In this document: positions 1 to 36,178 of the stretch, in pieces
Layout of the letters: each line of letters starts with the position of its first letter
How positions within the stretch are numbered: position 1 is the stretch's first letter
Source of the DNA: a virus
Lineage: Duplodnaviria > Heunggongvirae > Uroviricota > Caudoviricetes
IMG/VR virus record: IMGVR_UViG_2695420793_000017
DNA length: 36,178 nt
Direction: 5' to 3' (one strand)
The notes under the pieces: generated by a model
Database searches by the model: none
Told to the model about the DNA's origin: nothing
What the model saw: the letters and a program-made list of their open reading frames with translations, nothing else
Position numbers and translations under genes: made by a program

Positions 1-258
1 ATGCAAACCGTTATTTTTGGTCGTCCGGGTTGCCCTTACTGTGTGCGTGCAAAAGATCTGGCTGAGAAATTGAGCAATGAACGCGATGATTTTCAGTATC
101 AGTATGTAGATATTCGTGCGGAAGGGATCACTAAAGAAGATCTACAACAAAAGGCAGGTAAACCCGTAGAAACCGTGCCGCAGATTTTTGTCGATCAGCA
201 ACATATCGGCGGCTATACCGATTTTGCTGCATGGGTGAAAGAAAATCTGGACGCCTGA
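1..258 (+). CDS. grxA: glutaredoxin 1
   Basis: 85-aa ORF with the CPYC active-site motif; translation matches E. coli GrxA as recalled; window starts at its ATG. Confidence 0.9.
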   Translation: MQTVIFGRPGCPYCVRAKDLAEKLSNERDDFQYQYVDIRAEGITKEDLQQKAGKPVETVPQIFVDQQHIGGYTDFAAWVKENLDA

Positions 259-267
259 TCGTCTGAC

Positions 268-300
268 AAGCCCTCGCGTTGAGGGCTTTACTGATTTTTT
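268..300. terminator. putative bidirectional rho-independent terminator between grxA and ybjM
   Basis: stem AAGCCCTC (268-275) / GAGGGCTT (281-288), loop gcgtt, followed by T-run 295-300. Confidence 0.5.
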
Positions 301-665
301 CTGTGCTGTGGTTTAAACAAACTACTGATAAATAAGAAACACAGTGCCCCCAGCGCACACCAGAACACCGCGCTTAGTAACCATGCCAGCTCTTGCCAGA
401 ATGAGCGCGTCGGTGAAAAAAACAGCCGCATAATGAGCATCGAACAGGGTGCCGCCAGCATTGCGCCAAACAGAGGTTTCAGGACTTCTCTACGCTGTGA
501 AAAGAAGCTGGCGACTGCTCCAGGAAGAATGAAAAATAGCAAGCCGATTTCAGGATGCCCGGCAGCCCGAAAAGCGCCTTTCATGTGCGTCGCCAGAAAA
601 AGGCACACCACAATGAAGAGGACAAAACAGCAGATTGCCCCCGCCCAACGTTGTTTATGTTTCAC
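288..665 (-). CDS. ybjM: inner membrane protein YbjM
   Basis: 125-aa hydrophobic ORF; size and position next to grxA match E. coli ybjM as recalled. Confidence 0.8.
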   Translation of the reverse strand: MKHKQRWAGAICCFVLFIVVCLFLATHMKGAFRAAGHPEIGLLFFILPGAVASFFSQRREVLKPLFGAMLAAPCSMLIMRLFFSPTRSFWQELAWLLSAVFWCALGALCFLFISSLFKPQHRKNQ

Positions 666-934
666 TCGTTCCTCCTGACACTGCGTCTATCGAACACATT
701 TTTCGCCAGTGTGGCGTTCAGTAAGATAAAGCCGCTTCGCATTCCATGCTAATATAGGCCAACGCAATTCATATAGCCGTTGATACCTAATGTGATTACA
801 CTAGTAAAATATATTGTTACTTTACTATCGTTTAGGTGCGCTGAATGAATCTGCGCCCTGAATTCTGGTAAAAAACATTATCGTAAATTACCATTTCTTT
901 CAACAGCTTACTAGTAAACAAGAAGTTAGCCTCC

Positions 935-2620
935 GTGAATATAAACGTCGCCGAATTGTTAAATGGGAATTACATTCTGTTATTATTTGTGGTCCTCGCG
1001 CTTGGGCTATGTCTCGGAAAGTTACGACTTGGTTCGATCCAACTGGGTAATTCCATTGGCGTTTTAGTCGTATCGCTGTTATTAGGCCAACAACATTTCA
1101 GCATTAACACCGATGCGCTTAATCTTGGCTTTATGCTGTTTATTTTCTGCGTCGGGGTCGAAGCCGGACCGAACTTTTTTTCCATTTTTTTTCGCGATGG
1201 GAAAAATTACCTAATGTTAGCACTGGTGATGGTTGGCAGTGCGCTGGTGATCGCCTTAGGGTTAGGTAAGCTGTTTGGCTGGGATATTGGCCTGACGGCC
1301 GGTATGTTAGCAGGCTCTATGACGTCGACACCGGTTCTGGTCGGTGCTGGCGATACACTGCGTCATTCCGGCATGGAAAGCAGGCAGCTCTCACTGGCAC
1401 TGGATAATCTGAGCCTCGGGTATGCCTTAACCTATTTAATCGGTCTGGTGAGTTTGATTGTTGGTGCGCGTTACTTGCCGAAATTGCAGCATCAGGACTT
1501 ACAGACCAGCGCCCAGCAAATCGCCCGCGAACGTGGCCTGGACACTGATGCCAACCGTAAGGTTTATTTACCGGTGATCCGCGCCTATCGCGTCGGCCCG
1601 GAGCTGGTGGCCTGGACCGACGGCAAAAATCTGCGTGAACTGGGTATTTATCGACAAACCGGCTGCTACATTGAACGTATTCGACGTAACGGGATTCTGG
1701 CAAATCCAGACGGTGATGCCGTGCTACAAATGGGCGATGAAATAGCGTTGGTAGGCTATCCCGACGCCCATGCCCGACTCGATCCCAGCTTCCGTAACGG
1801 TAAAGAAGTTTTCGATCGTGACCTTCTCGACATGCGTATCGTCACTGAAGAAGTGGTCGTTAAAAACCATAACGCTGTAGGTAAACGTCTCGCACAACTG
1901 AAGTTGACCGATCACGGTTGCTTCCTTAACCGCGTCATTCGTAGCCAGATTGAGATGCCGATAGATGACAACGTCGTGCTTAACAAAGGTGACGTTTTAC
2001 AAGTCAGCGGTGATGCCCGTCGCGTAAAAACCATCGCCGATCGCATCGGCTTTATCTCGATTCACAGCCAGGTCACTGACCTGCTGGCATTTTGCGCCTT
2101 CTTTGTTATTGGGCTGATGATCGGGATGATCACCTTCCAGTTCAGCACATTCAGTTTCGGCATGGGGAACGCTGCCGGGTTGTTATTCGCCGGAATTATG
2201 CTGGGCTTTATGCGTGCTAACCACCCGACCTTCGGTTACATTCCGCAAGGTGCATTAAGCATGGTGAAAGAGTTCGGCTTGATGGTGTTTATGGCAGGCG
2301 TTGGTCTGAGCGCCGGTAGCGGTATTAATAACGGCCTGGGCGCGATTGGCGGTCAGATGTTGATTGCCGGATTAATTGTCAGTCTTGTGCCCGTGGTTAT
2401 CTGTTTCTTGTTCGGTGCTTATGTATTGCGAATGAACCGCGCACTGTTGTTCGGCGCAATGATGGGCGCACGCACCTGCGCGCCGGCAATGGAGATCATC
2501 AGTGATACAGCTCGCAGTAACATCCCTGCGCTGGGCTACGCGGGCACCTACGCAATCGCCAACGTCCTGCTGACGCTGGCAGGGACAATCATCGTCATGG
2601 TATGGCCAGGATTAGGATAA
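935..2620 (+). CDS. ybjL: putative transporter YbjL (AAE-family membrane protein)
   Basis: 561-aa polytopic membrane ORF; length and synteny with ybjM/grxA match E. coli ybjL. Confidence 0.85.
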
Positions 2621-2732
2621 AACTGAAGTTGCCCTGAAAATGAAATTTTTTTGCACAACCGCAGAACTTTTCCGCAGGGCATCAGTCTTAATTAGTGCCA
2701 CTGCTTTTCTTTGATGTCCCCATTTTGTGGAG

Positions 2733-2776
2733 CCCATCAACCCCGCCATTTCGGTTCAAGGTTGATGGGTTTTTTG
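2733..2776 (+). terminator. rho-independent terminator downstream of ybjL
   Basis: stem CCCATCAACC (2733-2742) / GGTTGATGGG (2760-2769) followed by TTTTTT (2770-2775). Confidence 0.5.
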
Positions 2777-2834
2777 TTGCCTGAAATTTATGCTGTTTAA
2801 AATCATGATGTTAGAAGCACTGTTTTTTAACGAT

Positions 2835-2855
2835 GGCGACAAAATGGCGGCAGCG
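2835..2855. repeat. putative attR core (GGCGACAAAATGGCGGCAGCG)
   Basis: 20/21 identical to 36140-36160 inside the 3' end of int; directly abuts the ogr stop codon. Confidence 0.5.
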
Positions 2856-3074
2856 TCAAAGAGAGAGCGCCACCTGCCCTGATTTCATTGGATGCGGCTG
2901 AACCGGATTTGACTCTTTTGGCGTTGCAATCGAACGAACAAAAGTTTCATGGGTAACAAAAGTATGGCTGCAGTTAATGTTCTGGCACTGGTTGTAACGC
3001 TCTTTGGTCAATGAAGATACCTGAAAACTGCTGCGAGTATGGGCGGCACTTCCACACAGTGGGCAAATCATCAT
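2856..3074 (-). CDS. ogr: late gene transcriptional activator Ogr (zinc finger)
   Basis: CPLCG...CQNINC zinc-finger pattern; aligns with P2 Ogr as recalled; start placed at the second Met because the listed ORF begins at a GTG. Confidence 0.8.
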   Translation of the reverse strand: MMICPLCGSAAHTRSSFQVSSLTKERYNQCQNINCSHTFVTHETFVRSIATPKESNPVQPHPMKSGQVALSL

Positions 3075-3164
3075 TTTTCGAGTTCTCCCCATTTTTGCTA
3101 AATTCACAACAATGATACCGCATTATTCCATTTTGCAAACTTAAAAGTTCTCCATTGCGAAGAA

Positions 3165-4265
3165 TCATTCCATTTCGAAATCATCAATCCTCACTTCAAG
3201 CTCCAGACTGGTCGTAAAACCGTTATCCGGGCTGACGGTATGCGTCAGAGTCGTAATGGTCCATTCCGCATCATCTATCGGCTGTTTAAAGCCACTGACT
3301 TTCACTGGCATTTCCGTGTAGAGATCTGCCCGCCCTTCCGCCAGTTGTAGCGAGAATGACGCAACGCCGCGTTGCAGGCGTTCCCACTGCATTTTCGCTG
3401 CCCGTTCGGCGTTACTCCGATTAGCATAGGTGCGATTAAGTACCAGCACGTTTTCATCCGTACCCACCAGGTAATCGCCCTGCTTCGCTTCCGGCTCTTT
3501 CTTCTGCTTCTTAGTCCTGCGCTTACGCTTCACCGCGGTGCTTTCTTTCTTCGCGGGTTCGCGGGTATGCAACCAGCTGGCAATTACGCCCGTGTAAGCT
3601 CCGCGATCTGCCAGGGTAAAGCGGTGACTGTCGCCGTCCTTACGTGTGATAGTGATAACCGGTAGTGGTTTACCACTGGCGCTTTTACCCTGCCCCTGTC
3701 GGATGAATAACAGATTGCCATTTTTCACCGACGCAATAGCACCGTACTGGCGCGCCAGCCGCATCAGAAAACTGCCGTCACTCTCATTGGTCTGGTCTAT
3801 ATGTTCCACGGGTTTATCTGACAGGTCTTTACCCAATGCCATCTTCAGTTTGTGCCGCGCAGCTATTTCCTTCACCACTTCCCCAACGGTGGTCTTGTGC
3901 CACGACTTTTCACGGCGGGTATTCAGTGTTTCACGAAAATCAGCACTTCGCGCCCGGATAGTCAGGCGATCCGGTGCGCCAGTGTGTTCAATCTCGTCCA
4001 CCGTGAATGCCCCTTTCGGGAAAAGCAGCTGCCCCTTCCAGCCCAGCGCCAGCGTAATGACCGCACCACGGCGCGGCAGCACGATTTTTCCATCGGCGTC
4101 GTCCAGTTCCAGATCAAGCTGGTCCGCTTCAAAGCCCCGGTTATCCGTCAGCGTAAGCCCCATCAGGCGGTTGTCCAGCACAGTAGTGATATCCCTGCCT
4201 TCAATACTGATGCTGAATGCCGGAGTTTTGTTGCCTTTGTTAAGCAGTTCAGAGCTGAAATTCAC
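3165..4265 (-). CDS. D: tail protein D (late control D)
   Basis: 366-aa ORF at the P2 gpD position; translation resembles the gpD family. Confidence 0.8.
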   Translation of the reverse strand: MNFSSELLNKGNKTPAFSISIEGRDITTVLDNRLMGLTLTDNRGFEADQLDLELDDADGKIVLPRRGAVITLALGWKGQLLFPKGAFTVDEIEHTGAPDRLTIRARSADFRETLNTRREKSWHKTTVGEVVKEIAARHKLKMALGKDLSDKPVEHIDQTNESDGSFLMRLARQYGAIASVKNGNLLFIRQGQGKSASGKPLPVITITRKDGDSHRFTLADRGAYTGVIASWLHTREPAKKESTAVKRKRRTKKQKKEPEAKQGDYLVGTDENVLVLNRTYANRSNAERAAKMQWERLQRGVASFSLQLAEGRADLYTEMPVKVSGFKQPIDDAEWTITTLTHTVSPDNGFTTSLELEVRIDDFEME

Positions 4266-4747
4266 GACAGCAGCCCTCCCACCGTTTTACTGATATCGCT
4301 TAAGGCAGACGTTGCCGTGTCCTGCAGATTATTCAGTTGAGTACTGAGATCACCGAACATATCGGACAGGGATTCATCCACCCGTTTTAGCGAAAGGGTG
4401 AACTCAATCCTGCGCGGCATACCGTCGCGGAAAAACTCCGTTTTAGTCTGATTCAGTCCCTCAATCACATACATGCCATAAATCGTGCCGCTGCCTTCAA
4501 TCAGGGGCCATGCTTTCCCCTGTTCTGCCATCTGCTCCAGTGCCAGCAACGACAGCCTGCCACCTGTTATCTCCGGCATAAGAACACCGGAAAGCGTCAG
4601 CATGTCGTTGTCCGGTCCCAGAAACTGCGTGGACGGACGTCGGTTTACCCGGCTGTTTGCCGCATGTCGCCAGCTGCGCTGATACTGCAGCTCCTGATAC
4701 GGCACGGTGCGCAGCATAAACACGTACAATCCCAGCACCATCATCAT
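4262..4747 (-). CDS. U: tail protein U
   Basis: 161-aa ORF; start codon overlaps the gpT stop; P2 gpU position and size. Confidence 0.8.
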   Translation of the reverse strand: MMMVLGLYVFMLRTVPYQELQYQRSWRHAANSRVNRRPSTQFLGPDNDMLTLSGVLMPEITGGRLSLLALEQMAEQGKAWPLIEGSGTIYGMYVIEGLNQTKTEFFRDGMPRRIEFTLSLKRVDESLSDMFGDLSTQLNNLQDTATSALSDISKTVGGLLS

Positions 4748-7700
4748 GCGTCGTATCCCCCCTGATCGCTGTAGTTACTCCTGGCTTTTGCCTTCAGCCT
4801 GCGTTCACGTTCATCAAGCTGGCGGGCCACCTCCCGCGCAATATCCTGCGCACTTTGTCCTGGCTGCGTCTGGATGATGATCTGCGTCGGTGCCTCAATC
4901 CTGTAAACAGGCGGCACAGTGGCTGCGCGACTCACAATTGCTTCTCCACCTTTCGTGGGAAGTGCCAAAGGGTGCAACGGTGGAAGCTCTGCTGGCGCGG
5001 CAGCAACGCCCATCATTCCGGCAACAACGGCAGCCAGTGCAGCTGTATTTCTCCGGCTGGTCACATTTGCCGGGCCGTTAACAATTTCCGGCCCGTTTTC
5101 ACCGACGATGCCAAACTGCCCGCGCGGGATATACCCGCCGCTGTCATACATCCCCGCAAAGCCATATCCCCATGATGGAAAACCACCCGATGGCATCATC
5201 ACTTTACCGTCTGCATTCACCGTCGCAGGTTGCTGACGCGTCACGCTTTCCGGCAGTTTTGCCTTTGCGGCCTCTTTACTGACAATGCCGAGTTTATCCA
5301 GCAACCAGGAAACGCCGGATTTCAGGGAGTCCAGCGGATGCATGACCATATTCAGCCCTTCCGCCAGTGCCTCCCCGAATCGCCGCCCCATTGCCGCTGC
5401 ACTCTGCAGTTCGGCAGAGGTCGACTTAACGGGCGTCAGCAGATCAGTAAACCAGCCCCACAGCGCCTGTACTTTGTCGCCAATCCACTGAAACACAGGC
5501 TTAAGTGGTTCGAATGCAGCACTGATGGGAGCTGCCGCCGCTTTGAATCCTTCAACCACGCCACCGAGAAATGCGGTGATGGGTTGCCAGTATTTCCAGA
5601 CAACCAGCGCCACGCCCGCCAGTGCAGTAACCACAAGACCTATCGGACTGAGCAGAGCACCTAACAGACCAGATATGGCATACAGGGCAACGCGCAGCAT
5701 CGCCAGCGGACCAGATGCAAGCACACGAAGCACCGCGCCTGCGGCAGCCAGTCCACCGCGCAGTACCGCCAGAGGATTCATAAACATCACAGCAACAGCA
5801 CGTAAAGCGGATAATCCAGACCGCAATAGTGCAACCGGCGCACCTGCTACAGTTTTCAGGACATTTCCCGTCAGTGATGCCGTACGGCGCAAAGACGACA
5901 ACGGCGCAGTAAGTAAACCCGCTGCGTTACCCGATGAAGCAAGCCCGCGTCGCAGCACTGCCAGTGGAGCGCCAGCCAGCCAGGACAACGCGCTGCTGGT
6001 TCGTGTTACTGCTGCCGTAACGGAAGGTAACGTTTTGATGCCCAGCACAGAGAATCCCAGACGGATGACTGCCAGCGGCCCCAGCACTGCAGCCAGCGCC
6101 ACAGCCAAGATGCCGAGGCCTACGGTAACCGCAGCCACAATAGCGGCTACTTTCATCAGTGTGCCCGTCAGTTCCGGGTTAGCTTCCACCCAGCGACGCA
6201 ACGCCCCCGTGACGCTTTTCACCGTGTACAGAATATCCATCAGCGGCTGGCGCAGCGTTTCGCCCAGGCTGCTGAAGGTGTTCTGCGCTCCGGTTTTGAC
6301 CAGCAACCACTGAGCAGAAAGTGAATCCTTGTTAATGTCGGATTCTTTCTGCATGGAGCCGAGCGCATCATTGCCCGCTGTCAGTTTTAACTGACGCTGC
6401 AGTTCCGGCAGGTTGTTTGCCAGTTTCGCCGCGTCATCGCCAAACTCTTTACCAAACAACATAGTCATGGCAGACAGGCGCTTGTCCTGCGGCAGCGCGT
6501 TTACCTTCTCCAGCACGCGCTGGATGGTTCCCATCGCATCCTTCGTCATCTGCTTTTCAATCACTTCAGGATTGAGTTTCAGCAGATTCATCCCTTCAAA
6601 GAAACTCTTGCTTTGCATGGTGGCAATGGACAATTCACGCACCATCGCGTTTGCTGCACTGGCTGCAACCTCCGGCGCAGCACCCAGAGTCAGGAAGGTG
6701 GAACCCAGCGCCGCCGCTTTACGATAATCGAGACGGTCAGCCACACCGCCCAGACGTTGCATCACATCGATGATGTCTGCCCCTTTCGACATTGCGTTAT
6801 CATCCAGATAGTTCAGCGCATCACCGAGCTGTTCAATATTGCGGGTAGGTATTTTGTAGAGCTGGGCGATTTTCCCCAGACTTTCTGACAGTTCATCCGC
6901 TGGCAGCTCAAAGGCTGTTGCCGCCTTCGCCGCCGTACTGGCGAAGGCCAGCAGGTCACGTTTCTGGTCTTCCCAGCTGTCGTCAGGATTTGCGACGTTC
7001 ATGCGCGCACCACCTTCAACCAGTGCAGCGAAGTCCACCGCACCGTTTTCCATCGGCAACTGTTCGCTGGCAGCTTTGATGGCATCCTGCATTTCATAAA
7101 AACGTGCAGTGCGGTTGCCATTATCGTCACGCAGACCATTGACCTGCTTTGCCACACCTTTCATGGCATCTTCCATGCTGGTATAGCTTTTTACTGCCGC
7201 CATCACTGGCGTCCCCATTGCCAGCCCTGCAGCCGTGGTGGTGGCTCCGGCTCCTGCGATGCGATCGCGCACCTCCAGCGAACGGGCATAACTGGCACGC
7301 GCTGCATTCATCCTGCGCTGAGCTTCCCCCAGTCGCTTCAGCCGCGCCTCCTGTTTCGACAGTTCCTGGTTATAACGTGATGTTTCACGGGCTAAACGGG
7401 CAGTTGCTCCCGCATCGTCTTTCGCAGAAATTCCCGCCCGGTACAGTTCAGCACGCACAAGCGCCGTCTGCTGCTGCAGCTTTTTCTGGCGTTCTTCCAG
7501 GCGCTGAACAGCCAGCCGTTGACGGCCCAGAGCAACAACCTGACGTTGCGAAGGCGGCCCCATCGCTCCCAGTTCCTGACTGAGCAAATTTGCACGCTGG
7601 CGGGCATAGTTCAGCCTGTCGCCTAATTTCTGATTTTCTGCCTGCAGCTTTCGGAAGCTGTCCAGACTGCTCCCGGCCTGATCAAGCTGCTTTATTGCAT

Positions 7701-7821
7701 CGCGGGATTTTTTGACAGCAGCAGCCAGTTCTCTTGAACTGGCCTGCGCAGATCGAAATGGGCGGGTGAGCTTGTCAACCGCATTAAGAATGACCTGCAG
7801 ACGCAGGTTGTTATCACTCAT
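4744..7821 (-). CDS. T: tail tape measure protein T
   Basis: 1025-aa Ala/Leu-rich ORF with a coiled-coil N-terminus, immediately downstream of E/E'. Confidence 0.85.
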   Translation of the reverse strand: MSDNNLRLQVILNAVDKLTRPFRSAQASSRELAAAVKKSRDAIKQLDQAGSSLDSFRKLQAENQKLGDRLNYARQRANLLSQELGAMGPPSQRQVVALGRQRLAVQRLEERQKKLQQQTALVRAELYRAGISAKDDAGATARLARETSRYNQELSKQEARLKRLGEAQRRMNAARASYARSLEVRDRIAGAGATTTAAGLAMGTPVMAAVKSYTSMEDAMKGVAKQVNGLRDDNGNRTARFYEMQDAIKAASEQLPMENGAVDFAALVEGGARMNVANPDDSWEDQKRDLLAFASTAAKAATAFELPADELSESLGKIAQLYKIPTRNIEQLGDALNYLDDNAMSKGADIIDVMQRLGGVADRLDYRKAAALGSTFLTLGAAPEVAASAANAMVRELSIATMQSKSFFEGMNLLKLNPEVIEKQMTKDAMGTIQRVLEKVNALPQDKRLSAMTMLFGKEFGDDAAKLANNLPELQRQLKLTAGNDALGSMQKESDINKDSLSAQWLLVKTGAQNTFSSLGETLRQPLMDILYTVKSVTGALRRWVEANPELTGTLMKVAAIVAAVTVGLGILAVALAAVLGPLAVIRLGFSVLGIKTLPSVTAAVTRTSSALSWLAGAPLAVLRRGLASSGNAAGLLTAPLSSLRRTASLTGNVLKTVAGAPVALLRSGLSALRAVAVMFMNPLAVLRGGLAAAGAVLRVLASGPLAMLRVALYAISGLLGALLSPIGLVVTALAGVALVVWKYWQPITAFLGGVVEGFKAAAAPISAAFEPLKPVFQWIGDKVQALWGWFTDLLTPVKSTSAELQSAAAMGRRFGEALAEGLNMVMHPLDSLKSGVSWLLDKLGIVSKEAAKAKLPESVTRQQPATVNADGKVMMPSGGFPSWGYGFAGMYDSGGYIPRGQFGIVGENGPEIVNGPANVTSRRNTAALAAVVAGMMGVAAAPAELPPLHPLALPTKGGEAIVSRAATVPPVYRIEAPTQIIIQTQPGQSAQDIAREVARQLDERERRLKAKARSNYSDQGGYDA

Positions 7822-8250
7822 CGTTGGCCCCGCTTCTCTGAATCGCTTTATACCGCCATTCCAGCACTTCGGTCAGCGGCATAACGTCAGTAACGGATGG
7901 CGGCCAGTGAAAAATGGTGGCGATATCTGCCACCAGATCGTCAACCGTCAGGCTGTCGGTAAACCGGCAAGCACCGACTTCTTCAACAAAAAAGTGACAA
8001 CCTCAACCGACATGGCAGTGAGATCTGCCGGGTCCATCTCTGCAATTTCCTGTGCAGTCAGTGCCGGGCTGGAGATGCGGGGGATCACGGTCATCATCGC
8101 GTTCACATCCATATCCATAATCGCCTGCAGGCGTGTACCGCGCAGCGCACCGGAATGCGGTTTGCGCAGCACAATTTCGGTGATTTCTGTTTTACCACGC
8201 TTGATAGGGGTATCCAGTTGAATGGTCTTTTCAGTCTGCTTATCGCTCAT
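7814..8250 (-). CDS. tail assembly chaperone E+E', predicted -1 frameshift product (about 145 aa)
   Basis: heptamer T_TTT_TTG at 7993-7987 (minus strand) in the E frame; the -1 frame stays open for 57 codons to a TGA at 7816-7814 that overlaps the gpT ATG. Confidence 0.7.
7948..8250 (-). CDS. E: tail assembly chaperone E
   Basis: 100-aa ORF between FII and T; contains the T_TTT_TTG slippery heptamer near its 3' end. Confidence 0.8.
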   Translation of the reverse strand: MSDKQTEKTIQLDTPIKRGKTEITEIVLRKPHSGALRGTRLQAIMDMDVNAMMTVIPRISSPALTAQEIAEMDPADLTAMSVEVVTFLLKKSVLAGLPTA

Positions 8251-8304
8251 TTTGCTGTCCTGTAAATTAGGTTCTGGCGCGGTATTCCGCGCCGTTCAGA
8301 TACA

Positions 8305-8820
8305 TCAGAGGCCGAGGGCGTTACGGTGTGCTTCCATCAGGTCCACACCGTCCACGATTTCCACCATGTTGATGAGGTCCACTTCATAGAGCACCTCACC
8401 ATTGATTGTCAGCTTCGCGTAGCTGTTAGTGCTGGTCACTTTGGTGGTGTTGCTTTCGCCCGTCTTCCACTCACCGGAATCCACTTCTTTGTGACGCCCA
8501 CGCACTACAAGCTCTACGGCCTGCACTTCTCCGGTATCGTCACGCTGGATAGAGCCGGTAAAGCGCAACTGGATGCCATCCACAGTGGCTTTGCCCATCT
8601 GCTTAAACAGCAGCAGTTCAGTACCACCAATGGAAAATTCTGTGTCCAGAGCACTGTCATCAAGTCCCAGATCCACATCCACTGCACCCGGCATTCCGCC
8701 GCCGCGATACTTCTCATATTTGCGGGTGAATTTCGGCAGTGTCAGCGACTCAACGATCCCCTGCCAGTTGTTCCCGTCGTTAAACAGGTTCAGATGTTTT
8801 AATTTGCGTGGTAAAGCCAT
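8305..8820 (-). CDS. FII: tail tube protein FII
   Basis: 171-aa ORF at the gpFII position downstream of the sheath gene. Confidence 0.8.
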   Translation of the reverse strand: MALPRKLKHLNLFNDGNNWQGIVESLTLPKFTRKYEKYRGGGMPGAVDVDLGLDDSALDTEFSIGGTELLLFKQMGKATVDGIQLRFTGSIQRDDTGEVQAVELVVRGRHKEVDSGEWKTGESNTTKVTSTNSYAKLTINGEVLYEVDLINMVEIVDGVDLMEAHRNALGL

Positions 8821-8829
8821 GTTGTCCCC

Positions 8830-10002
8830 TTACGCGCTGACCTGGCTGGCAAAATTCACCAGGTACTGATCGGTGATGCGCTGACGCAGCATCAGGTTTT
8901 CAAGTGGCGGCACTGGCGTGTAGTCGTAGTCAATGGTGAGCTTCCCGGCTTTCAGCGTGTCTTTATCGTTCACCGACTCATCCAGCCAGCAATCACCACC
9001 AATGAGATACCCCTGACTGACCAGGCTGCGCATTTTGGCGCGGATACCTTCGATAATGTCGCGGGCCAGCGACGGGTTCAGCGGTTTGTCCACTGCCCAC
9101 ATGTGCGCTTCTGCCATTGTGTCCGTCAGCACCTGCGCCGTGCGGGTGTAGTTTTCGAAGGCAAAGAGCGGGTCATCACTCAGGCAGCGGGAACCCCAGA
9201 AGCGGAAACCGTCTTTACGCACAAGCGTGGTGACGTCGTTCTGGTTCAGCAGACCTGCATCGGTTGCCGGGTCCTGCAGATCCCAGAACACATCTGCAGA
9301 AATTCCGGTGACACCGTTCACGCCCACGTTGGACAGGCTTTTGTGCCATCCGGTCTGCTCATCAATTTTGGCACGCAGACCAAGCGCACGGGCGGTGGCA
9401 TATGCCGTTGCTTCGGCATTCAGCACCGTGTCCCAGCCAGTAAAGTCGGGCCAGATCAGCATTCCTTCGCGCTGGCTGAAGTTTTCACGGTAAGTGATCG
9501 CCTCCTGCACCGTCTTGCAGCCATACGCTGACAGGTAAGCAAACCCACGCAGGCTTTGCGCCACACTCAGCAACTCAGTAGCAACGGCTTTGTTATCGTG
9601 ACCTGGCACGCCGAGAATGCGCGGTTTAACGCCGAGCTGTGTCTGGGCAGATAACAGGGCTTTCATGCCTGTTTTTTTACCTTCAGCAGTCACTGCGCCG
9701 ATGATATTGGTCGTGGTTTCTTCTTCCGTTTCACCCTGCGGCACACGCACAACAACGGTCACGGGTTTTGCCTGGTCAGCGATGGCATCCAGCGAACGGG
9801 CCAGCGTGCCGGACTCACCCGCTTTACCGCTGGCAGTCAGCACATCAGTGATCAGCACGGGTTTATTAAGAGGAAACATTTTTGCATCGGCATCATCGCC
9901 CGTGCAGACCATACCCACGATGGCGGTGCTCACCGTGGTAATGGATCGGGTGCCTTCGTTAACTTCAACAACGCGCACCCCGTGGTGGTAATCCTGAGCC
10001 AT
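8830..10002 (-). CDS. FI: tail sheath protein FI
   Basis: 390-aa ORF; AGGAGG 8 nt upstream of the ATG; gpFI family. Confidence 0.85.
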
Positions 10003-10078
10003 AGTGGCGAACCTCCTGATTGGATTAGGCTTCGCCCTATGTTGAAGTGATTGTGCCTGACAAACAGCTAAGCGCAGT

Positions 10079-10096
10079 TGTACCGTTATTCACACA
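10079..10096 (-). promoter_or_regulatory. putative Ogr-dependent late promoter element (TGT-N12-ACA dyad) upstream of FI
   Basis: TGTaccgttattcacACA, centred about 85 nt upstream of the FI ATG; P2 late promoters carry this dyad (recalled). Confidence 0.5.
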
Positions 10097-10136
10097 AAAT
10101 AACGGTATTTGTCCGCTTGCAGGAAAAATCTCTGCA

Positions 10137-10162
10137 TTTTTATAAACGTTGGTTTAGGAGAT
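10137..10162. promoter_or_regulatory. putative serine-invertase crossover site (gix/hix-like), left
   Basis: TTTTTATAAACG-TT-GGTTTAGGAGAT resembles the hix/gix 12-2-12 sites as recalled; its reverse complement shares a 10/12 half-site and the core with 11683-11708. Confidence 0.45.
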
Positions 10163-10515
10163 GCGGCAAAAAAAATGTTGGCACTGGTTCCGGACAGATT
10201 CCGGACATGTCTTCATTTGGTAATCAGCGAGCCGATTCGGGGTATCAATACCTGCCAGGCGGGTTAATTCTTCAATGGGCAATAGCCAAAACGAAAACAT
10301 CCCCAGAAACAGTATCATTCCCGATTGCGTTTCCAACCAGGGCGCTATGTGTTGTTGCAACAGACCAGAGTGTTGGGGGTACAGGTCAAGGTTTTGCGTT
10401 AACCGCCCAGAATTTTACGAGAACTAATTTCCAGCTACGCGCTTATCAGACAGGAACCAACGCTGAATCATCCATCGGCGCTGGCGGGTTTAACTATTTT
10501 GCTGTGGGGTATTAA
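10151..10515 (+). pseudogene. alternative tail-fibre C-terminal cassette, silent in this orientation and out of frame at an A8 tract
   Basis: the frame ending ...PGGLILQW...FPIAFP...FAVGY is homologous to the C-terminus of H; it has no in-frame 5' continuation unless a -1 shift occurs at A8 (10168-10175). Confidence 0.55.
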
Positions 10516-10518
10516 TAA

Positions 10519-10950
10519 ATGGCTTATTTTTATTCAGCATTAAATAACGCTTTCTACCCTGATGAGCTCAGAGATGTTTATGAAGCGAGTAGAAACTGGC
10601 CTGACGATCTCATAGCCGTCTCAGATGAGACATTCACTGAATATTCGGGGATGCCACCAGAGGGTAAAACTCGTGGAGCTACTGAGGATGGAATGCCGGC
10701 ATGGGTAGACATTCCACCTTTAAGCCATGAGGAGGAAATCGCAGCAGCTGAAGCTGAAAAACAGTATCGTATCGATCAGGCTAATGAGTATATAAACAGC
10801 AAGCAGTGGCCGGGTAAAGCTGCGCTGGGGCGACTTACAGACGACGAGAAGGCCCAGTATAACGAGTGGCTGGATTATCTCGATGCGCTGGAATCTGTGG
10901 ACATATCCAGCGCACCAGATATCAACTGGCCTGAGTCGCCGGAGGAGTAG
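10519..10950 (+). CDS. tail fibre assembly protein, alternative copy (tfa')
   Basis: 143-aa ORF homologous to the minus-strand tfa (shared ...AFY.DEL..., ...WPDD..., ...ALAEAEK... patterns); convergent with and overlapping it at 10922-10950. Confidence 0.7.
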
Positions 10951-11353
10951 GCCAGTCCGGGTCTGCTGTATCAACTCGCATCAGCAGCACCCGGTATTTT
11001 TTCCATTCGGCTAATGAAACAGTTTCTTCTTCCGTCGCGATCCCCGCATCAACGGCGTCCTGCCGCCATTCTATTTCAGAGTCAGCTGAAGCACGCAGTC
11101 GCGATTTTTCGGCTTCTGCCAACGCAATAATTTCCTCTTCAGTTGGTTCGGGAATATCTATCCATTCAGGTAAACCATCAGAATTAGGAGCGCGTAATTT
11201 TCCGTTAGGTGATTCTCCGGCAAACTCAACGAATACGGAATAGTCTACTTCAACGGCATCGTCAGGCCAGCTACCTGCATTTTCATAAATACTTTTTAGC
11301 TCATCAGCGTAGAACGCATTTTCTTTTGCAGAATAAAACATATTAATCACCAT
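10922..11353 (-). CDS. tail fibre assembly protein (gpG-like)
   Basis: 143-aa ORF immediately downstream of H; the P2 G position. Confidence 0.8.
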
Positions 11354-12744
11354 CCAATCGCGAAAACTCTAAAGCCACCGTAGCCAGCACATGTAATCTG
11401 AGTTCTTGTTACCGTCGTATAGTATGATCGGCCCACCGCTAAGCTATATGCGGCTGTAGAACTCAAATCAACTGCCCCAGTTGATACATCACTAAATAAC
11501 GGAATCATGCACTCATTTGGGAATGCAATAGGGAAATTCGCAGTTACTGGTGTCACATAATCAGTTGTAGCAGCACCAAACCACTGCAATATGATCACCC
11601 GTTCTTTCCCGGCGACCATTGCCGGGATAGTCATATAGCCTGTAGAGCCGGTCACACACACCGCTGCGCCTAATTTTGCTCCCTCTCCCAAACCAAGGTA
11701 TGCGAGAAGACCAGCTACATCCTTTCCACTCAAATTAGTCAGCGTATTGTCCAGCGGTTGTTTACCTGCCAGCGCATTAAGCATTGTCGTGGCAAAGTTC
11801 GGGTCATTCCCCAGCGCCGCAGCCAGTTCGTTCAGTGTATCCAGTGCAGCAGGTGCAGACCCCACCATTGCCGCAATTGCCGATTTCACAAAAGCCGTGG
11901 TGGCAATCTGTGTATTGTTAACCGACTGTGCGGCAGTGGGGGCTGTTGGCGTTCCGGTGAGTGCCGGACTTGACAGCGACGCTTTCAGTGCCAGCGCATT
12001 GTTAATGGTGGTACTGAATTTCGGGTCATTATTAATGGCAGCGGCAATTTCTTTCAGCGTATCCAGTGTGGCTGGCGCACCATTAATAAGGGCCATCAGT
12101 GCCGCCTGAACAAACGCGGTGGTCGCAATCTGCGTGGTGTTATTCCCCTCCGCTGGCGTTGGCGCTTTGGGTGTTCCGGTCAATGTCGGGCTTTCTTTGG
12201 GTGCATACTGTGAATGCGGGTCCGGTGCGGCAAGATGTTTTGCCATCTTATCATCCACGAACACCTTCAGCTCCAGTACCTTGTCATCCACATACTTGCG
12301 GGTTGCCAGCACGACGGCAGGGTCGATTTTCAGGGTGATATTGTCCGTGCTGCTGGTAATCAGCACCATGCGCACGGTCTGGGTGCGCCCGCTGCCTTCA
12401 GCCAGTTGCGGCTTATAGCTTTCCGGGCAGTTGCCTACGGCAATCAATGCCCCGGACTCATCAAACAGACCCACTTCACGTATCCACCAACCACCCTCAT
12501 TTTCAGGGATCACCTGTTCAGCAATAATCTGGCTGCTGTTCTGTGGGTCGATATAGAGCATATTCAGCGCAGCCCGACGTTTCTCATTTACCAGTGCACT
12601 CTGCTTTGCGTCCGGCGTCGGCAATGTTCCGCCACCATCGCCCACCGCCATATGGGTAATTTTTAGCGGCACACCGAGCGCGGCGGCGCTGGCAAGTTTC
12701 GCCGCGCCAATATCCGTCAGCAGGGTATAAAATTTTGTGCTCAT
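11347..12744 (-). CDS. H: tail fibre protein H
   Basis: 465-aa ORF with a conserved N-terminus, internal repeats and a variable C-terminus; start overlaps the gpI stop. Confidence 0.85.
11683..11708. promoter_or_regulatory. putative serine-invertase crossover site (gix/hix-like), right, inside H
   Basis: CTCTCCCAAACC-AA-GGTATGCGAGAA; lies in the H codons for AYLGLGEG at the constant/variable junction. Confidence 0.45.
11755..12192. repeat. tandem duplication of about 219 bp (about 73 aa) inside H
   Basis: two protein modules ...LTGTP.APT...[11 protein letters not shown]...APA.LDTL.E.AAA..NDP.F.TT..NALA.K in tandem (H residues about 185-257 and 258-330); boundaries approximate. Confidence 0.6.
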
Positions 12745-13346
12745 GGATTCACTCTCATTGTGTCAATAACATGGACCGCCCCGCCTTCATGCGCGGTGCC
12801 GCCAGAAATAATTGTTTCGTTGATATACGGATAGATCGTGATTTCTTCGCCAAGATAGCTGGCGGCTCCCACCCAATGCGGGCCGCTGGTCTGCAGATTG
12901 ATGGACATGCCGATCATGTGGCGGCTACATGGTTTGGCATCGCTTATCAGTCGCTCAAGTTCCAGATAGGTATCTTCAGTGATGCCCTGGTCCTGCACGC
13001 CGATATCCAGGCGAAACGTGCCCGGAGCCTCTCCGGTCTGCCACCACTCAATAATGCGGATCAGGAATCCGAACGGTTCCACCACCCGCCGCACGGCACT
13101 GGTGGTTCCTTTATGCTGATGAATATAAAAAGCATCCTTCACTACCTGGCGTTTGACGCTTTCTGTCCAGCCCTCGTCCCAGCGATCCACAGAGAACGCC
13201 CAGGCGAGATAAGGCAGGAAGCTGACCGGACAGGTAGCCGGATTCCACAAGTCACGCAGCGGCACCTGCAGATCAGAAATCCCGCTACAGGTTTGCGCCA
13301 GTCGGCGCTCCAGTGAAGTTGAACCCGGTGGCAGCAGACTATTCAT
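12741..13346 (-). CDS. I: baseplate assembly protein I
   Basis: 201-aa ORF in the P2 V-W-J-I-H order. Confidence 0.75.
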   Translation of the reverse strand: MNSLLPPGSTSLERRLAQTCSGISDLQVPLRDLWNPATCPVSFLPYLAWAFSVDRWDEGWTESVKRQVVKDAFYIHQHKGTTSAVRRVVEPFGFLIRIIEWWQTGEAPGTFRLDIGVQDQGITEDTYLELERLISDAKPCSRHMIGMSINLQTSGPHWVGAASYLGEEITIYPYINETIISGGTAHEGGAVHVIDTMRVNP

Positions 13347-14247
13347 CCGTTCCTCCGTTGGTTACGCTCCACTGCGTACATGATGCCGCCTGTGTTTTGT
13401 TCAGGACCACATCCGCCAGAGGAGAAGCCAGCTCCACACGCTGCACACCCTCAACATGCAGGGCGGCAAAGATGGCGCTACGGCGAATATCCCGACCAAG
13501 ACGCGTCTGACTGGCGATGTACTTCTGCAGGCTGGCTTTTGCCGCTGCCATTACCGGCTCTGCTTCCGGTCCCGGATAGAGAAAAATGGTGGCTTCCACG
13601 CGATACGGGATGATTTCTGCGCTGCGAACCGTCAGACGGTCAGCCACCGGGCGGACGTTCTCACTGTTCAGAGCTTTTTCCACCACGTCCAGCAGGTCTT
13701 TTTCTGCAGTTCCATCGCCTTCGCGGCTAAGGACAGTCAGCACCACCTCTGCAGGTGCCGGGCTGGTTGCACTGGCATCCGCCACCCTACCGTCGGCGCT
13801 TCGGGCATGAAATTCATAAGCTGCAGTTGGCCCCGCAACAGAAAGCCCTTCAAAGGCTGCAGGCACACGCAGGCGTAACGCTTCATCGCTTTCCATCACA
13901 GCTGCAACGGGCGGCACAGCATCATCATCAGCAGGCGTCACCGTCAGGCGTGTCACGTTGTAGTTGGCTGCGAGCTGGTCAAGATCGCCGCCCATCGCGT
14001 AAGCCACCATCACCGCCTGCGCGGCTTCGTTAATGCGCTGGCGCAGAAGCAACTCACGGTAAGCGTTCTCCTGCAACAATTTAGTGACGGGTTCAGATTC
14101 CAGTTCCAACGTTCGGATCACGGCTTCCTGCTCATCTTTCGGATGAAGCGCCACAAATTCTGCCTTGCGTTCGGCAAGCAGCGTCTCAAAGTCCGGCATA
14201 TCCACAATCTGCGGTGCAGGCAACTGCGAAAGGTCAATCACTGCCAT
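13339..14247 (-). CDS. J: baseplate assembly protein J
   Basis: start set at MAVIDLSQ (ATG 14247, AGGAG 7 nt upstream) rather than the longest ORF. Confidence 0.75.
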   Translation of the reverse strand: MAVIDLSQLPAPQIVDMPDFETLLAERKAEFVALHPKDEQEAVIRTLELESEPVTKLLQENAYRELLLRQRINEAAQAVMVAYAMGGDLDQLAANYNVTRLTVTPADDDAVPPVAAVMESDEALRLRVPAAFEGLSVAGPTAAYEFHARSADGRVADASATSPAPAEVVLTVLSREGDGTAEKDLLDVVEKALNSENVRPVADRLTVRSAEIIPYRVEATIFLYPGPEAEPVMAAAKASLQKYIASQTRLGRDIRRSAIFAALHVEGVQRVELASPLADVVLNKTQAASCTQWSVTNGGTDE

Positions 14248-14593
14248 TCTCTGCTCCTGTTGATACGGAAAGGGACACAGGCACACCGTTATTCCGCCGC
14301 CCGGTCAGCTCCACCACCATAGAACCGTCAAAGTTGCTGTTGATGGTGATGGAATCCAGCGTCAGCCGTGGCTCCCAGCGACTCAGCGCCACATACACTG
14401 CCGACATGACCTGCAGGCGTAATGCCGGATTTTGTGGCTGATCTATTAAAACCGACAGGAGGGAACCATATTCCCGGCGGGCAATACGGCTACCCTGCGG
14501 TGTCAGCAGAATGTCCCGCACCGACTGGCGCAGATGATCAATATCAGTAATGACTTTGCCGCTGGTATTGTTCATCCCGCTATAAAGCGTCAT
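14234..14593 (-). CDS. W: baseplate protein W
   Basis: 119-aa ORF; translation resembles P2 gpW as recalled. Confidence 0.8.
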   Translation of the reverse strand: MTLYSGMNNTSGKVITDIDHLRQSVRDILLTPQGSRIARREYGSLLSVLIDQPQNPALRLQVMSAVYVALSRWEPRLTLDSITINSNFDGSMVVELTGRRNNGVPVSLSVSTGAENGSD

Positions 14594-15168
14594 ACCGGGC
14601 CTCCGGTTGTATCGCCGCCTTTCAGGACGCCAGTATGCTGATGCGCATCAACCACGATCCCGTTAGAACTCATCGCTCCGCCGCCCTGGGTAACGCCACC
14701 ATTGATCACCACTTCGCTGTTAATGCGCGTGCGGTCAGCCTCCAGTACAAACTCACTGGTTTTCATGGTGATGTTGTCAGCAGCCTCAATGACCATTGAT
14801 TTGATGCCCCTGACATACCAGCGCCCGGTGGCGGGTTCGTATTCAAACCAGCCACCGTCAGGATGTTCTGTCACGCAGGCGTCCGCCGACGTCGACGGTG
14901 GTGCGAACTGATTCGAATAGACAGCGGGCAGCGCAAAGGCGGTTTCCAGATTGCCGCCCAGACTCAGCAGCACCACCTGCTCACCTTCCGATGGTCGCCA
15001 CCATGTACGGGCATTCCCGGCACGCAGCGTCAGCCAGCTGATCCAGTTGGTTTCAAGCTCGCCCGTTTTCACCCGGCAAAGCCAGTTTTCCCTGTCCACT
15101 TCGGTGACTACCCCTGTGCGGATCAGGTTGGTGATAAGGCGCATGATTTCGGTTAATTGTGCGTTCAT
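14590..15168 (-). CDS. V: baseplate spike protein V
   Basis: 192-aa ORF at the gpV position; start overlaps upstream gene boundaries in P2 fashion. Confidence 0.75.
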   Translation of the reverse strand: MNAQLTEIMRLITNLIRTGVVTEVDRENWLCRVKTGELETNWISWLTLRAGNARTWWRPSEGEQVVLLSLGGNLETAFALPAVYSNQFAPPSTSADACVTEHPDGGWFEYEPATGRWYVRGIKSMVIEAADNITMKTSEFVLEADRTRINSEVVINGGVTQGGGAMSSNGIVVDAHQHTGVLKGGDTTGGPV

Positions 15169-15214
15169 AGGGAAAGGTTGCCATCAGGGGAAGAAAGGCG
15201 GCAGTGCTGCAACT

Positions 15215-15232
15215 TGTATCAGTGCTGATACA
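15215..15232 (-). promoter_or_regulatory. putative late promoter dyad (TGT-N12-ACA) upstream of V
   Basis: TGTatcagtgctgatACA, part of the perfect palindrome TTGTATCAGTGCTGATACAA, between the S stop and the V start. Confidence 0.45.
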
Positions 15233-15236
15233 AAGA

Positions 15237-15683
15237 TCACCCCGCCAGCCATTGCAGAATCATGTCGCGAGTCATTGCCTCAACATCATCATTTACACCC
15301 AGAAGGCGACGCTCTGCGTAACGCACCTCCGGTCCCTTACGACTGACGCGATCTCGCAGGCCGTAATGGTGAACGCGGGCAATGCGCTGCACTTTGCCTT
15401 CAAACTGCACGCTGGCAGAGTCGGTGCTGGCGGCAGTTTTCAGGTATTTTGTGGTGCGCAGCTTTGCAAACATCTGACGTTTGATACGGCCTTTTTTACT
15501 GCGTGCTGTTACCCGTCGCGGTTCATAGCTGCTGCCGTCAGGGTTGCGCTGCATCCTGATATTCTGCTGCTGTGTCCGGCGAAGTTCCTGCGCCAGCTGG
15601 CGCATCATGCGGCTTCTCGTGGCTGGTTCCAGATTCGCCAGCAAGGCACTCAGCCAGTCGTCCACCTTCTGCAGTTCAGCCAC
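15237..15683 (-). CDS. S: tail completion protein S
   Basis: 148-aa basic ORF at the gpS position. Confidence 0.75.
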   Translation of the reverse strand: MAELQKVDDWLSALLANLEPATRSRMMRQLAQELRRTQQQNIRMQRNPDGSSYEPRRVTARSKKGRIKRQMFAKLRTTKYLKTAASTDSASVQFEGKVQRIARVHHYGLRDRVSRKGPEVRYAERRLLGVNDDVEAMTRDMILQWLAG

Positions 15684-16128
15684 GTTTCACCGTCCACATT
15701 TCTTCAGGTGCATCAGGTTCCGCTATAGCTTCAACGCTCGACACACTGCCGTCAGTGCTGACCAGCACACGTTCCGTCAGTTGCAGGTTCAGGCTGATAT
15801 CACAGACATCGTTGCGCAGAATATCCACCTCAAAGGTGAATAGCTTTTCCCGTAACGCCGGGTTATTGATGGCATCGGGCTGGTTATCCCTCAGCCACAG
15901 CAAAACCGGGGCCATCAGCAGATTCTGGTCGCCGCTGAAATCCTCAATCACCGCGTTCAGTGTGTAACGGTACTCCCACGACATGGAGCTGGCCCCCGTG
16001 GCAACCAGCGAACCGTTATCCACAAACAGATGCAGTTTGTCCGGGTTATTGCGGACATAAGGCACCGCTTTATTGAGGGCGTGGCGCAGGGATTGTGGTT
16101 TGTTCACTATTTCGCTCCTGACACGCAA
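15676..16128 (-). CDS. R: tail completion protein R
   Basis: 150-aa ORF at the gpR position. Confidence 0.75.
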   Translation of the reverse strand: MRVRSEIVNKPQSLRHALNKAVPYVRNNPDKLHLFVDNGSLVATGASSMSWEYRYTLNAVIEDFSGDQNLLMAPVLLWLRDNQPDAINNPALREKLFTFEVDILRNDVCDISLNLQLTERVLVSTDGSVSSVEAIAEPDAPEEMWTVKRG

Positions 16129-16360
16129 TAATCATGTCCACTTTGTCTGCACAGACCGCCCAGGCGGCCTCCGTTTCATCCAGCAACGCGTTCAGATCAC
16201 CGTTAGTGCGCGGCGTTGTCTGATCCAGCCGACACGGCGTCACTCGCGGACAACCACTGACGGTAAGCCATACCTCCGGTGAGTGCCGGACGTTTCCGCA
16301 GCCGGATAATGTCAGCAGGCAAAGGAGTATCAGCCCAGCGGCGTAAATCCTCGTTCTCAC
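16070..16360 (-). CDS. lysC: o-spanin LysC (Rz1-like outer-membrane lipoprotein)
   Basis: 96-aa ORF in an alternative frame overlapping the 3' part of lysB; lipobox-like LTLSGC after a signal sequence. Confidence 0.65.
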   Translation of the reverse strand: MRTRIYAAGLILLCLLTLSGCGNVRHSPEVWLTVSGCPRVTPCRLDQTTPRTNGDLNALLDETEAAWAVCADKVDMIIACQERNSEQTTIPAPRPQ

Positions 16361-16631
16361 GTTTCAGTTCCTCGATCCGGTGTTGTCGTTGTCTCAGCAG
16401 AGTGCTGGTCTGTTCTGCTTCGGCATAGAGCCGCGCCTGCTCCCGGTTATTGGTTTCAGTCAGAATGGACAGGCTGATAAGCTGGCTATTGCTCTTTGCC
16501 AGTGCCTGGCTTTTGCTCTGCAGCTCGTCTGCCTGCGTGCTGATGGTCTGGCTGGCATCAGCCAGCCGCCACGTCTGCCAGCCCAGCGCCGCCAGTAATA
16601 ACGTCAGCACAACCAGCAGCAACCGGTTCAT
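16203..16631 (-). CDS. lysB: i-spanin LysB (Rz-like)
   Basis: 142-aa ORF with an N-terminal TM helix and a coiled-coil periplasmic part. Confidence 0.75.
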   Translation of the reverse strand: MNRLLLVVLTLLLAALGWQTWRLADASQTISTQADELQSKSQALAKSNSQLISLSILTETNNREQARLYAEAEQTSTLLRQRQHRIEELKRENEDLRRWADTPLPADIIRLRKRPALTGGMAYRQWLSASDAVSAGSDNAAH

Positions 16632-17005
16632 GCTGCTACCTGTTGCGCCATCTGATTACGGGTGATCCAGAAGGCAATAACGGTCAGTAGATAAAAGACC
16701 AGGGTAATAGCCCACCCCGTCCAGGCGAGACTTACAACAATCAGCAATCGCATCACCCAACTGGTAAATACGTTTTCTTTTCGGGTAATTGTCTTCAGCA
16801 AAGATGCCCTTAACTCCTGCCAGAGCGGGCCATTCTTAATTAACGCAGCCAGTGCTACCGGAATTACCGCCCATGTCAGCAAACAGGCTACCCAAACGCC
16901 GGACGCTGCCAGCACCGGAAAAATCCCCTGCGGATAAACCATTGCTGCGATTAACAGCGCCATCCATAACATCAGAAACAGTCCGCTGATTAATTTCTTT
17001 TTCAT
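16628..17005 (-). CDS. lysA: lysis regulatory membrane protein LysA
   Basis: multi-TM ORF; start set at MKKKLISG (ATG 17005), one nucleotide after the K stop. Confidence 0.65.
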   Translation of the reverse strand: MKKKLISGLFLMLWMALLIAAMVYPQGIFPVLAASGVWVACLLTWAVIPVALAALIKNGPLWQELRASLLKTITRKENVFTSWVMRLLIVVSLAWTGWAITLVFYLLTVIAFWITRNQMAQQVAA

Positions 17006-17006
17006 T

Positions 17007-17519
17007 TCAGTTTGCTCCCTGTAAGCACCAGGCCATCTCCCGCGCACGGCGGTTATCCAGCCCCTGATTAAAAACACCTTTCACATAAACCCAGCGCGGC
17101 AACTGTCGGCACGCATCCGCCCAGCGCCGCTGATTGAGCAATTTCACCAGCGTGGAACTACAGGCATTGCCCGTCCCCACGTTGAAGGCAAACGACACCG
17201 TAGCGTCATACACCTTCTGCGGCGGCTGTTGCTTCACACACCTTTTCAGCGCCCGCTCCACACGCAGCACGTTGGAGATCAGCCCTTCCGCTGCCTGTCG
17301 TTCCGTGATGGTTTTGCCGGGAATGACGCCCGATGTATTACCAATGCCATCGGTCCAGACACCCGCGCTGCACTGATACGGCTGCAGACGACAGCCTTCG
17401 TAATCGGCAATCAGTTTCAGCCCCTCCACGGAGGTGTGAAGCTGCTGAAAACCCGGCAGCGTGGCAGCAATAGCCAGCACGGTCCCGACAAGGCAGCGTT
17501 TAACGATTGATGGATTCAT
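17007..17519 (-). CDS. endolysin, lysozyme family, with a predicted signal-anchor-release (SAR) N-terminus
   Basis: 170-aa ORF; Gly/Ala-rich weakly hydrophobic N-terminus followed by a lysozyme-like core resembling the phage 21 R / P1 Lyz family as recalled. Confidence 0.75.
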   Translation of the reverse strand: MNPSIVKRCLVGTVLAIAATLPGFQQLHTSVEGLKLIADYEGCRLQPYQCSAGVWTDGIGNTSGVIPGKTITERQAAEGLISNVLRVERALKRCVKQQPPQKVYDATVSFAFNVGTGNACSSTLVKLLNQRRWADACRQLPRWVYVKGVFNQGLDNRRAREMAWCLQGAN

Positions 17520-17715
17520 AATCCTCCCGCGAGATCTGCCCGTCGCGCAGAAGCTGGTAGGCTTTGTGTTTGTAGTACCAGTTGATAGCCAGCATCAGCA
17601 CACCAATCATCAGGCCGCCCAGCGTTGAGGCATCCTTGATGGACAAATCGCCCAGCCAGGCCAGCACGACGGCGATGCAATACGTGATAAAGGCGCTGAT
17701 TCGCTCAAGCGTCAT
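17500..17715 (-). CDS. holin (small two-TM, pinholin-like)
   Basis: 71-aa ORF with two hydrophobic segments and a charged C-terminus, directly upstream of the endolysin. Confidence 0.7.
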   Translation of the reverse strand: MTLERISAFITYCIAVVLAWLGDLSIKDASTLGGLMIGVLMLAINWYYKHKAYQLLRDGQISREDYESINR

Positions 17716-17718
17716 AAT

Positions 17719-17922
17719 TCAGTCCCATAGCTGGACGGTCTGCACGGTGGTGGTGGTCGGAATGTCCGGCAGCTCCACCTGCAGCCCGTGAGGTAAAAAG
17801 GGGCCGTATTCGGCAAGCCCCGGATTTGCCTTCAGTACCTGCTCCGTGACACCCTGCGTGCGCCCGTAATGACGCCAGCAAAGCGCGTCCACCGTGTCAT
17901 ACTGATGCGCACGCACTTTCAT
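17719..17922 (-). CDS. X: tail protein X
   Basis: 67-aa ORF, same size as P2 gpX, between L and the holin. Confidence 0.7.
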   Translation of the reverse strand: MKVRAHQYDTVDALCWRHYGRTQGVTEQVLKANPGLAEYGPFLPHGLQVELPDIPTTTTVQTVQLWD

Positions 17923-18449
17923 CAGATAAGCTCCACTGTGCAGTGCGGCGCGTCCTGTACCCGGCTGATGGCCCAGCGGGCGTCACGCCATAAATCACCG
18001 CTGGCTTCCGCCAGTTCCTCGCCCCGCTTAACACCGGATGCCGTGGCGTCATAGTCCTGGTAACGTTCGTTGAGCATGGCGCGTGCCCAGCAGTAAACCG
18101 CGTTGAAATAGTGCTGAATACGCTCACTTTTCCCATCCAGCTGTTCTGCCGGAACCTCTGCCAGCGAGGCATATCCCAGCATCTGCTGGCGTCTGCGAAA
18201 CTCATACAGCTCTGCGTTGACCTCCGAAATTGCCGACAGGGCAACCTGTTTTAAACGCGGCTGCGTCACCGTGCCGTCAGTGCGCATCACGCTGCGAAAC
18301 TCCGACAGGTCCACATTAGGCCAGAACGGCGTATTCCTGATGATTTCCGCCTGTTCCGGTGCCTGTTCTGGCGCAACAAACTTCATGCTGCTTTCTCCTG
18401 AAATAGAGGGCGGTGGACGGGGCTTTGATGTGGCAGAGCCTTTCGCCAC
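17922..18449 (-). CDS. L: head completion protein L
   Basis: 175-aa ORF at the gpL position; true start may be the internal Met at MKFVAPEQ. Confidence 0.75.
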   Translation of the reverse strand: MAKGSATSKPRPPPSISGESSMKFVAPEQAPEQAEIIRNTPFWPNVDLSEFRSVMRTDGTVTQPRLKQVALSAISEVNAELYEFRRRQQMLGYASLAEVPAEQLDGKSERIQHYFNAVYCWARAMLNERYQDYDATASGVKRGEELAEASGDLWRDARWAISRVQDAPHCTVELI

Positions 18450-18481
18450 CCCGTGCCGCCCGTGCGCGGGGGCACGTTCTG

Positions 18482-19132
18482 TCAGCGGCTGTCATTGCGC
18501 AGTCTGCGCTCCAGCTGCTGTTTGTCTTTTTTCACGCCACAGCGGGGATCGAGCTGTAACGCATGGTTGAGATGATTAAGGGCGGAAGCCGGGTTGCTTT
18601 CACTCAGGACAGCGCCAATCGCTTTATGCAGACGCGCCCGTGACTGGTCCGGCATATCCAGACCGTCTGTCAGCTCCAGCGTCTGCAGCAACAGATCGGC
18701 ATCAAAGCCGGTGGCGGCAAGCATTGCGCTCTGCGCCGCATCTGCCATTTCCTCTGCCAGCACGGTCTGCACGTTGCGGTTACCCAGCGGCATCACCCAG
18801 CCATGACGCAGGGCATGACGCCCGATCTCCAGCGCCCCGGCATAATCTCCGGCATCAATGCGCCACAGCATCACGTACATCAGCACGTCATCCTGTTGAG
18901 TGCCTCCGGCAGCCAGGACGCCCTCTGCCCAGGCGGCGTACTTCGGCAGCAGCTCCACCTTTATTTCCGCTTTTTTCACCGTGGACTGAACGCCCTTGAG
19001 ACGGCGGCGGTCTTCCGCCAGTTGCAGCAGCATCAGGTCATAGCCCGACGCGTGGCGAACACTGCCGCCCTCACGGGCGGCCTGTTCAGCCTGAACGCGC
19101 AGGCGATGCTGCCGTGCGGGACTCAGGCTCAT
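18482..19132 (-). CDS. M: terminase small/endonuclease subunit M
   Basis: 216-aa ORF at the gpM position downstream of N. Confidence 0.75.
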   Translation of the reverse strand: MSLSPARQHRLRVQAEQAAREGGSVRHASGYDLMLLQLAEDRRRLKGVQSTVKKAEIKVELLPKYAAWAEGVLAAGGTQQDDVLMYVMLWRIDAGDYAGALEIGRHALRHGWVMPLGNRNVQTVLAEEMADAAQSAMLAATGFDADLLLQTLELTDGLDMPDQSRARLHKAIGAVLSESNPASALNHLNHALQLDPRCGVKKDKQQLERRLRNDSR

Positions 19133-19135
19133 GGA

Positions 19136-20194
19136 TTACGCTCCGATTTCTGCTGCGGCGGCGCTGAAGTCGCCAATCTGGATGTTTTCCACCAGTGCGG
19201 CGCAGCGGTAGTCCTCAACCACATAGGCTTCGTTAACGGATTCAAAATTTTCAATCCGGTCACGTTTCGGGTTGTCGATAACTGAACGGCGGCGGGTGTC
19301 TTCCTGCCAGTAGATGGACAGGTTATCCAGACGGGTGATTAGCAGCGCATTCGGCGGGAAGAACGGCGCACGCACGGCCTGCAGGCCACCCATGCGTTTC
19401 TGACTGATGATCATATCGGCAGCGAGTTTTTCACTGTTTTCCTGCTCTTTGTTGACCAGCGGGAAATACTTGTCAGACAGCAGTTCACGACCGCAAATCA
19501 CCACCAGATCGTCATCGTCCTGGTAAACCACGTCGATAAGCTCATTGACGGCATCCATCACCACAGCGTCCAGGTTGGCATATTCGCCACCTTTCCCGAC
19601 TTTCACCGCACCCGGTGTGGTTTCGCCGCCCGCGGTGGTGCTGCCCATGACGTGATCCGGTGCATCCTCACGGATTTTCTGCAGCCAGCCTTTGTTCACA
19701 TCCTGCAGCAGCGGGTTTTCACTACGGTTGGAGGTTTTCGCACGCTTCACGCCGTTAAAGCCGATCATGATGCGGTCCAGTGCCTGACGTTTCACGATGG
19801 CGTCACGGATACGCACCTGGAAATCCTGAAACTTCGCCCACAGGTCCAGCTTCGCGTAGGTCAGTACCGTGTCAAAGTTGGTCTGCTCGCATTTATATTC
19901 CACATCGACCATCAGCGTCGGATCGACAGGTTCACGCTCTTTCGCGGTGGTATCAGTGGTTCCGGCAATGGTGCTGCCAACTCCCAACCCCAGCAGCTGA
20001 CCGGACTGCTCAGTCACTGGCGTGACGTTAATCAGCGTCAGGAAAGCGGCGGACTGCTGGATCTGGTCTTCCAATGTCTGCTGCACGGACGGCTCTACGG
20101 TGAACTTGCTGGACAGTTCTTCAACTGCCACACCGTTCAGACGCGCCAGTTGCTGCAGATAAGCGTTAAAAGCAAAGCGGGTATTCTTCTTCAT
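19136..20194 (-). CDS. N: major capsid protein N
   Basis: 352-aa ORF; gpN family. Confidence 0.85.
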   Translation of the reverse strand: MKKNTRFAFNAYLQQLARLNGVAVEELSSKFTVEPSVQQTLEDQIQQSAAFLTLINVTPVTEQSGQLLGLGVGSTIAGTTDTTAKEREPVDPTLMVDVEYKCEQTNFDTVLTYAKLDLWAKFQDFQVRIRDAIVKRQALDRIMIGFNGVKRAKTSNRSENPLLQDVNKGWLQKIREDAPDHVMGSTTAGGETTPGAVKVGKGGEYANLDAVVMDAVNELIDVVYQDDDDLVVICGRELLSDKYFPLVNKEQENSEKLAADMIISQKRMGGLQAVRAPFFPPNALLITRLDNLSIYWQEDTRRRSVIDNPKRDRIENFESVNEAYVVEDYRCAALVENIQIGDFSAAAAEIGA

Positions 20195-20210
20195 CAGGTT
20201 TTGTGCTCCA

Positions 20211-21044
20211 TCAGCAATTGGTCAGAGTGTCAGCGGGGGCGTTACCGCCTGTTGCACGCTGGCGGTAGTCCTGGCGGCTGTCTTCATGGCTCAGCTTGTC
20301 CACCAGTTCGTTAAAGGCGGTCTGCTGTGCCTGCAGGGCAGTCTCCAGCTCAGACAGGCGTTCTTCCTGCTCAGACAGGGATTTTTCGGTGCGCGCACTC
20401 AGGTTCTGCTGCTCAGTGGCGACCAGTTCCACGGCCTTATGCACATCAGAGAACCGGGCGTCATCGGACTGCTCTTTTTTGGTGAACAGCGCCGTGACAC
20501 GGGCAAACAGGGACGGTTTGTCATCCTGGATTTCTTCCAGTTCGATCACCGTTTCCTCTGCAGCGGTAAAAAGATTGGCGGGATTCTGCTTGCGGTTTGC
20601 CAGCGGGTTATGGGCTGCACTGGCGCTGAATGTAAGCATTTCAGTGCCCAGACTGGCAGGGTCATCAGTGGCAGCCAGGCCGACCAGGTAGGCTTTGCCC
20701 GTATCAGCGAACTTCGGGCTAACTTCCATAGATGTGAATAATTTCTGGCCTTTTTTCACCAGTTCCACCAGGGACTCCGTTGGCTCAACGTCGGCATACA
20801 GCGCCATCTTGCCTGCCAGCGGACCTTCCTTGATTTCTTCAGCAAACAGCGCCGTCACCTTGCCGTAGCGGTTAAAGGTGCTGTCCGGCAGATAAGACTT
20901 GATGTGCTCAAGGTTAATCAGCGCGGTATACACCGCTGGGTTGTAGCTGGCTGCCATCTGTTCCAGCCATTCACGCTGGATTTCGCGTCCGTCGGTGGTG
21001 GCACCTTCCACCCCGATGCGAAAACGCTTTGCTTTCACTGTCAT
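20211..21044 (-). CDS. O: capsid scaffolding protein O
   Basis: 277-aa ORF with an acidic coiled-coil C-terminus; divergent from P. Confidence 0.8.
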   Translation of the reverse strand: MTVKAKRFRIGVEGATTDGREIQREWLEQMAASYNPAVYTALINLEHIKSYLPDSTFNRYGKVTALFAEEIKEGPLAGKMALYADVEPTESLVELVKKGQKLFTSMEVSPKFADTGKAYLVGLAATDDPASLGTEMLTFSASAAHNPLANRKQNPANLFTAAEETVIELEEIQDDKPSLFARVTALFTKKEQSDDARFSDVHKAVELVATEQQNLSARTEKSLSEQEERLSELETALQAQQTAFNELVDKLSHEDSRQDYRQRATGGNAPADTLTNC

Positions 21045-21122
21045 GAGCCGTGCTCCGTTAGAAAAAACTTACTGGAGCCTTATGGTTGCGGTGATGGGGG
21101 CAGTGAAACAATGCGCGGTATT

Positions 21123-21140
21123 TGTACCGACAACCACACA
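21123..21140. promoter_or_regulatory. putative late promoter dyad (TGT-N12-ACA) in the O/P divergent region
   Basis: TGTaccgacaaccacACA, about 87 nt upstream of the O ATG; same half-sites as the FI dyad. Confidence 0.45.
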
Positions 21141-21186
21141 AACCGCAGGCGGGGAAAGCCTTCATTCAAGGTTGTAGGTTTGTGCC

Positions 21187-22953
21187 ATGAACACCACACT
21201 GACACCCGCAGATCTCGATCCCCGTCGGCAGGCCATGCTGCTGTACTTTCAGGGATACCGCGTAGCCCGCATTGCTGAAATGCTGGGCGAGAAAGTTGCA
21301 ACCGTTCACAGCTGGAAAAAACGCGACAAGTGGGGTGACTATGGGCCGCTGGATCAGATGCAGCTCACCACCGCCGCACGCTACTGCCAGCTCATCATGA
21401 AGGAGCACAAAGAAGGGAAAGATTTCAAAGAGATTGACCTGCTGGCGCGCCAGTCGGAGCGCCACGCGCGGATCGGCAAGTTTAACAATGGCGGCAACGA
21501 AGCCGACTTAAACCCTAACGTCGCCAACCGCAATAAAGGCCCACGCCGTCAGCCGGAAAAGAATGTTTTCACCGATGAGCAGATTGAGAAGCTGGAAGAA
21601 ATCTTCCATTCCTCCATGTTCAACTACCAGCGCCACTGGTGGGAAGCCGGAAAAACCAACCGCATCCGCAACCTGCTGAAGTCACGCCAGATCGGCGCGA
21701 CCTTTTACTTTGCCCGTGAAGCCCTGATTGACGCCCTGCTTACCGGACGTAACCAGATTTTCCTTTCCGCCAGCAAGGCACAGGCCCACGTCTTTAAGCA
21801 GTACATCATCGACTTCGCCAAAGAAGTGGGGGTGGAGTTGAAAGGCGATCCGATGGTGCTTCCTAACGGGGCCACGCTTTACTTCCTCGGCACCAATGCC
21901 CGCACGGCCCAGAGTTATCACGGCAACCTGTATCTGGATGAATATTTCTGGATACCGAAATTCCAGGAGCTGCGCAAAGTGGCTTCCGGTATGGCTATTC
22001 ACAAAAAATGGCGACAAACCTATTTTTCCACGCCATCCAGCCTGACACACAGTGCTTATCCGTTCTGGTCCGGTGCGCTGTTCAACCGTGGGCGCAACAA
22101 GGCCGACAAGGTGGACATCGACCTGTCCCACAGCAATCTGGCCCCCGGCCTGCTGTGCGCAGACGGGCAATACCGCCAGATAGTCACCGTGGAAGATGCG
22201 GTGCGCGGCGGCTGTAACCTGTTCGACCTTGACCAGTTGCGCATGGAGTACAGCCCGGACGAATACCAGAACCTGCTGATGTGCGAGTTTGTGGACGATC
22301 TCGCGTCCGTATTTCCGCTCAGCGAGCTGCAGGCGTGCATGGTGGACAGCTGGGAAGTCTGGACCGACTTTCATGCACTGGCTCTGCGCCCGTTTGGCTG
22401 GCGCGAAGTGTGGATCGGTTATGACCCGGCAAAAGGTACGCAAAACGGCGACAGCGCCGGATGCGTGGTGGTGGCACCGCCAGCCGTGCCTGGTGGTAAG
22501 TTCCGCATTCTTGAGCGTCACCAGTGGCGCGGGATGGACTTCCGCGCCCAGGCTGACGCCATCAAAAAACTGACCGAACAGTACAACGTGACCTATATCG
22601 GTATCGACTCAACCGGCGTTGGTCACGGGGTTTATGAGAACGTGAAAGCGTTCTTTCCTGCCGTCCGGGAGTTTGTCTACAACCCCAATGTTAAAAACGC
22701 CCTGGTACTCAAGGCCTACGACATTATCAGCCACCGCCGTCTGGAGTTTGACGCCGGGCACACCGACATTGCGCAGTCATTTATGGCAATCCGTCGCGCT
22801 ACCACTGCCAGTGGCAACCGCCCGACCTATGAAGCCAGCCGCAGCGAAGAAGCCAGCCATGCCGATCTGGCCTGGGCAACAATGCACGCACTGTTTAACG
22901 AACCGCTGCAGGGCGAGTCCGCCAATACCAGCAATATTGTGGAGATTTTTTGA
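21187..22953 (+). CDS. P: terminase large (ATPase) subunit P
   Basis: 588-aa ORF; gpP family; stop overlaps the Q start. Confidence 0.85.
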   Translation: MNTTLTPADLDPRRQAMLLYFQGYRVARIAEMLGEKVATVHSWKKRDKWGDYGPLDQMQLTTAARYCQLIMKEHKEGKDFKEIDLLARQSERHARIGKFNNGGNEADLNPNVANRNKGPRRQPEKNVFTDEQIEKLEEIFHSSMFNYQRHWWEAGKTNRIRNLLKSRQIGATFYFAREALIDALLTGRNQIFLSASKAQAHVFKQYIIDFAKEVGVELKGDPMVLPNGATLYFLGTNARTAQSYHGNLYLDEYFWIPKFQELRKVASGMAIHKKWRQTYFSTPSSLTHSAYPFWSGALFNRGRNKADKVDIDLSHSNLAPGLLCADGQYRQIVTVEDAVRGGCNLFDLDQLRMEYSPDEYQNLLMCEFVDDLASVFPLSELQACMVDSWEVWTDFHALALRPFGWREVWIGYDPAKGTQNGDSAGCVVVAPPAVPGGKFRILERHQWRGMDFRAQADAIKKLTEQYNVTYIGIDSTGVGHGVYENVKAFFPAVREFVYNPNVKNALVLKAYDIISHRRLEFDAGHTDIAQSFMAIRRATTASGNRPTYEASRSEEASHADLAWATMHALFNEPLQGESANTSNIVEIF

Positions 22954-23987
22954 TGGGAAAGAGTAAGAAGAACCGCGCTGCGTCGACGAAACAGATCCAG
23001 CATAAAAGCCAGACTTCAGCCGAAGCATTCAGCTTCGGTGATCCCGTTCCTGTTCTGGACCGCCGCGAACTGCTGGACTATGTGGAATGCGTACAGATGG
23101 AGCGTTGGTACGAGCCACCCGTAAGTTTTGACGGACTGGCGCGCACCTTCCGGGCTGCCGTGCATCACAGTTCCCCGATTGCAGTAAAGTGCAACATTCT
23201 GACCAGTACCTATATCCCTCATCCGCTGCTCAGCCAACAGGCTTTTTCGCGTTTTGTACAGGACTATCTGGTATTTGGTAACGCCTACCTGGAGAAACGC
23301 ACGAACCGATTCGGTGAAGTTATCGCCCTTGAGCCTGCGCTGGCAAAATACACCCGACGCGGGTTAGACCTGGATACCTACTGGTTTGTGCAATACGGTA
23401 TGACAACCCAGCCGTATCAGTTCACGAAAGGCAGCATTTTTCATCTGATGGAACCGGACATCAACCAGGAGATCTACGGCCTGCCCGGCTATCTTTCTGC
23501 CATCCCATCCGCTTTGCTCAACGAGTCCGCCACGCTGTTCCGCCGCAAGTATTACATTAACGGCAGTCATGCCGGCTTCATCATGTACATGACCGATGCC
23601 GCGCAGAACCAGGAGGATGTGAACAACCTCCGCAACGCAATGAAAAGCGCCAAAGGTCCGGGTAACTTCCGCAATCTGTTTATGTACTCGCCTAATGGTA
23701 AAAAAGACGGACTTCAGATTATCCCGTTGTCAGAAGTCGCAGCGAAGGATGAATTTCTGAATATCAAAAATGTTAGTCGCGATGACATGATGGCGGCACA
23801 CCGCGTGCCGCCACAGATGATGGGGATAATGCCAAATAATGTTGGGGGGTTTGGGGATGTGGAGAAGGCAAGTAATGTATTTGTACGCAATGAACTAATA
23901 CCATTGCAAAAAAGATTTGAAGAGTTAAATGTTTGGTTAAAAGAAAAAGTGATACAGTTCGAAGAATATAAACTTCATTCAAATTAG
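22950..23987 (+). CDS. Q: portal protein Q
   Basis: 345-aa ORF; gpQ family. Confidence 0.85.
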   Translation: MMGKSKKNRAASTKQIQHKSQTSAEAFSFGDPVPVLDRRELLDYVECVQMERWYEPPVSFDGLARTFRAAVHHSSPIAVKCNILTSTYIPHPLLSQQAFSRFVQDYLVFGNAYLEKRTNRFGEVIALEPALAKYTRRGLDLDTYWFVQYGMTTQPYQFTKGSIFHLMEPDINQEIYGLPGYLSAIPSALLNESATLFRRKYYINGSHAGFIMYMTDAAQNQEDVNNLRNAMKSAKGPGNFRNLFMYSPNGKKDGLQIIPLSEVAAKDEFLNIKNVSRDDMMAAHRVPPQMMGIMPNNVGGFGDVEKASNVFVRNELIPLQKRFEELNVWLKEKVIQFEEYKLHSN

Positions 23988-23993
23988 CTTTAA

Positions 23994-24012
23994 GGCTGCC
24001 AGTTTGGCAGCC
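23994..24012. terminator. possible bidirectional terminator hairpin between Q and the NTPase gene
   Basis: GGCTGCC-agttt-GGCAGCC hairpin; flanking T-runs are weak. Confidence 0.3.
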
Positions 24013-24019
24013 AGAACCT

Positions 24020-25270
24020 TTATCGCCATTTTAGATAAAAAGCAAAAAATGGATCAGTAATATGCAACTTTCGGTCCTCCTTATCCCAATCTATTACAGG
24101 AGTTGAAGCTTCTTCCGTAGCAGCTATTTTAGCCATTTTTTCTATAACACGAGTAACCTCATGAGCTTGTGGAGGAGCATCTTGCACCAGTTCGCGTATG
24201 GCTGATCTTAACTCCTCATACTGAATACTTTGCATTCCTGGTTTCATATGTGACAATGCATATAATACAACTTTATATATATCTACTTCCTCACCACTTT
24301 TCAGTTTTCTAGGAATTCTGTCAGTTCGCTGATTAGGGCCACTAGCTAACTTATCAAATACTATTTTCCCAGTGGATTCTGCAACCTTTCTAAAAATATC
24401 ATCATCTAAAGAATTAATAACTAACTTACTCGGCAAAGTTTCTTTAACATTATTTACTAAGCATATAGCCTTGCAAAACTCTTGCATTAAATGAGGGCTT
24501 CCCAATGATTCATTGGCAATTTTATCAATTACTGAATCACTAACTTCCATGTTTAACAGAGGAAATCCCACTTTTGCTATTTGTTTTAGTTCATCCATTT
24601 CCCACGAAGGCATGGAAATATTTTCTAGCCGTCCGGTAATTTCTTTTTCAACTTTTACAGCATCATATCTTCGATGTGGAATGGCTATCAGTACAACTGG
24701 TACTCCATCAAAAACTAATGGTTTTATCGCTCTAATAAAGTTACCTTGTAGGTCACGATCAAGGTAATGAAAGTCATCAATTATAAGACTAGACTTGGTT
24801 TGAGAGAGAACTTTTAGTGCAGAACTTTTTGCGGATATCGTTCGCGATTTTTTATTACCATTTGACTTTCCATCCGTCTGAACTAAACCAGCCTCACCTG
24901 TACCTTTAACAACGAATGCACTTGCGGTCCCCGATACCTTACCACTAACTGCAATAGCACTATTTTCTCCAGAATTAACTTCAATACTATGGTAGCCATT
25001 TAGTTTTTCTAATACCTGCTCCCAAATATCATCTTCAGTTGTAATACTCCCACCGTCAATCCATACAACATCATCGTCCATAACTGGGAATACCATTCTT
25101 GTAATTACAGTCTTACCAGACTTTGTTTGCCCAGTTAAAGTCACTAACTTACATAAATTATCTTTAGCACTCTCCAGTTTTCCATGAACCTCTCCTTCAG
25201 AGCGCTCAACATAAGTCAATTTCGGCATACCGCCAGGCACAAAAACTTGTGAAGCACGTTGTTTATCCAT
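24020..25270 (-). CDS. P-loop NTPase of unknown function (accessory gene, candidate anti-phage defence)
   Basis: 416-aa ORF; Walker A GQTKSGKT and Walker B-like LIIDDFHYLDRD; visibly AT-rich versus neighbours; lies between cos and Q. Confidence 0.8.
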   Translation of the reverse strand: MDKQRASQVFVPGGMPKLTYVERSEGEVHGKLESAKDNLCKLVTLTGQTKSGKTVITRMVFPVMDDDVVWIDGGSITTEDDIWEQVLEKLNGYHSIEVNSGENSAIAVSGKVSGTASAFVVKGTGEAGLVQTDGKSNGNKKSRTISAKSSALKVLSQTKSSLIIDDFHYLDRDLQGNFIRAIKPLVFDGVPVVLIAIPHRRYDAVKVEKEITGRLENISMPSWEMDELKQIAKVGFPLLNMEVSDSVIDKIANESLGSPHLMQEFCKAICLVNNVKETLPSKLVINSLDDDIFRKVAESTGKIVFDKLASGPNQRTDRIPRKLKSGEEVDIYKVVLYALSHMKPGMQSIQYEELRSAIRELVQDAPPQAHEVTRVIEKMAKIAATEEASTPVIDWDKEDRKLHITDPFFAFYLKWR

Positions 25271-25378
25271 GAATACTTCCCAATTAACACAGTTCTAGTG
25301 AACTACGATTCTAAAATAACATCTGAGCTTGGACAATTAACATTACATGATTTGAGTATTCAAAGCCACAAGCGCGCG

Positions 25379-25397
25379 CTCGTATCCCCGCCACGCC
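25379..25397 (-). other. putative cos cohesive-end sequence
   Basis: minus strand reads GGCGTGGCGGGGATACGAG, matching the start of the P2/186 cohesive ends as I recall them; exact 3' part differs. Confidence 0.5.
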
Positions 25398-25776
25398 TGC
25401 CCGCTTTATGCAGTGGTTTTCATGCACATGCATGACATGAGCAAAAGCCCGCCAGTTCTGGCGGATCTGAGCAAAGACGATCCTCAATCGATCATGCGAT
25501 TTCATGCAGCATAGTCATGCACTGTCAAGGAAGTGAAAATCCGTATCTGAATGGCCACTTGAAAAACGGATCATACGGGTTTACAAAGATGAATGTTCGC
25601 TGTGAACGGGAAGCGGAAGTTAGCTTTCAGATAACATAATCCATATGCACGAGAACCTCTAAAATAGAATGGGACACCTAAGCGGGGTACTTACAACGAT
25701 TCTTTCCATATTCACAGTTAACACTCTGTTTGGCGTATTTTTATTCAAATAGCAAACACCAATAAAAGGAGTTTCC

Positions 25777-26112
25777 ATGAACAATATTCCCCCTATACCA
25801 CAGTTAGGAATTTATGTCTCAAAAATCGATCCCACCCTACGTATCACTGTAACCGATGTTGATATTGTTGATGGTGAGGATGATTCTCCTGATGATGAAT
25901 TGTTTTATTTAGTCCACTGGATCGAGGGGGAAGATGAAAGTGATATGACAGCAATGGGATTTGAGCTAGACCCAGTAGAGTGGCAGGCTTTCGTTGAATC
26001 TGAGCAATTAGTGTTTGAGCGTGATCCGTACATGGATTCAATCCCCGAAAATTCAAACTTGGCAAAGATTCGGGATTTTCTCATGAAGACTAAACAGAAT
26101 GATCATTCGTAA
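25777..26112 (+). CDS. highly acidic hypothetical protein (possible DNA mimic)
   Basis: 111-aa ORF; AAAGGAG Shine-Dalgarno 7 nt upstream; about 26 Asp/Glu versus about 7 Lys/Arg by hand count. Confidence 0.65.
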   Translation: MNNIPPIPQLGIYVSKIDPTLRITVTDVDIVDGEDDSPDDELFYLVHWIEGEDESDMTAMGFELDPVEWQAFVESEQLVFERDPYMDSIPENSNLAKIRDFLMKTKQNDHS

Positions 26113-26304
26113 GTGTAAGCATCCATCAGGAAAATGGTTTTGTAAGTGAATCATCAACTTTTAGAGAGTCTCAGACACTCCCACTTCTGCTTCTGACACA
26201 AAGCGGACGATCACTTATCAAAATAACCGCCCACCTTACGCCTTATTTCACTCATTGCCCAAACTAGCCCCCATCAGAATGAATCCTCCTGGGGGCCACG
26301 TTTC

Positions 26305-26538
26305 TTAATGCAGCCAGCTGTCGTCCTCCCACACCTTCTGCATAATTTTCATCACTTGTTTTCTTTCTTCATCCAGTTGCAGTCCGGTTAGTTCCACACC
26401 GTTAGAGCTACCTTTGCGAATGCGAATTACCGTTTTGGGATACAGGGGGCGCAGATTGCGGTAAAGCTCGGATTCAAGGGCGTCCAGGGTAGACTGGCTA
26501 ATCTTCTGCTCTTTATCGATCATTATTTCAATGCGCAT
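26305..26538 (-). CDS. DinI-family protein
   Basis: MRIEIMIDK...WEDDSWLH resembles E. coli DinI (MRIEVTIAK...WESADDWF) as recalled; start set at ATG 26538 with a GAGGTGA Shine-Dalgarno overlapping the upstream stop. Confidence 0.7.
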   Translation of the reverse strand: MRIEIMIDKEQKISQSTLDALESELYRNLRPLYPKTVIRIRKGSSNGVELTGLQLDEERKQVMKIMQKVWEDDSWLH

Positions 26539-26548
26539 AAAAGTCACC

Positions 26549-26737
26549 TCAGCTGATGACATCCATTGAGCGGTTGTATTCGTGACTTCTGATTTTTGCC
26601 ATAAGTTCATCAGTCAATTCAGAAACCCACTGCAGAGCCAGCCCCTTCTCTTCATCACTACACTCACTAGCCGCTACAAGCTTAAGAAAAAAATCAATGC
26701 GCTGAAGCTTCAAAGACTCCAAAAAATAGTCCTGCAT
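26549..26737 (-). CDS. small hypothetical protein, first gene of the LexA-box operon (possible Tum-like N-terminal module)
   Basis: 62-aa ORF with an AGGAGG Shine-Dalgarno; a LexA box lies about 45 nt upstream; translationally coupled to the dinI-like gene. Confidence 0.55.
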   Translation of the reverse strand: MQDYFLESLKLQRIDFFLKLVAASECSDEEKGLALQWVSELTDELMAKIRSHEYNRSMDVIS

Positions 26738-26777
26738 CTTTCCTCCTATGACACCAAAACAATACTGTATACATAAC

Positions 26778-26797
26778 CACTGTTTATATTTACAGTA
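26778..26797. promoter_or_regulatory. LexA box (SOS operator)
   Basis: cACTGTttatatttACAGta = CTGT-N8-ACAG with an AT-rich spacer, overlapping a candidate -10 for the minus-strand operon. Confidence 0.65.
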
Positions 26798-26889
26798 TAT
26801 AATAATCTTACTGATGTAAAACGTTTTTTTACGTTCATCGGCCTGATATGCCTGGTATTATTAAGAGCACGAATTGTTAACCCGCGTAA

Positions 26890-29304
26890 TTAATACAGGT
26901 TCCGCCACTTATCATCTTCCTTCAGACGCTGGTTCCGATAGAAGATACGCAGGCCTGCTCCTGACGGAATACTGCCGCCGCGAAGGAGCAAATCGACTTC
27001 TTTCTCGCTGCCATCAAATCCCCTGGACTTCAGTTCATAGACGAGCTGCTGTCGCTGATGGTCTGTAATTCGCTGTTTGTAGTCTTTACGCCGTTTCGGT
27101 TTCACCTGGCGTAACCTTGCAGCCAGTTCCCGGCGCTCTTTTTTGCTCATACTGTGCAGGTAATCGTGCAACTCCTTGTCATTCATACGGGTAATATCCG
27201 TTCTGGAGTCCCCATCAGCTGATTTGTCTTTCCCTTGTTGGTTCAAATTTTCAGCAAGGGGACAGTTATTGCCACGAGTCCAAGGGGCGCAAGCGCCCTG
27301 GTCGGCTGCCGCCTCCTGAACATCAACGGCCTTACGAACCATTTTCCACTTCACGGCATGAGTGCAGATCTTGCCCTCTGCAATAGGTGACCAGATGCCA
27401 TAAATACGAATGCCGTGATCGCCATAGGCGGTCGGCTCTTCGTTGATTTCATAAGCGGTTCTGATGAGGTGATATTTGCGGGGAACCAGTACGCCGCCCT
27501 GCTTCATGATGTAGGTGGCAAAACAACCAGCATCAGCAGCAGCCAGGATGGCATCAAGGCGTGGGTTATCCAGTACCGGCGCACCTGCTTTTTTGTCCCC
27601 CTGTTGCCTTGCCGCCTGACCAGCCAGCAATCGCAGTTCACGGTAAGCCTGACGCCCCGGAATGCCAAAGAAGCGGAATTGCTGAACACGATGCAGAGAC
27701 GCCCAGGCATTCACGTATTCAGCGTTATCACGCAGAGATTTACCCGTTTCCTTACTGATCTCGCCAGCCAGACCACGCCCGTCAATGTTCTTGCTGATAT
27801 ATTTCGCGATGTAGCTTGTCGGCGTTCCTTTGCGCGGGTTAATCAACTCAGACTTAAAGCGCGGCCCCGTGTTATTGCCCAGCTCCTCGCGGTCTTCACG
27901 AATGGCAAACTTACGCAACAAAGCAGTAATGGCGCGGCGATCTTTTTTGCGCATAAAACACAACAGGTGCCAGTGAACTGTACCGTCATGATGCGGCTCC
28001 GCCACCCGCACGCCATACCAGCGCAATCCGGATTTGTGCATAGCCTTACGAAATGCAGCAAACATGCCGACCAGATAATCGCTGCTTTGTCTTACTGTCG
28101 CGTTGGTCCAGGTCGGGTTTGGCCTGCCGTTATTTAGCGTGGAATGGAAACGTGACGGACAGGTGATGGTGTAGAAAACGGCGCAGTCACCACGCATTTC
28201 CGCGATAAGCTCCAGACCTTTAACGCAGGCCATCATCTCATTGCGGCGATGCGCCGGGTTGCTGCTGCTGGCGTTTACCACATCCTCCATGTCCAGCGTG
28301 TCGCCGTCTTCGTTCACCAGTTCATGAGAGCGGAAAAACTCCAGCGACTTACGGCGCTGCTCACGTTTATGCATCACGGCTTCATAGCTAACATAGGGAG
28401 ATGCTTTTTTGCTGACCAGACAAACAGCACGCAACTGCTCTTCCCGCCATTCGCAACGCATCTTCCATAATTTCCGATACCACCAGTCGGCGCACAGCAT
28501 ACGCGCCAGCGAACCCGGAATGAGTTCATAGGGCACAGGTTTGCGGCGGTTTCTTTTCCGGCGGAGTTGCTCAAACGCAGGCGGTATGACATCCAGTCGC
28601 AGGGTTTCTGCTGCCACCTTTTCCCATGTCTTGCGGATTTCTTCCGGCTTAACATCATCGGAGGCATACAAATCGCCACAAGCTGCATCAAGGCACATGC
28701 TCATATGCGCAGCAACAAGGGTGGACAGGCGTTTCACCTGATCCTGACTCATTTCAGGCAGAATCAGCAGGCCGTCCAGCCCTTCATGGCTTGCCATAAA
28801 GCGAAAAGAAGTGGATAGCTGACTGTCGCGTACATGCTCCAGCCGTTCCAGACATGGCTTAATCGTCTCACGCAAATAGCGGGAATAAGCCTTTGGCCTG
28901 CCCAGGCTGCTGAAGTATTCAATACGTTGCATCAGCGGCTTGCTGATATGGGAAGGCTGGGCGCTGACATCTGCCAGAATGACCATGTCCGGGTTAAAAC
29001 GCTGCTGTTCATGCGCCAGCTTTGCCCGGCTAATGAGCTTATCCTGCTCCATTTCGCGCTGGACAGGATCACGGGATTCATTAAAGAAATAACGTTCCCA
29101 GACCTGATCACTCAGTGCCTCGCGGCGGCGCTGTTCCTGCTCGTTATCAGCAGCGTACAGAGTGATCATGTTTGAAAGTGCAGACTCCGGCGCAACTTCC
29201 GCCGGTTCCAGATAAGGGTTAATGGCCTTTTTCGGGCCGTTCCATGAAAATGCTGCGGCAGCCTCGTTAAAGCCGCTAGAGTTGCTCATATCGTCATGAC
29301 TCAT
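26890..29304 (-). CDS. A: replication initiation protein A (rolling-circle nickase family)
   Basis: 804-aa ORF at the gpA position in the early operon. Confidence 0.8.
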
Positions 29305-30158
29305 ACACGCACCTCGTACACAGCAGAACTATCCACGCCACGCGAAGGATCAAATCCCATCCAGCAGCGCGGCCCGGAAACAGCAATGATTTCTGTTGCA
29401 GATTTACTCTCGCCAGCCGACACGCCGATGCTGCGTTTTGCCTTGATGTAGTGGTGAGTGAAATTGCGATACAGCGAACGGATCAGGGATGTGTCACTGT
29501 TAGAAACAATGACCGGATGACCTTCAGATGATCGATGTTCAAGAACGGATGCCAGGTGATACTGGTCATCCTCAGTGAAGCCATCAGTGTGATAGCCGGA
29601 AAACGTACCGTCATACGGCGGATCGCAATACACCACATCCCCCACCTGCAGCATCGCCAGCGTTTCATCAAAGCTGGCGCAGATAAACGTTGCTCGCTGG
29701 GCTTTCTCTGCAAATGCGCGAATTTCTTTTTCAGGGAAATACGGATTTTTATAATTACCGTAGGGAATGTTGAAATGCCCGCTCTTGTTATAGCGACATA
29801 ACCCACGGTAACCGTGACGATTGAGATACAGGAAATATACCGCTTTCATGAAATCAGTAATTTCAGTGGAGTAATTAAACTCCTGCCTTATGTTGTAATA
29901 AGCCACCTCCCTGTTTGCTTCCTCAAATAAAGCTCTGGCACGAGATATAAACGCCTCGCAATCAGCAGCAACCTTTTTATAGAGGTTGATTAAATCAGGA
30001 TTAATATCCGCAACAAGATAGCTGGGGTAATCCGTCTCTATCATCACAGCACAAGAACCCGCGAAAGGTTCAACCAGTCGCGGGCCAGCAGGAAGGTATT
30101 TTTTCAGTTCCGGCATAATGGCGGTTTTATTACCCGCCCATTTCAGGATGGTGCTCAT
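29301..30158 (-). CDS. DNA adenine methyltransferase (Dam-like)
   Basis: DPPY catalytic motif and FAGSCAV SAM-binding motif; start set at [11 protein letters not shown] (ATG 30158), overlapping the upstream gene's stop. Confidence 0.8.
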
Positions 30159-30382
30159 ACAGCACCTCCGTTGTAATGTTTGCCTTTCAGCTCTGCGATT
30201 TCCTGACAGGTAATGCAAAGCTGCACACCCGGAATGGCGCGACGTCGTGCTGGCGGAATTGGTGCTTCGCACTCAATGCAAAGCACGCGGGATACGCCCG
30301 GCGTTTTGGCGCGGGCAGCACGGATATGACGCTGGCGTTCTTCTTCAACGCGCTGCTGTACGAGATCCATTGCATCAGCCAT
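30155..30382 (-). CDS. TraR/DksA-family C4 zinc-finger protein
   Basis: 75-aa ORF with CIEC...N17...CITC. Confidence 0.7.
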   Translation of the reverse strand: MADAMDLVQQRVEEERQRHIRAARAKTPGVSRVLCIECEAPIPPARRRAIPGVQLCITCQEIAELKGKHYNGGAV

Positions 30383-30621
30383 CAGTGGATCTCCTGCGCT
30401 TCGTTCTGGATTGCTTCAGCAGTCACACGCAGCAGTTCTGCCGCTTCGACGTGGTTTAGCTGGCGGGATGTGATATGACACGCCAGGCTATCAAGGCGAG
30501 CTGCCATTGCTTCAGCCCTTGCCCGGCGTTCTTCCAGACGAGCCTCTGTCAGTAAAATATTAAGCCCTGCATCATCCGGTCCGGTTTTAGTCGTGAGGAT
30601 TTCAATATTACGCATAATCAA
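30382..30621 (-). CDS. hypothetical early protein
   Basis: 79-aa ORF tightly packed in the early operon. Confidence 0.5.
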   Translation of the reverse strand: MIMRNIEILTTKTGPDDAGLNILLTEARLEERRARAEAMAARLDSLACHITSRQLNHVEAAELLRVTAEAIQNEAQEIH

Positions 30622-30682
30622 TTCTCCTGAATTTAGATAAAGGGATGCCTGGCGGGTTTACGCCATGAATTTCATTAGTTGG

Positions 30683-31024
30683 TTAATTCGGCATGGTTAG
30701 CCGTCTGGGAAATAAGCTCACCACTGCACGAAAATGATTCATTGCTTTAATCAGCTCCCGCTTTTCGTCAGTGGTCAGCTCATTAATGCTGATGCTATGA
30801 CGTTCAGCTGGAATTTTTGCCATAAAGAATATGGCAGCCAGTGCCCGTTTATTTTGTTCATTATTGATATCCCGTGGATCACGCATATCTTTAATAAACC
30901 GCTCAAGCTCTGACTCAATATTCAGGCCAAAAACTTTCGCTCTTAATTCCGCAATGTGATTAAGTCCATTCAGGCGTTCACCGGGGCTTAATGGAACAGT
31001 CGCCGCAGCGCCATTAATTGCCAT
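30683..31024 (-). CDS. hypothetical early protein
   Basis: 113-aa ORF in the early operon; no family recognised. Confidence 0.5.
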   Translation of the reverse strand: MAINGAAATVPLSPGERLNGLNHIAELRAKVFGLNIESELERFIKDMRDPRDINNEQNKRALAAIFFMAKIPAERHSISINELTTDEKRELIKAMNHFRAVVSLFPRRLTMPN

Positions 31025-31046
31025 AATTCATATCCCCAAAACGCAA

Positions 31047-31271
31047 CTATCGTTCTTTGTTCTTACGGTAACGCTCAAGGGGAGATACATTTTTTCGTAC
31101 CGTCTCTTTAACCTGCTCTCCCCGTAAAAACGTCCCATCCTTTAGTGTGAAAAAGTAACTGCCATCGCCCGACAACGACGGATAACAACAGAGCAAATCA
31201 TCTTCAGGTACTGAATAACTATCCCCTCTGTAACGAAACTGATAAACCACTTCACTTTCTGCCGCATACAT
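31047..31271 (-). CDS. hypothetical early protein
   Basis: 74-aa ORF; overlaps an alternative-frame ORF (31142-31384) that starts inside the 60-bp repeat, so which frame is real is unresolved. Confidence 0.35.
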   Translation of the reverse strand: MYAAESEVVYQFRYRGDSYSVPEDDLLCCYPSLSGDGSYFFTLKDGTFLRGEQVKETVRKNVSPLERYRKNKER

Positions 31272-31361
31272 TTGGACTTTCTCCGTTTCCTCGTGGTCAC
31301 TTCAGACAGCAATTCATCTTGTGAATAACATGGATGCCAGCGTTTACCATCCTCACCCATG

Positions 31362-31421
31362 ATCCAGCCGTGACCGTAGTGCATTGCCGGGCTTTGTTTT
31401 ACCAGCAGCGATGCAAATGAT
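31362..31421. repeat. 60-bp direct repeat, copy 1
   Basis: 59/60 identical to 32165-32224; on the minus strand it carries an ATG and the first codons MHYGHGWI. Confidence 0.8.
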
Positions 31422-31511
31422 TGTGCCGGGAATTTTTCTACACGCCCGGCGCGTGCCTCAGTGGTAGACTATTTGTGCTAACAATCATCTACCCCTCAAA
31501 GGAGAAAACTG

Positions 31512-31592
31512 ATGTCAGAAACAGACAACTTTCATGTACTCCCTCGCCCGGCTCCAGCACCTCAGCCTGAACCGGGGCAAGAGAAGAAATAG
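31512..31592 (+). CDS. possible 26-aa proline-rich leader peptide
   Basis: ATG with AAAGGAG 7 nt upstream; MSETDNFHVLPRPAPAPQPEPGQEKK; stop 9 nt before the next ATG; below the ORF-track size cut-off. Confidence 0.3.
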   Translation: MSETDNFHVLPRPAPAPQPEPGQEKK

Positions 31593-31601
31593 GAATCCGG
31601 C

Positions 31602-32060
31602 ATGACTAAACAAAGCTCCGAATACTTCCAATTACACTACTGTTATTACCTTGAACTAATGACAGCAACGTTCCATGGTCGAGCTGATAAATTAATGACA
31701 GCAATCCAACTTATAAGCGGAACAGCTGTATTTGCTAATACAGGTCTGGAATGGTTGTTCGCTTTTCCTGTTGTTGTAATCGCAACAATCCAACTTGTAT
31801 GGCAACCAGCTATTATTGCGGAACGAGCAAGCATACAAAGCCGACAATATGGTGAGTTGCTTTACGCCGAGGATGAATTGTCTCCACAGTTCATTGCACA
31901 AAAATTGAAAGCTTTGCATCACTCTGACTCCACAACATTCGGATCTTTGTTAAACCCTGCCTACAAAAGAGCTGCTATTGCCTGTGGTCGGGTTGACGAT
32001 GTAAACCTCAGCTTCCAAGAAAAACTTTTCGCTTGGTTCGCAGGTTGTTTGCCACGTTAA
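31602..32060 (+). CDS. hypothetical membrane protein (moron, opposite strand to the early operon)
   Basis: 152-aa ORF with a hydrophobic segment; AGGAAT Shine-Dalgarno; lower GC by eye; bracketed by the 60-bp direct repeats. Confidence 0.55.
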   Translation: MTKQSSEYFQLHYCYYLELMTATFHGRADKLMTAIQLISGTAVFANTGLEWLFAFPVVVIATIQLVWQPAIIAERASIQSRQYGELLYAEDELSPQFIAQKLKALHHSDSTTFGSLLNPAYKRAAIACGRVDDVNLSFQEKLFAWFAGCLPR

Positions 32061-32164
32061 CCATAAATCTTTGTAGGAATCGCTTTTTATTTCTTCCCCG
32101 GTAAGCCTGTTGCCGGGGTTGTAATTCAAAACTTGGATGCCACTTTTTCCCACAAGGTAAATAA

Positions 32165-32224
32165 ATCCAGCCGTGACCGTAGTGCATTGCCGGACTTTGT
32201 TTTACCAGCAGCGATGCAAATGAT
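32165..32224. repeat. 60-bp direct repeat, copy 2
   Basis: 59/60 identical to 31362-31421; immediately downstream of cII. Confidence 0.8.
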
Positions 32225-32248
32225 GGTTCTTTCGTCAGCATAAGCACC

Positions 32249-32758
32249 TCACAGCAAACCGAATGAAGCACCGAGGCCAGTCACGGTATCAACTGCACTC
32301 GCCATCGCAGGATTAGCCTGTAAACGGGCCTGCAATGAAACAGCAGCCAGCGCCATCAGTCGTGTTACAGAGTTAATGCTGCTGATAGCATCACGACGAC
32401 CGGCACTAGTTTTTACATCACCAGATACCGCACCTGCTGCAACACGTCCGATCTCTGCAGTTGCGCTCATGACGTAATGCGGCAGTTTCTCTTTTGCAAC
32501 CTCATTAATCGGTACACATGGCAGGCAGTGAATCTGTGCCAGAAAACCATCTACCAGCGTTGAATCTTCAGTCAGATCGGTAAGCAGCCAGATTTCTGGT
32601 GCAGTTAATAAATGAGGTTGAGATGGGTTCAGCTTGTTCCGCAGAATCTGCACATTCATGCCAGCACGTTCTGCCAGTTGCACCAGGTTGTGGCGCAATG
32701 CGAATGCACGACAGGCTTCATCAAAATGTGGATGTTTGGAAACTTGGTAATCAAACAT
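32249..32758 (-). CDS. cII: CII-like lysogeny establishment regulator (186 type)
   Basis: start set at [19 protein letters not shown]..., which matches the N-terminus and length of phage 186 CII as recalled. Confidence 0.75.
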
Positions 32759-32790
32759 GGTCGATACCCCTGATGTATCCCAAAATGGAA

Positions 32791-33012
32791 CTAGTTGAAT
32801 ACAACATTGCAATCAGTAAGTGCATCAACGGTAAGAGCAGCAAGGTTGATCATCACCTTTTCTCTTTTCTTGTCTTTCCGAAGGCGATGCCGAGGGATGC
32901 GACCGTCAGCCAGCATATCGTTAATTGTATCGATTGAAAGACCAGTAAGTTCGCTATAACGCTCAATTGTGACATGTGGCGTATTCAGAGTTATTGAAAT
33001 GTTAGGGGTCAT
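32791..33012 (-). CDS. apl: Apl/Cox-like excisionase and transcriptional regulator
   Basis: 73-aa HTH-like ORF divergent from cI and first gene of the lytic operon. Confidence 0.65.
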
Positions 33013-33100
33013 GATGCAACATCTCCTATTGGCTTGTGGTGAGCCGGTTTGAATTGTGACCAGAACTTCACAAAACGGAGATTAGGATCTCATAACGGTT

Positions 33101-34039
33101 ATGTCAACTCAAAAAAACACATTTCGCCATATTAGCGAGAGTCTAAAAACTTCAATAATGCAAAACCGTGGGGGACAGAAAGTAATTGAGCGTATACTTG
33201 CTGCGTATGGTTTTACTTCGCGGCAAGCATTTTGCAATCATCTGGGTATCTCACAAAGCACGATGGCTAACAGGTATGCTCGTGACACATTTCCTGCTGA
33301 CTGGGTGATAATTTGCAGTATAGAGACCGGCGCATCTATCGACTGGTTGGCATCGGGAATCAGCTGTGAATCATCCTCAGTTTTATTAAATGATGAACGT
33401 TTAGCCCATACCAAATCTGATGACCTGGATAGAACTAACTCAATAGCCCAAAAGTTCCCAATCGAGACCAGCATAAATCCTAATAAAGGAGGGAAGGCGG
33501 CAATTGATCGCTTAGTCGCAGCCTACGGCTTTAGCACCCGACAAGCCCTAGCAAACCATTTGCAGGTTTCAAAAAGCACTGTAGCAAACAGGTACTTACG
33601 AGACACGTTTCCTAGCGATTGGATCATTCAATGCGCTCTTGAAACAGGAACTTCATTACTCTGGCTCACAAACGGCAATGGCCCCAAATTTATCGATAAT
33701 TCCAGCTCTGTAGCCCAACTTAAACACCAAACAATCATTGACGGTAAATTACATGATGAAGGCTACTTAGCATTTGACAAGACGCTTATACCTTCCGGAT
33801 TGAAAAAACCTATTGGAGTTACCGCAGAAGGAAAAACCTTTATTGCAGATACAGAATATGATGATGTTTCAGATGGTAGTTGGTTGATTGAGATTGAAGG
33901 TAAAGTAAGTTTAAGAAAATTAACAAGAATTCCAGTTGGAAAAGTAAAAATCACATCAGATACAACTGATTTTGTTTGTAAGCTTGAAGACATTACAACC
34001 ATCGCAAAATGTTGTTGCGTTTTTTCAAAGGAAATTTAA
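33101..34039 (+). CDS. cI: CI-like immunity repressor with a tandemly duplicated N-terminal DNA-binding domain
   Basis: 312-aa ORF; two homologous modules (...ERILAAYGF.SRQAFCNHLGISQSTMANRYARDTFPADW... and ...DRLVAAYGFSTRQALANHLQVSKSTVANRYLRDTFPSDW...) followed by a C-terminal domain. Confidence 0.75.
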   Translation: MSTQKNTFRHISESLKTSIMQNRGGQKVIERILAAYGFTSRQAFCNHLGISQSTMANRYARDTFPADWVIICSIETGASIDWLASGISCESSSVLLNDERLAHTKSDDLDRTNSIAQKFPIETSINPNKGGKAAIDRLVAAYGFSTRQALANHLQVSKSTVANRYLRDTFPSDWIIQCALETGTSLLWLTNGNGPKFIDNSSSVAQLKHQTIIDGKLHDEGYLAFDKTLIPSGLKKPIGVTAEGKTFIADTEYDDVSDGSWLIEIEGKVSLRKLTRIPVGKVKITSDTTDFVCKLEDITTIAKCCCVFSKEI

Positions 34040-34049
34040 AGGAACATAC

Positions 34050-35039
34050 ATGAATTCTGAAAATAAAAAAAATGAAAACAACGATTATGTTGAAAAAGTT
34101 AATTGCGAATGGAAAGATCTTTATAATATTTTAAATGAAAATCTGCATAAATTTAATGAAAATGAACGCGCCTACTTAGTCGACTTATTAAAAAAAGGTG
34201 AACTTGATAAATTCAGAGAATACTACTGGAAATTAGCCCAGCAAGAAAAAATGAACTACAGCGATAAAGCTGGAGATATTTTTATTAATGAAAACAATAA
34301 GATAGATGAATTAATAAAAGAACAAAAACATCTTCGAGAGATAATGCGATCATATACCAAACGTTTATTGGAGGCTGAAGAGTCCAAAGCTACGTTACAT
34401 CTTCGGAATGAGAATTTAGAAAAACTAAATTCTGAAAAAGAAGCAATTATTGAGCAAGCCGTATCTAGAATAAAGCAACTTGAAGCATCTAACAGCGAAT
34501 TACAAAGCCGAGTACAACAAGAAAGGATTGATGAGAAAATACCAGGATATGTCGATAGCGTTAAAAGTGAACTAAGTTCAGATGACTTATATTTCATTAA
34601 AATGTCGCAAGTATGGGCTTTTACTGGCTGCATTTTTGGGCTACTTGCTGTATGTGCATCATTTTATACACTCTACGCCACAATTGACTTCAACAATGTT
34701 AAAGGCTTTGAGCTATTTTATTTTTTCACACGTGGTTTAATTGGTATTTCCATTCTTTCTTGGCTAGCATATATTTGCCTTGGCAACTCTAAAAAATATA
34801 CCCATGAATCAATTTTGAGAAAAGATAGAAGACATGCACTAATGTTTGGGCAAGTATTCCTGCAAATTTATGGTTCCACGTCAACAAAAGAAGATGCTGT
34901 GTTAGTCTTTAAAGACTGGAATATGTCTGGTAACTCTGCATTTTCTGACAAAACAGAACTCCCTCCGGGAATCCAATCTTTATGGGATTCAACCAAAGAA
35001 AAACTAAAGCCAAGTACCGCTGAAAAAGCACAGGAGTGA
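34050..35039 (+). CDS. hypothetical coiled-coil/two-TM protein (AT-rich moron between cI and int)
   Basis: start set at MNSENKK (AGGAA Shine-Dalgarno); Lys/Glu/Asn-rich coiled-coil N-half, two hydrophobic helices; strongly AT-rich by eye. Confidence 0.7.
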   Translation: MNSENKKNENNDYVEKVNCEWKDLYNILNENLHKFNENERAYLVDLLKKGELDKFREYYWKLAQQEKMNYSDKAGDIFINENNKIDELIKEQKHLREIMRSYTKRLLEAEESKATLHLRNENLEKLNSEKEAIIEQAVSRIKQLEASNSELQSRVQQERIDEKIPGYVDSVKSELSSDDLYFIKMSQVWAFTGCIFGLLAVCASFYTLYATIDFNNVKGFELFYFFTRGLIGISILSWLAYICLGNSKKYTHESILRKDRRHALMFGQVFLQIYGSTSTKEDAVLVFKDWNMSGNSAFSDKTELPPGIQSLWDSTKEKLKPSTAEKAQE

Positions 35040-35074
35040 GGCCAATGTTTATTTCACCCTAAACATACATTGAT

Positions 35075-35094
35075 AACTGTTTAAATATACAGTT
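35075..35094. promoter_or_regulatory. LexA-box-like palindrome upstream of int
   Basis: aACTGTttaaatatACAGtt = CTGT-N8-ACAG; function uncertain. Confidence 0.35.
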
Positions 35095-35100
35095 AAATTT

Positions 35101-35125
35101 AGCCCTCTGATATGAGGGCTTTTTT
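35101..35125 (+). terminator. rho-independent terminator abutting the int start
   Basis: AGCCCTC-tgatat-GAGGGCT hairpin followed by TTTTT immediately before the int ATG at 35126. Confidence 0.55.
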
Positions 35126-36178
35126 ATGGCAGTACGAAAACTCACCACAGGAAAATGGCTTTGCGAATGTTACCCTGCCGGACGTAGTGGACGTCGTGTG
35201 CGTAAACAATTCGCCACCAAAGGCGAAGCTCTGGCTTTTGAGCGTCACACGATGGAAGAAACCGAAGCAAAACCCTGGCTGGGTGAATCAGTGGATCGTC
35301 GAACACTGAAAGACGTGGTTGAACTATGGTTCAAACTACATGGTAAATCTCTGACAGCTGGGCAGCATGTCTATGACAAATTGCTGTTGATGGTTGACGC
35401 TCTGGGAAATCCCATTGCAACCGATCTCACCTCTAAAATGTTTGCCCACTATCGAGATAAACGCCTGACAGGAGAGATCTACTTCAGCGAAAAATGGAAG
35501 AAAGGAGCAAGCCCGGTCACCATTAACCTGGAGCAAAGCTATCTTAGTAGTGTTTTTAGCGAACTATCCCGCCTGGGCGAATGGTCGTATCCGAACCCAC
35601 TGGAGAACATGCGAAAATTCACCATCGCAGAAAAAGAGATGGCATGGCTTACCCATGAGCAGATTGTTGAATTACTGGCTGATTGCAAACGTCAGGACCC
35701 AATTCTGGCACTGGTAGTTAAGATATGCTTAAGCACAGGCGCACGCTGGCGTGAAGCTGTAAATCTTACCCGCTCACAGGTGACCAAATACCGAATTACC
35801 TTTGTAAGAACGAAGGGGAAGAAAAACAGAAGCATCCCTATCAGTAAAGAACTTTACGAAGAGATCATGGCGCTTGATGGGTTCAATTTCTTCACAGACT
35901 GCTATTTTCAATTTTTATCTGTGATGGGAAAAACGTCTATCGTGCTCCCTCGCGGTCAACTGACACACGTTCTGCGCCATACGTTTGCGGCGCATTTCAT
36001 GATGTCGGGTGGAAATATCCTTGCTTTGCAAAAAATCCTCGGACATCACGACATAAAAATGACTATGCGTTACGCACATCTGGCACCGGATCATCTGGAA
36101 ACGGCGCTCCGTTTCAATCCTCTGGCAACGCTGCCAAGTGGCGACAAAGTGGCGGCAGCGGTTGGCATTACCCCGTAA
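35126..36178 (+). CDS. int: tyrosine integrase (P2/186 type)
   Basis: 350-aa ORF; C-terminal ...HVLRHTFA...GHHDIKMTMRYAHL fits the tyrosine recombinase catalytic region; stop is the last codon of the window. Confidence 0.85.
   Translation: MAVRKLTTGKWLCECYPAGRSGRRVRKQFATKGEALAFERHTMEETEAKPWLGESVDRRTLKDVVELWFKLHGKSLTAGQHVYDKLLLMVDALGNPIATDLTSKMFAHYRDKRLTGEIYFSEKWKKGASPVTINLEQSYLSSVFSELSRLGEWSYPNPLENMRKFTIAEKEMAWLTHEQIVELLADCKRQDPILALVVKICLSTGARWREAVNLTRSQVTKYRITFVRTKGKKNRSIPISKELYEEIMALDGFNFFTDCYFQFLSVMGKTSIVLPRGQLTHVLRHTFAAHFMMSGGNILALQKILGHHDIKMTMRYAHLAPDHLETALRFNPLATLPSGDKVAAAVGITP
36140..36160. repeat. putative attL core (GGCGACAAAGTGGCGGCAGCG) inside the int 3' end
   Basis: 20/21 identical to 2835-2855. 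Confidence 0.5.

Follow-up and report, generated by a model that had tools for sequence, protein, structure and literature searches.

Organization of the cI–int region

The window analysed here, a 36,178-nt stretch of caudoviricete DNA, carries near its right end a repressor gene, a gene for a 329-aa protein (ORF329) and an integrase gene, all on the + strand. The genes and signals of this region are as follows.

33101..34039, + strand: cI repressor gene, whose 312-aa product has a tandem pair of Phage_CI_repr HTH domains as well as CI_C; upstream gene of the presumed operon
34039..34043, + strand: Shine-Dalgarno sequence AAGGA, 6 nt before the cargo ATG, read from the sequence
34050..35039, + strand: cargo gene (329 aa), member of phrog_2628, WP_060615102.1
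35070..35098, + strand: promoter-like element TTGATA ... TTAAAT, enclosing a perfect LexA-box core, CTGT-N8-ACAG, at 35077-35092
35101..35126, + strand: intrinsic terminator from a terminator scan, with a GC-rich stem of 7 bp and then a run of six T (T6) that abuts the int ATG
35126..36178, + strand: tyrosine integrase gene int (Pfam Int_N 1.6e-32, Phage_integrase 1.3e-21), which is conserved and borders the cargo slot on the right

The cargo gene is called as an open reading frame with an ATG start (34050-35039, + strand). In an E. coli chromosome that is 100% identical, RefSeq/PGAP annotates a gene with these coordinates; its product is a "hypothetical protein" (WP_060615102.1), and the gene upstream is named "phage repressor protein CI". 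The latter name agrees with the Pfam matches of the cI product to Phage_CI_repr (8.4e-55, two stretches) and Phage_CI_C (1.5e-30). The 329-aa reading frame is not a product of chance, since a stop-free run of that many codons has a probability of about 1e-12 at such base composition, the protein has 167 homologous clusters, its dN/dS is low, and it matches phrog_2628 (PHROGs HMM, E 1.1e-88; residues 22-326 on profile positions 13-311 of 314), a family without assigned function.

The initial annotation had described a strikingly AT-rich reading frame with a Shine-Dalgarno sequence directly after the cI stop and no obvious terminator in between, and each of these points was borne out. The cI stop (34037-34039) and the cargo ATG (34050) are separated by a 10-nt gap (34040-34049), AAGGA lies 6 nt before the ATG, and the surrounding region (34020-34070) is unstructured, with a folding energy of -1.2 kcal/mol. 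A promoter scan found no promoter-like site between cI and the cargo gene. The sole hairpin there, at 34003-34019 in the 3' end of cI, was rejected as a terminator because it is weak (-4.1 kcal/mol, z +0.38). The GC content of the gene is 33.3% (GC3 27%), whereas the window as a whole has 51.1% and int has 47.9%. The short gap, the lack of a terminator before the gene and the strong one after it are consistent with co-transcription of cI and the cargo gene.

The terminator at 35101-35126 has a folding energy of -13.3 kcal/mol (z -3.25), and none of 200 shuffled sequences was equally stable. It is kept upstream of int whatever the cargo; in Yersinia the stem differs yet stays complementary. The cI-cargo transcript probably ends at this site. 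Just ahead of it, the LexA-box core retains both CTGT and ACAG in 10 of 10 aligned loci, with 14 of its 16 columns invariant, and int may possess an SOS-controlled promoter of its own at 35070-35098, built around a predicted LexA box. The most likely arrangement is an operon of cI and cargo that stops before int, which seems to be driven from its own LexA-box promoter. This type of int is present in 1133 of 5426 complete E. coli genomes.

The cI–int junction as a cargo site

Nothing separates the two genes in phage 186, where the stop of cI overlaps the start of int, and in P2 the repressor gene C is followed by int without an intervening gene, just as the initial annotation had stated. Its further proposal, that the gene is cargo added to the repressor operon, gains support from this empty slot and from sister E. 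coli prophages, which share the att site and have int genes 91-97% identical to the present one, with unrelated genes between cI and int. The alternative occupants are Old (PADLOC 5.6e-234), PD-Lambda-1 (PADLOC 7.3e-120), a 63-aa YdcA-family protein and a 50%-identical paralogue of ORF329. All of them lie in the same orientation, 11-43 nt after cI, and homology between the prophages picks up again 4-25 nt past the cargo stop codon. Altogether, five different contents are found between cI and int among prophages whose int genes are 91-100% identical. Old and PD-Lambda-1 are validated anti-phage systems. The use of the same slot by the YdcA-family gene makes guilt by location an imperfect guide.

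A more distant homologue of ORF329 is located between CI_C plus Abi_alpha (PDC-S47) on one side and int on the other, beside a restriction-modification system. A defence hotspot between cI and int is already known for K139-like, P2-related vibriophages (Rousset et al. 2022, PMC9122126), and the int-primase interval accounts for 8% of P2 defence systems (PMC13586616). If confirmed, the present reading would establish the cI-int junction of enterobacterial 186-like prophages as a defence hotspot expressed with the repressor, having Old and PD-Lambda-1 as alternative cargo and apparently insulated from int by the terminator and the LexA-box promoter.

Protein anatomy and modular conservation

ORF329 consists of a variable N-terminal part and a conserved C-terminal domain, encoded as follows.

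34050..34490, + strand: hypervariable N-terminal region (aa 1-147), in which the AF2 model shows aa 5-72 as a small helical head and the beginning of a long coiled-coil-like stalk
34491..34949, + strand: conserved C-terminal domain (aa 148-300), a ~60-residue antiparallel helical hairpin with a 2TM tip and a third conserved helix
34608..34676, + strand: TM helix 1 (~aa 187-209), Kyte-Doolittle values of 1.7-1.8 in 19-residue windows
34710..34787, + strand: TM helix 2 (~aa 221-246), better conserved than TM helix 1, with invariant Y224, R228, G229, G232, L236 and W238
34788..34922, + strand: conserved polar cytoplasmic segment adjoining the membrane (aa 247-291; KKYTHESILRKDRRHALMFGQVFLQIYG...VFKDWN), from family alignments

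Composition, hydropathy and the AlphaFold model all agree with the Lys/Glu/Asn-rich helical stretch followed by two hydrophobic helices that had been noticed at the outset. Residues 1-180 contain 27 E, 21 K, 20 L and 19 N, and residues 81-209 form a single helix in the model. The C-terminal domain is modelled with a pLDDT of 90.7 and a pTM of 0.76. Both termini are predicted to be cytoplasmic, with the helical hairpin in the inner membrane; the periplasmic loop comprises ~10 residues and is poorly conserved, and the conserved residues fall in the cytoplasm or in TM helix 2.

The two parts differ sharply in their conservation. Median pairwise identity is 16% over the N-terminal ~147 residues and 63% over aa 148-300, dN/dS is 0.25-0.27 in the former and 0.04 in the latter, and DNA similarity to other alleles begins only at about 34476-34506. 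The N-terminal part is under relaxed purifying selection, with a dN/dS of about 0.25. It shows no demonstrable positive selection: comparison with the closest allele gives a dN/dS of 0.25, and comparisons with the other alleles are saturated at synonymous sites. In the C-terminal domain, 45 alignment columns are invariant. Remote relatives fused to TIR or EAD11 still have E253, H262, A263, G267 and W290 without exception, and R260 is nearly invariant; E253, R260 and H262 are the polar residues kept in all architectures. Aa 1-147 are presumed to form a cytoplasmic sensor or specificity module and aa 148-300 an effector module.

Searches against known families and structures

Among the PADLOC-DB 2.0.0 HMMs, nothing matched ORF329 significantly, the best being JukA (E 0.5) and LeoBC (E 0.59), and its remote relatives gave weak matches to PADLOC, mostly to coiled-coil proteins (best E 1.2e-5). 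All PHROG matches are of unknown function, and no annotated Sie family was found among them. Three other matches were rejected: DUF2207_C (PF20990; 24.6 bits against a cut-off of 33), which spans the coiled coil and the TM helices and looks compositional; crescentin in Pfam, which is below threshold and also looks compositional; and Omp28 in NCBIfam (18 bits against a cut-off of 200). The description of a class II holin (~70-150 aa, 2TM, in a lysis cassette) does not fit a protein of 329 aa encoded in a lysogenic operon between cI and int. No significant PDB match was obtained by sequence or fold, as the profile found nothing below E 0.1 among PDB sequences and Foldseek with the full-length model returned generic helical proteins only (best E 0.23).

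Fold neighbours in BFVD offer a weak structural hint of a SLATT-like protein, with 5 of the top 25 annotated as SLATT at non-significant E values of 0.06-0.6 and TM-scores of 0.4-0.5. No SLATT family was matched by ORF329 in Pfam at E<=0.1, and none occurs among the 25 of 30 Pfam families listed for 64 remote relatives (E<=0.01). A literature search covering EAD11, the RefSeq accession and the cI-int location found no paper on the 329-aa protein.

Distribution and relatives of the C-terminal domain

The ORF329 family occurs in 154 of 5426 complete E. coli genomes, and 7 loci with a homologue were found in a one-genome-per-species collection. A tblastn search against 50,697 deposited phage genomes gave no match, and prophages and metagenomes are the only known sources of the family. 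In Chimaeribacter chromosomes the homologue is a lone gene. Homologues thus stand alone at chromosomal sites outside prophages, where no neighbouring cI gene was detected, and others are found in unrelated phages.

By profile search, the C-terminal domain belongs to a superfamily of at least 458 clusters (50% identity), and it is C-terminal in all of them. TIR_2 is fused to it in about 90 of the 120 remote matches listed, and hhalign relates the domain to that of an E. coli TIR-2TM protein with 97.7% probability (E 1.8e-12). Another fusion joins it to EAD11 (4.7e-20), in a gene adjoining an Mrr_cat-nSTAND3 gene. TIR-2TM relatives also occupy other cargo sites of P2 prophages, at the gpG-sheath gene site (Z/fun position) and after ogr.

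On a bolder reading, less likely than not, the C-terminal module would be an unnamed, widespread immune effector domain distinct from SLATT, recognizable by its 2TM-tipped hairpin and an invariant membrane-adjacent polar pocket. Its sensors would be interchangeable modules: TIR, EAD11, an MgtE_N-like domain or a hypervariable coiled coil. Prophages of the P2/186 family would have acquired the domain repeatedly, and in no fewer than three hotspots: the cI-int slot, gpG-FI (the Z/fun position) and the site after ogr. ORF329 would then found a defence family in which one polypeptide is both sensor and pore, with its specificity re-assorted by recombination at the domain boundary. Confirmation of the proposed defence role of ORF329 would also put a name to the effector domain that hundreds of uncharacterised proteins with TIR, EAD11 or coiled-coil fusions have in common. 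The 329-aa allele and a 314-aa allele, with a conserved effector and swapped N-terminal parts, offer a natural domain-swap for the study of how a sensor gates a membrane effector.

Proposed function and alternative explanations

Because its slot holds proven anti-phage genes in sister prophages, ORF329 is probably an uncharacterised phage-defence protein, and one that acts on the cell membrane. The initial annotation had put forward a defence or exclusion membrane protein as a candidate, and the comparative evidence favours it: Old and PD-Lambda-1 share the slot, and the domain is fused to TIR and EAD11 and has an nSTAND3 neighbour. The main reading, to which we give roughly even odds (about 0.5), is a single-protein, lysogen-expressed abortive-infection system made of a cytoplasmic sensor and a membrane-breaching effector. 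On this reading a 186-like prophage carries ORF329 as cargo within its lysogenic (cI) operon and presumably expresses it in the lysogen, where the hypervariable head and a stalk of ~100 residues would sense a cue from an infecting phage. The 2TM hairpin and the membrane-adjacent polar three-helix segment would together form the effector, which on activation may oligomerise and breach or depolarise the inner membrane, so that the infection is aborted. The lone gene of Chimaeribacter supports the idea that the gene may be self-sufficient. The hairpin could also be a plain membrane anchor, and in the TIR fusions the TM domain could merely tether an enzymatic effector. Confirmation of the main reading would give E. 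coli a further defence system, a compact one that acts at the membrane and needs a single gene.

Superinfection exclusion without cell death is a rather unlikely alternative; here a protein of the inner membrane would stop incoming phages at genome entry or at an early step associated with the membrane. Models for it are P22 SieA, T4 Imm, HK97 gp15 and Glo of vibriophage K139; the glo gene lies in the cI-int slot of K139, and Glo is a periplasmic exclusion protein that is not known to resemble ORF329. A predicted inner-membrane location, presumed expression with cI in the lysogen and a hotspot known to hold both exclusion and defence genes (PMC9122126) would all suit such a role. However, nearly all of the protein's mass is predicted to be cytoplasmic and its periplasmic loop is short and variable, and for this reason an abortive-infection effector is favoured over a periplasm-facing entry blocker. 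The protein also lacks a predicted periplasm-exposed interaction domain and showed no homology to an annotated Sie family in PHROGs, and the fusion of its domain to cytoplasmic TIR and EAD11, with linkage to a STAND NTPase, fits a logic of intracellular sensing and effector action.

A quite unlikely explanation is a non-defence role in lysogenic conversion or prophage maintenance. ORF329 might, for instance, stabilise the prophage as a membrane toxin or addiction module, modulate induction or integration, or contribute to host fitness or virulence. Such a role would account for the position in the lysogenic operon and for the co-divergence of cI and cargo as one module (dS 0.7-1.4, compared with 0.13 for int). 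AT-rich morons have many possible roles, and the small YdcA-family gene uses the slot as well. Prophage maintenance is nevertheless hard to reconcile with homologues that stand alone at non-prophage chromosomal sites or reside in unrelated phages, and the fusion partners and neighbours of the domain are of immune type. It is improbable that ORF329 is a receiver-effector with no phage sensing of its own, whose conserved basic membrane-adjacent pocket binds a signal made in trans, such as a TIR-derived nucleotide as in Thoeris, while the variable N-terminal part only scaffolds oligomerisation. TIR_2 is the commonest fusion partner of the domain, the polar residues E253, R260 (nearly invariant) and H262 are kept across all architectures, and it has been proposed for type VII Thoeris that basic pockets lying between the protomers of the SLATT effector bind cADPR (bioRxiv 10.64898/2025.12.03.692087). 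Yet neither the operon nor the slot contains a signal-generating gene, lone-gene occurrences exist, and hypervariability of the N-terminal part is what a specificity module would show.

Comparison with known systems

The 2TM effectors of the SLATT group (Burroughs et al. 2015), which include CBASS-associated proteins and ThsH of type VII Thoeris, share with ORF329 a two-TM hairpin, flanking conserved cytoplasmic helices and a basic membrane-adjacent region. Like the ORF329 superfamily, they are fused to or adjoin TIR and occur in conflict systems, and killing by oligomerisation in the membrane is predicted for both. ORF329 differs in having no nucleotide-signal partner in its operon, with a 185-residue variable helical N-terminal part instead, and the motif Y-T/M-HES..K.DR.HA..FG ... 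F..WN is specific to its family.

Old and PD-Lambda-1 resemble ORF329 in slot, orientation, spacing after cI and a near-identical int, and they are likewise single genes, presumably expressed in the lysogen. Both are unrelated to it in sequence and mechanism, since Old (an ATPase-Toprim nuclease) and PD-Lambda-1 (DUF4041 with a T5orf172 nuclease-like domain) are soluble enzymes, whereas ORF329 is a predicted membrane protein. The K139-like hotspot also places variable defence cargo between repressor and integrase in a P2-family prophage, but belongs to another host clade and phage lineage, and its description includes neither the enterobacterial 186-like slot nor the ORF329 family (PMC9122126).

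In lambda RexAB, PycTM of Pycsar, the 2TM protein of retron Ec48 and the TIR + 2TM + 1TM system of the P2-like phage AC1, cytoplasmic sensing gates a small TM effector and the membrane collapses, as proposed here for ORF329; several of these systems are prophage-borne and lysogen-expressed. Sequence homology between these effectors and ORF329 or its relatives was not detected with PADLOC. They are multi-gene or nucleotide-responsive, while ORF329 apparently unites sensor and effector in one polypeptide. The TIR_2-2TM proteins of Enterobacterales (~321 aa) are annotated only as "TIR domain-containing protein". They have an N-terminal TIR in place of the variable coiled coil and use other hotspots (gpG-FI and after ogr), yet their C-terminal 2TM domain is homologous to that of ORF329 and, like it, they are single-gene cargo in P2-like prophages, with others in defence-island-like regions.

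Genomic setting of ORF329

The window forms the right-hand part of an E. coli 186-like (Peduoviridae) prophage integrated beside rcdA/ybjJ, and E. coli Ecol_224 is 100% identical to it over 33000-35200. From left to right, the regulatory region and integrase gene are arranged as follows.

32249-32812 (-): cII
32791-33012 (-): apl/cox
33101-34039 (+): cI
34050-35039 (+): ORF329, a 329-aa membrane-protein gene between cI and int
35126-36178 (+): int, rightmost

The initial annotation had described an AT-rich 329-aa frame after cI, preceded by a Shine-Dalgarno sequence and encoding a Lys/Glu/Asn-rich stretch with two hydrophobic helices, and each of these features is borne out. PGAP calls ORF329 at identical coordinates, and a 329-codon open frame has a chance probability of ~1e-12 at its base composition. 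The cI stop occupies 34037-34039, AAGGA lies at 34039-34043, and the ORF329 ATG follows 6 nt further on. The gene has 33.3% GC (GC3 27%), where the window averages 51.1%; residues 1-180 abound in E, K, L and N, and the hydrophobic helices (TM1 and TM2) span ~187-209 and ~221-246. The C-terminal third of cI is likewise AT-rich (34% GC). The 312-aa CI of the window carries tandem Phage_CI_repr HTH domains (~aa 19-101 and 118-196) followed by CI_C, whereas the 192-aa CI of phage 186 has a single Phage_CI_repr domain; the duplicated form also occurs in sister prophages L004, L019 and L045.

A variable slot between repressor and integrase

The adjacency of repressor and integrase genes given in the initial annotation is correct for both reference phages: in 186 the stop codon of cI overlaps the start of int, within an annotated lysogenic operon cI-int-orf69 followed by a terminator, and in P2 int directly follows C with zero genes between. 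It does not extend to the sister prophages, where varied genes intervene. Sampled prophages at the same att site, the window included, hold five different contents in this slot.

Table. Contents of the cI-int slot in the window and sampled sister prophages
DUF4041 + T5orf172 protein, 558 aa: PADLOC PD-Lambda-1, 7.3e-120 (L001, L002, L018)
Old-matching protein, 589 aa: PADLOC Old, 5.6e-234 (L019)
YdcA-family gene, 63 aa (L020, L022, L023)
ORF329 paralogue, 50% identical, 314 aa (L021)
ORF329, 329 aa (window)

Every slot gene sampled has the orientation of cI and starts 11-43 nt past its stop, and nucleotide homology with the sister prophages restarts at 35043-35064, only 4-25 nt past the ORF329 stop. 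Of 5426 complete E. coli genomes, 1133 contain the int type of the window, and only ~24 of these carry the cI-ORF329 arrangement. Homologues hold the same cII-apl-cI-X-int position in Enterobacteriaceae isolate RIT714, Dryocola, Brenneria and Yersinia rohdei. Locus comparison thus identifies ORF329 as cargo in a variable slot, and the general kind of repressor-integrase hotspot is backed by the literature. In Y. rohdei ATCC 43380 (L007 6551-8016), the slot holds the homologue followed by ORFs of 168 aa and 307 aa, neither with a PADLOC match, and int shows an apparent frameshift, with two overlapping ORFs.

Between the window and E. coli S3 (L045), dS reaches 0.66-1.4 in cI and ORF329 and 0.13 in the adjacent int, so the immunity-plus-cargo module has, by this measure, a history different from that of int. 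The breakpoint in this comparison lies directly after the ORF329 stop codon.

Transcription signals around the cargo

No promoter-like site and no credible terminator was found between cI and ORF329; on the terminator this agrees with the initial annotation. Immediately 3' of ORF329 stands a strong intrinsic terminator hairpin whose U6 run abuts the int ATG, and the 85-nt stretch preceding int is conserved whichever cargo is present.

35077-35092: LexA-box core CTGT-N8-ACAG (CTGTTTAAATATACAG), perfect match
35101-35120 (+): terminator hairpin, -13.3 kcal/mol, z -3.25, 0/200 shuffles as stable

Within the spacer (35070-35126), the order is a -35-like TTGATA, the LexA-box core and a -10-like TTAAAT. 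CTGT and ACAG are present in 10/10 aligned loci, and the Y. rohdei terminator stem differs in sequence with its complementarity kept. cI and ORF329 would be read as a bicistronic lysogenic transcript ending at the terminator, and int would have its own SOS-controlled promoter, unlike in 186, where cI and int overlap; in the window a terminator and a promoter-like element separate the cargo gene from int. Transcription of int is predicted to start inside the 5' arm of the hairpin, so that its transcript would escape termination. The conserved spacer is suggestive of int transcription under SOS control and shielded from the cI operon.

Besides the core at int, the window holds one perfect CTGT-N8-ACAG core (26780-26795; 0.5 expected by chance). 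This core is sited upstream of a 101-aa ORF (26305-26610, -), a short distance downstream of the gene for the replication endonuclease, and the LexA-controlled tum antirepressor promoter has a similar position in phage 186.

Anatomy of the protein

An alignment of 48 homologues divides ORF329 into two parts. Residues 1-147 are hypervariable (mean column conservation 0.29, median pairwise identity 16%) and residues 148-300 strongly conserved (0.74 and 63%). The 45 invariant positions include Y224, R228, G229 and G232 in TM2 and, on the cytoplasmic side, H252, E253, R257, K258, D259, H262, F287, K288, D289, W290 and N291. Relative to strain S3, which has the closest E. coli allele, dN/dS is 0.25-0.27 in the N-terminal part and 0.04 in the conserved part; comparisons with more distant alleles meet saturation at synonymous sites. 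The 314-aa allele and the Dryocola gene resemble ORF329 in DNA only from ~34476-34506, the domain boundary, and in the N-terminal coding part neither shows detectable similarity at the DNA level.

The full-length AlphaFold model (pLDDT 73) shows a small helical head (aa 5-72) and a single long helix (aa 81-209) continuing into TM1. The C-terminal domain, modelled from 77 sequences (pLDDT 90.7, pTM 0.76), forms an antiparallel hairpin of two ~60-residue helices (149-211, 219-274), whose distal half is the transmembrane hairpin, followed by two shorter helices. Since the N-terminus has no signal peptide-like hydrophobic stretch and TM2 is followed by a strongly basic segment (SKKYTHESILRKDRRH), both termini are predicted by the positive-inside rule to be cytoplasmic; this topology would leave only ~10 periplasmic residues, which are poorly conserved.

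A wider family with immune associations

Among 1.84 billion cluster representatives, a profile built on the C-terminal domain matched 458 proteins at E<=1e-3, of which 279 reach E<=1e-10. Every match carries the domain at its C-terminus, behind N-terminal regions of ~10-270 residues. In Pfam scans of remote members, EAD11 is N-terminal in 4/64 (4.7e-20, 71.8 bits against a cut-off of 26 in one relative, P0175); TIR_2 and MgtE_N also occur there, and DUF4062 and CAP12-PCTIR_TIR give weak, single matches. EADs serve as adaptor domains through which effectors are coupled to conflict systems (PMC7159879). On four independent contigs, the EAD11-fusion gene lies directly upstream of a 766-aa gene with nSTAND3 and a weak Mrr_cat match. 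With a second profile built from remote members only, ~90 among the 120 matches listed are proteins of 300-325 aa joining N-terminal TIR_2 to the ORF329-type domain, and TIR_2 proteins come from E. coli, Salmonella, Klebsiella, Serratia, Enterobacter and Pantoea, among others. Aligned by hhalign to the E. coli TIR protein, the ORF329 domain profile scores 97.7% probability (E 1.8e-12, residues 154-294). By these profile matches, the domain marks out a broader superfamily, as yet unnamed, that has immune associations.

A 321-aa TIR_2-2TM gene lies between tail-fibre assembly and sheath genes of a P2-like E. coli prophage (L038 788-1753, DABYWJ010000068.1), the interval in which P2 carries its Z/fun moron. 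Another of 321 aa follows ogr at a prophage end in Enterobacter hormaechei (L041 6001-6966), where a 447-aa DUF4062 gene is also inserted among the tail genes. A Salmonella TIR-2TM gene stands beside HNH nucleases, an IS element and a methylase-HNH pair. A CI_C fragment with Abi_alpha (PADLOC PDC-S47, 7e-56) and an integrase flank a 357-aa relative that adjoins smpB and an RM system, and a 417-aa relative is cargo of a P22-portal-type phage, next to an HNH gene.

Further cargo in this prophage group

A 152-aa ORF (31602-32060, +), inserted between two fil-family genes on the strand opposite the early lytic operon, belongs to phrog_6315 (8.9e-76, function unassigned); it has a central hydrophobic stretch and no Pfam, NCBIfam or PADLOC match, and may be a second moron. 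A 416-aa ORF (24020-25270, -) matches the PADLOC candidate defence family PDC-S59 (2.4e-31) within a low-GC island (~24000-27000, 37-43% GC) flanked by portal-side genes and the gene for the replication endonuclease, where the classical P2 hotspot is located. Sister prophages carry extra hypothetical genes (240 aa and 89 aa) between int and rcdA, the att-side host gene, and one has an FRG-domain gene (PADLOC PDC-S15, 8.5e-32) among tail/baseplate genes; the extra cargo is at L022 5102-5824, L018 5174-5443 and L023 753-1688. By gene content, the int-rcdA and tail/baseplate insertions are further cargo sites of the group.

Proposed function and comparison with known systems

An anti-phage function of some kind is probable for ORF329. 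The preferred reading, at a probability of about 0.5, is a lysogen-expressed, single-polypeptide abortive-infection system: the variable cytoplasmic N-terminal region, carried on a long stalk, would act as sensor, and the conserved 2TM effector would breach the membrane upon activation. Comparative genomics supports the initial annotation's candidate membrane exclusion or abortive-infection protein, through the slot occupants Old and PD-Lambda-1 and the TIR and EAD11 fusions. Exclusion of superinfecting phage without death of the cell is covered by the same proposal and is unlikely, and a conversion or maintenance role outside defence is distinctly so. A role as receptor for a small-molecule signal generated in trans is very unlikely; in Chimaeribacter an ORF329-type gene stands alone among housekeeping genes, which argues that such a protein can act without an adjacent partner gene.

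The abortive-infection reading places ORF329 among known kinds, as defence cargo in a prophage repressor-integrase hotspot and as a membrane effector fused to its sensor. The family is uncharacterised and its conserved domain is absent from Pfam and PADLOC, and a literature search on the protein found no paper. The link of the domain to TIR/EAD11 fusions and three P2-family cargo sites appears unreported in the literature searched. Homology searches placed ORF329 full-length in phrog_2628, where function is unassigned; PADLOC models gave no match, and PDB searches by sequence and fold returned nothing specific. The only Pfam matches, DUF2207_C (24.6 bits, cut-off 33) and the crescentin rod domain (18.9 bits, cut-off 100), fall well below cut-off and were rejected.

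Foldseek against viral predicted structures gave no significant match; five of its top 25 are annotated SLATT ('SMODS and SLOG-associating 2TM effector'), at non-significant E 0.06-0.6, and a SLATT profile test was negative. The presumed mode of action of SLATT effectors is oligomerisation into assemblies that breach the membrane, and cADPR binding in basic inter-protomer pockets has been proposed for type VII Thoeris SLATT (bioRxiv 10.64898/2025.12.03.692087). At most a candidate SLATT member by the profile and fold tests, ORF329 resembles SLATT proteins in architecture, partners and context, and as far as these go it would work like a SLATT-type effector.

Follow-up and report, generated by a model that had tools for sequence, protein, structure and literature searches.

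We examined the region in front of int in a 36,178-nucleotide stretch of a Caudoviricetes genome (IMG/VR record IMGVR_UViG_2695420793_000017), the whole of which is called the window here. The gene encodes a tyrosine integrase, and a variable moron lies between it and cI. The elements discussed below are packed into positions 35045-35125, directly upstream of the int ATG, and they are listed here together with the moron and the related sites elsewhere in the window.

26763-26797, minus strand: two overlapping LexA boxes (23.5 and 16.1 bits) at the promoter of a tum/DinI-like SOS operon, with a DinI Pfam match downstream
32732-32758, plus strand: pE-type CII box of the phage itself, ATGTTTG-N13-CAAACAT, within the beginning of cII, with half-sites and spacing as in the annotated CII site of phage 186
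34050-35039, plus strand: variable moron of 329 aa with a coiled coil and membrane segments, between cI and the int module (sequence and comparison with relatives)
35045-35051, plus strand: distal half-site ATGTTTA of a CII-type repeat, centred near -57/-58 (pattern match and 186 annotation)
35064-35070, plus strand: proximal half-site CATACAT, with its centre at 35067, which is -38 if +1 is 35105 (pattern match and 186 annotation)
35070-35075, plus strand: predicted -35 hexamer TTGATA (promoter scan; TTGACA or TTGACC in relatives)
35075-35094, no strand assigned: predicted LexA (SOS) box AACTGTTTAAATATACAGTT (equal to aACTGTttaaatatACAGtt), which fills the promoter spacer (weight-matrix score)
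35093-35098, plus strand: predicted -10 hexamer TTAAAT after a 17-nt spacer (promoter scan and conserved columns)
35094-35099, plus strand: alternative -10 hexamer TAAATT after an 18-nt spacer (the promoter scan reports TTGATA-N18-TAAATT)
35101-35120, plus strand: hairpin formed by AGCCCTC (35101-35107), loop tgatat and GAGGGCT (35114-35120) (terminator scan and folding)
35105, plus strand: predicted transcription start, plus or minus 2 nt, with a leader of 21 nt (two independent rulers)
35114-35118, plus strand: Shine-Dalgarno (SD) element GAGGG of int in the 3' arm of the hairpin, the sole SD-like element, 7 nt from the ATG
35120-35125, plus strand: T6 tract directly abutting the int ATG at 35126 (sequence and terminator scan)
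35126-36178, plus strand: int, a 350-aa tyrosine integrase (Pfam Int_N and Phage_integrase)

The palindrome CTGT-N8-ACAG, which a previous sequence-only reading of this DNA had pointed out within 35075-35094, is present in the window sequence with its core at 35077-35092 (CTGTTTAAATATACAG) and an AT-rich centre. The exact pattern occurs twice in the window against 0.5 occurrences expected, and the second copy is located at the tum/DinI SOS promoter. Using a LexA weight matrix built from a hand-compiled set of 28 E. coli sites, the kind of scoring that the same reading had proposed, we found that the 20-mer in front of int reaches 25.3/26.4 bits, with a heterology index of 3.0/2.4, where the training sites of this matrix span 14.9-28.0 bits. 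This is the top LexA score of the whole window and exceeds that of 25 of the 28 training sites; it was reached in none of 200 Markov simulations of the window and in none of 2000 simulations of the AT-rich stretch 33101-35125. By its predicted strength, the 20-mer is comparable to the strongest E. coli SOS boxes. Among Enterobacterales, 70 of 104 distinct int-upstream regions contain CTG-N10-CAG in one fixed register between the -35 and the -10. Both triplets were demanded when box regions were selected, so their invariance is uninformative; the 38 distinct box 20-mers, which have variable centres, all score between 15.0 and 26.5 bits, inside the range of the 28 matrix sites.

Rather than riding on the cI operon, int appears to have its own sigma-70 promoter, which we call P_int. 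The 17-nt spacer of this predicted promoter is occupied by the LexA box, the overlap expected of a LexA-blocked promoter, and the most conserved columns of the module after the CTG and CAG triplets of the box are ACATTGA and CAGT-AAAT. Two rulers agree in placing the start at 35105, which is 7 nt past the -10 hexamer and 38 nt past the centre of the proximal CII half-site, as at 186 pE; a pyrimidine stands at this predicted +1. We also considered whether the palindromic box could serve a promoter on the minus strand and rejected the idea: the scan finds none there, and the conserved hexamers have the form of a -35 and a -10 in plus-strand orientation only.

Upstream of the box lies the inverted repeat ATGTTTA-N12-CATACAT, each half-site of which is identical at six of seven positions to ATGTTTG/CAAACAT of 186. 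The half-site centres are 19 bp apart, their positions of -38 and -57 being counted from the start predicted via the -10, and the -35 hexamer begins with the last T of CATACAT. Across the window, only the pE position and the site in front of int match ATGTWTR-N12-13-YAWACAT perfectly. The repeat is kept with at most one mismatch in 60 of 66 distinct modules, where its right end stands 5-6 nt before the box, its loop varies freely in sequence but always has a length of 12-13, and its half-sites follow the consensus ATGT(A/T)T(G/A). The phage encodes a 186-type CII (Pfam Phage_CP76 at 32249-32812), and cII, cI and apl are found upstream of the module in most loci that extend far enough; among these loci we saw none with a P2-type context (C/Cox only). 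Several other identities of the repeat were considered and rejected, namely a CI operator (186 FR, an annotated CI-binding site, reads ATTCAC...GTGAAT on inspection), Int arm sites (the 186 consensus is YAYCGCCAYTY), Apl repeats, and an IHF site (an IHF-like match is present in the Rahnella clade only).

The -35 of int is near consensus in the window and in relatives alike, which departs from the weak -35 of a pE-type promoter, and we therefore regard P_int as a carrier of a CII-type site and not as a pE-type promoter. With such a -35, unlike that of the CII-dependent pE, CII may be dispensable. Even with CII present, LexA bound as a dimer in the spacer would be expected to block RNA polymerase, which is a difficulty for Int synthesis when an undamaged cell is lysogenised.

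The hairpin at 35101-35120, also part of the sequence-only reading, was recovered by both the terminator scan and folding. Its stem of 7 bp includes five GC pairs, encloses a 6-nt loop and is followed directly by T6, which is the form of an intrinsic terminator; it folds at -13.3 kcal/mol (z = -3.9), none of 200 shuffles is as stable, and it begins 2 nt past the -10 element. GAGGG is indeed the only SD-like element and lies inside the 3' arm as described previously, while the T-run, said to end one nucleotide before the ATG, in fact leaves no gap, since it runs to 35125 and the ATG begins at 35126. Rfam returned sub-threshold terminator-like matches only (RyhB, Trp leader and others), none of them near the gathering score. 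A small ORF starting at 35112 was set aside, as it is not conserved in other hairpin classes.

Comparison of relatives separates the two apparent roles of this hairpin. The Escherichia/Klebsiella/Enterobacter clade has the T-run. The Rahnella, Yersinia, Serratia, Kluyvera and other versions lack it, yet they retain a hairpin, with another sequence, in which the SD is paired and which stops at the ATG. Because the hairpin is kept without the T-run in several clades, the terminator role would be clade-specific and SD pairing the common feature. Box-bearing relatives have a median hairpin dG of -13.4 (z -5.1) from unrelated stem sequences, and 94% of 54 distinct segments have z < -2 in per-sequence folding; no hairpin is seen in front of int homologues that lack the box (median dG -2.65, z 0.43). 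Between clades the stem sequence changes completely, the SD is always paired, and the stem starts at, within or just after the -10; the commonest E. coli class has an extended 5' arm that takes in the -10 element. No consensus structure emerged when RNAalifold was applied to 45 distinct box-to-ATG segments aligned with MAFFT, and the hairpins of different clades are out of register with one another. After this null result, we used per-sequence folding and explicit pair counting. On an unfitted alignment, the percentage of cells paired, the changes on both sides of pairs and the covariation score exceed all 500 shuffles and every slid register; the numbers of pairs and of pair types do not.

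The predicted start falls within the 5' arm and removes four of the seven stem pairs, so that a transcript made from P_int would have its SD free. For this module, of which an identical duplicate was scored, opening the SD is calculated to cost 11.9 kcal in read-through RNA versus 5.2 kcal in RNA from 35105. Across the 54 segments, the median cost is 12.5 kcal for read-through RNA and 4.1 kcal for RNA that begins at the predicted start. Read-through RNA is the costlier by 5 kcal or more in 48 of them, and in 52 the P_int transcript lacks half or more of the stem pairs. RNA starting 3 nt earlier, at G35102, keeps a 6-bp hairpin with the SD masked, at an opening cost of 11.5 kcal, and a 64-nt RNA from this position folds at -17 kcal/mol. 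In these folding models, discrimination by transcript origin is sensitive to the exact start, to within about 3 nt, for the hairpin class of the window and robust for the commonest class.

The module is not tied to what precedes it. In IMG/VR, it stands upstream of int, at most 80 nt away, in 92 of 121 matches to the -35/box pattern, with int homologues of 40-100% identity. The 80-bp module as a whole is retained ahead of int homologues whose identity falls from 100% to about 44%. At the position of the moron, relatives have other genes or none, and the module is constant whatever lies upstream, which refutes the suggestion that the palindrome is incidental to an AT-rich moron. Read-through transcription would come from the moron, although the moron itself lies outside the module. 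In Rahnella and Pantoea, int is preceded by D-ogr instead of cI, and a separate strong terminator is already present 3' of ogr, just upstream of the module. In contrast, 186-type int genes that are fused to cI have neither box, repeat nor hairpin.

We propose, with a probability of about two in three, that 35045-35125 is a compact control module for int, consisting of a LexA-repressed and probably CII-activated promoter at which read-through transcripts are terminated or masked. In a healthy lysogen, host LexA on the spacer operator would keep P_int shut. During the SOS response, P_int would open together with the LexA-controlled tum operon and supply Int for excision, with Apl; the tum/DinI-like operon is, by its predicted boxes, the second SOS-controlled point of the prophage. 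After infection, phage CII bound at the -38/-58 repeat would stimulate P_int and supply Int for integration. Transcripts of the cI/moron operon carry both arms of the hairpin. In the Escherichia/Klebsiella/Enterobacter clade, they would stop at the T-run, and the SD of any that read past it would be masked. Transcripts from P_int would begin inside the 5' arm, with no hairpin, no termination and the SD exposed on a leader of about 21 nt. If int has its own promoter with a start in the 5' arm, the hairpin thus acts against read-through. SOS modulation of int, raised previously as a possibility, becomes the most likely reading because the LexA box is of high quality and conserved in register, and because the hairpin sequesters the SD and is terminator-like. 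The arrangement suggests DNA damage or infection, and not read-through of the repressor operon, as the occasion for integrase production. More tentatively, the 80 bp may form a gate with three inputs, LexA/SOS for excision, CII for integration and a hairpin that responds to transcript origin, which would uncouple int from the repressor operon altogether.

Other readings of the hairpin and the promoter are less probable. The sequence-only reading suggested that int may depend on read-through or antitermination from the cI operon and on melting of the hairpin. Taken as a full model, int would have no promoter of its own, some factor would melt the hairpin, and the LexA box would modulate the read-through or be incidental. 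Phage 186 offers a precedent, as the cI operon drives its int, whose start overlaps the stop of cI, but we consider this account highly improbable for the module: a -35 and a -10 are conserved at canonical spacing around the box with a putative activator site at -38/-58, the module is also present where int follows D-ogr, and the 186-type int genes that are fused to cI have no box, repeat or hairpin. It is unlikely, though less so, that hairpin and T-run are merely the terminator of the cI/moron operon, overlapping the SD through tight packing in front of a LexA-controlled P_int that does not discriminate between transcripts. The structure does look like a standard intrinsic terminator and its T-run is retained across the Escherichia/Klebsiella/Enterobacter clade; against this, clades that have no T-run still pair the SD, through a hairpin with a different stem that runs up to the ATG, Rahnella and Pantoea already have their strong terminator after ogr, and int homologues without the promoter module have no hairpin. 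A start upstream of the hairpin, for instance at A35101 or G35102, has a similarly small chance of being correct. The int mRNA would then have a 5' hairpin that throttles its translation, stabilises the message or both, keeping Int low even after SOS. Purines, the preferred start bases, do stand at 35101-35102, and RNA from 35102 retains the masking hairpin described above; yet these positions are only 3-4 nt past the -10 hexamer, outside the usual range, and with a T-run such a transcript would terminate itself before the ATG. In the commonest class, moreover, the stem begins directly after or within the -10, which leaves half or more of the 5' arm outside any such transcript.

The identity of the upstream repeat bears on one input only. 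Should it form an RNA or DNA hairpin, or bind some protein other than CII, the case for a LexA-controlled promoter would be unchanged and only activation at the time of infection would fall away. We consider this doubtful, although it has more in its favour than the alternatives for the hairpin and the start. The family differs systematically from pE in the central base (ATGTATG versus ATGTTTG) and often has a spacing of 12 rather than 13, the -35 is already close to consensus, a similar repeat occurs upstream of ogr in Rahnella, and the repeat also folds in long RNA. On the other side, the repeat agrees with the annotated 186 CII operator in its half-sites, in its dyad symmetry, in a spacing close to two helical turns and in its distance from the promoter, the spacing of 12-13 is fixed though the loop sequence is free, and cII co-occurs with the module. 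CII therefore remains our preferred ligand for the repeat.

Parts of the proposed module resemble known systems. LexA sites lie at or upstream of recombinase genes in integron intI genes and a Firmicute phage integrase (PMC3108266). As in integron intI, a LexA box overlaps the promoter of a tyrosine-recombinase gene and would tie recombination to SOS (PMC3108266); unlike intI, the present case is a 186-like (Peduoviridae) prophage of Enterobacterales, in which the predicted spacer box is accompanied by a putative phage activator site and by a hairpin that would mask the SD. The 186 record (NC_001317) has LexA boxes annotated at the p95-tum promoter and ATGTTTG-N13-CAAACAT annotated as the CII site of pE. 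Both 186 and the window belong to a phage group in which LexA boxes in a phage promoter trigger induction, the equivalent in the window being 26763-26797, but the 186 record annotates LexA at tum only, and its int, fused to the cI operon, has no box. In module-bearing 186-like prophages, int appears to be a second, direct LexA target. CII half-sites at 186 pE are located at -38 and -58 (PMC6593788). The int-side repeat likewise consists of inverted 7-mers of the form ATGT(T/A)TG, about two helical turns apart and, counted from the predicted start, near -38/-58, whereas pE has no usable -35, drives cI and has no LexA box, and the int promoter has a -35 near consensus and slightly different half-sites and spacing.

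In lambda, CII activates integrase expression (PMC7708051). P_int would resemble lambda pI as a separate int promoter that is switched on by the establishment activator when lysogeny is chosen, but neither the proteins nor the sites are related, and a LexA operator is absent from pI. Read-through expression of lambda int is controlled by sib retroregulation downstream of int and not by a 5' hairpin. The fold-back inhibition of IS10 and IS50, said to have been described by Davis, Simons and Kleckner in 1985 and by Krebs, Schulz and Reznikoff, offers a further parallel: read-through RNA reportedly pairs the ribosome-binding site, and the transposase promoter reportedly starts inside or after the pairing segment, with only its own transcripts being translated. 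In the same way, the int SD is predicted by folding to pair with an upstream complementary segment in long transcripts; unlike IS10/IS50, the gene is a phage integrase, the start is predicted, and the hairpin of the Escherichia/Klebsiella/Enterobacter clade doubles as an apparent intrinsic terminator. In the literature searched, we found no description of a LexA box or private int promoter in P2/186-like phages; older 186/P2 int studies lie mostly outside it, and an earlier description is possible.

In the textbook view of 186/P2-type phages, int rides on the repressor operon and LexA acts only through the Tum antirepressor. If our proposal is correct, int is a second direct SOS target in 186-like prophages, and its control combines a host repressor, a phage activator and a filter for transcript origin. 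The same arrangement would explain how a lysogen can express morons, often defence genes, from a position between cI and int while int stays off, and the compact design of a terminator within a promoter may serve as a synthetic insulator. It also offers a simple sequence signature for predicting SOS-dependent excision in a very common class of Enterobacterales prophages, including the REL606/BL21 prophage. The segment is matched in 1113 of 5426 complete E. coli genomes (about 20%), and the E. coli B strains REL606 and BL21 both contain the module; in the REL606 version, the predicted int start is at complement 882165-882166 of NC_012967.

The window is a 186-like (Peduoviridae) prophage, and the int stop codon coincides with the window end. 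The features at its right end are:

32249-32812, minus strand, cII (Pfam Phage_CP76)
32791-33012, minus strand, apl/cox-like gene
33101-34039, plus strand, 186-type CI of 312 aa
34050-35039, plus strand, moron encoding a 329-aa coiled-coil/membrane protein
35101-35120, hairpin AGCCCTC-tgatat-GAGGGCT with GAGGG in its 3' arm
35126-36178, int

CI contains two tandem Phage_CI_repr helix-turn-helix domains and one C-terminal domain. It is longer than the product of the 186 cI gene (only 579 nt, ~190 aa, in the 186 record) and similar in length to CI of Klebsiella phage 4LV2017 (locus L003, 1324-2265).

In front of int, positions 35075-35094 form a LexA-like 20-mer whose core is 35077-35092. The sequence-only reading had described a LexA-like palindrome followed by a hairpin, a T-run and a hidden Shine-Dalgarno (SD) element, and this layout matches the sequence, with GAGGG inside the 3' arm; the one-nucleotide gap it placed between T-run and ATG is in fact zero (T6 at 35120-35125, ATG at 35126). 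Two exact CTGT-N8-ACAG matches are present in the window, where 0.5 would be expected. Using a weight matrix of 28 E. coli LexA sites, the kind of scoring proposed in that reading, we found that the int-upstream site scores 25.3/26.4 bits, the best in the window and above 25 of the 28 training sites. This score is reached in 0/200 simulations of the window and 0/2000 of the AT-rich stretch 33101-35125. The second-best sites are two overlapping boxes at 26763-26797 before a tum/DinI-like operon, corresponding to the annotated LexA-controlled p95 promoter of 186.

A plus-strand promoter scan places TTGATA-N18-TAAATT around the box; with a 17-nt spacer, the -10 of the predicted int promoter is TTAAAT. 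After the box's own CTG/CAG, the most conserved columns are the flanking ACATTGA and the T-AAAT behind the box. The box-to-ATG distance stays within 29-36 nt, so nothing beyond a -10 element and a 16-24-nt leader fits between them.

The palindrome might instead have belonged to the AT-rich moron, as the sequence-only reading allowed, but the same ~80 bp is kept beside other inserts. In Klebsiella phage KP12 and Escherichia phage vB_EcoM-813R9 the cI-int gap is filled by another gene, but the ~80 bp before int is shared; 4LV2017 differs again in its insert and also in its hairpin sequence; and in E. coli B REL606 the module is present with just a 63-aa ORF in the cI-int gap. The segment is matched in 1113 of 5426 complete E. 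coli genomes. In an int homologue set covering 77 genomes from various species plus 80 IMG/VR contigs, 70 of 104 distinct int-upstream regions have CTG-N10-CAG in one fixed register, with the pattern ACATTGAC(C)A, CTG-N10-CAG, T(T/A)AAAT. All 38 distinct box 20-mers score 15.0-26.5 bits, inside the range of the matrix-building sites, with the CTG and CAG triplets imposed by the selection of boxes and the box centre drifting. An IMG/VR scan with the -35/box junction pattern gave at least 121 matches. Among the 121 matches listed, 92 lie at most 80 nt upstream of an int homologue (40-100% identity), 2 are truncated copies of the module, ~25 resemble chance hits within genes and two are another LexA-box promoter. 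By this result the module is specific to int, and its conservation exceeds that of the integrase protein.

Variable genes cluster at the cI-int junction, which is a hotspot for them. The window moron has weak DUF2207_C similarity and no PADLOC match, and homologues 47-53% identical are found at this position in loci from Yersinia, Brenneria and IMG/VR (L073, L075, L264); the KP12 and 813R9 insert is a 558-aa ATPase. Degenerate module copies occur in Dryocola (L017, CTG mutated to GTG) and Kosakonia (L070, box left half and -35 deleted, int start region disrupted), in prophages that look to be decaying. The other promoter, at IMG/VR loci L176 (7239-7264) and L191, shares the ACATTGATACTG junction and carries two LexA boxes in tandem, first CTGTTTATACATACAG and next TACTGTCATTATATACAGTA, ahead of a non-int gene, possibly a tum-like SOS gene.

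At its left end, the conserved block begins with the inverted repeat ATGTTTA-N12-CATACAT (35045-35070). Only two perfect matches to ATGTWTR-N12-13-YAWACAT exist in the window, this one and ATGTTTG-N13-CAAACAT (32732-32758) inside the cII start, the position of pE in 186. In the curated 186 record, gATGTTTG-N13-CAAACAT is marked as the CII site through which pE is activated. CII half-sites at pE are centred at -38 and -58 (PMC6593788), and the annotated pE end lies 38 nt from the proximal half-site centre. Applied to the window, this 38-nt ruler predicts a start at 35105, the same as 7 nt past the -10 hexamer. Of 66 distinct modules, 60 keep the repeat with no more than one mismatch; its spacing is 12-13 nt, and 5-6 nt always separate its right end from the box. 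In most loci extending far enough, cII, cI and apl lie upstream, and no P2-type context was seen at the module loci examined for upstream genes. Compared with pE, the int-side -35 is near consensus, the half-site central base is usually A rather than T, and the half-sites are often 12 nt apart, against 13 at pE; because of these differences, we infer with moderate confidence that the candidate CII site activates the int promoter.

A second CII-like repeat, ATGTATG-N13-CATACAA, is found directly upstream of the ogr late-activator gene in Rahnella-type loci (gpD-ogr-int; L038 2576-2602 in Rahnella, also L028, L030, L031, L033 and L035), with possible promoter hexamers behind it. This position would be unexpected for an establishment-type activator site.

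A terminator scan returns the same hairpin (35101-35120), which folds at -13.3 kcal/mol (z = -3.9). Across 54 distinct box-to-ATG segments the medians are -13.4 kcal/mol and z -5.1, with 94% below -2. The stem sequences are unrelated between modules (AGCCCTC/GAGGGCT, GCTCTCC/GGAGGGC, CACATTCTC/GAGAATGTG, ACCCCCTT/AAGGGGGT, AAACTCTCCTAAA/TTTAGGAGAGTTT, and several more before int genes of 44-78% identity), and the SD is paired in all of them. When an unfitted MAFFT alignment is compared with 500 shuffles and slid registers, the window helix is paired in 77% of alignment cells versus 67% in shuffles (0/500 reach), and its covariation score is 0.263 versus 0.173 (0/500); the helix also beats all slid registers. 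The hairpin is absent from 28 distinct box-less int homologues (median -2.65 kcal/mol, z 0.43, 0 below -2); in most of these, which are of 186 type, int is fused to the cI stop. Only the Escherichia/Klebsiella/Enterobacter clade has the T-run. Rahnella and Pantoea, where gpU-gpD-ogr and a separate strong terminator precede int, retain the hairpin but lack the T-run, which argues that SD pairing is the common function and termination an addition in the former clade.

The hairpin starts 1-3 nt past the -10 element. In the most frequent E. coli class, pairing of the T-run with the -10 A-run places the -10 itself inside an extended 5' arm. RNA from the predicted start loses at least half of the stem pairs in 52 of 54 modules. 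Opening the SD costs a median of 12.5 kcal in read-through RNA versus 4.1 kcal in the short RNA, a difference of ≥5 kcal in 48 of 54 modules. Window RNA from 35105 has no significant structure (z 0.23), whereas RNA from 35102 would retain a 6-bp hairpin; SD release in the window's hairpin class thus hangs on ~3 nt of the predicted start.

From the observed arrangement, scores, conservation, covariation and co-occurrence of these elements, we infer each functional step of the following model. Int would have a private promoter, kept shut by LexA in lysogens and opening together with the tum operon upon DNA damage; CII would probably boost it after infection. Its start would lie inside the hairpin, which would terminate and mask all upstream-derived transcripts, be they made by the cI/moron operon or, in loci of the other layout, by the late D-ogr operon. 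LexA occupying the spacer would pose a problem for CII action during lysogenisation of an undamaged cell.

The transposase genes of IS10 and IS50 are shielded from outside transcription by fold-back, the same logic as that proposed for the int hairpin. LexA control is established for integron integrases (PMC3108266), and in one study LexA bound upstream of a Firmicute phage integrase in vitro, with the suggestion that phage integrases may also come under SOS control (PMC3998124). In lambda, int expression is activated by CII (PMC7708051), and 186 uses LexA at tum (186 record annotation). No description of the module for P2/186-like phages was found in the literature searched, where coverage of older subscription-journal work is poor. 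The module would change the view of int control in a very common prophage family and should interest phage biologists.

Downstream of the two overlapping LexA boxes, the tum-like region (26305-26737, minus strand) holds a 62-aa ORF and an overlapping 101-aa DinI-domain ORF in different frames; a frameshifted tum, an arrangement of two genes and a sequencing error are all conceivable. Should tum be broken, SOS might fail to induce the prophage even though it would induce int. About 1 kb past this operon, in the direction leading away from the replication gene, a possible defence moron encodes a 416-aa AAA-type ATPase (24020-25270, minus strand) with a match to PDC-S59, a PADLOC candidate defence family (E = 2e-31).
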